A DNA stretch of 64,000 bases, from contig OU015567.1 in the NCBI GenBank assembly GCA_907165135.1, positions 11,780,001 to 11,844,000 on the forward strand. Direction: 5' to 3'. The translations under genes and the position numbers were made by a program. Source of the stretch: Oikopleura dioica. Lineage: Eukaryota > Animalia > Chordata. Below are positions 1 through 64,000 of this stretch, one piece after another. How positions within the stretch are numbered: position 1 is the stretch's first letter; the number at the start of each line of letters is the position of its first letter. The notes below the pieces were generated by a model. It made no database searches, was not told the DNA's origin, and saw only the letters and a list, made by a program, of their open reading frames with translations.

Positions 1-91
1 ATAGGTTTTGAACAGTGAGGAAATAAATTAATTCCCGAAAACTGTCGTCTCAGACCAAGAAAGAAAAGCAATCAAGGGGAGATGCCCTTAA

Positions 92-772
92 GGGGGTCCC
101 CAACGATTTTTCCGAAATTGGCCATTTTCGACCGGCGCTCACGCCGACACAGACTTATATTTTTCAAAAATTTTTTCACGTACAAGTAGGTCAAACCTAG
201 ATCTAGTGAAGCGTATCTCAGATTCTTTAAAATTCAACCACATCTTGCGCAACGGCGCCGAGAAGGAAAGCATCTCGCAGATAATCGCGTGTTTGGCCAT
301 TTTTTCACCTGAGATTACTCCAAAAATTTAGGTTACAAAAAAAATTTTTTCTGCTGTTTCTTAAAGCTCTAACACTAATCTAGTGAAGCGTCTCTCAGTT
401 TTTTCTATTTCCAGAAAATGATTATGTAACAAAGACGATCAAAAAAATGTACGATTTCGGAAATTTCAATCATGTAAATTGCCCTCTGGGCATAACCCAA
501 ACCCATATTTTCGGGCATTTTCAGAAAGCTTAGCTCATAGCCTTTCTAAAAAGGTGCTATGTGCGACCCTTAGACAACTATAAAAAAGGGTTGATTTTTC
601 AATTTTTATGAAGATGAAGCAAAATTGGTAACTTCAAGGTCGATTTTAGACACTTTTTTCTACAAAAATCGAAAAATGCTAGAGACCTTTTTTGCAGCTT
701 TTTGCACGAGGAATTCAGATCTGAAGAGAAAAAAATCTAATTCGCAAAATCGCAAAATCGTGGGGGACCCCC
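92..772. mobile_element. 681-bp non-autonomous DNA transposon (MITE) with TTAA target-site duplication; Kolobok-like or Harbinger-like ends
   Basis: TTAA at 88-91 and 773-776 flank 19-bp terminal inverted repeats GGGGGTCCCC[A/C]ACGATTTT (1 mismatch). Internal direct repeat ATCTAGTGAAGCGT(A/C)TCTCAG at ~200 and ~378. No transposase ORF. The superfamily is inferred only from TTAA plus RR termini. Confidence 0.8.
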
Positions 773-1135
773 TTAATTCAATTCCAAGCACTGATAACGA
801 GCATTGGTGCAATTGTAAAATATAGAAATAGAAAAGGCCTCTCTTATAGCCGATTAGAAACAGAAAGCCTGATAGCGGTTATTTTTTTTTTTTTGAAATT
901 TTAAATATATAAATTGCTAGAAATTTTCGATAAGGCTAGAGTTTTGGTTGAGATTGTTGAGCTGGTAATACAGATTCAGTCCGATCTCGAGCGATCTCTT
1001 GGTTTGTGGCAGTAGTGGATTCGGCAGCGTCGTTTTTATCAGTTTTTTTTGTTACTCGGCGAGACAGAGCGGAGATGGGGTTTAGGTAAGGTCTTTCCGA
1101 GCAATTCAAAAGGGCATCAAGGGAGCTCACGCGTA

Positions 1136-4100
1136 TCACGTGTCGTCGCTGTTTACTTCGTCTGGGAACAGCTTCATCGCAAGTTGCGTTCTCGTTCCAA
1201 GCCCTAGATTATCAATTTTACGATTGATTCAATCAATGAACTTCAGAAGTTCATTTAGCATTGAGTTAGTTTAGCAATCTTAAAATAGGGCAAATCCGAC
1301 AATCAATCCGCTTGATTGATTTCACGACAATTAACCCGCCGTAAATGTCAAAGACAGGGAGCTTATGACATTAAGTCTACTCTTTTTACCTTCGGCATTA
1401 GACCGTTCACATCTATCCACCGCTCCATCGCCTCTCTTCACGCTGCACTGGCGCAGCGTCCATCTTCTCTTCAACGCAGGTTCTACTGCTCGGAAAACAT
1501 GGAGCTCCGAGTTTTCCATAAACAATTCGTATCTAGATTGAATCCGTTAAGAGCGGGTCATACGAGTTTGGCGCTTACAAGTCGATGTTATCAATGAGAT
1601 CTTGATTCTTTTGACTCTTCTGAGCAAATTTGCTACGGGCTGCCATGTAGTCCGAGTTAAAGAAGCATGTTTCGTCGAAGCTAGAAATGACAGTATTACT
1701 CACTATCGTTAGGTGTCGTTGGTACCTATAGATATCGAAATGGCCAGTTGATCCTTTGATTTCGATCTCTTCCTTGACATCAGGCGCTATCTCCTTGTTA
1801 AACTGCGTAAAAGGCACGGGGAAGTACGCTTGCCATCCTGAATTCCAGTTTCAATGGCTGGTAATCCTAATGGTCAATTACCTGCTATCGCGTTCATTCG
1901 ACACCTGTCAAACAGATCTGCATTGACGTCTGCGTGGGGTGAGGCGAGGAAGAAGAGAGAGTCCGCCGTGAACTTCTTAGTTCGGACAATCACGTCCAGA
2001 ATTCGCAACTAAAATTAAGCCTAGCGCGGTGATATTTTGAGTTTGCGTATGTACCTGGCTTGGGATGTCGGTCTTAATCGACATCCATGGAATGACCTTT
2101 GGGCGGTTCTCTTGGCTACCATATTTCACTTCCAGTGCGCCGAGTCGCTCTTTTTGTACAGTGAAGGGATCGTCCTGAAAATGTCAACGATTATACATTG
2201 CATTTCCTTATTAATAATTATTAACCTTTTGGTGAACTTTTTCAGCCTCTGCAGCGCCGTATATGAAAATAATAGTCAACAGGATTGACTCTTTGTCCTT
2301 GCCCATCAGAACTTTCTAAAACAGTAGTTCGTTATCATGTTCTTTAGTTCAAAAATAAGTTAATTGGACTAATTTGGTGTTGAAACTCGTCTAACCTTTT
2401 CGAATTTGTCCAAAAACACCCGGAGGGCTTCGGCTTCGTCCACCGAAACAGGAAGGATCATGTTTATTTTGGTCGTATCGGTCACGTAAGGCATCGGGAT
2501 AATCTCCACTTGCGAGAGCGGTCGCAGAAGATCAACACGATGGCTGAACGAATATTAAGTCTGAACTCTTGAAACGCAAGCTTACCTTAATTCAGTTTGT
2601 CCAGCATCCACGGTGACACGGAGTTTCAAATCTAGCATGTATTCCATACCGCGTTGGGGATCAAATCGTTTGTAACCGTTCTCCAGCTTGATCAGGTCGA
2701 TTTCCATTCCTTGTGGCTTATATTTTTCTTGCAATCGCGAAACAGCTGTTGCTACGATGTCGTTGACGTCTTTCTTCTCCATATCAGATAGCTAGTTTAA
2801 AAATAAATTTAAAAATAAAATGGAAATAAATCGTCCAAACCTCGCATTTTGGTATTTCGCCTGGGCATGTGAGCGTGTGCGTGGAGTCAAAATAGTCCCA
2901 GTTGATGACTTCCCATCTATTCGAAGGTTGGAAGGGAGGATTGACACCAATTGGCCAGCTGAGACCATCTTCTCCTTGTGGAGTCTTGGCTGAGAGATTC
3001 TTGATCTCTTCTTGGAGGAATTCAATCTTCCGGTAAGTCATGTCGATTTCGACTTCTGAGAAGCGTTTGTGCAATTTGTAAACTTCGGTGGTAGTGACGA
3101 CAGGGAAAGCGGAGACAGCTTTTTCAAATAACTGACAATTAAATTTAGCGTTGCTGATGTGTGGTAATTTCTTACCTTTGAGGAGGCTGTTTCGACGTCA
3201 AATTGTTCGTCGTTTTCGAGGTTTATTGATTCGTAAGTTTGAACTTCTTCTGTATTTACACATCCGACTTCTCCCTTTGTTAGCGTGAGCAAACATCGGC
3301 CGAGCCATTCGTCCGGCGAATCAGCTGTTATTCCACTAAGAAGCAAAATGTTATTCTTGGCTCTTTTGAGACAGTATTTGTTTACCTCAAGCATTTGTTC
3401 ATTTCCGGCATTACCGCCATCATAAGCGCTCTTGACATGATGAAGCCGGCCGATTGTTTACAGTAGTAACCGTCTATTTTCTCGTCGTGGATTCGGGCAG
3501 GAAGGCCGAGGTACAACTTGCGCGTGATAGACATGTGGTTGACAATTTCGTTGACCCGGTAGCCGGCGACGTAAGAATTGTCGTAGCCGACGAAGAACCA
3601 GTCGTAGACTTCGTTGTAGTGTTGATAGAGATAGTACAGAGTCTGGTAGAGAATTCGAATCTCGTCTTCTTCTGGGTGGACAACAATGTTCATCCCAGCT
3701 GGTTGATGATTCTTCCCTCTGAAGGGTTGCTCGTGAGAGCCAAAGAAGAACAGCAGTTTTTGCATGTGATGGCCAAGCGTTTTATTCTGTGCAATCGCAA
3801 GTGACGAGACTGTATCCTTTGTAGTTATCATAGATGAAACAAGACGTTCGCGGATTCCAAGTTCGGTAGAAATATAACGGCTTCGCACGACTTTTTTCTT
3901 GTTCGCTTCCAGGTCGACTTTTGGCTTGAGCTTCGGATCAACGATGATTTGAGGCTCGAAATCTTCTTCTTCATCAGATGCGGGAAAAGCCGGCACGGAA
4001 TTGTCCAGCGCAAGGGCTTCATTATTACTGTCAAGTGAGGTTTCGTATGTTCGGCATTCATCTGGCTCGATTACTGGCGCTCGGAGAAAGGAAAGGGCGA

Positions 4101-4167
4101 GGCCGATCGTCAGTCCCAGAAGGGTCGGGAGCATCCCTTTGCATCGCGTGATTCCACGAGGCATCAT
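1136..4167 (-). CDS. CHPF: Chondroitin polymerizing factor (chondroitin sulfate synthase 2), multi-exon
   Basis: N-terminal TM segment, then VVRSRYISTELGIRERL, DWFF, PDEWLGRC, WDYF, YKRFDPQRGMEYMLDL, CFFNSDYMAAR, RAVEPAL and a spliced C-terminus EG|LGTRTQLAMKLF, all matching CHPF motifs. The stop TGA is at 1136-1138. Confidence 0.93.
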
Positions 4168-4316
4168 TTTTCTGTTTTATATTTTGATCTCTTGTTGTTT
4201 TCTTTTATAACTGCATCTGAAAATCAAAAATGATTAGAAGGGATAGAAAAGTAAACATTCTTCAAGTACAAAAATAGAAAAATTTACAGATACAAAAAGG
4301 ATTGACAATAAAAACA

Positions 4317-5837
4317 TCAGCTGTTGCAATTCATAAATTCCGATAAACTGTTGCTAATCGACGATTCGTTGGAAGAGAAGTCGTCAAATTTCCGCGGGTC
4401 CTGTTTAGGCGGCGAGAGCTCTTCTTTACGAGCGGGCAGTGGGGAAGCTAAAATGAAATTATTTCTATCTTTCTGTTCTCTCCGTTTCTCTTACGAGTTC
4501 ATGAACGATTCTGTTCGGCGTAATTACGAGCTGTCTTCTCGATTCATAAAAATTTCAAACAATACATAGTTTATTGACTTTCCCCACATAAATGGTAGTT
4601 AGAATTTCATAAGGGCATAATTTGAATGAGTAGATTCGAAATACTTTATCTCTGTAAGAGGGATACAAATTATCCCGAACGGAAGTAGACTTACCTTTGA
4701 AAAAGTGATGGCGGAGGCTTTCGGCGGCGGGTAATCTCTGGGTTGAATCATAAACCAGAAACGACTTGACCAGGTCAGCTGTGTAATCTGGCGCTTTGGC
4801 GAGTATCTCGCCGATATCTTTTCCTTTCGTTTCGTGAAAAACAATCTTGGCGTAGTCGGGCAGCGACTTTCGCCCGGGCCAGGTCTCGTCAGTTGGCGTC
4901 CCCAACGTTTGCACAACAATGTAGAGCTGCTCGATGTCGGACTGACCGGGGAAGAGCGGCGAGAAGAGAAAGAGCTCGCCAATTATGCACCCGACGGCCC
5001 ATAAATCGACCCTAATTGTCGCGATTGTTACGGGAAAGTGCAGAGATGGGTTACTAACCCAAAGTCGTAGCGATGTGCGCCGTACAGCAGCTCAGGCGCG
5101 CGATACCATCGGGTTGCCACTTTGTGGGACATTGGACACTCTTTTTCGTAAATTCGAGCTGAAGAAATAATTCTAATTTATTCATGAGAGTGAGTTCTTG
5201 TACCTTGTCCAAAGTCGCCAATTTTCAGCTGTCCCTTGTTGTCGATCAACATGTTTGACGGTTTCAAATCTCTGTGCAGAATGTTTTTTGAATGAATATA
5301 CGCTACGCCCTCCAGCATTTGCCTGGCGTATGTTTTCGCGATCTCTGGCCGCATTCGTTCAGCACTTCGGATTATATCGCCCAAGTCACCTTAGACGTGT
5401 TTTCAACGCGTTTTTAAGTGCTTCGCCAAGTTCATAAAAGACCCATCGTTAAAAATTAAGTATTTGAACTTTCATAACATGTCTAATTAAACATGATTTA
5501 CGAGTTTGCTTTTGTAACACGTGCCTTCCATCAGATCAGTAGCCAAAACAACGGCACTTCCGGCCGCAAAAACATCGCGTAATTTTAACACGTGCTGCGC
5601 GCCACGGATCTCTTCTTCTGGATAATCATCGTCGTAATCAATCTCCGGGAGACGGGTCGTTTGGCGCATTGCTTGGATCTCTCTGATCAGCTCTTTGGGT
5701 AATCCGGCATTGAGTTTCTTCTCAGAAATTGGAATTTTCTTCAGTGCCACTTTCTCGCCTGTCCGCACCGCCTGTCCCAAGTAGACCACCCCATGAGCAC
5801 CTTCTCCGATTCGATTGTAAAATTTATACTGCTCCAT
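4317..5837 (-). CDS. CDK20: Cyclin-dependent kinase 20 (CCRK), multi-exon
   Basis: IGEGAHGVV (CDK20-type Gly loop), [42 protein letters not shown] and C-terminal PLPA. One inferred GC-AG intron (5390-5524). Confidence 0.9.
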
Positions 5838-5980
5838 CTAAACACCAATAAAGGAAGTTTCTTTTTCGCCTTGAAGAAAAATGATGATGAATTGAACTGT
5901 TCAGAATAAAAATTGAGCAGTAAACTAATTATTGTAGAAAACTGTGGAAAAATGATAAAAAACAGAGGAAACGAACTTTT

Positions 5981-8540
5981 TCATCGTTTGAAATCATTGA
6001 AAAATTCATCGGCCTCGATATATTGCCTGAGGTTTCCAACATCGAATCTGCCGGCAATGGGGCAAGTGTATATTTGAACCTTATCGTATAAATATCGGAG
6101 CAGTAGGCCGGTTGCATCGCGCTCTGCCAGAACAGCGTCGCGCTTCTCCCTGAGAAAGTCGGAAATCAAAACAAATACATCGCTTTTGAAATAATAGAAG
6201 CAAGGACAGGCTATTCGCGAGGTTGTTTCTTCGGGCGCCGGTTTCTCTTTGAATCCTGTCACGATTCCTGTCGAATCTGTCTCTAGGATGCCATACTTCG
6301 TTGTCTCCAGCTCTCCAATTTTATACGCTGAGAAAGAATTTGTTAAACAATGTTAAAAGTTTCCGACGCCGAGTTAAATAAAAGGTCAGTTTTAATTCAG
6401 ATTTTGATGGTTAAGTTCGAAATATTCAACAACAAAAATAGGTTCATTTCAGTTTAACCGCTGCAACTTGCAGGCCAATTTCAATAAGGAGTTGAGATTC
6501 GAAATCCTAGCACCCCCCTTTCTTGTGCTCATTGGAAAGAGGGCAAAAAGTTACGCCAGAAAAAAGTACTTTTAGAGGATGAGTCCCCGAAAATGACGTC
6601 ACGATGACTCACTGAAGTTCCAAAAGTCCAAAACTTTGCCACGCTCTCATTTTTTTTCTAGGAATGAAAAATTTGAGTTCGATATAGAAAAATGATCGTC
6701 TTGAGCCACTCTACCTGAAGAGCTACATATGAAAGATCCAACTCAAGAAAACTCTAGAACTAAAACTAGAAAAATTTTTTTCTAGAGTTGGATTTTTCAT
6801 GTGTAGCTCTTCAGGTAGAGTGGCTCAAGACGATCATTTTCCTGTATCGAACTCAAGTTTTCCATTTCTAGAAAAAAAATGAGAGCGTGGCAAAGTTTTG
6901 GACTTTTGGAACTTCAGTGAGTCATCGTGACGTCATCTTCGAGGACTCATCCTCTAAAAGTACTTTTTTCTGGCGTAACTTTTTGCGCTCTTTCTAATGA
7001 GCACAAGTAAGGGGGGTGCTAGGATTTCGAATCTCAACTCCTTATTGAAATTGGCTGCCAGCCTGCAAGAGAAAAAATTTGATCTTTTTCTTTCTAGCTC
7101 ATAGATGAAAAGAATTCGATGAGGAATAGAAAGAGTTCATCGTTTCTTTTCTTTGCTGAGAAGCTATTTATTACGGAACAAGTCAAAGTGGCTTATTGAA
7201 TTTCGAAGCGGAACTCGTCATGCTTCTTACCTGTCACATATGCTCGCAACTGGCAATTCGTCTCAGCCTTCTCTAGGAATTCAACCATGTCAAAGTTGAC
7301 ATCCAACAAAGTGTCTCCGCCAATGACGAGAAGGGGCTCCTCTTCAAGCTTGCCCGCGCGAATGGCGTACTGGATTGAACCGATCGCGCCTAGCCGACTC
7401 TCGTTTGATTTTGTTCCATCACTGAGTACTTCCACTGAAGGGAGACTTAAATTTGCAATAATTCAACTAACCAAAGGGATAATTACGTCCTCCACTGGCA
7501 GTTAACTCCCTTTATCTGGGGCGCATCGATCAAAAAGCAGAAAGTCATATTTAAACTTGAGTCGCAATAAATTATTGGATTTTATGGAGCAAATGACAAA
7601 TTATTTCCCTAATGGCAAATTAGTAATTAGAAAAAAATAGTTTGATGGGCAAACCAAATTATTGTTATGGCGAGATAAGATACCAGAACTACCACTCTTA
7701 CAAGCAAAATGCTTAATTGATAAGGGCTATCACAAAGTCCGCTATTTTAGGTCGAACAAAAGATTAGCTCGCGACAAAACTCTACTTCGTTAACTGGTAC
7801 TATACTGAAAGTTTATTTGAGTGGCTAATTGTCGTGAGAATGCGCTCGTTCAAGTAGTTTTGAAAAGATCATCATCTGCACGGACGGATGATAATTACGC
7901 GCGAAAATTTTTGTGAAACTTTGCGTTTTCAAGACCAAGTGCGAACACTTAGTCGCCGAAATAACTACCTAAATCTGTTCAGGGTTGGAACAGAACAAAG
8001 TAAGTAATATCAGTAATGGCCTTGAATTCTACCGCGTCGCGCTGCGGGAATTCATCAAAAACCCATCAGCTTAGGTAACGAGAAGAGGAAGCGGAAAGCT
8101 GTTATTATAGTTGATCCATTTAAATCGGTACCCGGGCAGTTTTCTATTTCTTACGATAGCCTAGGAGCTTTGGTATTGGGTAAACAAGAATGAATTTTGA
8201 TTAAACAAAAGGGTACCTTTTGCAAAGTTGTTTTTCTCTTTCCACTGGGCGAATTGACCAAAGTATTTATCGTTCGATAGAACAACAACTTTTTTCAGCC
8301 GTTCAAGGGGCGATAAGAGCTCGACCCAGCGAGATATCAGTGCCTGGCCGCCGATGGGCAGCAGTGCTTTCGGCAATCCCTAATAACAAAAAGTTTTATA
8401 TCGGCTTTTCTTAAACCATCAATCAATGAAAGTTCCTCTTATTCATGTACCTTGAGCTGTTCATATTTTCCACTGGAGTCATTCTCTAAATCTCTCTGTA
8501 GTCTCGTGCCGTATCCCGCTGCGAGGATGAGCGCATTCAT
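5981..8540 (-). CDS. Nucleotidyltransferase (NTP_transferase / sugar-1-phosphate nucleotidyltransferase family), 4 exons
   Basis: MNALILAAGYGTRLQRD, then |GLPKALLPIGG, |VEVLSDG...GAI, LVIGGDTL, |KYGILE, EKP...TTSRIACPCFY and GRFDVGNL. All four exons join in frame with GT-AG introns. Confidence 0.88.
6467..7069. mobile_element. ~600-bp foldback (long inverted repeat) element in intron 3 of the NTP-transferase gene
   Basis: Arm ~6467-6745 is the near-perfect reverse complement of ~6783-7069 (e.g. CAATAAGGAGTTGAGATTCGAAATCCTAGCACCCCCC / GGGGGGTGCTAGGATTTCGAATCTCAACTCCTTATTG). No clear TSD. Confidence 0.85.
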
Positions 8541-11178
8541 ATTTTCTGTCTGCCTCACTAAAAAACTACTGGTAATTACATTTTTCTCACTCAGTTTATG
8601 CGTGCCAATATTGTACGCAGCGGGGCTGGCCCGCGGGCCTTTCACTTAGTCCCCGACCGTTGGCTAAATTTAACACTGATAACGAGCTGATTCCTATTCT
8701 CTCTCTCCAAAAACACCCGGCATCGGTATCTGCCTAGGAAATTTATGATTGTCGCGAAATGAACGTCCCTCTTTTTCCCTTTGAAAACAACGATGAAAAA
8801 GTATTTCTTTGAACTCCTCTTTCTCAACTCATTAACTGTATTAATAGTTTTAATCTCTGCTGGGAAGATAAAAGGGTAAGTTTAATCCGCACTAGCGCTT
8901 TTAGAGCTTTTAGCGTCTACGTCGCAAACACAGGGCAATTTTTACGATCTCAAGCGACAGTGCGCAGATAATTTCGTCACAGAAAATATGGGGGAGAAAA
9001 TCAAAGCTGTAAAAACCATTTTGTAAATGGCGATATGATGACTTACACATTCTCTGTAGGAAATAATGATGAAAACGCAAGATTCTCAAGTAAAAAATGT
9101 TCTCCGGAAACTAACAGCTTGGACTTTCGCAAAGTCGGTCAATTTCGAACAAACACTATTGCTACCGACAGACGTTAAAATTTAAAGTTTAGACAGTCGA
9201 ATAGACACTGATAGGAGCGTTGTAATTTCTAACCAGAACGTGAATGACAAAACGCCGCGAATTCGATGCGCCAGGGTGACAGGAAAAAAACCAAATTCAA
9301 ACATTCCAAGTAAAGAGCTTTTTTTAAGGATTAACGATAAAAGAGCTATCGATTTTTGAAAACTTGATACAGTCAATCACGAAATCGTTTTGAACTTGCG
9401 ATTATCAATCAAGGTGATCCATTGAAAAACTTGAAATATTGACAGATCCTACCCATCGATCTCTTTACTGCTTATTAAAGTACCGATTCATTCAGTAAAT
9501 TCAGCTTTTTCAGAATGATAAACGAGATCATACCTTGATTACAACAAATACGTTCCTGACGTCATAGCCGCTCTCATAAATATGCCACAAATAAGCTAAT
9601 AAAGCTGACAGATTTTCCTAAAATCTTGAGTAAGTTTGTATGGGGCAGCTTAAACGGGCTTATCCTCGGTCAGACCTCGATTAAAAATTATCTTCTTTTC
9701 AAAATCACGAATAATTTTTCAATTTAATGCTTCGATTGCTCGAGTCTACTGTTTCCGTCCAATAGATTCATGAAGAAGGATGCAGCCAAAGGTTGCGATG
9801 ACAGTTTTACCGGTAAAACCCCGCTTGTCATCGGAAATATTATTTTTCTTCTGATCACTAATCAACTTGTTGGCAAATCATGAAACACGAAATATGTCTT
9901 TAAACTGCTCAACTAACGGTTATGACCTCAAAACGGAAGTCACAATTCACGAGAAAAAAAGCGTAACGTCACTACTACCCTATTTTCCCTCTGTTTTCAA
10001 CGGTCTACTCATTTTCGTCCACAGCGACTGCACAGTAGACCATGAAAATTTTGATGTAGACAGTTTATGACTGAGCCCGACAACCAGCTGCTCTTTTACA
10101 AGCATAGACTTGCCTCCAACTGAGCTTTTTGTCAATAAATCTTCATCAAATCTATCATCAAACTACTGCAAATGATAGTGACCACAGACTTCTACCGGCC
10201 GACTAATGCTCTTACAATATACAAATTTGTGAATGACCAAATCGCAAACAAGATAAACTATCTTCCTTGCATAAAACTTTTCCCCAAGAATAGACAAACA
10301 GAAAATCATTGACATTTTGTTATTTCAAAATTTGATAGAGCATTCTTATCTAGTCTTCCGCGGCGCCGTAACTTCGGTAACACTGAAATTGTCTGTACTG
10401 ATAATGTCAGCATCGCGAGAAGAGTTACCTTGGTCACTATGTTTTTCATTCAGCAAACTCGAATGAACCGGAAGATTGAATGCAAAAAATTCTCAAGAAA
10501 AATCTCTTCCTACGAATCTCCAATTTCTGCAAAATAAATCTTCCTTGACCTTTCTCTTGACATTCCAAAAAAAATGAAAAATTGATCACTACTCTCACAC
10601 ATACAGTAGCCACAACAGAACAATCACAGTTTCCTACCTTTTTCTATTTGTTCTTCTACTTTATTCTTTTAATTTTTCCAATTTCCCTTTTCTCCAAATC
10701 TTCGGAAAACACTCTCTTTATCAAATTCTAGTAGTTCTCGAAATAATTCATGTTTTACGGTTTTTTTTTCCGCGGTTTCAATCAATTTGCCGCGTCTATT
10801 TCCTCTTCAAAATAAGAAAAGCTGACTTGAAAAAATATTGAGCGTACATTTCTTTGTTGAGTTTATTTTGTAAGTGTTGATTTTGGTTCCGATTGGAGCC
10901 GGAGTTTTCAAAAGAGTAGAAAAAAGTGTGGAAGAAGTTCGGGCGGCGCATCCGCTGATTGGCGCAAAAGCGCTCGCCTACGAGACATAAGGGAACTACG
11001 CAAGATATCCGCCGAGGCTCATCGGAACCGAGAATTACTACAGTACAAAAGTAGTTATTGCAAGAAAATTTCGCCACCGGCCACGCCGCCCGAGACACCT
11101 GTTTTCTTTCAACGCGAATTACTATTGATCTCTACTTGTTTAAAAAACGTAAAAAAGGGCCGTGGTCTGAATTATTAT

Positions 11179-12169
11179 GATGATTTCAAAAAACTTTTTG
11201 CGGGGCCGGAAATCGTAAAAAATCCGTAAGTGCAGTTTTCTTCAGCTAGTCGAGACGAGTCGAATGATGGGTCTAACTCCTGATGACTGTCAGGATTTAC
11301 CGGTTTACCGGCTGGTTACCGGAAATTACGTTGTCACCCGCCGTTTTTGTTCTAGAAGTGGTAAAAAGATGAACGACCCAGGAAATTGTTCCTTATAGTC
11401 GGTTCTACTCTAGGCTCAAAGATGAGGCTCTTATCAATACTCTGAAGAGAGTTACAGACAAAACGGACAATTCCGGAAGTTTTTTATGGGGAAAAGCGCC
11501 AAATCTCCGGAATTGTCCGAATTCTACTTGAAACTATTTTTCTTCCAAAATGCTATTTTTAAGGGTGTCAACCTGAAAATAGGCTTTTTTAAGTGCTGCC
11601 GATGGCTTTTTTGGCTTTTCTCTGATTACTTTTCTGAAGTAATTTTTGAAGTAACTTTTCTTCGTTTTTTTTCGCAAAAAGGTGGTCCAACATAGAAAAT
11701 AGACCTCTCAGTTGAATTTTTTGTTTAAAATTTCCGAAATTGTGCGCTTACAAAATTTTACCAATTTCCCTCAAATCTCCGGAATTGTCCGTTTTGTCTG
11801 TATCACAAAAACAGTAAATTTTACATGCATTTTGTTGTTGCTGCACGTTCCTGATTTTAAGTCCCATTTCTGCCATAAATAGTATTTTAGTGATAACTCT
11901 CTTCAGAGTATTGATACGAGCCTCATCTTTGAGCCTAGAGTAGAACCGACTATAAGGAACAATTTCCTGGGTCGATCATCTGTTTACCACATCTAGAACA
12001 AAAACGGCGGGTGACAACGTAATTTCCGGTAACCAGCCGGTAAACCGGTAAATCCTAACAGTCATCAGGAGTTAGACCCATCATTCGACTTGTCTCGACT
12101 AGCTGACGAAAACTGCACTAACAGATTTTTTACGATTTCCGGCCCCTCAAAAAGTTTTTTGAAATCATC
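11179..12169. mobile_element. Foldback element with ~275-bp arms and a candidate 4-bp TSD (TTAT)
   Basis: 11179-11454 pairs with ~11890-12169 (GATGATTTCAAAAAACTTTTTG / CAAAAAGTTTTTTGAAATCATC). TTAT lies immediately outside both ends. Confidence 0.85.
11455..11800. mobile_element. 346-bp Tc1/mariner-type MITE nested in the left arm of the foldback
   Basis: 23-bp perfect terminal inverted repeats CAGACAAAACGGACAATTCCGGA with TA at 11453-54 and 11801-02. Removing it restores GAGAGTTATCAC, which matches the reverse complement of the other arm. Confidence 0.85.
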
Positions 12170-12319
12170 TTATGTTACGATCAAAATATCATAACTCACA
12201 TTTTTTTGAATAGTTGTAAGAGGCCGTGTATGTCAAAAAGCGAATTCCCGGAATTAGCTACTGTACGTTTTCTCTTTTGAAATGAAGATCCTGCGCTGAC
12301 ACTGGAATTTACTTTTTAG

Positions 12320-12649
12320 GCATATTCGGTCCATCGAGCATGAAGTAGGAGATTCGATGGCTGGATCTCCTTCTTGCCCAAAAACTAAAGTTAATGATGA
12401 CCTCGAAAAAAGCTTCATCCACGATAGAACATGCCTGCTTCCGAACGAAAAATGGAAGACTTGCTGGAAAAGCTGCCAAAAGCTCTGCGCGTAAGTTTCC
12501 TATTCTTCCTTCTTATCAATGTTCTATCTCCCACGGCCTTTATCTTGGCTCCCTGTCAAGTCCTTATTTCCGGAATTCGCGCTCATTTCCCCCTAAGAAA
12601 TCCTACATCGAAAGTAAACTTTCCCATATTTCCCATGACTATCCGATGA
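12320..12649 (+). CDS. Possible exons of an unidentified gene (HIRSIEHEVG...KWKTCWKSCQKLC)
   Basis: Open frame between a TTTTAG acceptor (~12319) and a GTAAGT donor (~12508). No start exon or homology could be established. Confidence 0.25.
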
Positions 12650-13081
12650 TAAGGAAACTTTCTTGCTTCCACTGGACAAGCATGTTTTCGGCGATGGTCA
12701 AAGTTTGATTTTTTAGAGATAGGGTTGTGTTTTGCAAACAATGGCGTATTTTCGCTATTACTTTCAGGAAGAGAGACATCCCGTTTGGTGGCTGTTTCTT
12801 GAGATTTATGTTGAGTAAGCTTTTCAACACCACCCTGAAATTCAAGTATAAATAGCTAAAAAATTCCGATAAGATTTAGTCAAGATATTGCCGCGGGGCC
12901 CGAGTACCACTGAATAGAGCTTATCGTTTCTGTTTACATAAAACAATTACAAGCACCCTAAAAGGGCAATTTTCACGAGGTAAAAATTTAAGCAGCGTAT
13001 GAAGCGTTCAGTTTGAATTACGAAATTCCGCTTCTTAGGACAATTTTTATAGCAAAATAGATGTGAATTTATTTTCAGAAC

Positions 13082-16020
13082 ATGGATGTGTCGAGGCAAG
13101 AAGTAGAACAGGAACGTGTTTAGCTTGATAATTTACTAAACTTCGACATGAAACTAATTTAAAGATATTATGATGACAATGTCAGTCTTAACATTGAAAA
13201 CGAAAAAATCTCAGGGTAAAAATGGATTGTTGATGAACACGAAAAAGATTTCAAAAGCGTTTGCTGATGAAGAGTTTCACGAAATTTTCCAGGAATAATA
13301 GGGCTCGCCACTGATTTTATTGCAAAATTTCGTCAAGGAAATGATTCCAAACAAGAATCTTCTGACCATTTATCGAGTATTTCAAGTGGCAAGCCCAAAC
13401 AAAGACTGCCTAGAACTTGGAAAGCCGGAAATAAACGCTGCATATTTGCAAGAAAATGCGGAAATGGAGAAAGCAAATGGAGTGCACGCCGAATTTATAC
13501 ATCCACATCCAGTGTAAGTTTAAACCTTCCACTGATAAACCTCTTACTCCATTCTCCTTAAAACCTTATAAAAAAGGGACACCGTAGATAAGGGTCTCCG
13601 CAAGGGATAATTCGGAAACGATAGGTCATATCTAGCCACGGGAGAAAGTAGCCGTAGATTTCAATTGAGCCCGTTCAAGCCTCGCTGAAAGCCCATTCTA
13701 GTCACTCTCTTCAACTGGAAATCATGCCACCGGAAGTTTCAACATTGCACACAGCGTATTTGAACATCGCTCAAAATAAAATGGTCGCCCAGTCAAAATG
13801 CGAAAGGGATAAAGATGGCAACCGCGGCCTTCTATGGCACCTTCCACATACGATCTCGCCTCCGCGTGAAGACTTTTACGATGGAAAAAGTGGCCTCAAA
13901 TTTAGAATTTATGATGTTGTCTTTCATCCAGATACGATTAGAATGGGCAAAACGAACTCGAACTTTATGACCATGCTTCATAAATCAGCAATAGATGCAG
14001 TTTCGTCTAATTTTAAAGGTTCAGGTCGTAAAAACAAATATCCAGCTTAAAATTTTATCGTTTGACACTTTGATTACCCGTCCAAATTCTCGGTGTTCGC
14101 TAGATACCCTCGAATAATTATCCTCCTGTCAAAGTGTCAAACGGCCAAACACATAGTTAGGCATTTTATCGGATTATGTTCTAATGAAGACCTTTGTAAA
14201 AGTAAAGGTCAGTCCTAAATACGAGCAAGTAATGGACAGGTCGTACGTGGGAAAAGAAGAAACCTGCGTCCTGACAACTCCACTTCCCGCACCCGAAGCA
14301 ACAAAAACTCCCCGACCAAGTTCAAGGGGAAAGCCAAGCAAACTCAACCCAAAGAAAGAAGAGGAGATTCGTGAGGATTTGCAAAAATTCATGGAGAACA
14401 GGCCTGGTAGAACAAAGGGTAAAGTGGTGACGAAATCGACATTGAGAACACGATGGGATGGAAAAGCAGGAGTCAATGATGATGGAACGTTGAGTCCGCG
14501 ATGGCAAATTAAGGAAGGCTCTTCGAAATTTCGAAAATTTTAAACAATTCTTTCTGATATATTTTTGCTGAAAAAGCGTAATTTAATCTGTCTCGGAATG
14601 TGCAAAAATGTACGTGAAATGCATGAAAATTCCAATTCCAAGAGCCAATTTACAGCAGTCTAAAAAGATGGACTTGACGGATTTCATCTCTAGCCCGCAA
14701 TGTAAGCCAAAATCCTTTACAAGAAACTTAGACCATTACATAAATTCTAGACCCAGATTCGGACAAGAAAGATGATCTTGTCGTGTCAATTTGGCTACCG
14801 GACTTAAACTCAGCGAAAAACGTGAAGATAGATATTGCCGAGAAGACATTGACTCTTGAAACGACCAACGAGCCGAAGTTATACTGTGCTAAAATTTCAC
14901 TTCCGTACAACGTCGATTCTAAAGTCGGTAAAGCGGTGTTCAGAAATGCCGAGGTAAATTTTTGCGGGGTGCTCAAAGCTTGAAAATAGGGATTTAGCAA
15001 ATTCTCGAGATCAAATTACCCATCGCGATGAACAAGCTTTCTTTTGACGATGCTGTGAACAATATTGAGCCGCCTGAAATTCCGGATGATTCGTCTGAGA
15101 AGAGGGGGCCCAGACTGGACTTGACAGAAAAGGAAAAGTTGCATTAACCATAGGGTATGGACCATAGCAAGTTCTCATGTATTGGTACCAATCTTCTTGA
15201 CTCTAACGCCAAGATTCGGATTACCATTTTCGGCGGTTCTGAATGTCAATTTTGCATCTTTAAAAAGGAACTTGAAGAGGAAATCCGCCGCATCAGCAAC
15301 CAGCCGCACTGCTCGTTAGCTGAGCTCATCCCCGCTCACAATTTGTTTCTTCCTGACTTCAAGGCGAGCGAGTCTGAACGATGGTGTCTATTCGAGATCA
15401 ATGTCTCAGGTACAGTCAAGTTGATTGATGGAACAGCCGCCATCAGTTGAACTTGAACATGAATCTCGCGTGACTAAAGCTTGTTTTAGAAGTGCCATTT
15501 GATATGGAAAATGACTGTGAAATCACCGAAAACGGGTTCCACCTTGCTAACAAATTTGATCCTGCAATAGAAAACATCGGCCTTAATGTAACCATTGGTA
15601 ACGGTGGTGTCAAGATTGATGAATGCCACAAGTAAGTGCTGATTATCAATTTATAAACTTACGAATTTCTAGGTACACGCACCGACAATTTGCACCTGGC
15701 AAGAGAGTGCTCGAAGTCAAGCTGAGAAAAAAGAATGATGGACTCTTGAAGCATTTCAACATGGGAAAAACAAGAAACTCACTCGATTCGTACCGTTTTG
15801 ATGCTCTTATAAGCGACCGACAGGTACTTTATATGACTGTATAAAGATTCAAGAATTCCAAAAATATCCTCAACTAATAATCTAGGTCGAAGGTGACCGA
15901 TCATTACCGCAGCAAAACGAGCCCGCTGTCTGGCTGCCCACGTCTAAGGCCGGAACTCCGATTAAAGAGCGTGCAGTTTTGAAGGCTAATCGAGGGAAGA
16001 AGAAAAATTACCGATGGTAG
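13082..16020 (+). CDS. DNAAF2: Kintoun / dynein axonemal assembly factor 2 (PIH1 + CS domains), multi-exon
   Basis: ISKAFADEEF, FIHPHP, WHLPHTISPPRED, YDVVFHPDT, PKYEQ, CS domain IWLPDLNSAKNVKIDI...LPYNVDSKVGKAVF and a C-terminal EVKLRKK...GKTRNSLDSYRF. The 5' exon structure is uncertain. Confidence 0.85.
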
Positions 16021-16206
16021 GAACTTTCAAAAGTAGCGAAATTCACACACCACATGTCTTCAATTAAAAGTGTATCATGTATCTGCCTTCTTTGAGAATA
16101 AACAGTATCTTTTATTTTCATATTTATACGTTTATACAGTGAATATTTGTTCTTCTGTTATCTCGTCTCGCTTTATAAGGCTAATTTGCAGTAAATAGGC
16201 AGCTAA

Positions 16207-17333
16207 TTAAAAAGTTACAAGCCCAGTCCTTAGAAGGGTCAAGCGCTGCAGAAATTCCCTCAGTGTATCATGCCACTTGTCCGGGTAGTCGGTGTAGAAA
16301 TGATTACTGCCCTCGAGCTGCATGATCTCGCAGTTTGGCATTTTCTCGAAAAGCTCACTGAATCGTTTCCCCGTGTTCTTATCCTTTGTTCCGTAGACGT
16401 ATAATGTGGGGACCAAGACTTGAGAGAATGTTGAGGGGCCGTAAGCATTTGCGGTGGCAGGTGTCAGTGCAATAAAGGCCGCAAGCTTTTCAGGGTCTAA
16501 GGAGATAAATTCAGCACCCTCCAGCTTTATCGAAAACTCGGATTATTCAATAACCTTCTTATCTTTGCAAGTTTAAGTTGATGATAAAAAGTGTAGACTT
16601 GCCGATGTCTAATCGACACGGGAAGGATTGAGTTAGAATATCGCCTCGATAAATAAAAGTACTTACTTTGTAGAACATATGGCAACGCATAAGCTCCTCC
16701 AACACTTGCAGCGATTAAAATAATTCTAAAGCAGGTTCTTATCAGCGCTCTATTGTTAGTATGCTAGTTGAGAAAAGAACCGGATCTTTTATCGTCAAAA
16801 ACTTTTAATTCGAAAATGAGGTTGATAAGATAAGCAAGCTTGTTTTTCGGCACCGGCACGGATTTTGAGTCTTTATAAGAAGGTAGATCCACCGCGATTG
16901 AAGATAGATTCATGTCATTTTTCAAAAACTCGAGTGTGCCTATTGATTCCCACGTTTTTGAAGAAAATGCAGATCCATGGAGGAGCAGAGCAACGAGATC
17001 CTCTCGGTTTTCTTTTGCTAGCGATAATTACGAGTAGCCTAAAACAGCCGATGATCTAATTATACGATCATGATGCACTTCTGTAACATGAACGTTAGCC
17101 AAAAACATAAGTACCCCCTTGACTTGTCTGTGGGTTAACGTATTTTACGCATTTCCTGGGGCCACCACTGAACGATAGAACGTGCCATCCTTGAGCCGGC
17201 CGCCAGTGACAGGCGTTCCATCGGTCAAGCTCCCCAGCTCCCTCTCACGGTGGTAAAAGTATTCAGCGCCAAAATACAGGGCAACTCCAAGGTAGAACAG
17301 GCCAACGGCGGCTAGTCTCTCCTGGTTAGACAT
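16207..17333 (-). CDS. ABHD14A: Alpha/beta hydrolase domain-containing protein 14 (ABHD14A-like, with N-terminal TM segment)
   Basis: TM segment, then TFYRSV, LLLHGSAFSSKTWESIGTL, AVDLP, IAASVGGAYALP, VPTLYVYGTKD and H-x-Y-x-D-x-P-DKWH. Confidence 0.85.
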
Positions 17334-17721
17334 TTTCTCTTTTCATTCTTTTAATATCACTCGGTTGCTTAAATATTTTTTTTCTTTGCAAAATTCTATT
17401 CTAACCCACCTAGGTGAAATTCGCATATTTTTTTCGCTGCTCTTTTTATCGGTAAAGTTTCAAATTTTTGCGGATAATGAGACGCATGCCGGTTATGCGG
17501 TAACCGAGGAGAACTCAATACCGATCGGTTCCCCCCGGCAGGACCAGATAATCCCCTCTTCACTTTTTGTTATCTGCTACTTGCTTATCATAATAATCGC
17601 TCTCTCAAGTTTGAGTCAAGTTGGAGTGGATCATTTTGAGATTTGAGCAGTCAGTTTACTTGCAGTTCGGTATTTTTATATTTTGAAGTTTTATTCAACC
17701 TTGAATCAGAAAAGAAAAAAG

Positions 17722-18254
17722 TTACTGTCGGCTACCGCAGTCGACGTTCTGTGGCCAGTCGCAGACGAGAAGATCGGCGTTGAAAAGGAGACCTTCTGGA
17801 CAGGGCTGGTCAGGCCATCGGTGTCCGTGAGAGCACTAGAAAGTATGTTTTAGATAAGCATGGATCAGCCTTGGTTTATGTTTTTAAAACACTTGCGCGT
17901 TCGTGCTCGCTTGATTCAAGTACTCAAGAGCATCGCACTTACCTGGTAGTAAGCATCGCATTTGCTCTCGTGAGCGTGGACGCCATCAGCGCATTCTTTA
18001 TCACAATCGACGTTTTCGGGCCAGTCGCAGACGAGGAGATCTGGGTTGAAGAGAAGTCCTTCTGGGCAGCTCTGATCGGGCCATCGATTTCCATGAGAAC
18101 ACTGAATAAATTCTTATCACTTGAACTCAAAACTGCAGTTTACCTGGTAGAACTTGGTGCAGTCGGATTCATGAGGATGAACGCCATCAGCGCATCCAGT
18201 TGATTTCACAGCAGGGCTAGCAAAAGCAGCGGTGATAAAAGCAAAAAGTTTCAT
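17722..18254 (-). CDS. Secreted protein with two tandem chitin-binding type-2 (peritrophin-A) domains, 3 exons
   Basis: Signal peptide MKLFAFITAAFA, then two C-ADG...C-xx-(F/Y)YQ|C-SHG...CPEGLLFN...CDWP repeats. GT-AG introns at the same position in each repeat. Confidence 0.9.
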
Positions 18255-18314
18255 TCTTGGCTTTTTCAAGTTCCGTTTTCCTATGGGAGTACGCAGAATG
18301 AGGAAGAACCATGG

Positions 18315-18321
18315 TTTATAT
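18315..18321 (-). promoter_or_regulatory. TATA box (ATATAAA) of chitin-binding gene 1
   Basis: About 60 bp upstream of ATG 18254 and conserved in the paralogous promoter (ATATAAG, 23183-23189). Confidence 0.5.
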
Positions 18322-18717
18322 TCTGAGATTTGACATTTACTCTCGTTAAGCCGTTTCCGTTTCATGCGTAATAACAGTACAGCAAGACTTTGCTTTATGG
18401 CCGCATGCGCAAATTGCGGCTCGAAATTCGTTAGAAACAGTCTTTGTTTTCACCTTGAAACAAGAATCTTGCTATTTTTATTTCAGCAGTTTATAATTTC
18501 AATTTCGCTATGAGAATGTGCAATTCTCCTACAAGGGTCACGAAATAAAGTTTCGAAATTTATTGAAGCGAAAAAAATAAGCAGGTGTTTTTAATGTCTA
18601 CCGGAAAATTTTCCTTCGGCTCCATTAGAAAAAAATAAAAAAAAGTCTCTAGACCCCCTTCGTGTTTTTGTAAAAACAGCGATTTGAGTGTCAGATTCGC
18701 AGAAATCCCAATAAGAG

Positions 18718-20029
18718 ATGGAGCAAGTTCAGGCGATTTACCAGGATATCAGCGAGCGGCTAACGTACTGTATGACCGGATGGAAACCAAAGCATCCATT
18801 TGACTTTTTCGACTTGCGACGATTCGAGTTCATGAAAGACTCCTACAAAGGCTTTGATCATTTCTGGTGGTTCGAGGATCACAGATATGCAATGATGTCA
18901 AGCCTTGCATACCTCTGTAAGTTAACATTTGTATGAGAATGGCATTCAATCATCATTTTTAGACATTGTTGTCCTCCTCGCACCTGCTTGCCTCGGAAAC
19001 GGATCTAAGGAAAGGTTAAAAATATCTTTTTGACCAACGATCCCAAAATACGAATATAACGAACCCTTTAAAGCCACTGAAAATCAAATGGTTCATAGTG
19101 CCATATAACTTCGCACTAGTAGCCTTCAATGCGTACATCTTCTTCGAGTTCTTGGCATCTGGTTGGGCCACAACCTACAACTTGGGCTGTGTTAACGCGA
19201 AACCATATTCTTACGACGAGCAATCGAATCGAATGGCGAATGCAAGCCTCCTCTACTTTATCTCCAAACATATTGAATTTATGGACACGGTAAGGAATTA
19301 ATTTAGGTTTTTCATCTGAAATCTCTTTAGTTCCTCTTCATCGTCATGCAAAAATGGAGAAATGTCTCGACCCTTCATATTTTCCACCACAGTTCAATGG
19401 CCTATGCAACCTGGTGGACTACGAAATTCGCACCAACTGGATACGGAACTTTTGGCCAGCTCCTCAACTCATTTATACATGTCCTAATGTATTCCTACTA
19501 CGGACTCGCTGCTCTAGGAAAGTGCTTCATTACGTAATAAGGAAATCATTAAACGAATTTCATAAAAAGCAGAATAAAGGCCCACAGCTTCGTCCTTACC
19601 TCTGGTGGAAGAAATATTTGACCAGCCTTCAAATGGCAAGTTTACTTTTCAACATCCGAATTTCCTAATCGAAGCTTCTGTTTTAGATCCAATTCTGCAC
19701 CGTCATCGCCCACATGACCAACATCCTCTGTAATCATCCAGGCTGTCAATACCCGATCGGCCTCAACATCCTTCAGGAATTGTTTCAAATTCTTAAATCT
19801 TCCCAAAATTGCAATCAAGGAAGAGTATCAATTTGAAACAAATCCTACAGCTCGGATTGTGCGCAATCTTCCTTGGAATGTTCGCTCAGTTTTACCGTCA
19901 AACTTATAAGAAGACCCCAGTCAAGGAAGTTGCTGCAAAGAAATACGCTGAAGGTAACTTACTTATAAATTATCTTTCAACAAAAAATCAGTAGTGCGAG
20001 GCGAGCCAGAAACGAAGAAAGTTCAATAA
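18718..20029 (+). CDS. ELOVL: Very-long-chain fatty acid elongase (ELOVL1/4/7 group), 8 exons
   Basis: KHIEFMDT, LHIFHH histidine box, NSFIHVLMYSYY, PYLWWKKYLTSLQM and a C-terminal KKVQ ER-retrieval-like motif. Keeping the frame requires 3 GA-AG and 1 GC-AG introns. Confidence 0.92.
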
Positions 20030-20193
20030 TCAACGCTGAAATTGCCTTTGCCAACACCTTTTTATTTATCATTATGTATCTCAACTGTCTTATTATTCGA
20101 TTTTTTTTATTTGAAAGTTTTATTAAAGCTTGAATCAAAAAAGAAAGAAGTTATTGTCAATTTCCGTGGGATGGGTCAACAGTATCGCAGGGT

Positions 20194-20983
20194 TTAGCTT
20201 TCGGGGAAGGTCTGGTGGTAGAAGTTTCTTACTCGAAATCCAGTGGCAGAGTCGTGGAAGTCATTGGAGACATCGACGAAGAGATCGCCGCTGAAGGCAT
20301 CTACCACGTCTACAATTCTAGTGACGAGAACTTCGTCATCAATGGACATTTTGAGCTCAAGAGTGTCTTTAGTGTCCGTGTATCGCTGTTCGACCTGATA
20401 TTTGTTCCACTCGCCAACTTTACAGCTTGGATAGTAGTTCACCATGAAGTTTCCACCATTTTCAACATGACCGGAGTTCTTGAGCGGAGCGCTGAACTTC
20501 ATGGTGTCAGCACCGGCAAAAAGAGCAAAATATCTGTCACCAAAGACGTCCCACTGGCTGCCAGCGTTGATGTGGATGATGTTTTGCCAATCATCAGGCG
20601 TTTCTCCGCATTTGACTTCAGCGGACACTTTGAAAGCGGGTGAGCCTGTTGTAGTGGCAATATTGTTGTTTCTGGATGGAGTCATTCCACAATTATCGAC
20701 GAAAGCTTGGCAGTTTTCTTTTCCACTGCATGGATCAGCCGATTCGGGCCAGTCGCAGACGAGGAGATCTGGGTTGAAGAGAAGCCCTTCGGGACAATTT
20801 TGGTCAGGCCATCTTTCACCATGAGAGCACTGAAGAAGGTCTTCTGTATCTGATGTCAAAGCTTCTGCTTACCTTATAAAATTTAGTGCAGTCGGTTTCG
20901 TGAGGATGAACGCCATCAGCGCATCCGGTTGATTTGATAGCAGGGCTAGCAGAAGCAGCAGCGACAAAAGCAAAAAGCTTCAT
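20194..20983 (-). CDS. Secreted protein: one chitin-binding type-2 domain fused to an unrelated ~170-aa C-terminal domain, 2 exons
   Basis: Exon 1 and the first domain are nearly identical to 17722-18254. After CDWPE the sequence continues intronless into FKVSAEVKC...WQNIIHIN...GDRYFALF... Confidence 0.85.
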
Positions 20984-21022
20984 ATTTGCTTTTATCGAGT
21001 TCCTTTTACCTATAGGAGTATA

Positions 21023-23156
21023 CAGGGCTCTAAATAGACTAGTCCGGGCTCGGACTTAGTCCGAAGTCCGTCCGGTCTAGTCCGGCCGGACGGACCAGAC
21101 TTCTGATTTTTGGCTGAGAAAATTTTCGGACTAGACCAGACCAGACTTGCCTTTTTCGCCGGACTTAGTCTGAAAAAGTCCGAAAAAGCTGGACCACTTT
21201 CAGACTTATGTTTTACTCCGAAAAGTCCGAGAAGTCCGAGAAAGTCCGAGAAGACTTGACCACTTCCAGACTACTTACAGACTTATTTTCAGACCAATTA
21301 AATCCGAAAAAGTCCGAAAAGTCTTCATTTTTCTAAGTGAAACCCTTAAGATAACATCATACACTTGATGCGGTGCCCTTTAAAAGGGTCTAAGCTTAAT
21401 TTTCATCAAAAAAAAATTGATCAGTTAACGCCGAAACGCATATGCGACCAATTAATTGGTACAAGTCCCTTTAATGCCTTATAACCAGGGCTCTAAATCT
21501 GAGGCGAAAATCAAAAGTCCGGTCTGTCCAGGTCCGGGCACTTGGCCGAAATTTACAAGTCTGGTCTGGTCTGGTCCGAATTGGAAAACTCGGACTTTAA
21601 GTCTGGTCTAGTCCGGGAAAAGTCCGAAAAAGTCCGAAAAAGTCTGGTCCGAGAAAAAGCCAAAAATCCGGTCTAGTCCGGTCTAGTCCGAAAAAGTCCG
21701 AAAATTTTTCGAATAAAATACAACAAAAACTCGATTTTTTCGAAAATTTCAAATACGTAATAAGTTTAATTGAAAATATTTTTCAAGCATTTATATCATT
21801 ATGATCACCTTAACGCCGGAACGCATAAAATTTTTCAATGTTTAACGCAGATCGTACCAATTAATTGGTATGCCCATTTTACCACTTTTTAATAATGAAA
21901 CTATTAAGTTAACTCTATAAATGATACAGATAAATAGTTCTCAGACGCTTAGCTTTAATTTCATCCCCATATTATACCGATATGATAACATAAATATGAG
22001 TAAATATGCATATTTCTAAATGTGCCGATTCTCACGTCAATAAAGAAATAACCTTTCAAAAGAGGAAAAATACCTGAGTTCAGTTATAAGGCATTAAAGG
22101 GACTTGTACCAATTAATTGGTCGCATATGCGTTTCGGCGTTAACTGATCAATTTTTTTTTGATGAAAATTAAGCTTAGACCCTTTTAAAGGGCACCGCAT
22201 CAAGTGTATGATGTTATCTTAAGGGTTTCACTTAGAAAAATGAAGACTTTTCGGACTTTTTCGGATTTAATTGGTCTGAAAATAAGTCTGTAAGTAGTCT
22301 GGAAGTGGTCAAGTCTTCTCGGACTTTCTCGGACTTCTCGGACTTTTCGGAGTAAAACATAAGTCTGAAAGTGGTCCAGCTTTTTCGGACTTTTTCAGAC
22401 TAAGTCCGGCGAAAAAGGCAAGTCTGGTCTGGTCTAGTCCGAAAATTTTCTCAGCCAAAAATCAGAAGTCTGGTCCGTCCGGCCGGACTAGACCGGACGG
22501 ACTTCGGACTAAGTCCGAGCCCGGACTAGTCTATTTAGAGCCCTGCTTATAACTGAACTCAGGTATTTTTCCTCTTTTGAAAGGTTATTTCTTTATTGAC
22601 GTGAGAATCGGCACATTTAGAAATATGCATATTTACTCATATTTATGTTATCATATCGGTATAATATGGGGATGAAATTAAAGCTAAGCGTCTGAGAACT
22701 ATTTATCTGTATCATTTATAGAGTTAACTTAATAGTTTCATTATTAAAAAGTGGTAAAATGGGCATACCAATTAATTGGTACGATCTGCGTTAAACATTG
22801 AAAAAATTTTATGCGTTCCGGCGTTAAGGTGATCATAATGATATAAATGCTTGAAAAATATTTTCAATTAAACTTATTACGTATTTGAAATTTTCGAAAA
22901 AAAAATCGAGTTTTTGTTGTATTTTATTCGAAAAATTTTCGGACTTTTTCGGACTAGACCGGACTAGACCGGATTTTTTGGCTTTTTTCTCGGACCAGAC
23001 TTTTTCGGACTTTTTCGGACTTTTCCCGGACTAGACCAGACTTAAAGTCCGAGTTTTCCAATTCGGACCAGACCAGACCAGACTTGTAAATTTCGGCCAA
23101 GTGCCCGGACCTGGACAGACCGGACTTTTGATTTTCGCCTCAGATTTAGAGCCCTG
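21023..23156. mobile_element. hAT-type non-autonomous element (outer copy, ~1.07 kb once the inner copy is removed)
   Basis: Terminal repeats CAGGGCTCTAAAT / ATTTAGAGCCCTG. 8-bp TSD GGAGTATA at 21015-22 and 23157-64. The paralogous empty site is at 18286-93. Confidence 0.93.
21486..22545. mobile_element. Second copy of the same hAT-type element (1060 bp), inserted in the opposite orientation inside the first
   Basis: Same terminal repeats. 8-bp TSD CTTATAAC at 21478-85 and 22546-53. The inner copy carries the uninterrupted site (GTTATAAG at 22083-90). Confidence 0.93.
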
Positions 23157-23280
23157 GGAGTATAGAGAAGGGGAGAGCCAGAGCTTATATTGTAAAATTT
23201 GACATTTACTTTCATTAAGTCGTTTCCGTTTCCGTGGGTAATAATAGTGCATGAAGATTTTGCTTTATGGGCCATAAATT

Positions 23281-23393
23281 ATGGCCTAAGTTCATTTTTT
23301 GACATCCGAATTTCTTAATCCAAGCTTCTGTATTAGATCGAAATCTGCTGACTTGGCTCACATGATCAACATTCTCTTCAATCATCAAGGCTT
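23281..23393 (+). pseudogene. Degenerate remnant of a duplicated ELOVL (intron 5 / exon 6 portion)
   Basis: Aligns to 19633-19744 (ACATCCGAATTTC.TAATC.AAGCTTCTGT.TTAGATC...CACATGA.CAACAT.CTCT..AATCATC.AGGCT). It is preceded by a copy of the 18286-18403 promoter. Confidence 0.75.
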
Positions 23394-23979
23394 GATAGAT
23401 GAAAATGACTTCTGCGGAGCAAAATCGGGACCCCAATATTTTCTTTTCTCATCTTGTAGCGCAGGTTCTGATGAGTCGAATGGTACAATTTTGATGTGTC
23501 TAAGCCACGGAAAATCGCCAATTCTAGTGCCTAAAGTACCTGAAAATGTCAGGTCATGTCCCCCTGTATCTCCGAAAATTTTCAGAAATATATGGAGATT
23601 TTGGTATCGTTAGAAAGCCCAGCTCAAACTGGTTATGAGCACCAGATGCGCAATAGAAAATTCCGAAAAAAAAATTTGGGTGAAAAGTTTTTGTCTCAGA
23701 AAAAAATTTTTCCCTAGAAATTTTTTCTTGCACACCTTGTGCTCATAGCCAGTTTGACGTGGGCTTTCCAACGATACCAAAATCTCAATAAATTTCTGAA
23801 AATTTTCGGAGATGCAGGGGGACATGACCATTTTCCAAAGGGGGGCCCTTATGACGTCATATGTGATGACTCAGACCCTCAAAACTATACCATTCGACTC
23901 CTTAGGAGTTGCTCTTTCTAATGAGCACAGGGAACATGGGGGGTAGAATTTTGCTCCGCAAAAGTGATTTTCATGTATC
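23394..23979. mobile_element. 586-bp imperfect foldback element with a candidate 4-bp TSD (GCTT)
   Basis: Ends GATA(G/C)ATGAAAAT(G/C)ACTT(C/T)TGCGGAGCAAAAT. Inner arms GGTCATGTCCCCCTG...TATGAGCAC / GTGCTCATA...CAGGGGGACATGACC. GCTT lies at 23390-93 and 23980-83. Confidence 0.75.
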
Positions 23980-24210
23980 GCTTTCTGAGATCGCATTTGT
24001 TGATATTACATTTTTTATAATGTACAAAAGGTATCCTCTCCAAGGAGATTTTCAAGGGACTCGGAGGTAATTCTTTTTAAATAAGCGGAAGCAAAGACGT
24101 AAACAATGAATCTCGCTGAAAAAAATATATTTATATTTTTTAATAACGGAAATAAAACGGAGAGTGAGCAGCTTTGCTTAGCTTCTCAGAGTACAAAACA
24201 AATTATCATT

Positions 24211-26631
24211 ATGACATTGTGTAAAACCTGTGACAATACACGGAAAAAAGTTATCGAGGTAAAGAGATAAATCAAAAACTTTCCTTACATATCTGTTTTG
24301 TGAGAACACTGTATCATATTTGATGTTTTCCTCATTATAATTTGTCGTATTAGCCCGAGCATCGAATTCATGGATTAGAGAATAAGAAGCGCCCCTTGAA
24401 GACTCTCGATGAGCCCCAGACTTATGAAGCTGATGCCAACACATTTGCTCGTCACAATATTCTGTGTGAAGGAAAAGGCGTCTGGACTCTTCCTGAAGGA
24501 GTACCACAGGTATTTCGTCCTCGATTTTTCTATCGCCAAGACTTATCCAAAGACCTTGATGGAATGCTTCCAACAGGGTCTCAAAGCCGCTGGAGAAGAC
24601 GGTGTTTGCTGCGGAACCCCCAACGCTGAAGGAAAGTACGTGACTCAAACTTACGGCGAGCTGAAGACCACTGCTCAGCGACTGGGAAACGCCTTCAACA
24701 AGCTTGGGCTTATCAATGGCAAGAGCAAGATCGCTATCTTCTCTGCTAACTGTTTCGAGTACGACGCCATTATTATTGGCGGCTACTTTCAAAATCTCTG
24801 CAACGTTTCTCTCTACGATACTCTTGGAGAAGAAGCCGTCAAATTCATTCTTGAACAGGCACATTCAACTCTTTTTCAACAAAGTCATCGGCATCATTTT
24901 AGACCGAGGCCCCAATCTGCTTCATTCAAGACCAAAATAAGCTTGATTTGATTTTGAAGGTCAAGCCTGAGCACCTTAAGACCATTGTCATGCTAAGAGA
25001 GTACCAAACCGACAGCACTGAGGTAAATATTATGAGCTTCTCTGATTTCGTGAGCACTGGAGATAGCGACGATTCCAAAAATGTTCTTCCAACCTCATCC
25101 GGTAATCATTTCATGCATGCGAATATATAATTGTATTTTAGATATGGCCACAATAAACTACACTTCTGGAACAACAGGCAACCCCAAAGGTGTAATCCTT
25201 ACCCACAAGAACATCTGCACTGTCGCTATTGGTATCCTCGTCTTTTCCACTCCCGAACCCTGGGACAACACCGATATTTGGTTTTCGTATCTTCCGATGG
25301 CTCACATCTTTGAACGAGCTGTCCACTGTGTGCTCATGAGCATCGGCGCCCAGTGGTGGTTCAGCTCTGGCGATATCAAGAAACTACTGCCTGAGCTTGC
25401 CGTTGTCCGTCCAACCATTTTTGGTTCAGTTCCTCGAGTCATGAATAAAATTTTCGACAAAATCAAAGCAACCATGGCCGAGAGCAAAATCAAGGGATGG
25501 CTTCTTGATGCAGCCACTTCTTCAAAACGAGAGAGACTCGACAACGGCCAGGTCACAAATGATACGCTGTGGGACTGTCTAGTGCTCAAAAAGGTACAAA
25601 ACCTTCTCGGTGGGCGAATCCGCACTTGGGTCTCTGGCGCTGCTCCTTTGAATCCTACAGTCAGAGGTTTCATCAGAGAAATCTTCAGCTGTTACGTTAT
25701 CGAAGCCTACGGGTAGATTTCGTATACTTCGTCGATGACCTAAGCCTTCTTTAGTCAAACTGAAAATGTTGGCTGCGGAACGGCGACCTCTTTCGTCAAT
25801 TACCAGATTGAAGACGGATGCGTTGGGCCTCCCCAGCCATGGAATGAGATAAAACTTGCAGATGTTCCAGAAATGGAATATTTCGGAAAAGACGGCAAAG
25901 GAGAGGTTTGCTTCCGAGGGGACAATACCATGCAAGGTCAGCTTATTTTGCTAGCTTTTCTTTAAAAAAACCAGGATACTACAATGATCCTGAAAAGACT
26001 GCGGAAGCGATCGATGAAGACGGATGGCTACATAGTGGAGATATTGGACAGTGGATGGAAAATGGAACCATTAAAATCATTGACCGAAAGAAACATATTT
26101 ACAAAACCGCCTTGGTAGCAAACGTAACACTTTCTGAAACTTTTATCTATTATAGGGAGAATACATCGCGCCCGAAAGAATTGAAGGCATCTATTCAAAT
26201 CACCCACAAATCGCTCAGATGTTCCTTTGGGGATCTTCTCTTCAGGTAAAAATGAATCTCATCTTTCTCATTACAAAAAATAAGGCCACCAACGTTGCAA
26301 TTATCGTCCCAGAAGAGGATAAATTCATGAAAGAATATGGAAAAGGCCGAACATTCGAAGAAGCGTGTACCGATCCTGACACTATCGCTAAATTTCTCAC
26401 TGCTATTAATGAATTTGCCCGACAGGACGGAGTCAAAGGATATGAAGTCCCGAAAGCCATTTATCTTGAACACGAGCTTTTCTCGGTTAAAATCATTACC
26501 GAGAAAGAGACATTTACTTTCTTTAGATTGAAAATGAGCTGCTAACTCCTACCCAAAAAGCCAAACGACCATCAATTCAAAAGAAATACATGTCGATTAT
26601 GGAGAAACTCTATGAAGAACTGAATAACTAA
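24211..26631 (+). CDS. ACSL: Long-chain fatty acyl-CoA synthetase, tandem copy 1
   Basis: [34 protein letters not shown]|[29 protein letters not shown] and [10 protein letters not shown]. First exon MTLCKTC...VIE inferred from conservation with copy 2. Confidence 0.92.
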
Positions 26632-27977
26632 ATTAACATTTCTGGACAATAAAAATAACCTTACATACAATTAGAACAACTGAGAGTTTCAACTTGGAAC
26701 TCTTACGGGCTTAACTCAAAGGATGTTTGTTTGACGTGCTTTAAATGCTGATAAAAGAAGGTAAAATTGCTTAATTTTCTGATAAAATATTGAAGAAATA
26801 ATTATTCTATTAAAAATTTCTATCATAAAAAGTGAAAGATAATTCTTCGATGCTTCTCATCCTCGATGATAATGACGAATAAAATGGAATTTTGAATGTT
26901 TATCAGCCGTTGCTGTACCCAAAAACATTTGAATTAGCTTAAAAATAGGCTGTTCTTGCCTGCAGCATATAAAAGTCCTTTTAAAATTTAATTCTATCTG
27001 GCGTAAATTGTCATAAATCCAAAATGTTGGTCAAAACAAAGGCACTATCTTGGACGCTTTTGGCGATTTACGAGAACCCCGATCTATCGGAATGATGTAT
27101 TGTTGTGAAGAAGACGACATAAACGCCAATGTCTACCCTAAGGCCGTTTTGTGCCGATCAGCAAAACGGTCTTTGCCACACACTTTCCACGTTGAGAGAG
27201 TTTTTCGGCAAAGGTAACCGTTTTTATTCCATTACGTAGCGTTTGTTTTACAGTGGATTAGGATTTTCGGTCACTTTGGTATGGAAAAAGAGCTTTCTTT
27301 TAGCATGAAAGTAGAGTAGAAAGCAAAAAGTAGTAGCGGAATGGATGGGTTAAAAATATAACCTTGGACAACAAAGGCCAGACACTCAAAACTCCAAAAA
27401 GCATAAACAGACAAAGTCTGTTCCGAAGTGTCCTAAATCCTTTGATGTTGTGTCCGTCACGGGGTTGACGCTCACTCATCCCCTGATTTTAAACCTCCAC
27501 TGCGCTACAACTAGAAAGTAATCGAGGTCATATGATTTTACGGATTGCGAGAGCATTCAAGCGTGCTTTAGTTTTTAGGAGCCCGGAGCAAATATCAGAA
27601 ATCAGAAATTTCCGCTTTTCGCAACCGTAAACATATAAAAATCTGCAAAATTTTTCTTTTTTTTTCTTCAAGATCAAAAGTCAGAGATTTTCGTAAGAGT
27701 CGAAATAAGAAAGAATGTGCAAGAGTTGGGGCAACTCGTATCAGGTGATGATAAATATTTTTAATGCACTGTCTCCTTTTTAACCCAAATATGGAGCCAG
27801 TAAATAAACCGTTTATTTAACAATAAGATTTTCGAAAAACTAAGAGATTATACTTTTTATAAACGGAAGCAAAAACGTAAGTGGCGAATCACGTCGTAAA
27901 TATGCATTTTTTATGTTGATGAAGCCGATAATAGAGGCAGGGCGATAAGCTTCTTTTAGTTTCCTAGGGTACTAAAA

Positions 27978-30900
27978 ATGACATTGTGTAAAAATAGAAA
28001 TGTAACCGAGGTAAAGAGATGGACACAGTATTTTGAGAAAATGGCTGTTATGTAAGAAGTAATGCATATTTCTCTAGAATAGAAGATATTGTTAGTTCCA
28101 GGAACATTCGACCTTCCATAAAAAGTTGATATTTTTATCAAAAGAAAACATAATGCCCTGCTGCAGTAATGAGGTAAAATTATTTTTTAAAATTAAACAA
28201 TCAAATCTGCAGCGGAATGCGGGCAAGAGACATGCTTACGTAACTACTACGAAGAATGCTAGAGAAAAACAATGGCCCCATAAAACTCGTTAACACGGCT
28301 TAACAAAATCGTTAAAAACAAACTTTGGTAGGAAAAATGGCGTCATTTTTCATGTGAGTTAAAACTTTGGCTCACCTACCATGGAGTTGAGCTCTAAGGG
28401 GAGATTGAGAATCTGAGCTACTGAAAAATGCACTGACTTTTTCAGTAGCTCATTCTTTGCGCGCCTAATTTGGGGGAGAAGCCGCGCGAAGTCTTGTCGG
28501 CTCTCTCATTGGCTCGGACTTTCCAGATTCTGTTCTTCTGAATCTCGAAAGTCTTCTAAGCTGCCAAGCGAGCGTTAAAGAGTTTTTCTAGACTTCCCCG
28601 ACAGTGATTTGGGCGGGATACGGGGAAGGGGGCCAGGGGCTTTCTCCCAAAAGAGTTAAACTCCATGGTATTTTCACGATTGGCCTTTGTATACTTTCCT
28701 TTCTTGATTTTCAAACAATAAAGTTTTTCTGCTGAGTGAGCAGCAGCATCCAATTCAAAAGCACTGACGCACTGCGAGAATCGGTGATTTTTATCGTCGT
28801 TTATCACTTAAAAAAACTACCAGTTTTACGATTTTTCCGTATTTTTGTTTTCCAGTTAATTATTTGTCTCATAGCCCGAGAAAAGAGAGAGCGTGTATCA
28901 AATTCCCGGAATGGAGAGTAAGAACCGCCCCTTGAAGACTCTCGATGAGCCGCAGACTTATGAAGCTGATGCCAAAACATTTGCTCGTCATAATATTCTC
29001 TGCGAACAAAATGGTGTCTGGAAACTTCCTGAAGGTGTTCCACAGGTATTTCTTCCCCAAGCTTTCCTGTTCTAAAAGTATTCAAAAGACTTTGATGGAA
29101 TGCTTCCAACAGGGTCTCAAAGCTGCTGGAGAAGACGGTGTTTGCTGCGGAACTCCAAACGCTGAAGGAAAGTACGAGACTCAAACCTACGGCGAGCTGA
29201 AGACCATTGCTCAGCGACTTGGAAACGCCTTCAACAAGCTCGGACTTATCAATGGCAAGAGCAAGATCGCTATCTTCTCTGCTAACTGTTTCGAGTATGA
29301 CGCCATTATTATTGGTGGCTACTTTCAGAATCTCTGCAATGTCTCACTCTACGATACTCTTGGTGAGGAAGCCGTCAAGTTCATTCTTGAACAGGTAAAT
29401 CAAACTCTTTTTCAACAAAGACATCAGCATCTTTTTAGACCGAAGCCCCAATCTGCTTCATTCAAGACCAGAAAAAGCTCGATTTGATTTTGAAGGTCAA
29501 GCCTGAGCACCTGAAGACCATCGTTATGCTCAGAGAGTACAAAACCGACAACACCGATGTCAATATTGTCAGCTTCTCCGATTTTGTCGGCACTGGAGAT
29601 AGCGACGATTCCAAGAATGTTCTCCCTACCTCATCTGGTAATAAATTTTACCTCATCGGAATATTCAATAAAATTGATAGACATGGCCACAATTAACTAC
29701 ACTTCTGGAACAACCGGCAATCCCAAAGGTGTCGTGCTTACCCACAAGAACATCTGTACTGTCGCCAACGGCATCACCATCTTTTCCGTTCCCGAGCCTT
29801 GGAACACCAACGACGTCTGGTATTCCTACCTTCCAATGGCCCACATCTTCGAGCGAGCTGTCCACTGCGTCCTCATGAGTGTTGGTGGCCAGTGGTGGTT
29901 CAGTTCCGGGGACATCAAGAAACTCCTCGATGAGCTCGCTGTTGTCCGACCTACCATCTTCGGCTCTGTTCCTCGAGTCATGAACCGACTCTACGACAAG
30001 ATTCAGGCAACTATGGCTGAGAGCAAACTCAAGGGCTGGCTTCTTGGTGCCGCTACTGCTTCCAAGCGAGGTAGACTCGACAAGGGCCAGGTCACCAAGG
30101 ATACTCTGTGGGACAAGCTCGTCCTCAAAAAGGTCCAGAATCTTCTCGGCGGGCGAATCCACACTTGGGTCTCTGGAGCTGCTCCTTTGAATCCTAAAGT
30201 CAGAGGTTTCATCAGAGAAATCTTCAGTTGCTACGTTATTGAAGCCTACGGGTAAGTTTTCCCGAATCTTTACATTCCCTAACCCGTTTTAGTCAAACTG
30301 AAAATGTCGGCTGCGGAACCGGAACTTCCTTCGTCAATTACCAAAAAGAAGACGGATGCGTTGGACCTCCCCAGCCATGGAACGAGATCAAGCTTGCTGA
30401 TGTCCCAGATATGGAATATTTCGGAAAAGACGGCAAAGGAGAGATCTGTTTCCGAGGAGACAACGTCATGCAAGGTCAGTGATTTTTCAATTGTCCTCTT
30501 TATAAAAAAAACAAAGGGTACTACAACGATCCTGAAAAGACTGCCGAAACCATCGATGAAGACGGTTGGCTTCATACCGGAGATATCGGACAGTGGATGG
30601 AAAACGGAACTATCAAAATCATTGACCGAAAGAAACACATTTACAAAACCGCCTTGGTAAAAATTGAATCTTAAAACTTTTGTTTATTTGAGTTTTTAGG
30701 GAGAGTACATCGCCCCGGAAAAGATTGAAGGTGTTTATGGAAAACATCCACATATCGCTCAAATGTTCCTTTGGGGATCTTCTCTTCAGGTGAAATTTAA
30801 TCTCATCTTCCTCTTTATAGGAAATTTAGGCCACCAACGTCGCGATCATCGTTCCAGATGAGGAGAAATTTATGAAGGAATATGGAAAGTGCCGAACATT

Positions 30901-31178
30901 CCAAGAAGCCTGCGCCGATCCCGATACTGCCGCTAATTTCCTCAGTGCTATCAATAAATTCGCCCGCGAAGATGGAGTCAAAGGATATGAAGTCCCAAAA
31001 GCCATTTACCTCGAACACGAGCTTTTCTCTGTAAGAAGCAATCTTTGAGAGAGTGTGTAAACTCTGTGTTTAGATTGAAAATGAGCTGCTCACTCCTACC
31101 CAAAAAGCCAAACGACCAGCAATCCAAAAGAAATACATGTCGATTATGGAGAAACTCTATGAAGAACTGAATAACTAA
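27978..31178 (+). CDS. ACSL: Long-chain fatty acyl-CoA synthetase, tandem copy 2
   Basis: Same motifs and intron positions as copy 1. First exon [11 protein letters not shown]|GTAAAG is followed by a ~860-bp intron 1. Confidence 0.92.
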
Positions 31179-33199
31179 ATTAACATGTCTGAATACTCCT
31201 CTAAATAAAAATAACCTCACTTATAATTATATGCAACGCTGAGAAAAAACTTTGAGCATTTTCAAAATCGCCATTGTCAAGAATAGCGGTATGAATATAC
31301 GGAATGTCGAATTGGAACTTTTATAGGCTCTACTCAAGAGGTTTGTTTATTTGGTGGAGTTGCGACTGTGCGAGAAATAATTTTTTCATTAAAAGTTTCT
31401 ATCAACAATAGAGAGTGATCATTCTAATGCTCTAGTTTTTTCATTATAATGAATTGACAGATTCCCGCGATCATTATCCCTGAGTGATTAGGGATAAATC
31501 GGATTGGCCGATTTGGACGATTTTACTATCAAAATGATCGCCGAAACCTGGCGATTCATAATAATGAAAAAACTCAAGCATTAGAAAGAGATTACAGTGA
31601 GCTGATTTTTAGACCTACTTATGATGTCATGCTTTATGATTTGAAATGTCATGCCCTTCCAATTATAATTGGAAGGTACTGTTACAGATCGCTTGAAACT
31701 ATCTGAGAAAAGACACGCCAACTTGGGACTTTATCAGCCCCAACGTAATCAGATGACCTTTTGGTCAAAATTTCACAGCCGCTCAACGCAATTGAGAATC
31801 TCATTTAAAGAAACCGGGTTTTAGGAAAACGTTACGTGTAGTTTAAAGGGTACAATCCCTAACCAACCTTTTTGTCTAAAAAACAAGTTGTTTAACATAA
31901 TCGAATGATTGTGAATGCAAATTCTGGCCTTTGGAAAAAAAACCGCAGAAAAATAGCTACAGGATCAATTAAGCTGACTAAGGATTCCGTTTTTCGACTA
32001 GTCGTGGATAAGTTGGTCAAATAAAGATTAGTGGTTATTATTTCGTGGATCGGAGAAAGCCGCAATTCGGATCTTCTCGGTCGGGATTTTCCACTTTTGT
32101 TCGTATACTGAGTTAGTATATTTCTCCTTTTCAAGTCCCGAGCTTGACTTTCAAAATACAAATTTGGTTCTGAACTGCTCTTTTTTTTTCTTTTGAGACT
32201 TACGTTATTTCATAACACAGCTTTGAAATCTGGTTTGCATCATTTGATTCATACTTTTTCACATCAATAGGCTCCAAAAATTATCCTCTTTATAAAAAAT
32301 GGGATGAAACTTTCCATTTTGTAAGTTTCGAGCTGATTTATTTTATCACTCGGCGGAAAGGTGCGAGGCCCTTTTTCGCGAAATTGGTTTAGAACGAACA
32401 ATTGGCTGACCTCTGCGCAAGAGTCAGATACGGAGGAGGGTTTTTAAGTTTGAGATACGTTCATTTTGATCGAAACTAATTGAGAACTGGGTAACCTTGG
32501 CTCAAAGATAAAACATCTGATTTCAAAATTTTCTGAAATTTTAAGAAATTTTGGCGAATTTCTAAGCAGTTAGCTCCACCCTTGAAACACCAAAAATTAC
32601 ATGATTTTCCAAGTGCCTTCTGAAAAGTTCACTTGGCAAGTCTTGAGCCCGGTTAGTACCTGAATTTCATGCTCCGTTAAAACGATTAAGTTAGCGCTCA
32701 TGTCATTGTCGAGATTTTTACGAAAGGTTCTTTCCCAAACCACAAGGGCGTATTCATAAAGACGTGGCTCGCTGGTCGTTTCTTGACGTTTTTCGAAAAC
32801 AATTTCAAACTGAATTAACCCGCCAGCTGCGATGGTGTGGAATACGCAACTTTGAATTCATTACTATCCTTGAGGTTAAACTGAGATGGTTTTTTGACTG
32901 AGCAACCGAGGAATTTATCGTAGAAATTATGGTTGACTGAAGAATGAAAAAGAATTCTAACCAGCATGATAGATAATGTCACATAATATTGTGACCAAAT
33001 AAGTAAGCTTTTAAAGTATTTTTTGCTTCAGATTCCAGTTGCATTTCAATTTTAAATTTACAGTAAATGAGAAAATAAACAAAGTGCCATTTTCTCTTGA
33101 ATAACTATCGTTGAACGCAGATCGAATATTAGCATAAACAAATAAATCAAGCTGAATTAGCGTTTCTAAATCATTTTTTCCTCGCTTTGCGAACTGGGG

Positions 33200-34009
33200 A
33201 TGGAAAAAGCAGCACTTGTCAACGCTGTCGATTTTCGTCCGCCATGGGAAATATCATTCAGCTTATTCATCAGCTGGTCGCTGCCATTTTCAGAATGTCG
33301 GACTGACGAATTTTTCGCGAGAAGTGAAAAGGTCTCCCTGTTTTTAAAGCAAGTTCAGCGATTTTGGAAGTTGCGAGGTTTCACGGGTTCTCTATTGAAA
33401 TTCAATCTTGGAAAACCGCGACCGAACGGTTTTTGGTGCATCAGAAAAACGACTGTTTTCATTCATCGTGGGTTAAAGAAGGAAATTTTAGTTCGGAAAA
33501 AACTAATCTTGGAGCGAGCTCAATTTATCAAAATATCAACAATTTCTCTCCACATAAAATGCATGAATACGAATGAACTTGAGACCTGGGATATTCAAAA
33601 GATCTGGAAAATTGCTGAAACAGCAGTCAACTATCAGACCTTCATCAACCTGGAATACATGTATTCTTTTAAGTCATTCTTTGATTTCCCTGCTCCGATA
33701 AATATTTCGCGTCTAGAATTTGTCCCTTTCCATAGATTCAAAAAATGCATGCTATTATTAATTCTGAGAGAAGAGGATGTACCAGAAGTATCTATGGTTA
33801 GCAATAATATCCTGAACATCATATTCAGAGGAAGCTTTAAACCACAAATCGCTGAAGCCGCTCCTCGCGCGGTAAATTTGCAGACTCAGGAAAACTCAGG
33901 TGGCGCTGTTCGAGCATTTTCGTTCCCATATAAGCGCGCCGACGCAGCTAATTACCATCCAAAAATCGAAATAACTCGAGTTAAAGTAAAACAGTCAGCA
34001 GCTCAATAA
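33200..34009 (+). CDS. Intronless 269-codon orphan ORF
   Basis: An ATG-initiated 810-bp open frame in AT-rich DNA. No recognisable motif. Confidence 0.45.
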   Translation: MEKAALVNAVDFRPPWEISFSLFISWSLPFSECRTDEFFARSEKVSLFLKQVQRFWKLRGFTGSLLKFNLGKPRPNGFWCIRKTTVFIHRGLKKEILVRKKLILERAQFIKISTISLHIKCMNTNELETWDIQKIWKIAETAVNYQTFINLEYMYSFKSFFDFPAPINISRLEFVPFHRFKKCMLLLILREEDVPEVSMVSNNILNIIFRGSFKPQIAEAAPRAVNLQTQENSGGAVRAFSFPYKRADAANYHPKIEITRVKVKQSAAQ

Positions 34010-34020
34010 CAAATAAAAAA

Positions 34021-35033
34021 ATGAAGCTTTTCAACTTTTTCACCGTCGGAGCTCTTGCTAGCGAGATGACTCTCAGCCGAACCCGACGAGATGTTGCCTA
34101 CTCCTTCTCTGGAGAGGAAGCTGCTGACTTTTACTCCGACATCCTTGCTGATATCTCCGGTAAGTACTTTCTAGAGATGCAAATAGTCGAAATAAAAGAA
34201 GATCTCACAGACGCTAATTGTAATTCTTAGGAGGTAGCGTTGACGAAATCGATCAGCTCATCATGAACCTCATGGACAGCGGAGAGTTAGAAGGACTTCG
34301 AGCTATGGACGAATTCTCCATGCGAAAATTCCGACAGCTCAAGATCGTCGTCCTCTGGCTCCAGCAAGAACAACTTTTCGGACGATACTGCTACTACGGT
34401 TGCTACTGGTGAGTATTCATCGTTTTCCCTTACTTTACGATTTCCTGAAACGCTGACGTCGATCGTCTTTCCCTCTTTGGTCGAGACTTAACCGTATTTG
34501 ACTTTCCTTTTTAGTCTTCCAGAAGGCTCTCACGACATCGCTTCCGGTGGATACGGAAAGCCCCAGGATAACATCGATCGATCTTGCAAGGACTTCAAGC
34601 AGTGCTACAGATGCCTCAACGAAGAATACAGCGATGTTAGCCGAGGATGCGCCGGTGAAGAGTTCGGCTACCGATTCGACCTCATCACCAACGATGATGG
34701 CACCAAAGACGTCCAATGCACCAACAGACTCGGCTCTTGCCGACGAAGCATCTGCGAGTGTGATCTCCAGCTCGCCCGAGCTCTCTCTAAATATGAGAGT
34801 GAGTGGGACGAAAGCCTCCATTCCGTCAAGGTAAGCACATAATCAGTTGTTTCAGTTGTTAACGGATCATTCAGGGAGGTTTCGACCGAGAGGCTACCTG
34901 CGTGAAACCAATCGGTGGTGGCAACCCAATCGTCGAGTGCTGTGGTGACAAGACCACCTTCCCCTTCAACACTCCCCGACGAGCAAATCAGTGCTGCGAT
35001 GGCACAGAAGTCAAGCCAGAGGGCCAGTGTTAA
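34021..35033 (+). CDS. Secreted phospholipase A2-fold protein (probably non-catalytic), 4 exons
   Basis: Signal peptide, RTRR cleavage-like site, YGCYC|...GGYGKPQDNIDRSC...CYRC, CRRSICECDLQLA and a Cys-rich tail (CCG...NQCCDG). Confidence 0.85.
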
Positions 35034-35329
35034 ACTTTCAGTTGGTAAATTGAGAAAATTACCGACCATTCTAACAACTCTCTTATAATTTTTTAACTGA
35101 TCTACCAACTCCGTTTAACTGTATATATTTTTGACTTTCTAACCGTTCTTATTAATAAAATATCAAAAAAGAATTATCGCTCAGTCTTTCTCTATAAAAG
35201 CAAATGCTCGTAAATGATCTCCCAAAGTCTGTTGGAGTTTAACCATATTTAAAAAGATCAAGTTAGTACACTTTGAGGTATCTTTGAGATCACGAAGGGA
35301 AAATGACTCGAGAAAACATCACGAATTAA

Positions 35330-35716
35330 GGCTAGGGTGGTCGAGTAACTCGACTCGAGTTGGCCCAAAGCAGAGCTCATAAACTCTGGACTTATGAATG
35401 CTAGAATACCCAGTAATGGCTAAAAATAAAGATCTATCCTAGATCTTCTGAAATACAGAAGGTTTTTTCGTTCTGCCAAGAAAAAAATCACTTCCGGAGG
35501 CTTTAAAGTTGGCATCTCGGCCAAAATTGCGAAAATAGCCAATATTCAAGGCTCAAAAACTCCGAAATTTGGCAGAAATCTTGGCAGAACAAAAAAACCT
35601 TCTGTAATTCAGAAGATCTAGGATAGATCTTTATTTTTAGCCATTACTGGGTATTCTAGCATTCATAAGTCCAGAGTTTATGAGCTCTGCTTTGGGCAAA
35701 ATCGACCACCCTAGCC
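35330..35716. mobile_element. 387-bp foldback MITE with TTAA TSD
   Basis: TTAA|GGCTAGGGTGGTCGA ... TCGACCACCCTAGCC|TTAA, with ~120-bp near-perfect inner arms (CCCAAAGCAGAGCTCATAAAC...). Confidence 0.85.
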
Positions 35717-35964
35717 TTAAATTAAGAGTTTTATTGTTCTCAATGATTACATGAATAGAATAGATAGTCAGACTTTCTTCGTCAGTATTCTTGACTATAG
35801 GGATCTTATAAGGGAAAATTTCCCTTTTCAAAAACTATAAATAATGAGCAGTCTTCGATTTTCTTTAAAACGCGGTCGATCAAGGATCGATATAATTTGC
35901 CTCGGCGAAAAATAGAGAAAGACAAAACTACCTTTTTACTTTTTGCAAAAAGGAGGTAAAAATA

Positions 35965-36502
35965 ATGCGAAACTCAGCAAGTGTCTCGAGAAGCAACGAC
36001 TTTGAGACCAAGAGAAATGTAGAGCTATCAAAACTTCACATGATCGGCGATGTTCTCATCCATGTTTACAGAATGATAGCAGACCAGGAATACCCAGATA
36101 GATGGGCTCTGAATGCTGCTTGCTGTCAAAAGTAAGTAACATTTCAATAAAAATATGCAAGATTCCAAAATTTCTTTCAGAGCTTGGTTCAAGCTGTACC
36201 TCGAGGAAGCTGATCGATATTATCACCACCAAATGTTTTCTCCGCGTTCGATGGCAGCTATTGGATCAATTTTTGCACATTCTCTCCGTCATATGGCCAA
36301 AATACTCAATATCTACGATGAATGGACCAGGAATTCCTTGAAAAGCTCTCTTATTTATAAACTGGAGCAAGAAGAATCAGAAAATCTCCTCGACTTTTGG
36401 TGCGAGCAAGAAATGGACCCGCGAAGAAGACGAGAGCTAATTCAACAATGCGTTCTGAAAACAGAAATACCACCGGCTGCTCTTGGACACTATTACTTTT
36501 AA
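35965..36502 (+). CDS. Two-exon orphan gene (~160 aa) with a weak F-box-like N-terminus
   Basis: ATG 35965, in-frame GT-AG intron (AA|GTAAGT...TTTCAG|A), stop 36500-02. LSKLHMIGDVLIHVYRMI...CCQKAWFKL resembles F-box spacing. Confidence 0.55.
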
Positions 36503-36908
36503 AAATGTCGATGCTGAATCTTACAAATAAGCGCTTCTTTCAATCTTCGAATCTGCTGTATCTTCACTGCTCAAAACACTGACCAACTATTCTCGTCAAA
36601 TTTTAAAATTTCTACGTTTAATAAATACGTCTTCATTAATTTCCGAGTCAAGAATTCCGACATTTAAAAAGGGAAAATGTGACATTTTAAATGTCCGAGT
36701 TGTCATAACGACTGTTTCTATAGGCAAAAATTTATAAGTTCACATTAGTTACAACGGTCTGAGAAGTATCTAGTGTCTTACAAAATGCGTTATTCACAAA
36801 AAAGTTGACTGAATTCAAAGGGAAAATACGGTTCTCTATTTCAATTTGAACACCATAATAGCGTTTGAAACCGGTAGAGACGGTCATTTACCAGTAATTC
36901 TAATCTTT

Positions 36909-37053
36909 AGCTTTGCGCAGTGGCAGTATCGTAAACGATGAGGTTTATCCGAGTTGCGATTATTGCTAATTGAAAACTATACCCAATACCCCGCCATGCG
37001 GACGTGAAATACCGTCCACATAGGCAATTTCTGAAGGAGGCTACGGTCTCCTC
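36909..37053 (+). ncRNA. RNU4: U4 spliceosomal snRNA
   Basis: AGCTTTGCGCAGTGGCAGTATCG...TGAGGTTTATCCGAG...GCGATTATTGCTAATTGAAAACT...CCCAATACCCCGCC matches metazoan U4. Compensatory stem changes, Sm site AATTTCTGA and a 3' hairpin are present. Confidence 0.95.
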
Positions 37054-37463
37054 GTAATAACGAAGATTTTGAACAGCCAAAATGGTGCAAAAAATCTGCC
37101 AACATCAACCCTAAAAATTTTCATGATGATCGTATGAACGAAGACGCCCAAATGAAACTTTATATTTGCGGAATCCTGCAAGTTTTATCAGAAGTAAGAA
37201 TACAAATTGGATAACTATCCAATACACTTGTATTCTGTGATCGAATATATTTAAAAGATCTTTATTGCATTAAAATATCTGTTACACAAATTTCATTCGG
37301 TAGTTGCTCGACAGCAACTGAAGCTCCAGGTTTTCGGACAGTGTTGCGGATTTCAGTTATTTAAATTTTCAGTCGATAGTATTTACAGAAGAGCAAAAAG
37401 AGAACGAAAATTTTGAATGGGCACGGTGAAAAAAGAGGATGAATTATGCTGAAGGACTTATGC

Positions 37464-38446
37464 TTAGTCGATGACGATCACGTCGTCGTTTTTCTTTTTC
37501 TTCGGTGGATTTTGAAGTGGCTGTGGCTTGTCCTCTTCGTCGGAGTCGATTATAATCGCTTGGGTTTGAACTAAAATCACAATTGACCATATTTGACAGC
37601 GTTTCTATTTATTACCTGGTCGAACGCGTTTTGGGCTAGGTGGGGCAGCTTGCTCAGGTTTTTTCTCCGCCTTTGCTGGGGGTTGCAGTGCCCCGGCACG
37701 AGCATTTTTGCGCGCTAGAACTTGAAGTAAACATATGTTTTAAGATGCTTGTCTACCTGGAAATTGAGGAAGATTTCGAACAAGCGGAAGTCTCGCCAAT
37801 TTAGCTTTTCTATCTTCCTTGATTTTCTCGACTTCCGCAGTGTTGTCTGGGTAAGATTTCTTTGGAGGTTTCTTAGAAGGGCCTGCTGATTTGTTGCTAT
37901 CTTCTTTGTCAAGGATCTCGCCAAGTGCTTCTGGGAAATATTCGTGGAAGTCTTTGAAGTTCTTCTTATTCCACTCTCCTGATGCATCAGCGAGCTTCTG
38001 TCGTTTCTCATTGGACTCTAGCATGCTTCCGATCCCCACTGACTCCTCGGCCATAAATGAGGAGATGCCATTGATGATCGTTCGTGGGCCCCACATCGGC
38101 GACCACGTTTCTGGGTGGTAGCTTGAAATCGACAGACACAGCTTTCTACCGGTAGCTAGTCGACCGTTTGGCGTCATCATATAGATTTCTGGGCCTTTGA
38201 AGGGGTAGTCTTTTGGAAACATGAGGTGGCCAACGTAATAACCGCGTTCGTAAGGAGTGTCTTTTGGGCCTAAACGCTATCTTTTCTGACGAAAATTCTT
38301 ATAAATTAACCTTTGATACAGTACCACCATTTCATGAGATTGGCCGGATCAGGCTTTGCCCATTGTCCTGGTGTAGGATCGTTTTCCATATCTATCAGGT
38401 CTTGTTTCAGACGTTTTACGGCCATAGGACTCGGTCCAACCGACAT
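37464..38446 (-). CDS. UBE2J-like: Ubc6/UBE2J-family ubiquitin-conjugating E2 lacking the C-terminal TM anchor, copy A (4 exons)
   Basis: GPKDTPYERGYY.G.L.FPKDYPFKGP, TPNGRL, KLCLSISSYHPETW (catalytic Cys). Spliced tail ends ...IIIDSDEE...PPKKKKNDDVIVID*. Confidence 0.88.
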
Positions 38447-38701
38447 TTTCACCCTTTTCGATTTTGCTAGTACCCCTTGAATAGAATTTAATTCATTGCA
38501 AGTTAGTTTAATTGTATTGACAGTTAACTTGAGTAGTACATATATTTTTTTGTATCTGTAGATTGAGCAGTTGCTTTCAGCATTTTTATGACAGCGTTTG
38601 GTAGCGAATTATGATTCAGATTATAGTGGAAAATGAAAATAAAAAAGTCAAAAACGAGTGTAATAGCGGTAGGTTTCTATAGAGAGGTAGTTGACTTTTT
38701 C

Positions 38702-39620
38702 TCAGTCGATGATAACGACATCGTCGTTTTTCAGCTTCTTTGGTGCATCTCGTCGAGCTCCAGGTTCATCGTCGTCGGAGAGGATTATCGGGTCGTCAAC
38801 CGCTAAGATACAGTTAGATTATAGGACAAACCGTTTCATTTTACCTGGGCGGACACGCTTAGCGACAACCACGGCTGCTGACTTCTGCTTCTCCTTTTTT
38901 GCTTGAGCTAAAATGCATGCACTTTAATTTCATAATTTATTGCTAATTGCAACCTTGAGCTTGAGGGAGTCTTCGAACAACAGGGTCTCTCGCCGGCTTA
39001 CCAGCTGTATTGCTCGGCTTTACAGGTTTGACCGGCTTCTTTGAAGGACCTGCGTCATTATTTTCACCTTGTTTGTCTAGAATCGCGGCCATCGCTTCCG
39101 GAAAATACTCTTGAAATTCTGGCAACTTTTTGATGTTCCATGATCCAGATTCCTCTGCGAATTTCTCCCGGTGTTGCTTTGACATTTTGAGGGAGCCATG
39201 TCCGTTCGATTCTTCCGCCATAAAAGACCGGATACCGTTGATGATAGTCCGCGGGCCCCAAAGAGGGGACCATGTTTCAGGGTGCCAGCCGCAGATAGTC
39301 AAGCAAAGCTTTGTGTCTAGGGCTAATCGGCCATTGGGCGTTCTCATGTAGATATCTGGTCCCTTGAAGGGATATTCTTTCGGAAAGATGAGATATCCAA
39401 CATAGAAGCCGCGTTTGTAGTCCGTATCCTCAGGCCCTAAAATTCATTTGGTCGTATTCGAATCTCAAATGAGGATGAACGAACCTTGGATACAGTAATG
39501 CCATTTCAAGATATTTGCTGGGTCTGGCTTTGCCCATTGCCCCGGAGTGGGTTCGCTCTGCATTTCAAGAAAGTCCTTTTGGAGTCTTTTCACTGCCATT
39601 TGATTGTGACCCTGCGACAT
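38702..39620 (-). CDS. UBE2J-like: Ubc6/UBE2J-family E2 lacking the C-terminal TM anchor, copy B (4 exons)
   Basis: FPKEYPFKGP, TPNGRL, KLCLTICGWHPETW. Spliced tail ends ...PIILSDDDE...PKKLKNDDVVIID*. Confidence 0.88.
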
Positions 39621-40030
39621 TTCGACCCTTTACGATTTTCTCACTGAATGAATGCAAATGAAAAAGAGGTTTCAATTTTTAATCATTTATTTTGTTCATT
39701 TTTGCTGGGCAATTATGCGTCACCATATATATTTCATATTTATCTCGCTTTGTACAGATTTAAAATCGTAAATTCGACAAATGTGCAATGCTGGGAGGGC
39801 TTCCAGCTGTTTTAAGGCATTTTCCAGTTTGGAAGAGGGGTTTTGAATTGAAGCTGACATAAGCTAGTTTTTGTGTACAAGAAGAAATTCGCAGAATAAA
39901 ATATAGAATGCATTGAGATTTCTTATATTCTGAACTTTTTCGGACACTCGAGGTTAGTTGTGGCTCTCATTTGAGAACAGTTAGGATTAAGTTATTCTAG
40001 CAGTGGAAATCGCGAGAGCTTGGTTCTCGT

Positions 40031-42637
40031 CTATGTCTCCACGGTATCAACATTTGGATATTTCTTTCTCATCCGCGCAACATCGTCACGGAAAAGAAGC
40101 GGGTCAAATCGAACCTCTGTATCTATCAGCGGCACAGTTCCATACTCGTCGACAAAGAAGTTCATACACTGCTGACGCTCCGTAAAATGCGCGTTATTCT
40201 CCCACCGACTCGCGAGCTTCCCAACGACGGGCTGAGGCTCGGTCGAGTCGGTTTTTGTCATGTATTGCTTCTTTTGAGTAACTTTGACAGGTGGCTGGCC
40301 GGATATGTCGGAAACCATGAAGTTCATTAAGATGTCCTCGCAGTTGCTGTAGTCATTTACTTTCTTTAGCATGGTGGATGGAAGACTTTGGAACAGGTGG
40401 AAGTAGTACTTGTGAATGATAGCAGCGCCAGTAAGAACGATGCTGTAATGATTGCCCCATTGCGAAGTATATCGCCACGGAGTCGTCTTGCTTGAAGACC
40501 GATTGTAATGTCTCTGAAGATTGGTTATCTACTGACGGGATGTAAACAACTTACCCGCGACGGAAAGCCAACAATGCGCTCTGGAAACGATAACCAGGTG
40601 GAGAATGCAAAAGCTATTTCTTCTGGATGCAAGGAAACATCGTTATCGAGAGACAAGACGGCATCATACTCAATTTGATCGTAGGGGAAGAGTCTGTTCG
40701 ACACTTTTAGTTCATCTTCTCTTAGCAGCAAAAAACTTTTCCCCTTCGGGGGAGGAGGCCAGCGGGAATCGACTGGTGGAGGATGTTCGCAAGCCCAAAG
40801 GACGATTACTTGCCCGCTATAAGTCATAAAATGGAGGCAAAATGAAAACAATCTTACCAAGATTCAGTTTTCCAAAGATTTTTGATCAGCTTGATAATAG
40901 GCGCGGCGGAAGAAGGCACAGTCTGTACGGTGTGAATAAGGGCAGTGAATTTTGTATCGAGCGAGTGCTCCTTCTTCTCAATGTAAAACGGTGTATTGCT
41001 TGGGCGTAGATTTGGAACTAAACTGAGCGCGCCGGGTGTCGAGTTCCAGACGAATTGGGGCGCACTTGCTTCAGGAAAGATGCGCTGACGGATGATCTCC
41101 AGTGTCGTTTTAACAATCTGGTCGACGGAACTGAAATAAGTACTGTACAAATTGGCTCCTTCTTGGCGCATTCTGAGCACGTTGGCTGGGGAGACGTCCT
41201 CCAGGTGCTGTCCAAGCTCCAGTAGAAGTTTTTCGTCCCAGTTGATTGTGGAGCGCTCCCAGTCAATGACTTCACTAGAATTTCGTTGATATATGATTGA
41301 CGTAGAAAGTTTAGACCTGAATGGAAGAACCCAATCATCGGCTAAAACAACAGGGACACAAGCTTGCTGAAGCGTTTCGATAAAGCGGAAGCTTCCCAAT
41401 CTTCGACCTCTGGGAACGAGACAGAACGTGGAATTTTTGAGTAGTGAGATGTAATCCCACCGATCGTACTCTTCGTTATCAGCGGCACATTTATCGAGGC
41501 ATTCTCGATTAGGGCAGAGTTTCTCCCAATCTTTTCCGTGACGGCAAGTTGTCAGCATTACGCTTCTCGAGCCATCGTGGAGGTGATAAAGAGAGTTACG
41601 AGTAACTGAGCCGATTCCATTGAGATATCGCTTTCCTAAAAGGCTTGTTATAAATTTGTGATCAAATCTTTTGTCCCAGAATGATAGGGATTGTAGGTCA
41701 AGGGTGTTGCCGGGCAAATAAATCACCGTCAGACGTAGTTAAGATAAGTTTTTTGTTTACCTTTGAACGACATGAGATGCGCGCCGAAAGAAGGCCACTT
41801 TGCAATTGCGCTCTCGGCGTAGTGCTTTCCCTTGGCGGGGTGGGTCTCGCCCCAGAGCGGCAACGACACGTCAAATCCACTGCGGTACTTCTGATACGAA
41901 ATCGACGCCTTGGCTAGCATCGCGTGCCCAAGGTCAAACCCGAGGTCCTCGAGATAATCTGGCCAGGTGCCAGAGTACAGGTTGAAGACGAGGTGGTTCT
42001 CTCCATTGTTCCACGTCGGTATTTGGGACAGTCGCCCAGCGAAGTTTTTTACGTAGCGTTCTTTCGATAGAGGATCTCGGTCAATCGAATCCACAGATAA
42101 GACTAATAATTTAATAACAATGTTCGAATTAGCTAATTGCACATACTCTTTATACAGGCTTCACTGATATTTTCTGTGTAATAAGGCGTCCGTTTAATCG
42201 AGTTCAATATCTTCAGGTAGTTAGCCGAGAGCGTGCCGTATTCTTCTTTACGTGGATAAATGTAAACCTTGAAACCGTGCTTTTTACAATTTGCGTCGTT
42301 GAAGCAGTTTTCCATGCGGCACTGGCGCGAGTCCAGCACGCGATTCACCGTTTCCACCTCGTCAAAAGCTCCGACACCATTTTCCTCTGAATAAACTGAT
42401 GATTTAACAATTTATTGCCAGTGAAATACCATCGTCGTAGGAAATATTAGGCTCATTGTAGTCGCGTGAGCGCCGTTTCCGGTGGTTTTCGCCGTGTTCA
42501 TCGTTGGATAAAGCGTACTGGGCCTGATGGTTGATGTAGAGAATCACTAAAAGTTGATTGAGTCGGGAGTAGGAAAACTGTTACTTACACAAAAAGATAG
42601 CAACACATGCAAGTCCATAGCGCTTTATACAACGCAT
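40031..42637 (-). CDS. EXT1: Exostosin-1 heparan sulfate polymerase, multi-exon
   Basis: CRMENCF...FKVYIYP, NLYSGTWPDY, TTCRHGKDW, FCLVPRGRRLGSFRF, NCEDILMNF, KVTQKKQY and DPLLFRD...RKKY. These are EXT1 rather than EXT2 signatures. Confidence 0.95.
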
Positions 42638-42876
42638 CTAAGTTGGGTTCTCGTGGAAGAAATCGTTCTCAGTGAAAATTCTTCCAACAGTGTTTCCGAT
42701 TACGAAAGTGCATCTGAAAATTCCTTTGTCAGAAAAAAGGTAAGAAAAGATTGTTTGAACTTGAATTCATGGGTATTCATGGGTTTCTTAGGTGAGTTGA
42801 AGGAAATTGGCTTTCACATATTTTCTGTTGATTCAATAAATAGGAAGTTACACCAGAACTGGCTCTGGAGGCGCGT

Positions 42877-44531
42877 TTACAAGTTGACGTTGTGCTCATA
42901 TGTGCTGTAAGAGTTGCAAGATCGGACTTTGAAAGGCTTCGAGGTCTGTAACGGTTTGGCGAATGTCGCTTTTTCCGCTCGAGATGAGAAGAAAAGCTCA
43001 AGGAAGCAATAACCCCATTTAAACTAAAGATAGATTTCTTTTTCGAAAAACCGCCCTTGACGATGTTGTGTGCGATGCCATCCATGGATGGTTCTGGGGA
43101 GCTGAGAGCCTCTCCAGTCTCGGCCTCGATAAGTTTCTTGACCTCCTTGTCGATGGACTTGACCTGGTCGGCAGTCAACAAACCAGCGTCGATGCATCGC
43201 TTTCGGAAGCCAGTAATGGGGTCAAGGGTCTTCTTCATGCTCTGGACCTGAAAACATGCTAGCTTTGGAAGTGTTTTTTGAAAGGTACCTCGTCTCGAGT
43301 TCGGTAAGAAGTTCCAGGGTCGGACCTATTATAGATAATAACAATGAATAAATAAAATTATAGTACATAGAGTGACCGTGGTATCTGTAAGTCTTCAACT
43401 CAATAAGAAGGGGACCATTTTCAAGGACGAACTTCTTGGCCCACTTGGTAGCTTCTCGGACAGCAACAACATCCATACCATCAACAAGAATACCAGGAAT
43501 GTAACCAGCTCGCTTGTAAAACTCAGTCGAAGCGGAGTGTCGATCGACGGAGGTACCCATGCCGTACTGGTTGTTCTCGCAGACGAATATGGCTGGGAGC
43601 TTCCAGAGCTAAAGAAACGGATTAGTGAGATGGGTTTATGATTGAAAAATTACCTTAGAGAGGTTGTAAGCTTCAAAGATCTGTCCCTGGGAGGCAGCTC
43701 CATCGCCATAGATGGAAATAGAAATACCACCATTGTTGGTGTACTTCTGGTTCCAGGCGAGTCCAGCGCCAAGAGGAACTTGAGCACCAACGATTCCGTT
43801 GCCTAAAAGATTGATTACTAAAACCCGATTTATAATTATTGGATAAGCAATCAATTATCATATTAAATTAGCCATGACCTCCCAGAACAAAGGTCAAACA
43901 GAATATAAGCGAAAATTTTAATGGCTTATCATTCTTTAAATCTAGGGTTAATTATGATTGGCAGACGCGCCGTCGATGGAGTTCAAAAAGTGTTAATTAT
44001 CTTAAACCCGCAGAAAAAGTCAATAAAATCGGCAATTACCTCCGTAGAATCCATCAGCATACATGTGCATGGATCCCCCTCGGCCGCGGGCACATCCCAA
44101 GTCTCGTCCGAAGAGTTCCGCAAGGACCTCCTTGACTGGAATGCCGCGGACGTAAGTCCAGCCGTGCGCTCTGTAGCTCGTAATTACGTCGTCGGTGCCT
44201 TCAATTGCATTCTCCATGCCGACGCAGCACGCCTCCTGTCCGTCGTAAAGGTGACAAAAGCCACGGATCACTGATCGCAATTCACACTGGGCTATTACGA
44301 GTTTTAATCACCTTTCTGTTTGTAAAGCTGATCGGCTTTGAGCTCCATGCGTCGGATAGTCTGCATCTGGGTGTAGTACTTAATGGCTTCCTCGCTGGTT
44401 ACGGTGCCAGAAGATGGAGGACCATCAGCGGGAGCGATGTCATGGAGGAGTACAGGGTTGAAATCGAAGCTTGCAGAGCTAGCGAATCGATTGAGCGAAC
44501 GGAGAGGAGCAGAGAGGACGCGGCGCAGCAT
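42877..44531 (-). CDS. PDHA1: Pyruvate dehydrogenase E1 alpha subunit, multi-exon
   Basis: [57 protein letters not shown]|SDPGTSYR. Confidence 0.96.
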
Positions 44532-46214
44532 TCTGAATAATTATGACTTGTTGATAAGATGTGTGCTAAGAGCTTGAGGTTAATTTGCACGTTTTTGACG
44601 TCATTTTACGGAGAGGATTTAAAACCTTTTATGGGCGTTCATAATTTATTGAATGTCATTTATTTGTAAATTTTAATCGGGGCTTTACTTTTCGAAAACT
44701 TTCTCATAATTAAATATCACGAATTGATAAATTTGTCCCGCAAGAGTTGAACTTCCCGAACCAAGAAATATAAAAAAAAAGTGATGAGCTAATCCTTTTT
44801 GACTTTCGCGGACAAAGAAGATTTTGATTATCGAGCTTGTCAGTCTGTAAATAAGAGGTGCCTCCTAATAAGGTGCCCCTCCATTCACAATTGACAAGTA
44901 GGTCTCATTATCTTTGTCTAAAAATAAGAAGAAAAAACGAAGAAGACGAGGAGTCTCCGAAATTTAATCTGTTAAAGGTGGTTTGGATTCCCCGTTTTTT
45001 CAAAAATAACATCGCGTGACAATGAGCCATGAAAAAAGTACTCATAAAGTTAATCAGTAAAATCTCTACCGATCACTAAGTTCGTCACGTAGAGGAAAAC
45101 CCAAGCCGGCTTTTATGATGGTTTTATGGCTATCAATGTGCCTTTGAAGAAAGGAAAACCAGCGTTCATAAGAAAGTGACAACGAGTCAATCATCCTTAC
45201 TTAGCACTTTTTCCTTTCCGGAAGCGGGCTTTTGTTCTAAGGAAGAATTGGGATAGCTTCTCTTTGTGAAAAAAATAATCGGTCGATAAGGGGTGCTAAA
45301 CTGGTTTCAAATGAATTTCCAGCTGAATAATCTAATGTGGTCTATTTTCAGGGGATTTAAGAAATCAAGTATAAATCGAAAATGATTTAAAAGTATGTAA
45401 AGAATTTGTTATTTTGAGATTGAAATATTTACCATTTTCCCGATTTTCAAAATTTTCTCGTTGTTTATCTTCTCCCTGGCCCTTTCTCTCTCGTTCCCGC
45501 GCTCGTAGGAGCCAAACAATAAGGGCATATTTGGCTTGTGTAAAAAATACTGGCGAAAAAAGGGTAAAATTTGCTTCGTCGGATTCCACGTTGGCCCAGT
45601 TTTCCGGGCACAGCGGGGCTCAATCCTGGTGATGATGGGAGAGCTGGTCGACGAAGCTGGCCTCGCGGGCTCCCTCTCGAGGCCCTTCAGCCCGAGCTCG
45701 TAGTCTTTTTGAGGCCAGCTGCGCTCTCTATCAATCAAACTTTCTCAACTCGGCATGTGCCTTTTCATCTTTTCACCAAAAATACCAACGACCGCAAAAA
45801 AAATTTGCCCCCGATATGCCGGAATCTTTATTTTTCAAAAAGTGACTAATTAGTCTTCCATGATCGCGATGAAAAATTTCCGCCCAGCGTGAATTTATTT
45901 GAACAAGGCGAGAAAGAGTAGAGCAAGGTCTCAAGTTCATGGGACTTTCAAGTATCACGTACTTTTGGTACCTACTGAGCGGAAAGAGTGGACTTGATAT
46001 TTGATTTATATGGCAATAAATGACAAATCAACTTTATGAAAGTGCATAAAGAATGAATATAAAACCCTTTAACGTCACATCAATGTTAGTAAAAAACAAG
46101 CCAAGCGAAATTTAATTAACAGAATTTATTGGTAATTGAAGAAATGCGGTAAATGGCAGTTATGATAACTTTGGCAAGATATAAATTTTAAATAAAACGA
46201 CACAACCGATTATT

Positions 46215-47227
46215 TCATTCTAGTGGATCCATCGACAATTCATCTGGATTTTCTTTTACTTCAGTTGGTTGCAGAGTAACGGTACTCTGGCCGTTGCCTG
46301 TAACGATGATCGGAGCCAATTGCGCCGGTAAATCTTCCGGAATATTCTCTTTTTCGGGCATTCTCTGTCTCTGAAAAATAAGAGTTATTGAAATTAGGGA
46401 GAACGAAGATTACCTGTTGCTCCGCTTCGTAATTCTTTTTCATGTTCCGCATGAACGATTTGAACGCTTCTTTATCAACCTTTGATTTCTGGCCAGCAAC
46501 GACTTGAAGAATTTCTGAAAGAACTATAGTCATTTATTTCAGGATATTTTCTCACTCACGTCTTGCAGATGGAAGACCGTGTCCTTTCGGAACGGACATG
46601 AGCATCAGTCCACTCGTTGAGAGTCGCTTAAGTTTCTGGACAGACATCTCCGCATGTATAAAGCCGCACATTTTCTTGTCAGAAACTCTTGGTGCTTCGA
46701 ACCTGTCTCTAGTCATTTTCTTGGGCTAAAGCAAAACTGAATGTAGAAAGCTTGTATTAGTCTTACATCAATCTTGAAGGGGCCTTCAGGACCAAGTCCG
46801 GGAGGAATGAAGCCTCCAGTTATTAGCTTTCTTCCTTGTTGCCGTGGAGGCAGATGTCGAAAATGTTGCTCGGGAAGTTTCAGTGTTGCAGGAGTGCGAT
46901 ATAAAGGTGCTCTGTAATCACTTGATTCTTGATGATTCACAGTCGGCCCAATTCCTGTCAAGACCCTACGATTTGCCTACGAGAGAGGTCATCAGAAATT
47001 GACACAGATGACCTTACATGTTGCTGAAGCTTCTCAGGGCGTAACTGAATGGGTTGAACTTGAGGATTAGGAGTTTCTTTTGGTTTCTTCAGAGTCTGAG
47101 TGACAGGTTTTTGCGTGTCCATATCCAAAATTGTTTCTGATTCTGCTGGCTTGAATTTGTGTCTCTGGCTTGACTCTTCCACTGGAGATATCGCATTTTC
47201 CTGGCTCGATGTTGCGGACATTCTCAA
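46215..47227 (-). CDS. Unidentified multi-exon gene (5' end unresolved)
   Basis: Successive open frames (47227-46958, 46961-46713, ~46690-46560, 46533-46415, ~46370-46215) separated by short intron-like gaps. No recognisable domain. Confidence 0.45.
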
Positions 47228-47606
47228 TCTTTAAAATTCAATTAACATGACAGAGAATTGAGTTTCAAGAATTTTCTGGGCAGTAAATGAATGGCAGATA
47301 ATTGAAGAAACACACGGGCTAAATATATATAGAAAAATAGGTAAATGAACTGTATGAAAATAACTGAATTGTGCGTGAAATAAATAAATATAGACGTTCG
47401 CTTGTCTATCGACATTCTGGTGACCAGTGCTGATGATTTTTGAAGCCACTTATTGTACTAAAAATATGTTTATCGCTCATGCATTTTTCATCGAGTATTA
47501 CGTGTATTTTTGTCGACAGACACTGCACTGTATGTTCCATTGCTTATCTTCTACTTGCTTTTTGCGCTTTGCTTAACTTCAAAGATAGGAAATAATAAAT
47601 AGGTAT

Positions 47607-50600
47607 TCATTTTTGGATACCTTTCTCCGCTTCTTTGCGCTCGCGAGCCTTCTGGGCTTGTCTATACTTGACTCTATCCTTCGTTCTTCTTAGCTTTCTT
47701 GGCTCAGGAGCCACTGGAACCTTCGCCTTTGGCGACTCCTCTGGGATCTCTTTTTCGTCTTCCGATGAGGCAGGAGACAGCGACTTGACTTCGATATCTT
47801 CGAGCTTCTTTCGTTTCTGCCGAGGAGATTTTATAAGTCTTATCGTTTCGGCTTGTTCCTTCGTATTCCTCGTCTTGATCTTTTCCAGTTTTTCTGGAGT
47901 CCTTTTCTTCATCTTTCGTTTGAGTTTTTCGACTTCCTCATCGACGTTCTCTATCTTGATAACCTTCGTCTTCTTTTTTTGCGGAGCATTGATGTCTTTC
48001 TGAAACAACAGTGAATCATTAAACGTGACGTATTCACTTACGATTCTGTCGGACCTTCGAGGCATCGATTCCTCGACTTTTTCTTCTTTTGGAGCCTCCA
48101 GTTTTAAAGTAGAAGACACTTTCTTCTCTGACACAGTTGTGAGTTTCTTTTGAGGTTTTTCGGGGAGCGATGCTATGACAGCATCTTTCTTCGATGGAAG
48201 ATTTTTCTCGATGGGTTTGAATCCCATGGCAGCAAAGCTAAGAAATCTGCCTTGCCCATCGCGGTTTTGATGCGATTCTTCATCAATCGTTGGGCTTTCT
48301 CTTTTAGTTTTCTTCAGGAAATCGGAAATTTTAGGTTGCCTTTCCGACGGTGTTATGGCCACTGAAATTTCTTTCGTCCGATCAGCTTGAGTTGGTCTTC
48401 CATTTTCTGATGACTTTGCTTCTTTCTTTACTGTTTTCTTTTCTTTCGGTTGAAACAATGTCACAGCAGCTTTCTTAGAATAAGATTTCTTTCCATCCTT
48501 ATCAGTCGAAACATCTTGGTCTTTCACGAATTCTTTCTCTTTCGAGATAGAATTATCAATTTCCTGCGAGGAACTTTCTTGTAAACAACCTACAGAACCG
48601 TCATTTTTCGTAGATTTTTCGATTTTTTCAGACGATTCATTTTCCGTTTCTTTCTTCAAAATTTGAAGAGTTGATTCTTTCTCCTTATTCTTCTTAACTT
48701 CTCTCTTGAATCGACGGAAAGATCTTTTATCTTCAACTTGAAGAGATCTTCGGGAGAATGACTGGGCTCGAGTACGGAATGCTGGCGGCGAATAGAATCG
48801 TACACCTTCTTTAATATCGGTTTCCTGGTTGTCTTCAACTTCGTTTTTCACCTTTGCTTTTTCCTCCATTGGTTTTATTTCTTCTTTTTTCACTTTTGCC
48901 TCTTGTCCCTCTTCTTCTTTAACTTTTCCTTCATGATCAGTAGTTCCCGATACCTCTGTCACAGCAGGAGCCTCAACAGTTAGAGTGCGTACGTTAGAGG
49001 GCATTATTTCTTCCAAAACGACATGATCGCCGTTTTCTTTCACTTGAACAACTTTGTTGATCTTAGAAGTTATTTTTGTCGATATTTGAGCTTTAGCGAC
49101 AGTTAAGCTTTGATCGAGAGGCTCAATATCCACCCCTGGCACGAAGCCCTGCACAAGATTTTTCAGTTTTTCAATTGGACTTGTCTCATTTTGAGGACTA
49201 GTCTTCACTCGCACCGGCGTTACTTCAATCACTTTTAAAGGTTCCGCTGCTGATTGTCGAGGAAGACGAACTTCCGATTCTTTGGGCATGCGGAGTCCAA
49301 CGGGAAAAAGAAGTGGTTTGTCTGATGTTAAGTTTATAACAGGGCCCTTCCCAACATTTGTGACATCGGGTGGGCAGCTGATTTTCGCCGGATCTACAGA
49401 TCGTTTCATTGTTTGTTGCAGGAGAACTGTGGGCATCTCCTTCGACGGAGCTGCAGAAGCCTCAGCCCGAGGCTCAGATTTTTTGGAGAAGAGCAAGTCG
49501 TCTTTATCCAGCGCAGCTTCCAACTTTTCAAGGGTACTCACATCTTTGAACACACGTTACTTTCTTAAAATTTCTACTATAACTACCTAAATCATCCGTG
49601 TAAATATGATCAAACGATGGAGGATTGACTCGAAGATCTTCCAGGATATCGAAAATCTCATCAGGCAAAGCTGGTTCGCTATCCTGAAGAGATTATTAGT
49701 ACGGAAAAAACGGTTTAACTTACAATTATACCAGGGAAAGCTCTTGAAGGAATGAAAGGAGCTTGATTGGCCATCGCAGGCAAAGGACTCATGTATGTGT
49801 TCAATGACGAAATAGGCAACGATGGGGGATTGGAAGATTGAAGGGATGCATGACTGCGATAGGAGCTAAGAGAAGTCACCCTTGTTCTGGATGGCGTCCT
49901 GGCAACAGTAGTGACGGCTCGAGTGACCTGAAACTCGGGCATTGGGAGAGATCCAACAGGAGAAAGAGGAGCCATTCCAATGCTAGAATAAGACCGGGGT
50001 CCTGAAGTCATAGTTGAAACCTCGACGCTTGTTCGAGTCGGCGGATTGCTGGCTTCAACGATTTTCTGAGTATTAGTGGAAGATGATGGCATCGGAGTTC
50101 TAGATACTGGCTCTGTTGCTTTCTTCGTCGTTGTCGGAGTGGTAGACTGAGAATCTTCTTTTGGTTCAGTTTTTTCTTGAGTGCTTACATCTTGCTTGGC
50201 ATCCTTCAGTTGATCAACGATTTCAAAAGCATCGGAAGTGCCATTCTGCTCATTGTCGTCTTCGATGATGATGGGATTATCGTGATTTACCGCAATACTA
50301 GTAGTTCGTCGTTTTCGCCTGGGCATGAGAGATCTGTTAGAACAACCACCGAAGATATCTCGATTCAACGGAAGCGTTTCTTCAGCCATATTCGTCGCTT
50401 GTTGCATTTGAATCGAGTTTATCGATTCGACGGACAATCTATTGCGCATTTGCTGAAGACTTTGAAGTCTGGTGGAGGATCGTCTGGTCTTTGGGCCCTG
50501 AACTGCCTTCATTAGTTCGTTTTCATGCTCCTTCATAGTCTCTCTTTCAGGTGTTTGATAATTATTGTCAACATTGGTGTTGTTGACTTGATCTAGAAGA

Positions 50601-51485
50601 TTTCCAGCGAAATGTTGCTGACTTTCAGTATGATTATCTTCGATAACTTCTGTTAAAGTAATGATCTCTTCATTTTCATCATGATTATAAAGTGCATCTT
50701 CTTTCTTATCGGGAAGAAAAGCAGCAAGAGTTGCCTCTCTGGCAAAGTCAGGCTCCGTCAGAACAACGTATCGGTTTTCTTTTTGTTCCTCCGAAATTGA
50801 AGGAAGAAAACTTTTGCTCCCACTCACTCCTGAACTCGGCGAAGCGGAGTTTCTGGGTGTATTAATGTATGATTGATTTTCTCTTGTTTCAGAAAAGCTC
50901 GCCGCGTTTCGTGTTCTGAATGTTGTTGGAAGGTTCAGAGAAGATGGCAGGGTATTTCCTCGAGGTCGAAAAGGCATTCGTGACATGTAATGCTGCTGAT
51001 AAGCGATAAACATCTCGTCTCTCGTCAGGGCCGGGGGAAATGCAGGCATTGGCTGCTCGTAGTCTCTAGTTAGCAACCACTTTAAGGAAAAATGTAAGAA
51101 AATGTCATAAGTAGCCGTGTAAATGTACCTGCTCCCAACATTGCCGTCTCGTTGCGTTCTGTCTTTCGAGAAAATCGTAAAATGCGCGATGATGGCCTCT
51201 CATCTCTCTAATATAAGGTTAAACAATCTTTTTAAAACTGATACGGTACCTCATTTCGTGCTGAGAAGTCCCCAAAATCGAGTTCGAATGCCTGACAGAC
51301 TACAGTAGCTGAATATAAGGATTTAGTCGGTATCTTTTTGAATCGGATGATTAAGTACAGAATAATGAATTTGTTTCAATATTGCAAAAGAAATTTTAAA
51401 TAGGGAAGTGGCCTTGTCTCGCACAATGATGACTGGCAAAGTCGGCAACCTTTGAACCTAGAATGAGAGATTCTGACTGACTCAT
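47607..51485 (-). CDS. Large (~1200 aa) mostly disordered Ser/Thr/Lys/Glu-rich protein with SIM-like motifs
   Basis: The 453-aa and 648-aa ORFs join in frame through a 33-codon exon (ATT|GTAAGT...CTTCAG|GATAGC...TTAG|GTAGTT...TCAAAG|AT). Upstream exons are inferred to an ATG at 51485. The 3' end may splice on to ~47553. Confidence 0.65.
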
Positions 51486-51749
51486 ATTTCAGCGTTGGAT
51501 ACATCTTGGAACTGCCTCTAATTTCCGGCCACCGGTGTTGTTAAATAATATTAATAAAGTTGATAAACGTAATTGATAGCTTTATGAACATTCCAATCAT
51601 AAAGGGAAATGTACAGTTTGAATACGGGGAATGTAGATTTTTTGTATACTGAAGATGGTTTTCTGTCTTGGTAGAAATAAAAAAGGGTAAGAAGAAAATA
51701 TACGAAAGGAAATTAACCTAAAAGCGCAGAATGAAGAAAAAAGGATGGT

Positions 51750-54544
51750 TTACTCCCACGCGCTGGGAGGAAAGTTCCCAATGACTTGGTCAATAGGACC
51801 GACGGGGCTGCCGTTGAGCTTGTAGCTCATCTTACACTTCATTTTCAAGGCGACTTTGTTCGGGTTGTTGATTCGCATCTGTTGGGTAAGCGATGCTCCT
51901 GGAGAAACCGATGTGCTGGACGGTTGGGCGAGGTTGATTTGCAACTGCTTGGGCACAGCAGCGAGGAAGGAGAAGTCGGAGACTTCGTATGCCAGGGAGC
52001 TGTTGGTGATCGTCATGTTTATTGCAAGGATATTGTTATCGACTAAATGATAAAATGAGCAATATTTTGAAACAGCTAGCAAGATTCTTGCTTGGAACAA
52101 ATTGGAAGACGTTCAGATTTATCTCTTACCTTTTTGGAAGTCCATTTTCATTCCTAAAGTATCATCGCACCAAGGCTCTATCGACGGAATCGAACTAGCG
52201 GCGACTGGGGCCGGCTGAGGAGCAGGAGGCGCAGTATTCATACCCAGATCGCCCAACAAGTCCACAAGGTTACTCGAGTTCATCACAGGCGCGGGTTGAG
52301 CGGCAGGTGTCGACTGGCCTATATCGCCAAGGCCGAGAAGATCATCAAGAGCGCTTTGCTGAGCCGTATTTACCGCTGGCACTACTTTCTCTCCCTGAGC
52401 GGGGTCATTTGCTTCTGAGTAGATTCTCTCTTCCTCTGATTTCTCGAAGAGTGGCATTCGCTCAAGAATTCCAGGTCGCTTATCATCGTGCTAATTACGT
52501 AATAAAATCTAATCACAAAATGAAACGCAAAAACTTACATTGTTGAATAGCGAGGAAAATTCTACTGATCGTTGTTGTAGCTCAAGATTCATTGAAGTTC
52601 CATATCGCGCGAGGATCTGCTTGATGGATGGCATCAAATGAGATGGTAGACGATTGGCAAGCTTGGCGATGGCATTGACCGCATATGATTTTGTAATGGC
52701 ACTTGACAAGTGACTCTCGCACAGAGAGTTCAGGCTCTTCAAGATTTCTAAAAGGATTCAAGCCCCTGCGTCTGAGAAAGGGTTTTACCTTCTGGCTGAA
52801 CAGGATCAGCATACTCTGATCCGGAAAGAAGGACCTCTCCGTACTCCCCAAGACACCAGCAGGCAACTTGATTTAGCGGTTGGTGAAGATTGTTCGTTTT
52901 GATCGCTGTAAAAAGCTGGCTGACTGTGTAAGAATGGAGACTTGCTGTCGACGAAATAAGATGAATGAGGATTGGAATTGTTTGATCAGGCACGTGGTTT
53001 CCGCCTGTTGTCAGGACCTGGAAATAATTTGTTCAAATTAGCCACTAAATTACAAACGAGTGAACCTTCAAAATAGTGTCAATATGCCACTGAGCATTTG
53101 GCGCATATCTTCCCGCAGAAATGACGATGTTGCTGGATACATCGCCCTTGAACTCGCTTGGGCAGTTCTCGAGGAAGATGAGAAGCTCTCTCATCGTTCC
53201 ACGAACGTTTTGGTCGTTAATCAGGGCGAAACAAAGGTCTACGGCACGGCGAAGAACAGATGGATCTGGGTCCTTCAAGCAGTCCAAAATTGTAGATCGA
53301 TGACGTTGAACTTGATAAAGAGATGAGTGTCTGAATTAGTAAACAAGTTAGCTTACCGGCGTTCATATCAGTATGCACCGTCTTCAAGAGCGAGTTGAGC
53401 GCCACATAGCGGATATTCTTATCGCTCGACAATAAGAATCGACCAAGAATATTGATGGCCAAGACTCGAAGACCAGATTCAGACTTGATGCCCATAATCG
53501 TAAGCACAGTTTCATAGAGGATCGCATTGCCAACATTTTTCGATGTTTCAGTATTAGTAGCGACTTGAGCAAGGATGTCATTCATCAGCTCACTAGAAGA
53601 ACCGTCGTTTTTGCCGAGAATGCGGAGGAGGCGGATAATTCGCACTAGAAAGCTCTTTATAATTTTTTGGAAAAGGATGATTACCTTGAAGAAAAGGATC
53701 AACCACACCAGAAACATCGTGTTCAGGAGAAAAGCCAGACATGATCAAGTTTTTGAGCATTCGAACGAGAGCAGGCACAGATCGTCGGAACTTGTCCGTG
53801 TATTCTGACGATATATTTAGTCTGATCAAGTTTTGCATCCCTTACCATCTGAAATATTACACATTTCTGTCACAAAAGCGACTCCAGCAAGCATCACTCC
53901 ATGATGTTTGTCATTGAGGAGGGAAGGAACAAGTTGAATGAAGTTGTCGATGAGTTCGGGTTCTTTTCGAATGATTCGGCAAGCGCAGAGTGTAGCTTTT
54001 TTCTTCAGATAGGCGGGCCCATTTCTCATGATTCGCTCGACATCTTGAGCGAGATCGCGTGCCATTTCGGAGGAACAGATGTTTCCGAGAGTGCAGAGGG
54101 CGAGAGAGACGACGTATTGGGATGAATGTTCTGGAAAGTTAGATTTGCAGTAAGATTCAAAATTTACCGAGATCATTTTTAAGCGAGTTAGTGATCAGCA
54201 TCGTAACTTCGCGATTTTCGTCGAGCAGAAGCATCGATCCAAGGTAACCGATCCGTTTGTCAGTAAATCGAGGCGAGACTACTAGCTTCATGACTTCCAT
54301 CTGGCCAAAATGAGCAGGAAACCCCAGCATATGCACATACAGAAGCTTGGCCACATTTCGGCATCTAAAGATATGATAAGAGGTGAGATAAAATACTCTT
54401 TTCTCACCTGAAGATATTGTCCTCCTCTCGGAATCCATTTCGAATCTCGGCACACTCTTTCTGGATTACCTCACGCTCTTCGGCCGCGGTTTTCGCCGCC
54501 CGAATGTTTCGAATAAGATCACGAAGTCGTATTGGCGTCGGCAT
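51750..54544 (-). CDS. AP1G1: AP-1 adaptor complex gamma-1 subunit, multi-exon
   Basis: [86 protein letters not shown] and a gamma-ear domain [11 protein letters not shown]. Confidence 0.96.
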
Positions 54545-54896
54545 TCTGCAAGGAAAACATTTACTCATGTTGTCACATTGTGAATTTTCGATTTATATTT
54601 ATTGAATTATTGTTTATGAGGATTCTTGGCGAGAAATAGGAAATCTGTACAGGTAGGAATAAATAGTAAAATTGTCATTTTTGTTTGTTTATGATTTGCT
54701 GTGTTTTTGGATTTGAAGAAATTTTTTGAAGAAGAAGAATTGCACAAAAATACATATTTAAATATATAAGAAATCACTGTTAAAAAAGTACATTGAAGCT
54801 ATAATAGCCTATTATTAATAGGTCATCTTTGAGAGTTTTTGAAGGAAGTGAGCTCGTAAATGGTGGAATAATGTTTCTGAATGTAGCACAAGCCAA

Positions 54897-56872
54897 TCAA
54901 AAGACCCAAGAGACAGGCACCCACTGATGGTCAACACTGAGCCGATCAATTTCGGATAGAAGCTTTTGAAAGGTCTCGTCAAAGTTGTCATTAACGAGCG
55001 AGGAATCGAAGTAGTGAGCGTATTCCTTCGACAGTCGCTCAGACTCAAGTACGATTCGCCGGCATTCTGAATCGTCTTGTTCGACTTCGCTCCAGCCGTT
55101 TTCAACTTGGCTGCGTTGCTTCGCTTTCAGCTTGAAAACAATTCTTACGAAAAGGAGTTATTGAAAATGCTCACCGTGTCGAAGCTTGGAGACTTGATAA
55201 ATACAACGTAAGGCATAAATTGAGGCGTTTTGAGGTATCGTAGGGTCTAAAAAAGAAATAAATAAGATACGTTGAAGAAAACGATGACTAACCCAAGGGT
55301 TAGTATCCAACACGCAAATCTTGTTCTGGCTAATCACATCTTGTATACTCTTCATTCTAGTGCCGAAGAAATGCCCATCATAATTTCCATATTCAATAAA
55401 TTCTTTCTGAGCGAGAGCATCGTTGATTTCCTCTAGGCTTCGGATGTTATACTTATCCTTGGATACGTCTTGGCGGGTTGTATCTGGACGTGGACGGCCA
55501 AATCGCTCGGGATGCTTCGAATTATTTTTTATTTTCGGCAAAATCAGAGCTATTCTTACTGTTGTTATCAGGCGTTTCGCGATGGCTTCTCGACCAACTC
55601 CAATTGCGCCAATCAAGATGAGCATTTTTCTCTTGAAAGGAGGCATTCTAGCGACGGACTCGTAGATTTGGCAGTCGCATCGGTCAAATTCCTTAATCAT
55701 TTGATATTGTAAGAATGCGTGATTTATTTTTACCTGTGATTTGGAAGCCGAGAAGATCCTCTCCGTCGTTTCCTTCGTAATTTGTCTTCGCTGCGCTTCT
55801 TTCTGGATTTTCTTCGTTCTCCTCCGCTCTTCTAGCCATTCAGATGGAATCAAACCGGTTTGTTTCGTCTAGTAAACGAGTAATAAATAATTATGAGTGA
55901 GTTACTTACTCTTATATTCTCCGCCTGCCAATAGAGCTTGTCACTTTTGTCATGCACAATCAGAACATCGCCCGATTCAAACCCGACGCCGACGTTTTTC
56001 TTCGGCAAGAGCGAATCTCTGTCCGGCCGGTATGAAAAATATGCGCGAACGAAGGGGGTCGAAACTGGTTTCGGCTTCTCCTCGGCGTCTAGCTTTACAG
56101 CAAGTTTGAAAACCAAGCTGCCGTCGGTGTTAGAGATGTACTCCTGTAACTCGGCCGCGTTACTGAAGATTCTATTGTTGACTGCTCTGATGACGTAGCC
56201 GCGTTTTAGAAGTCCCAACTTGTCTATATATGAGCCAACCATCACCCGGTGGATGATAATGTCATGTCCACGGTCGACGACGCTGCAGAACAAAACAGTC
56301 AAAATCGATAATATGATTAATAAAATTAAACCTGAGGCCAAGAGGAACGCCAGGGCGCTTATTTATTCCTGCGGTTTTGATGAATTCTTCATCAGGCTGG
56401 ATCTTTGGAATGAGGTTTTCTTCGTTCTCGTCAAAGAGGGATTTCGGGCGATCTTCGCAGGCGACTATTCGGTCATGACAGCTGGCCAATTGCTAGAAAG
56501 AGGTACGATAAAACACGCCTACGCAATTCTAACTCTCCCTTCCGGCAATTCGCTTACCGGCCAAGAGCAGTCATGTAAAAGTCTTACCTTCATGCTCCTA
56601 GAATTAAGCAGTTTCTTGAGCTCATTCTCTAAATGTGTCGAGTCACTAAGGGATCTTGCCACCGTGTCCAGCAATACTCTGGGGTTATTTTAAGTTAGAA
56701 GAAAATAAATATTAAATTGGCGGTACCCGAAATCGGAGGTAGCCGCGGCCGGCCGTTCAGTGATTGATTTGGACCTCTCCGAGCCTTCCATTGAATCATT
56801 GATGCCGGTAAGGAAGAGCAGGTCAGTCTCCCGAGCTGAGTTGCCTCCGAGCGGGTGATCCGAGTTCCGCAT
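54897..56872 (-). CDS. MPP2/6-like: MAGUK p55-subfamily protein (L27-PDZ-SH3-GK; MPP2/MPP6-like)
   Basis: PDZ (IIIHRVMVGSYIDKLGLL), SH3 (VRAYFSY.P..D...GDVL...YWQA...GLIPS), GK (LILIGAIGVGR, EFIEYGNYDGHFFGT) and C-terminus HYFD...QWVPVSWVF*. Confidence 0.88.
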
Positions 56873-56983
56873 TGTCTGAAAGGAACAATTTTAAAGAATC
56901 GTAGATAAACTCATGGAATCAATGGAATCATGCACAGAAAATGAATTAAAGAATTAGAAATGACAGTGTTCTATCTAAGTGAT

Positions 56984-57728
56984 TCATGCGACAACAAAAT
57001 CTCTCCATTCAGGACATTGGGTTTCATCAATTGGATCTAGGAAGGGCTCGACTAGGTCGGAAAGGATCTTGTTTCCAGCAGCAGAGAAATGGAGACCGTC
57101 GGACAAAAGAGCAGCAGGGTTAGCTTCAGCAGCCATTTTTTCGTACAGTGGAATCAGTGGGATTTCTAGTTTTTCTGCAACTTCTTTCACTATTACGAAT
57201 TATTCATTGAAAACATTTCACTTTTATCTTACCTGCTTTGGCATATTCAGCGGCTCTGTCAGAATTTCTATTCGAAACTTTGTGATTTTCATCGGGGTAT
57301 TTTTCCTGGCAGAACTTGAGCCATTCGGACGCAGAAACCCAGGGGGTCTCAATTAGGACGACATTTCTAGCGCCTGCGAGTTTCACCTTGTTTGCAATTT
57401 TCTCCAAGTTCTCTTTGAACAATGGAATGTCTACTGTCTGTGTGTCTGTAGCGGCATCGTTGGCACCCATCATGATGAAGACATAATCGGCGTGTTCGAA
57501 GTCTCTACCAAGCTTGTTCAAAATCGACAACAACCAGGTCGTGTTGTAGCCGCTGAATCCGCGGTTGACAATGTCAATACTTCGCTGGTACTTGCTGAAT
57601 GCGCCATATAGATAAAATTCTAACTAGATTGTCAAGTACCTTTGCAAGTTGCCAAGCCATCCTCCAGCATCATGCCCTTGTTGTGTGATCGAATCTCCAA
57701 GGCACACAACTTTTCTTCTCGATGACAT
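56984..57728 (-). CDS. IAH1: Isoamyl acetate-hydrolyzing esterase 1 (SGNH/GDSL hydrolase), 3 exons
   Basis: SGNH blocks LGDSITQ, NRGFSGYNT, GANDA and SDGLHFS. Confidence 0.92.
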
Positions 57729-58898
57729 TCTACAAAAAAGACGATTGGCGATTAATACAGTATTCGATGTCTGAATGGATTCCCAGGAGAGGTTACAGTT
57801 CAGCATCTAATTTTTTCACATCGGTGATTCAAAATCCCCAAATTAGCTGAAAACGAGACTGGTTTTTGGCTCAATCTCTTTTTCCCTCTCAACTGAATTT
57901 AATTTGGTAATAACTTTTTGGATTGCAAAACAAAATATTCAGACTGTGGTAAAATCAACTGTGTTATAGCGTTTTTTGCGGATTCGTTTGGAAGAATTGT
58001 ATATGTTTTTGGCATGGCGAACAATTGAAAATGCCTCTTTTTCATGGTTTGAAAATCTCTCAGGAAAACAGACAAAACGGGCATATCTGAATTTATTACG
58101 CGTTCAATCAAAGTGTGAGGCCTAAACAGGCGCATTCTAATTAATCCCGCTTTATATATCGACCACTGGCAATTCATCTATAAAACCTATCACTAGCCTG
58201 ATCCTTCTGCGCCGCTTCTGCATCAGATAAAAAAGGGTGCTTGTAAAAAACGGAATAGGAAAAATTTCGAATCTTCTGCTTTAGACTACGAATAGCTATT
58301 TTTGGGAAGGTGCCAATTTCGAATTGTCAGGGGGGAAATCGATAGAATGGTACATTCATGATTTTTTCAAAGAAAAATAATTCAGAATTTACATAAATGG
58401 CCGGTAACTATTATCATGAGAGTCGGGAAAGTAAGGATTTTTTAGAGATACGGTATCTCAGATACCAAGAGTATCAAAATCTTCGATAGAAGATTCTTTT
58501 TTCGCATGAATCTTATTGGCTGGTCAACTCTTTTTCTTATTTGTCTACTTTTCAAGGAAATAAAACTTCACCGTACACTTATTTATTTCGTAAAAATACT
58601 TTTCGACTTGAAAAAGAAACCTCAATCCTCTATTTCCAATTTCGCCAGGATTCCATTTCTTATTCTTCGAATATTCAATCTCTCAGACGAAAAAAACTGT
58701 CGAGAAATGTTTTGAAGTACAGAGAGACTCTTCTGTACTCGGTTCGATTTTTTTTCAAGATAATCTTTGGCGCTCAATCGCTCAATGAATAAACTCGTGA
58801 GTCATTCTTTGCGCTCGAGGGAGTTGAGCTCATTTTATTGAATTGTTGCAGCTTACTGAAACTTACTGTAGCTTGTCTGTAACTGTCTCGCTTATCGA

Positions 58899-61067
58899 AT
58901 GATCAAATGTGAGTTTTTGTAAGAAGAGAAAGTAACGAAATGACGTTTAGACTTGATTCGGAGGCTTGGAAATTCGAAAATGGAAGTTTGCTCGGTGCTC
59001 AGAGCAGAGTCACGTGCTAATTTTCATTTTAAAATATGGGGAAAGACCAGGAACATCAACAGAAGTACGTATGAACAAGACCAATCATCCTTACCATTCA
59101 TTTATGAGCATTTATTCATTCCTTCTTCAGTCGACTCTGATCCACTGGAAAAACTTGCCCACAGAATCAGTTGTATCCTCGAAAAAGACCTGAAGCGGCA
59201 GCAGCCGGCGAAAAAGAAGAGAAACGAAGATGGAACTGCTGAAAAATCGCCCTCGAAAGTACCGACAACGTTGTTGAAGAGCTTCGGGAAAGACTTAGAC
59301 TTGGAAACAACAAGTATTGATGATGCGCTGAGGTATAGCTATGTTTCTTTCGAAGTGGCCCAATGTATCTGTTTAGGTTAAAGGATTTGACCCTTCATGT
59401 TGGGGAAACAAGCTTCCGCTGCATCGTCAATCCGCCTAGAATAAAAGAACTGGCTATTACGCCGAAACCAATGGTCAATTTCAACGCTTTTGTCGACTGT
59501 AAAGCTCTCGATGCGAAGAATGGCGTCGTTTTTAAATGGTATGCTGGAGAAATGAGCGAATCCCCGGGAATTGAGAAGGATCCTATTGTGCTGGACACTA
59601 TCAGAGCTGGAGTCGATCTGACTTGCACAAAGAAAGGAGTTCAGAAGCCGACGTACTTTCGGCCGATTGGAGAGTCGAGGGAGAACAGATTCAAGATAGA
59701 CAAGGATTTAGAAGGGAAGATTCTCGTTTGTCTCGCATGTCCTGTTGTTGGTGAAGGAGATCCGTCTATTTCAGGAAGGTGCTTCTATAATAATCGAAAA
59801 AAGGTTGATAAATCCCCAAGAAAATGAAATTAAGCCCGTTAAAAGCTGCTGCTACCTCAAAACTGCCAGTTTCAGCCGGTCCCGGCCTCTGTCCCTACCA
59901 AACCCGTCAGGAAGAAGAGACTCAGCGTCGGTACTATGAAGAAAGCACCGATAAATTCCGCGTTGTCTCGTATAATATTCTGTCTGACGGTCTAGCGGAG
60001 ACAGAATTTTCCAAGGACGGATTGTTTCCATATTGTTCGGATGAATATGTCTCCTGGAATCACCGGAGCCACCTTTTGCTAGACGAGATCATTGGCTACA
60101 ATGCAGATATTGTCTGTCTACAAGAATTGGATTCAAAGATGTTCAGGGGAGAATTTTACAAGACGCTGGAAACTGAGGGATTTGAAGGAGTCTTTTCGAA
60201 CAAATCGGCCAGTCCTGAAGGAACCTGTGCGCTCTGGAGAAAAAAGAGTTTCGAGAAAGTCAGATTCAGTGAATATCCCATCAATGGAGCGCTTTTGGAC
60301 AAGGATGAAAAGCTTTTTGATGATTTGAGAGAAGTTGTCATGAAATGTAAGCCAGTAAAGAAAGCTCCGGATGGAAAAGAGTCTGAAAAAGAAAAGGGAA
60401 ATCAAAAGTCCGGCCAGCTGATTCTCCAACTGCCACATGTTCTACAAGTAGTGACGCTTAAAAACAAAGCAACGGGGAAAATCCTTCTTCTTTGCAACAC
60501 TCATCTTTTCTGGCACCCAAGAGGGAGCAACACAAGAGCCTTGCAGGCAATGGTCATTTCCAGGCTGATCAAAAGGGAGCAAGATCTTTTGGAGAAGGAA
60601 ACGGGGGAGCAAGTGCCGGTAGTATTCTGCGGAGATTTCAATTCGGTTCCCGAAAGGACAGCGGTGAGGTATTTGACCGGAGCGACCGTCTATCCTTATG
60701 ATCTAGGTATGATCAAAATACCGATAAACGAAAGGAAAAAACATGTTTAGATTTTTTCACGAGTGGCAAAGATGGAATTTTGCGATTTGAAAAGGAAGTT
60801 TCTTCCCCGATTGTTTTCGAGCATGGAGTGAGGCCACTACCAAGTAATGTCGACCCTTTAAAGCTGCGTTTATGAATCCTTTCAGAGTACAGCAACTTCG
60901 TAGCTCCTTTCATCGGCTTGTTGGACTTCATTCTCATCAACAACTTGGACTACGTCGAGAGCTGCAAAGATTTCAAGCATGAAGATGTGACGAAACACAG
61001 CGGGATTCCGTCAAAAGTGTTTCCTTCTGATCATTTAGCACAAGTTTCTGTATTGAAGTTCAGATAG
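58899..61067 (+). CDS. PDE12: 2',5'-phosphodiesterase 12 (mitochondrial deadenylase, EEP fold)
   Basis: AGPGLC, VVSYNILSD...LFPYC, IIGYNADIVCLQE, CNTHLFWHP, CGDFNS, LDFI and PSDHLA. A 10-nt first coding exon gives a basic presequence MIKYLIRRLG. Confidence 0.9.
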
Positions 61068-61665
61068 TAATATATTACTTCGGTATCACGGATACACTTA
61101 CAAAAGTAATGAGCCAAAATATTTAGCATTACTTTTTGCATCGTCCTTCTATTGCAGGATATTCTCTAGAACAGCCGGTAAAATCATAGTTTTTCACGAA
61201 GTTGCATCACTCCGACAGATTTTAGCCGCAAGAGAGCAGATTTTTGAGCCTTAGAAATGCCCGGTATTGACTTTTTAGATTTTAAATATAGTGAGACAAT
61301 TTTTCAGCCAAGAAAAAGACTTATCAGAAGGAAAACCTCGATGGAGTCATGACGAGGGCAGCAAGACGTATGAAGAGTATGTCTAATAATTTGACTGAAG
61401 AGAGTAATTTATGACTTTTATGTTGCTTTTGGTTTTCAAACCATTTCAGAGGCATACGAAGAAGCAAAGGTCACGCTGAGCCCAAGCGCAAGATCTCCAA
61501 CTCCGAGTGGAGATTTTACAACTCCGCTGTCCTCGCCCATCCGGACGTAAGTTGTAAGCAGAAATCCAAGCTTATTTTTTTCCTCAGGGAAGATGAAAAG
61601 GCTAAGAAAGCTCAACAACATCCTGGACCTCGGGTGATGAGCAATAAGCAAATTATCTGTAAGTC

Positions 61666-62113
61666 ATGGAGTCTTTCATCTTTATAGCCATTTTAGTTTC
61701 TGTGAGTGTCGCACTCCTGGCCATCGTTGCCTTTCAAGTTGGCCGAAGCGATTGGGGCCAGGAAAAGGTCAGAATCATGCAGAACGCATGGGAGGACCAG
61801 CGAGTCCAGTGGCTTGAAGAAAACCCGACTCTCGATGGTACTTACCTTGGGTTTATCTTCATTGCGCGTTTGTTAAAAGAATATTCTAGCGATCGTAAAG
61901 ATGTTCTCGAAGAAAGCCGAGTCCCTCGACTTGGCCAAAATGTGGAACGAGCTGACCTGGGAAAACGTCAAGGAAAAAATGACCTGGACTGAGGTGAAAG
62001 AAGCCATCTCAGCAAGCTCGTTTGAAATCAAACGAGAAGAGTACAAGATCGCCAGCTGGTTCAACGCAGTCAAGGCTGCTTGGTACGAAGAAGACGATCA
62101 ACAGGAAGATTGA
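61666..62113 (+). CDS. Two-exon small single-pass/secreted orphan protein (~130 aa, Trp-rich)
   Basis: Hydrophobic N-terminus. In-frame intron GATG|GTACTT...TTCTAG|CG joins ORF 61666 to ORF 61901-62113. Confidence 0.6.
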
Positions 62114-62940
62114 TCAAAAAATTTTTTCATTTATTTATTCTTTTTGTTAGTTATACAGTATATTCACCACCCTGCCACTTACACTGAATAAATATTCACA
62201 AATTGAAACTCGGCGCGCAATCGATGCAGCCCAAAAAGCAGGCGCCATAACGCGCACACATGCGGGAGAGCACGGTGTTCCACTCGCGCTCCGTTCCCCA
62301 TCGCTTCCGGCCTTTGTGGCTAAGATCAAGTGTAGTATCTGTTCTTCTCAGTGTGACAGCTGGGACCGTCCCTACTGGGACGTCTATTGTCACCCTGATT
62401 TTTGGAACTAGGGATGTAGTTAGGGGCTTGCTCCGCTCTTCCCACGGGTTGACTCGCTATTGCAGTACCGGCGAGCTCGGCCCACTCCCCCACGGGGGAG
62501 AAACATAATCGGAACAAACATGAAAACCCGGTAACAGCCGAATAAATACCGTAACTAGTTATTCTCATTTGGGCCAGCTGTCAGGGGATATCCCGCTTCC
62601 GAAATATGTACTACCGTTTGCCATTTTCTCAGAAGCAGGGCCGGATTACCGGTCAGAGTCAACACGATTCCTGAGCGCTAAATACGAATCAGAACTCAAA
62701 GAGCATGAGTACGAGAAACTCACAAATAAAAAACGAAGAAGTTTTCTGTCGAGGGTGCCATTGTACAGGAACACTCTATGTTTCCAATGGACAGGTCAAC
62801 CTTGTTCCTTTCCCGTCTAAGCCCCACTTCTTCACCCAGAAGTTCGGCGTTATCTTTCACAAACAGTAAGATCAATAAATAATTCAAAATCTTGATTGAA
62901 TATTAGCGGTGGCGGTACCAATCGACAATGGGCTGCGTAC

Positions 62941-64000
62941 ATGAGTTTGGGAACAATTTTCTGGTTATCAATAGTGCTAATAACAAATTATATTGGGCTC
63001 GAGAAGCTCACTTCTCATCTGACCTTCTTGACAACTACGTGCAATAGAGAATACAAAGTTTGCATCCAGCGTGGTCTCTTTTATGATGACTGTGTTGATG
63101 CATTTGATGACTGCAGAGGGACGAAAGTATTTAAATTCCCAGAATATCATCATTATTTGGAAGCTCATATTCGAAGGCCGATTGTACAAGACATGTATAA
63201 TTACACAGAACTTGAACAGATAACGAATCGCAAAAGATGCAAGAGTTATGAGTTTTACGACTTAAAGATTTGCAGGTCTCTCTGTCCTATTCAGGGCGAG
63301 GGAGTTTTAGAATGCAACACGATATGTCGCCAACTTCTTGGGAGTAAAACTGGACTTTGGGGACTTATATGTCCTGGAGACGAGCTATGCCCAAATGGAT
63401 GTCCATGTCCGCATTATGAGTGTGAACAGATTTCAGATAATAGCATGCTTCAAGTTGGTTGGTACTCTGGACACTTGGATGATTATTTTGACCCGGCATT
63501 AATCGGGCCTGTTGTTATGAACTCGTGGTATGAACTCTCGGAGTTGACAATCATGAGGATTGATGGATCCTTACTTGCCCTCTATGACTATAGAACTGGT
63601 AACAAGACTATTTATAAAAACGTTCATTTTGGAAGACCATATGGGGTAAACTCTGGATGGAATGGACATAATTTTGGGGGGTTTGAACGTCCTGATGCTG
63701 ATTATTACGATTCGTATGGTAACGCGGTTCATTGGGCACCAGCTGAAGTGGACAAGAATAATGTTTATGTCATGCAAGCAGAACCAGCGACTTCGGTTTT
63801 CTACGAAGGAAGGATTTTATAGTTCTTCTCTAAAGATTCTGCAGCGATTTGAAATAATAATTTATCCTTCTAAAGATGAACATTATTTAGTAACTATGGA
63901 TTTGAGGGTGTTCAAGCTCCTTCATGATGGGAACATAGATGATCTTAACCTAGACATTGACCATCGCAGGATGTTCCGTTATGAAAGGATAAAATTTAAT
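62941..64000 (+). CDS. Cys-rich secreted or type II membrane protein, running off the window edge
   Basis: Hydrophobic N-terminus, C-x-rich block ending CPGDELCPNGCPCPHYEC. An inferred GA-AG intron (63809-63875) joins an open frame that reaches 64000. Confidence 0.7.

What the first reader, a model, noticed from the sequence alone, without database searches (positions are those of the whole stretch)
37464..39620. Tandem Ubc6/UBE2J E2 pair with the membrane anchor replaced by a basic, double SIM-like tail: candidate SUMO-directed ubiquitin-conjugating enzymes
Seen: both paralogues keep the Ubc6-type core (TPNGR, catalytic Cys in KLCL-x-I-x-x-x-HPETW), but their spliced tails are Lys/Pro/Asp-rich with no hydrophobic helix. 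The tails have diverged, yet both keep two hydrophobic-acidic blocks (A: IIIDSDEE and DDVIVID*; B: IILSDDDE and DDVVIID*) around a basic patch (PPKKKK / PKKLK). These final exons (37464-37570, 38702-38792) are missed by the ORF track. Known: Ubc6/UBE2J1/J2 are ER tail-anchored ERAD E2s; [VI]-x-[VI]-[VI] cores flanked by acids are SUMO-interacting motifs; SUMO-targeted ubiquitination normally uses SIM-bearing E3s such as RNF4. Inference: an ERAD E2 has been rewired into a soluble, probably nuclear E2 that reads SUMO directly.
Basis: partly seen in the sequence, partly recalled or inferred. Interest (0 to 1): 0.8.

Follow-up and report, generated by a model that had tools for sequence, protein, structure and literature searches.

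The report
Two soluble E2s with SUMO-binding-like tails
Two neighbouring genes of the tunicate Oikopleura encode ubiquitin-conjugating enzymes of the normally membrane-anchored Ubc6/UBE2J2 type, but the anchor is replaced by a conserved disordered tail that looks built to enter the nucleus and grip SUMO-tagged proteins; the same design recurs in some yeasts, Rozella and nematodes, and I found no description of it.

Summary
On the minus strand lie two intact four-exon genes with GT-AG introns of 42-48 nt. Gene A is 284 aa and gene B is 260 aa. Their cores are Ubc6/UBE2J2-type E2 domains; the best solved relative is human UBE2J2 (7.7e-34). Neither tail has a membrane helix.

Both tails end in the same conserved module:
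- KRVRP;
- a three-residue hydrophobic run followed by Ser/Asp/Glu;
- a Lys patch;
- a four-residue hydrophobic core plus Asp at the C-terminus.

A metatranscriptome contig confirms the last two introns and the terminal exon of A. Two trans-spliced cDNAs from sister lineages, one of them ending in poly(A), encode the same tail. The module is about three times more constrained than the linker before it.

New here: this is not a larvacean one-off. Among 48 anchor-less Ubc6-like cluster representatives, 11 end in the same kind of block, against 0.09 expected by shuffling. They include proteins of Yarrowia, Wickerhamomyces, Cyberlindnera, Rozella and several nematodes. Anchored relatives lack such blocks.

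SUMO binding is untested, so the mechanism is inference. I found no paper describing a ubiquitin E2 with its own SUMO-interacting motifs. I class it as a new variant of a known kind, of moderate to high interest.

The parts
39485..39620 (-). Gene B exon 1 (start codon at 39620)
   Evidence: in-frame model with a GT donor. One search lists the ORF.
38954..39436 (-). Gene B exon 2: most of the UBC core. TPNGRL lies at 39324-39341. The active site KLCLTICGWHPETW lies at 39270-39311.
   Evidence: UQ_con, 2.3e-07..
38845..38907 (-). Gene B exon 3, ending in KRVRP (38846-38860)
   Evidence: AG acceptor and GT donor, phase 1.
38702..38802 (-). Gene B terminal exon. PIILSDDDE lies at 38765-38791, PKKLK at 38729-38743 and DDVVIID plus the stop at 38702-38725.
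   Evidence: There is no transcript evidence for this gene.
38311..38446 (-). Gene A exon 1 (start codon at 38446)
37757..38269 (-). Gene A exon 2: UBC core and the start of the linker. TPNGRL lies at 38157-38174. The active site KLCLSISSYHPETW lies at 38103-38144.
   Evidence: UQ_con, 2.7e-09. UBE2J2, 7.7e-34; metatranscriptome contigs cover 37757-38050.
37616..37714 (-). Gene A exon 3, ending in KRVRP (37617-37631)
   Evidence: the joints 37714|37757 and 37570|37616 are both present in one RNA contig.
37464..37570 (-). Gene A terminal exon. IIIDSDEE lies at 37533-37556, PPKKKK at 37491-37508 and DDVIVID plus the stop at 37464-37487.
37261..37463 (-). Gene A 3'UTR, seen in RNA down to 37366, with an AATAAA at 37261-37266
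   Evidence: the contig piece 37366-37570 is unbroken; position of the poly(A) signal.

Best explanation
Shown. Two tandem, intact paralogues encode soluble ubiquitin-conjugating enzymes of the Ubc6/UBE2J2 (J2) family. The catalytic domain is a complete UBC fold with the J2-type active site: G-R loop, Cys, the three-residue insertion and the general-base His. In place of the tail anchor that ties J2 enzymes to the ER and nuclear membrane, each protein has a disordered tail of about 95-120 residues. The last 40 or so residues form a conserved module: KRVRP; a hydrophobic run followed by a Ser/Asp/Glu stretch; a Lys patch; and a four-residue hydrophobic core plus Asp at the very C-terminus.

Inferred. 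The two basic elements act as nuclear import signals. The two hydrophobic-acidic blocks act as SUMO-interacting motifs. The first would be of the parallel type, with a CK2-like Ser that could be phosphorylated. The second would be of the antiparallel type, with the free carboxylate adding to the acidic flank. A ubiquitin-charged E2 would then be held by avidity on multi- or poly-SUMOylated proteins and would ubiquitinate them or their SUMO chains, with a RING E3 or with less dependence on one. In that sense it would be an E2-level counterpart of SUMO-targeted ubiquitin ligases.

Because the Thr-flap threonines are replaced, its reactivity profile may differ from that of the Ser/Thr-modifying ERAD enzymes.

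Gene B is the faster-evolving copy, with further changes at the active site: S89T, S91C, D92G and Y93W. It may have a modified or regulatory role.
For: Gene models and family:
- The gene models are clean.
- Both cores match UQ_con, and UBE2J2 and Ubc6 are the best solved relatives, aligned without gaps through the active site.
- Cys87, His94, Trp98 and the G-R loop are kept.

No anchor:
- The hydropathy maximum is 0.94, against 1.91 in an anchored relative.
- An AlphaFold2 model of the orthologue P0003 gives residues 1-175 pLDDT above 95. The tail has pLDDT 49-66 and no helix.

Transcripts:
- One marine metatranscriptome contig joins 37826-37757, 37714-37616 and 37570-37366 with a single mismatch.
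- The cDNA contigs L001 and L002 begin with the 3' part of the O. dioica spliced leader, and L001 ends in poly(A). Both encode the same tail.

Constraint:
- The non-synonymous difference (pN) is 0.15-0.29 in the terminal module, 0.44-0.59 in the linker and 0.09-0.21 in the core, with synonymous sites saturated.

Fit to the SIM definition:
- The published definition is an hXhh or hhXh core of I/V/L flanked by acidic residues or phospho-Ser. Parallel SIMs carry the acidic patch C-terminal to the core and antiparallel SIMs carry it N-terminal. The Daxx SIM IIVLSDSD is an example (PMC8616421; PMC12751080).

Recurrence:
- 11 of 48 anchor-less representatives end in such a core plus one or two acidic residues, against 0.09 expected from shuffles.
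- SIM-like blocks number 1.45 per 100 aa in those tails, against 0.17 in the linkers of 62 anchored relatives. Nine of 13 tails have two or more blocks, against 0 of 62.
- Named examples are listed.
Against: - No binding, localisation or activity data exist.
- SIM-like patterns are degenerate and often not functional (PMC8616421).
- Block 1 has only three consecutive hydrophobic residues and misses the strict hXhh/hhXh pattern.
- The three bulk oligo-dT RNA runs of the same species label gave no reads on either gene at 90% likeness, although they covered the neighbouring gene. Expression is therefore low or restricted.
- Gene B has no transcript support at all.
- The Thr-flap residues needed for full J2 activity in yeast Ubc6 are replaced, so activity cannot be assumed.
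- A minor isoform with a different end cannot be excluded.
Confidence: 0.5

Rival explanations
1. The conserved hydrophobic-acidic blocks are docking motifs for a partner other than SUMO. Candidates are a TPR 'carboxylate-clamp' protein such as a CHIP-like U-box ligase, which could read the terminal hydrophobic-Asp-COOH end; another ubiquitin-like fold; or a dedicated E3. The tail would then recruit the E2 to that partner.
For: - The terminal block sits exactly at the C-terminus and ends in Asp or Glu in almost every lineage. That suits a reader of free C-termini.
- The Hsp70 C-terminal TVEEVD is cited as both a TPR-type end and a SUMO binder (PMC8616421), so the two kinds of reader overlap.
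- Other E2 tails, such as the Cdc34 acidic tail, bind their E3. This last point is from my own knowledge.
Against: - The internal blocks (IIIDSDEE, PIILSDDDE, VIDLDDS and similar) cannot be read as free C-termini, yet they co-occur with the terminal block in 9 of 13 lineage representatives.
- Their form, a hydrophobic core plus a Ser/acidic run, is that of validated SIMs such as the Daxx SIM.
- The AlphaFold2 model shows no docking of the tail onto the E2 itself.
Confidence: 0.15
2. The tail is only a nuclear or solubility tail. The basic patches import a de-anchored E2 into the nucleus, and the hydrophobic-acidic blocks have no specific binding role.
For: KRVRP and the K-rich patch fit the classical K-K/R-x-K/R import pattern (own knowledge). 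They are the most invariant residues of the module.
Against: - The hydrophobic blocks are as conserved as the basic ones, at saturated synonymous divergence.
- Such blocks recur in unrelated tails of yeasts, Rozella and nematodes far above the shuffle expectation.
Confidence: 0.12
3. The soluble tail is one isoform or a mis-model. The main product uses another terminal exon that encodes a membrane helix, so the enzymes are ordinary ERAD E2s.
For: - Hydrophobic reading frames exist downstream. An example is 37227-37111 on the minus strand, with an 18-residue hydropathy mean of 2.15.
- Gene B has no RNA support.
Against: - Those frames lie in T-rich 3'UTR, or beyond the AATAAA at 37266 and next to the U4 gene. 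They are not conserved in the related locus L003.
- The RNA contig runs unbroken from the terminal exon into the 3'UTR.
- Two full-length trans-spliced cDNAs of sister lineages, one of them ending in poly(A), end with the SIM-like tail.
- The terminal exon is under purifying selection.
Confidence: 0.04
4. One or both genes are catalytically weakened E2-like proteins. The Thr-flap is lost in both, and B also has substitutions at the active site. They would act as non-catalytic adaptors or inhibitors that bind SUMOylated proteins or E3s.
For: - T121/T122 are replaced by G-I in A and G-H in B, and E119 by S.
- B also has S89T, S91C, D92G and Y93W.
- In yeast Ubc6, S89A abolishes activity, and the T121A, T122A and E119A mutants are severely impaired in RING-stimulated serine discharge (PMC11649903).
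Against: - Cys87 and His94 are invariant, and the core is under strong purifying selection: pN is 0.09-0.10 for A against its orthologues.
- Many relatives, including anchored ones such as P0016, also lack the two threonines.
Confidence: 0.12

Closest known systems
[quoted passage not shown]
   Same: - UBC fold and best sequence match (2f4w 7.7e-34, 9en5 1.9e-30).
- A G-R loop in place of the HPN loop.
- The catalytic Cys, the three-residue insertion and the general-base His.
   Different: - No C-terminal membrane helix.
- The Thr-flap threonines and E119 are replaced, and F80 is Leu.
- The tail carries basic and SIM-like blocks that the linkers of 62 anchored relatives lack.
- Orthology to animal UBE2J2 is unresolved: the larvacean clade sits on a long branch outside the clade that holds Musca UBE2J2.
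SUMO-targeted ubiquitin ligases (RNF4, Slx5-Slx8, RNF111)
   Same: The proposed logic is the same: several SIM-like blocks in a disordered region, joined to ubiquitination machinery, read multi- or poly-SUMO by avidity (PMC12751080).
   Different: - These proteins are E2s. Pfam finds only UQ_con and no RING.
- There are two blocks about 20 residues apart, not four closely spaced ones.
- No biochemical evidence exists.
Daxx C-terminal phospho-SIM (IIVLSDSD) and the PML-type parallel SIMs
   Same: - A hydrophobic core directly followed by a Ser/Asp run that CK2 can phosphorylate.
- The Daxx motif lies at the very C-terminus of the protein (own knowledge).
- B's PIILSDDDE and A's IIIDSDEE have the same form.
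   Different: - The protein context is different.
- A's block has three rather than four hydrophobic residues.
- Phosphorylation is not known.
Anchor-less Ubc6-like E2s of Yarrowia, Wickerhamomyces, Cyberlindnera, Rozella and rhabditid and strongylid nematodes. They are annotated only as 'E2 6', 'E2 J2' or hypothetical.
   Same: - A J2-type core, no anchor, and a tail with one to four SIM-like blocks that ends in a hydrophobic core plus Asp or Glu.
- Yarrowia, Rozella and W. ciferrii also share the order of SIM-like block, Lys patch and terminal block.
   Different: - The tails are not alignable with the larvacean ones: a tail-only search found only P0002 and P0003.
- On the tree the trait needs at least 3 and up to 9 changes. 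Convergence is therefore likely, but a single old origin is not excluded.
UBE2K / Ubc1 (E2 with a C-terminal UBA domain)
   Same: An E2 that carries its own reader of a ubiquitin-family modifier on a C-terminal extension (own knowledge; E2 review PMC4822130).
   Different: Here it would be short linear motifs for SUMO.

Membership tests
J2 family E2 (Ubc6/UBE2J2) | UBC (UQ_con) fold | tested here: met
   - Pfam UQ_con matches on exon 2 of A and B and on the orthologue P0003.
- The AlphaFold2 model of P0003 has residues 1-175 at pLDDT above 95, with UBC-like secondary structure.
J2 family E2 (Ubc6/UBE2J2) | Short GRF loop in place of the HPN loop (Arg79) | tested here: met
   G78 and R79 are present in A and B. 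F80 is Leu in the whole larvacean clade. The definition is from PMC11649903.
J2 family E2 (Ubc6/UBE2J2) | Catalytic Cys followed by the invariable three-residue insertion with the conserved His (His94), and Ser89 | tested here: met
   - Cys87, His94 and Trp98 are present in both genes.
- The spacing is identical to human UBE2J2, with a gap-free alignment.
- Ser89 is kept in A and is Thr in B.
J2 family E2 (Ubc6/UBE2J2) | Thr-flap (E119, T121, T122), conserved only in J2 homologues | tested here: not met
   A has S-V-G-I and B has S-N-G-H at positions 119-122. Several other relatives, anchored or not, also lack the threonines.
J2 family E2 (Ubc6/UBE2J2) | C-terminal transmembrane tail anchor | tested here: not met
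   - The highest 19-residue hydropathy in the tails is 0.94 or less, against 1.91 in the anchored P0012.
- AlphaFold2 predicts no helix in the tail.
- No conserved alternative exon was found.
SUMO-interacting motif (SIM) | Four-residue core hXhh or hhXh of I/V/L, with at least three hydrophobic residues | tested here: met
   - The terminal blocks VIVI (A) and VVII (B) fit fully.
- The internal blocks III and IIL fit only the 'three of four' definition (PMC8616421, PMC12751080).
SUMO-interacting motif (SIM) | Acidic or phosphorylatable flank on one side of the core | tested here: met
   - DSDEE and SDDDE follow block 1.
- DD precedes block 2, and Asp-COOH follows it.
SUMO-interacting motif (SIM) | Lies in an accessible, disordered region | tested here: met
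   The tail has pLDDT 49-66 and no secondary structure in the model of P0003.
SUMO-interacting motif (SIM) | Binds the SIM groove of SUMO, and mutation of the core abolishes binding | not testable with these tools
   This needs a pull-down, ITC or NMR, or at least a complex prediction with the species' SUMO.
SUMO-targeted ubiquitin ligase (STUbL) | RING (E3) domain joined to SIMs | tested here: not met
   Only UQ_con was found in the exon pieces and in full-length P0003. The proteins are E2s, not E3s.

The most novel reading that the evidence does not exclude
SIM-tailed, anchor-less Ubc6/UBE2J2 paralogues would be an undescribed and recurrent class of 'SUMO-reading' ubiquitin E2s. The class would have arisen at least three times, in larvaceans, in nematodes and in yeasts plus Rozella, each time by exchanging the membrane anchor for a module of SIM, Lys patch and C-terminal SIM. 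These enzymes would bring ubiquitin directly to SUMOylated nuclear proteins, in parallel with or instead of RNF4-type ligases.
Probability: 0.35. Interest if true: 0.8.

Novelty: new variant of a known kind. Interest (0 to 1): 0.62.

Why it matters
Crosstalk between SUMO and ubiquitin is currently explained at the level of E3 ligases that carry SIMs. If an E2 carries its own SIMs, substrate choice would be moved to the conjugating enzyme. The J2 family also has unusual Ser/Thr reactivity, which in that case might extend to SUMOylated nuclear proteins.

The recurrence of the same tail design in distant eukaryotes gives several tractable systems for a direct test. Yarrowia and other yeasts, and Pristionchus among the nematodes, are genetically accessible (own knowledge). 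For Oikopleura it adds a lineage-specific duplicated pair whose expression appears restricted.

Tried and rejected
- Alternative terminal exon with a membrane helix. All minus-strand frames from 37050 to 39700 were scanned. The hydrophobic frames found lie in T-rich 3'UTRs or after the poly(A) signal, and they are not conserved in L003. Rejected.
- Origin of the tail by exon capture. A word search with the tail alone (P0003 residues 170-269) found only P0002 and P0003. No donor was identified.
- RNA support in the species' own raw reads. Runs X7-X9 gave zero reads on either gene.
- Timing of the duplication. B branches outside A plus P0002/P0003 (support 91, 84/86). The AU test does not reject A and B together (p = 0.41). 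Synonymous sites are saturated. The related loci L003 and L004 hold only one E2 gene next to the GT64 gene; L003 also shows U4 downstream of it. Unresolved.
- Orthology to animal UBE2J2 is unresolved because of the long branch.
- A membrane-anchored UBE2J or an RNF4 gene elsewhere in this genome. No tool searches this genome as a whole, and word look-ups in earlier notes found nothing relevant.
- Literature. Five searches of open-access papers and preprints on the motif and this E2 family, plus two reviews, gave no ubiquitin E2 with SIMs. Subscription journals were not covered.
- Redundancy control. Single-linkage clustering at 60% chained too many proteins together. It was replaced by the 50%-cluster representatives.
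Full report
**Anatomy**

The minus strand between 39620 and 37464 holds two head-to-tail genes. Each has four exons, GT-AG introns of 42-48 nt and all introns in phase 1.

- Gene B, upstream: exons 39620-39485, 39436-38954, 38907-38845 and 38802-38702, giving 260 aa.
- Gene A: exons 38446-38311, 38269-37757, 37714-37616 and 37570-37464, giving 284 aa.

A GT64 glycosyltransferase gene lies upstream (40031-40372 minus, Pfam 6.6e-24). A U4 snRNA gene lies downstream (36909-37049 plus, 119 bits). The tiny introns fit earlier notes of this scan that name the genome Oikopleura dioica, and cDNAs of close relatives carry that species' spliced leader.

**Family**

Exon 2 of each gene matches Pfam UQ_con. 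The best solved relatives are human UBE2J2 (2f4w, 7.7e-34) and yeast Ubc6 (9en5, 1.9e-30). The next E2 family follows only at about 1e-07, and the alignment is gap-free through the active site.

I mapped both genes onto yeast Ubc6 (P0186) using the J2 signature residues defined in PMC11649903.

- Kept in both genes: G78-R79, Cys87, His94 and Trp98.
- Changed in the whole larvacean clade: F80 to Leu, R85 to Lys, and D92 to Ser (Gly in B).
- Replaced: the Thr-flap threonines T121/T122 become G-I in A and G-H in B, and E119 becomes Ser.
- Additional changes in B: S89T, S91C and Y93W.

The core is a J2-type active site, but one J2-specific element is not conserved.

**The tail**

Neither tail has a hydrophobic segment. 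The highest 19-residue Kyte-Doolittle mean is 0.94, against 1.91 in the anchored relative P0012. An AlphaFold2 model was built on 116 aligned sequences with the orthologue P0003 as target (84% identical to A over the first 183 aligned columns). It gives residues 1-175 pLDDT above 95. Residues 176-269 have pLDDT 49-66 and no secondary structure.

A, B and two orthologues were aligned. The linker is poorly conserved, but the last 40 or so residues share four blocks:

- KRVRP;
- a three-residue I/V/L run followed by Ser/Asp/Glu;
- P-K-K-x-K-N-D;
- a four-residue I/V core plus a terminal Asp.

Coordinates are given.

**Is the tail really made?**

- One contig of a marine metatranscriptome (374 nt, one mismatch) joins 37826-37757, 37714-37616 and 37570-37366. 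These are exactly the last two introns and the terminal exon of A, running on into the 3'UTR.
- Two transcript-sized Logan contigs from related lineages, L001 and L002, encode full-length proteins P0003 and P0002. These are 68% and 67% identical to A overall. The contigs start with the 3' part of the O. dioica spliced leader, and L001 ends in poly(A). Both proteins end with the same module.
- The three bulk oligo-dT runs with the same species label gave no read on either gene. They did cover the end of the upstream gene at 95-99% likeness. Expression in those samples is therefore very low.
- Gene B has no RNA evidence. Its intact frame, preserved splice sites and low non-synonymous divergence in the core (pN 0.20 at pS 0.81 against A) argue that it is functional.

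**Constraint**

Nei-Gojobori counts give pN of 0.15-0.29 in the terminal module, 0.44-0.59 in the linker and 0.09-0.21 in the core. Synonymous differences are saturated, at 0.56-0.81. The L001-L002 pair of close sister lineages is left out of these ranges. The blocks are encoded by different codons in different lineages. The module is under purifying selection.

**Alternative ends**

Hydrophobic reading frames exist downstream, for example at 37227-37111. They lie in T-rich 3'UTR or beyond the AATAAA at 37266, next to the U4 gene, and are not conserved in the related locus L003. I do not take them for exons.

**History of the pair**

The related genomic loci L003 and L004 carry the GT64 gene followed by a single E2 gene. 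L003 also carries U4 downstream of that E2. The duplication is therefore absent from, or lost in, those lineages.

A and B are saturated at synonymous sites. B branches outside A plus the orthologues, but a tree holding A and B together is not rejected (AU p = 0.41). B is the faster-evolving copy, with an end branch of 0.39 against 0.08.

**The wider picture**

A full HMMER search of 1.84 billion cluster representatives with P0003, followed by a profile word search, showed that many anchor-less Ubc6-like E2s end in the same kind of block.

Named cases:

- Yarrowia lipolytica 'E2 6' and two other Yarrowia species: VIDLDDS, a run of Lys, then EPILLD at the end.
- Wickerhamomyces ciferrii, W. mucosus and W. 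pijperi.
- Cyberlindnera jadinii and C. fabianii.
- Rozella allomycis.
- The nematodes Caenorhabditis auriculariae, Oesophagostomum, Ancylostoma, Necator and Pristionchus.

In W. mucosus the SIM-tailed gene (WICMUC_003580) lies on the same contig as a second Ubc6-like gene (WICMUC_003577), three locus tags away. I take that second gene for the anchored copy but did not check its tail on its own.

Counts:

- Among 48 anchor-less representatives of 50%-identity clusters with tails of 30 aa or more, 11 end in a hydrophobic core followed by one or two acidic residues. Shuffled tails give 0.09, with a maximum of 2 in 2000 shuffles.
- SIM-like blocks number 1.45 per 100 residues in these tails. The figure is 0.17 in the linkers of 62 anchored relatives and 0.24 in other anchor-less tails.
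- Nine of 13 such tails have two or more blocks, against 0 of 62 anchored relatives.

On a 141-row tree the trait needs 9 changes, and well-supported branches force at least 3. The tails are not alignable between phyla. Convergence is the more likely reading, but these counts are not phylogenetically independent, and a single old origin is not excluded.

**Mechanism**

Published definitions describe a SIM as a four-residue core, hXhh or hhXh with h being I, V or L and at least three hydrophobic residues. One side carries an acidic or phospho-Ser flank: C-terminal of the core in parallel SIMs and N-terminal in antiparallel ones. CK2 commonly phosphorylates such serines, and the Daxx SIM IIVLSDSD is the textbook example (PMC8616421; PMC12751080).

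Block 2 (DD-VIVI-D and DD-VVII-D) fits fully, as an antiparallel type. Block 1 (III-DSDEE and IIL-SDDDE) fits the looser three-of-four definition, as a parallel, phospho-regulated type. KRVRP and the Lys patch fit the classical basic import pattern (own knowledge).

My best reading, at about even odds, is a soluble nuclear J2-type E2. Its tail would hold the ubiquitin-charged enzyme on multi- or poly-SUMOylated proteins. Every step after 'soluble, conserved tail module' is inference.

The rivals are:

- a different partner for the terminal hydrophobic-Asp-COOH end, for example a TPR clamp;
- a pure import tail;
- a catalytically weakened adaptor, given the lost Thr-flap and B's active-site changes;
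- a missed anchor isoform, which is unlikely.

**Novelty**

The E2 review PMC4822130, the 2025 SIM review PMC12751080 and five full-text searches on the motif and this E2 family gave no ubiquitin E2 with its own SIMs and no description of anchor-less SIM-tailed Ubc6 paralogues. The library does not cover subscription journals. I class the finding as a new variant of a known kind.

**Limits**

- I could not search this genome for an anchored UBE2J copy or for RNF4-type ligases.
- I could not predict a complex with SUMO.
- I could not examine further RNA runs.
- The spliced proteins of the window could not be handed to the remote tools by reference, so P0003 stood in for A in the structure prediction and the large search.

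Noticed in passing
window 36909-37049 (+): A complete U4 spliceosomal snRNA gene (RF00015, 119 bits, E 8.6e-28) lies directly downstream of gene A. It is 98% identical over 157 nt to a stretch of the related metagenome locus L003 (2997-3153), where it also follows the single E2 gene.
   Followed up: partly
window 40031-40372 (-): The last coding part of a GT64 (EXT/EXTL-type) glycosyltransferase gene (Pfam PF09258, 6.6e-24) lies upstream of gene B. The order GT64 then E2 is conserved in L003 and L004. Bulk RNA reads of the species cover its 3' end (39699-39750) but not the E2 genes.
   Followed up: partly
window 38447-38475 and 39621-39650 (-): The about 25 nt before the two start codons are nearly identical between A and B (AAAATCG-A/T-AAAGGGT...ATGTCG). 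Each stretch is preceded by a possible trans-splice acceptor (ttcaag / ttcag). The duplication therefore included the 5'UTR.
   Followed up: no
proteins P0201, P0228, P0241 (labelled 'Asgard group archaeon' MAG) and P0188 (Candida maltosa): These anchor-less Ubc6-like E2s end in CIIM or CLIM, a CaaX-like prenylation box. That would be a third way, besides a membrane helix or a SIM-like tail, to finish this family's C-terminus. The 'Asgard' label on a typical eukaryotic J2 E2 looks like contamination of the bin.
   Followed up: no
L005 (ENA contig ptg000037l), 1682-2614 and 6001-8025: An unidentified eukaryote carries several intronless Ubc6-like UBC domains close together. They include a 674-aa product (P0013) with two UBC domains separated by a Pro/Ser/Thr-rich repeat-like spacer.
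   Followed up: no
proteins P0015, P0176, P0192, P0019, P0041, P0128, P0172: Several of the tails end in E-V-I-E-L or E-V-E-V-I-E-L. This resembles the SUMO1-specific 'SOB' motifs ESEVEVIHV and DSEVEIVTV of DPP9 and RNF111 quoted in PMC12751080.
   Followed up: no
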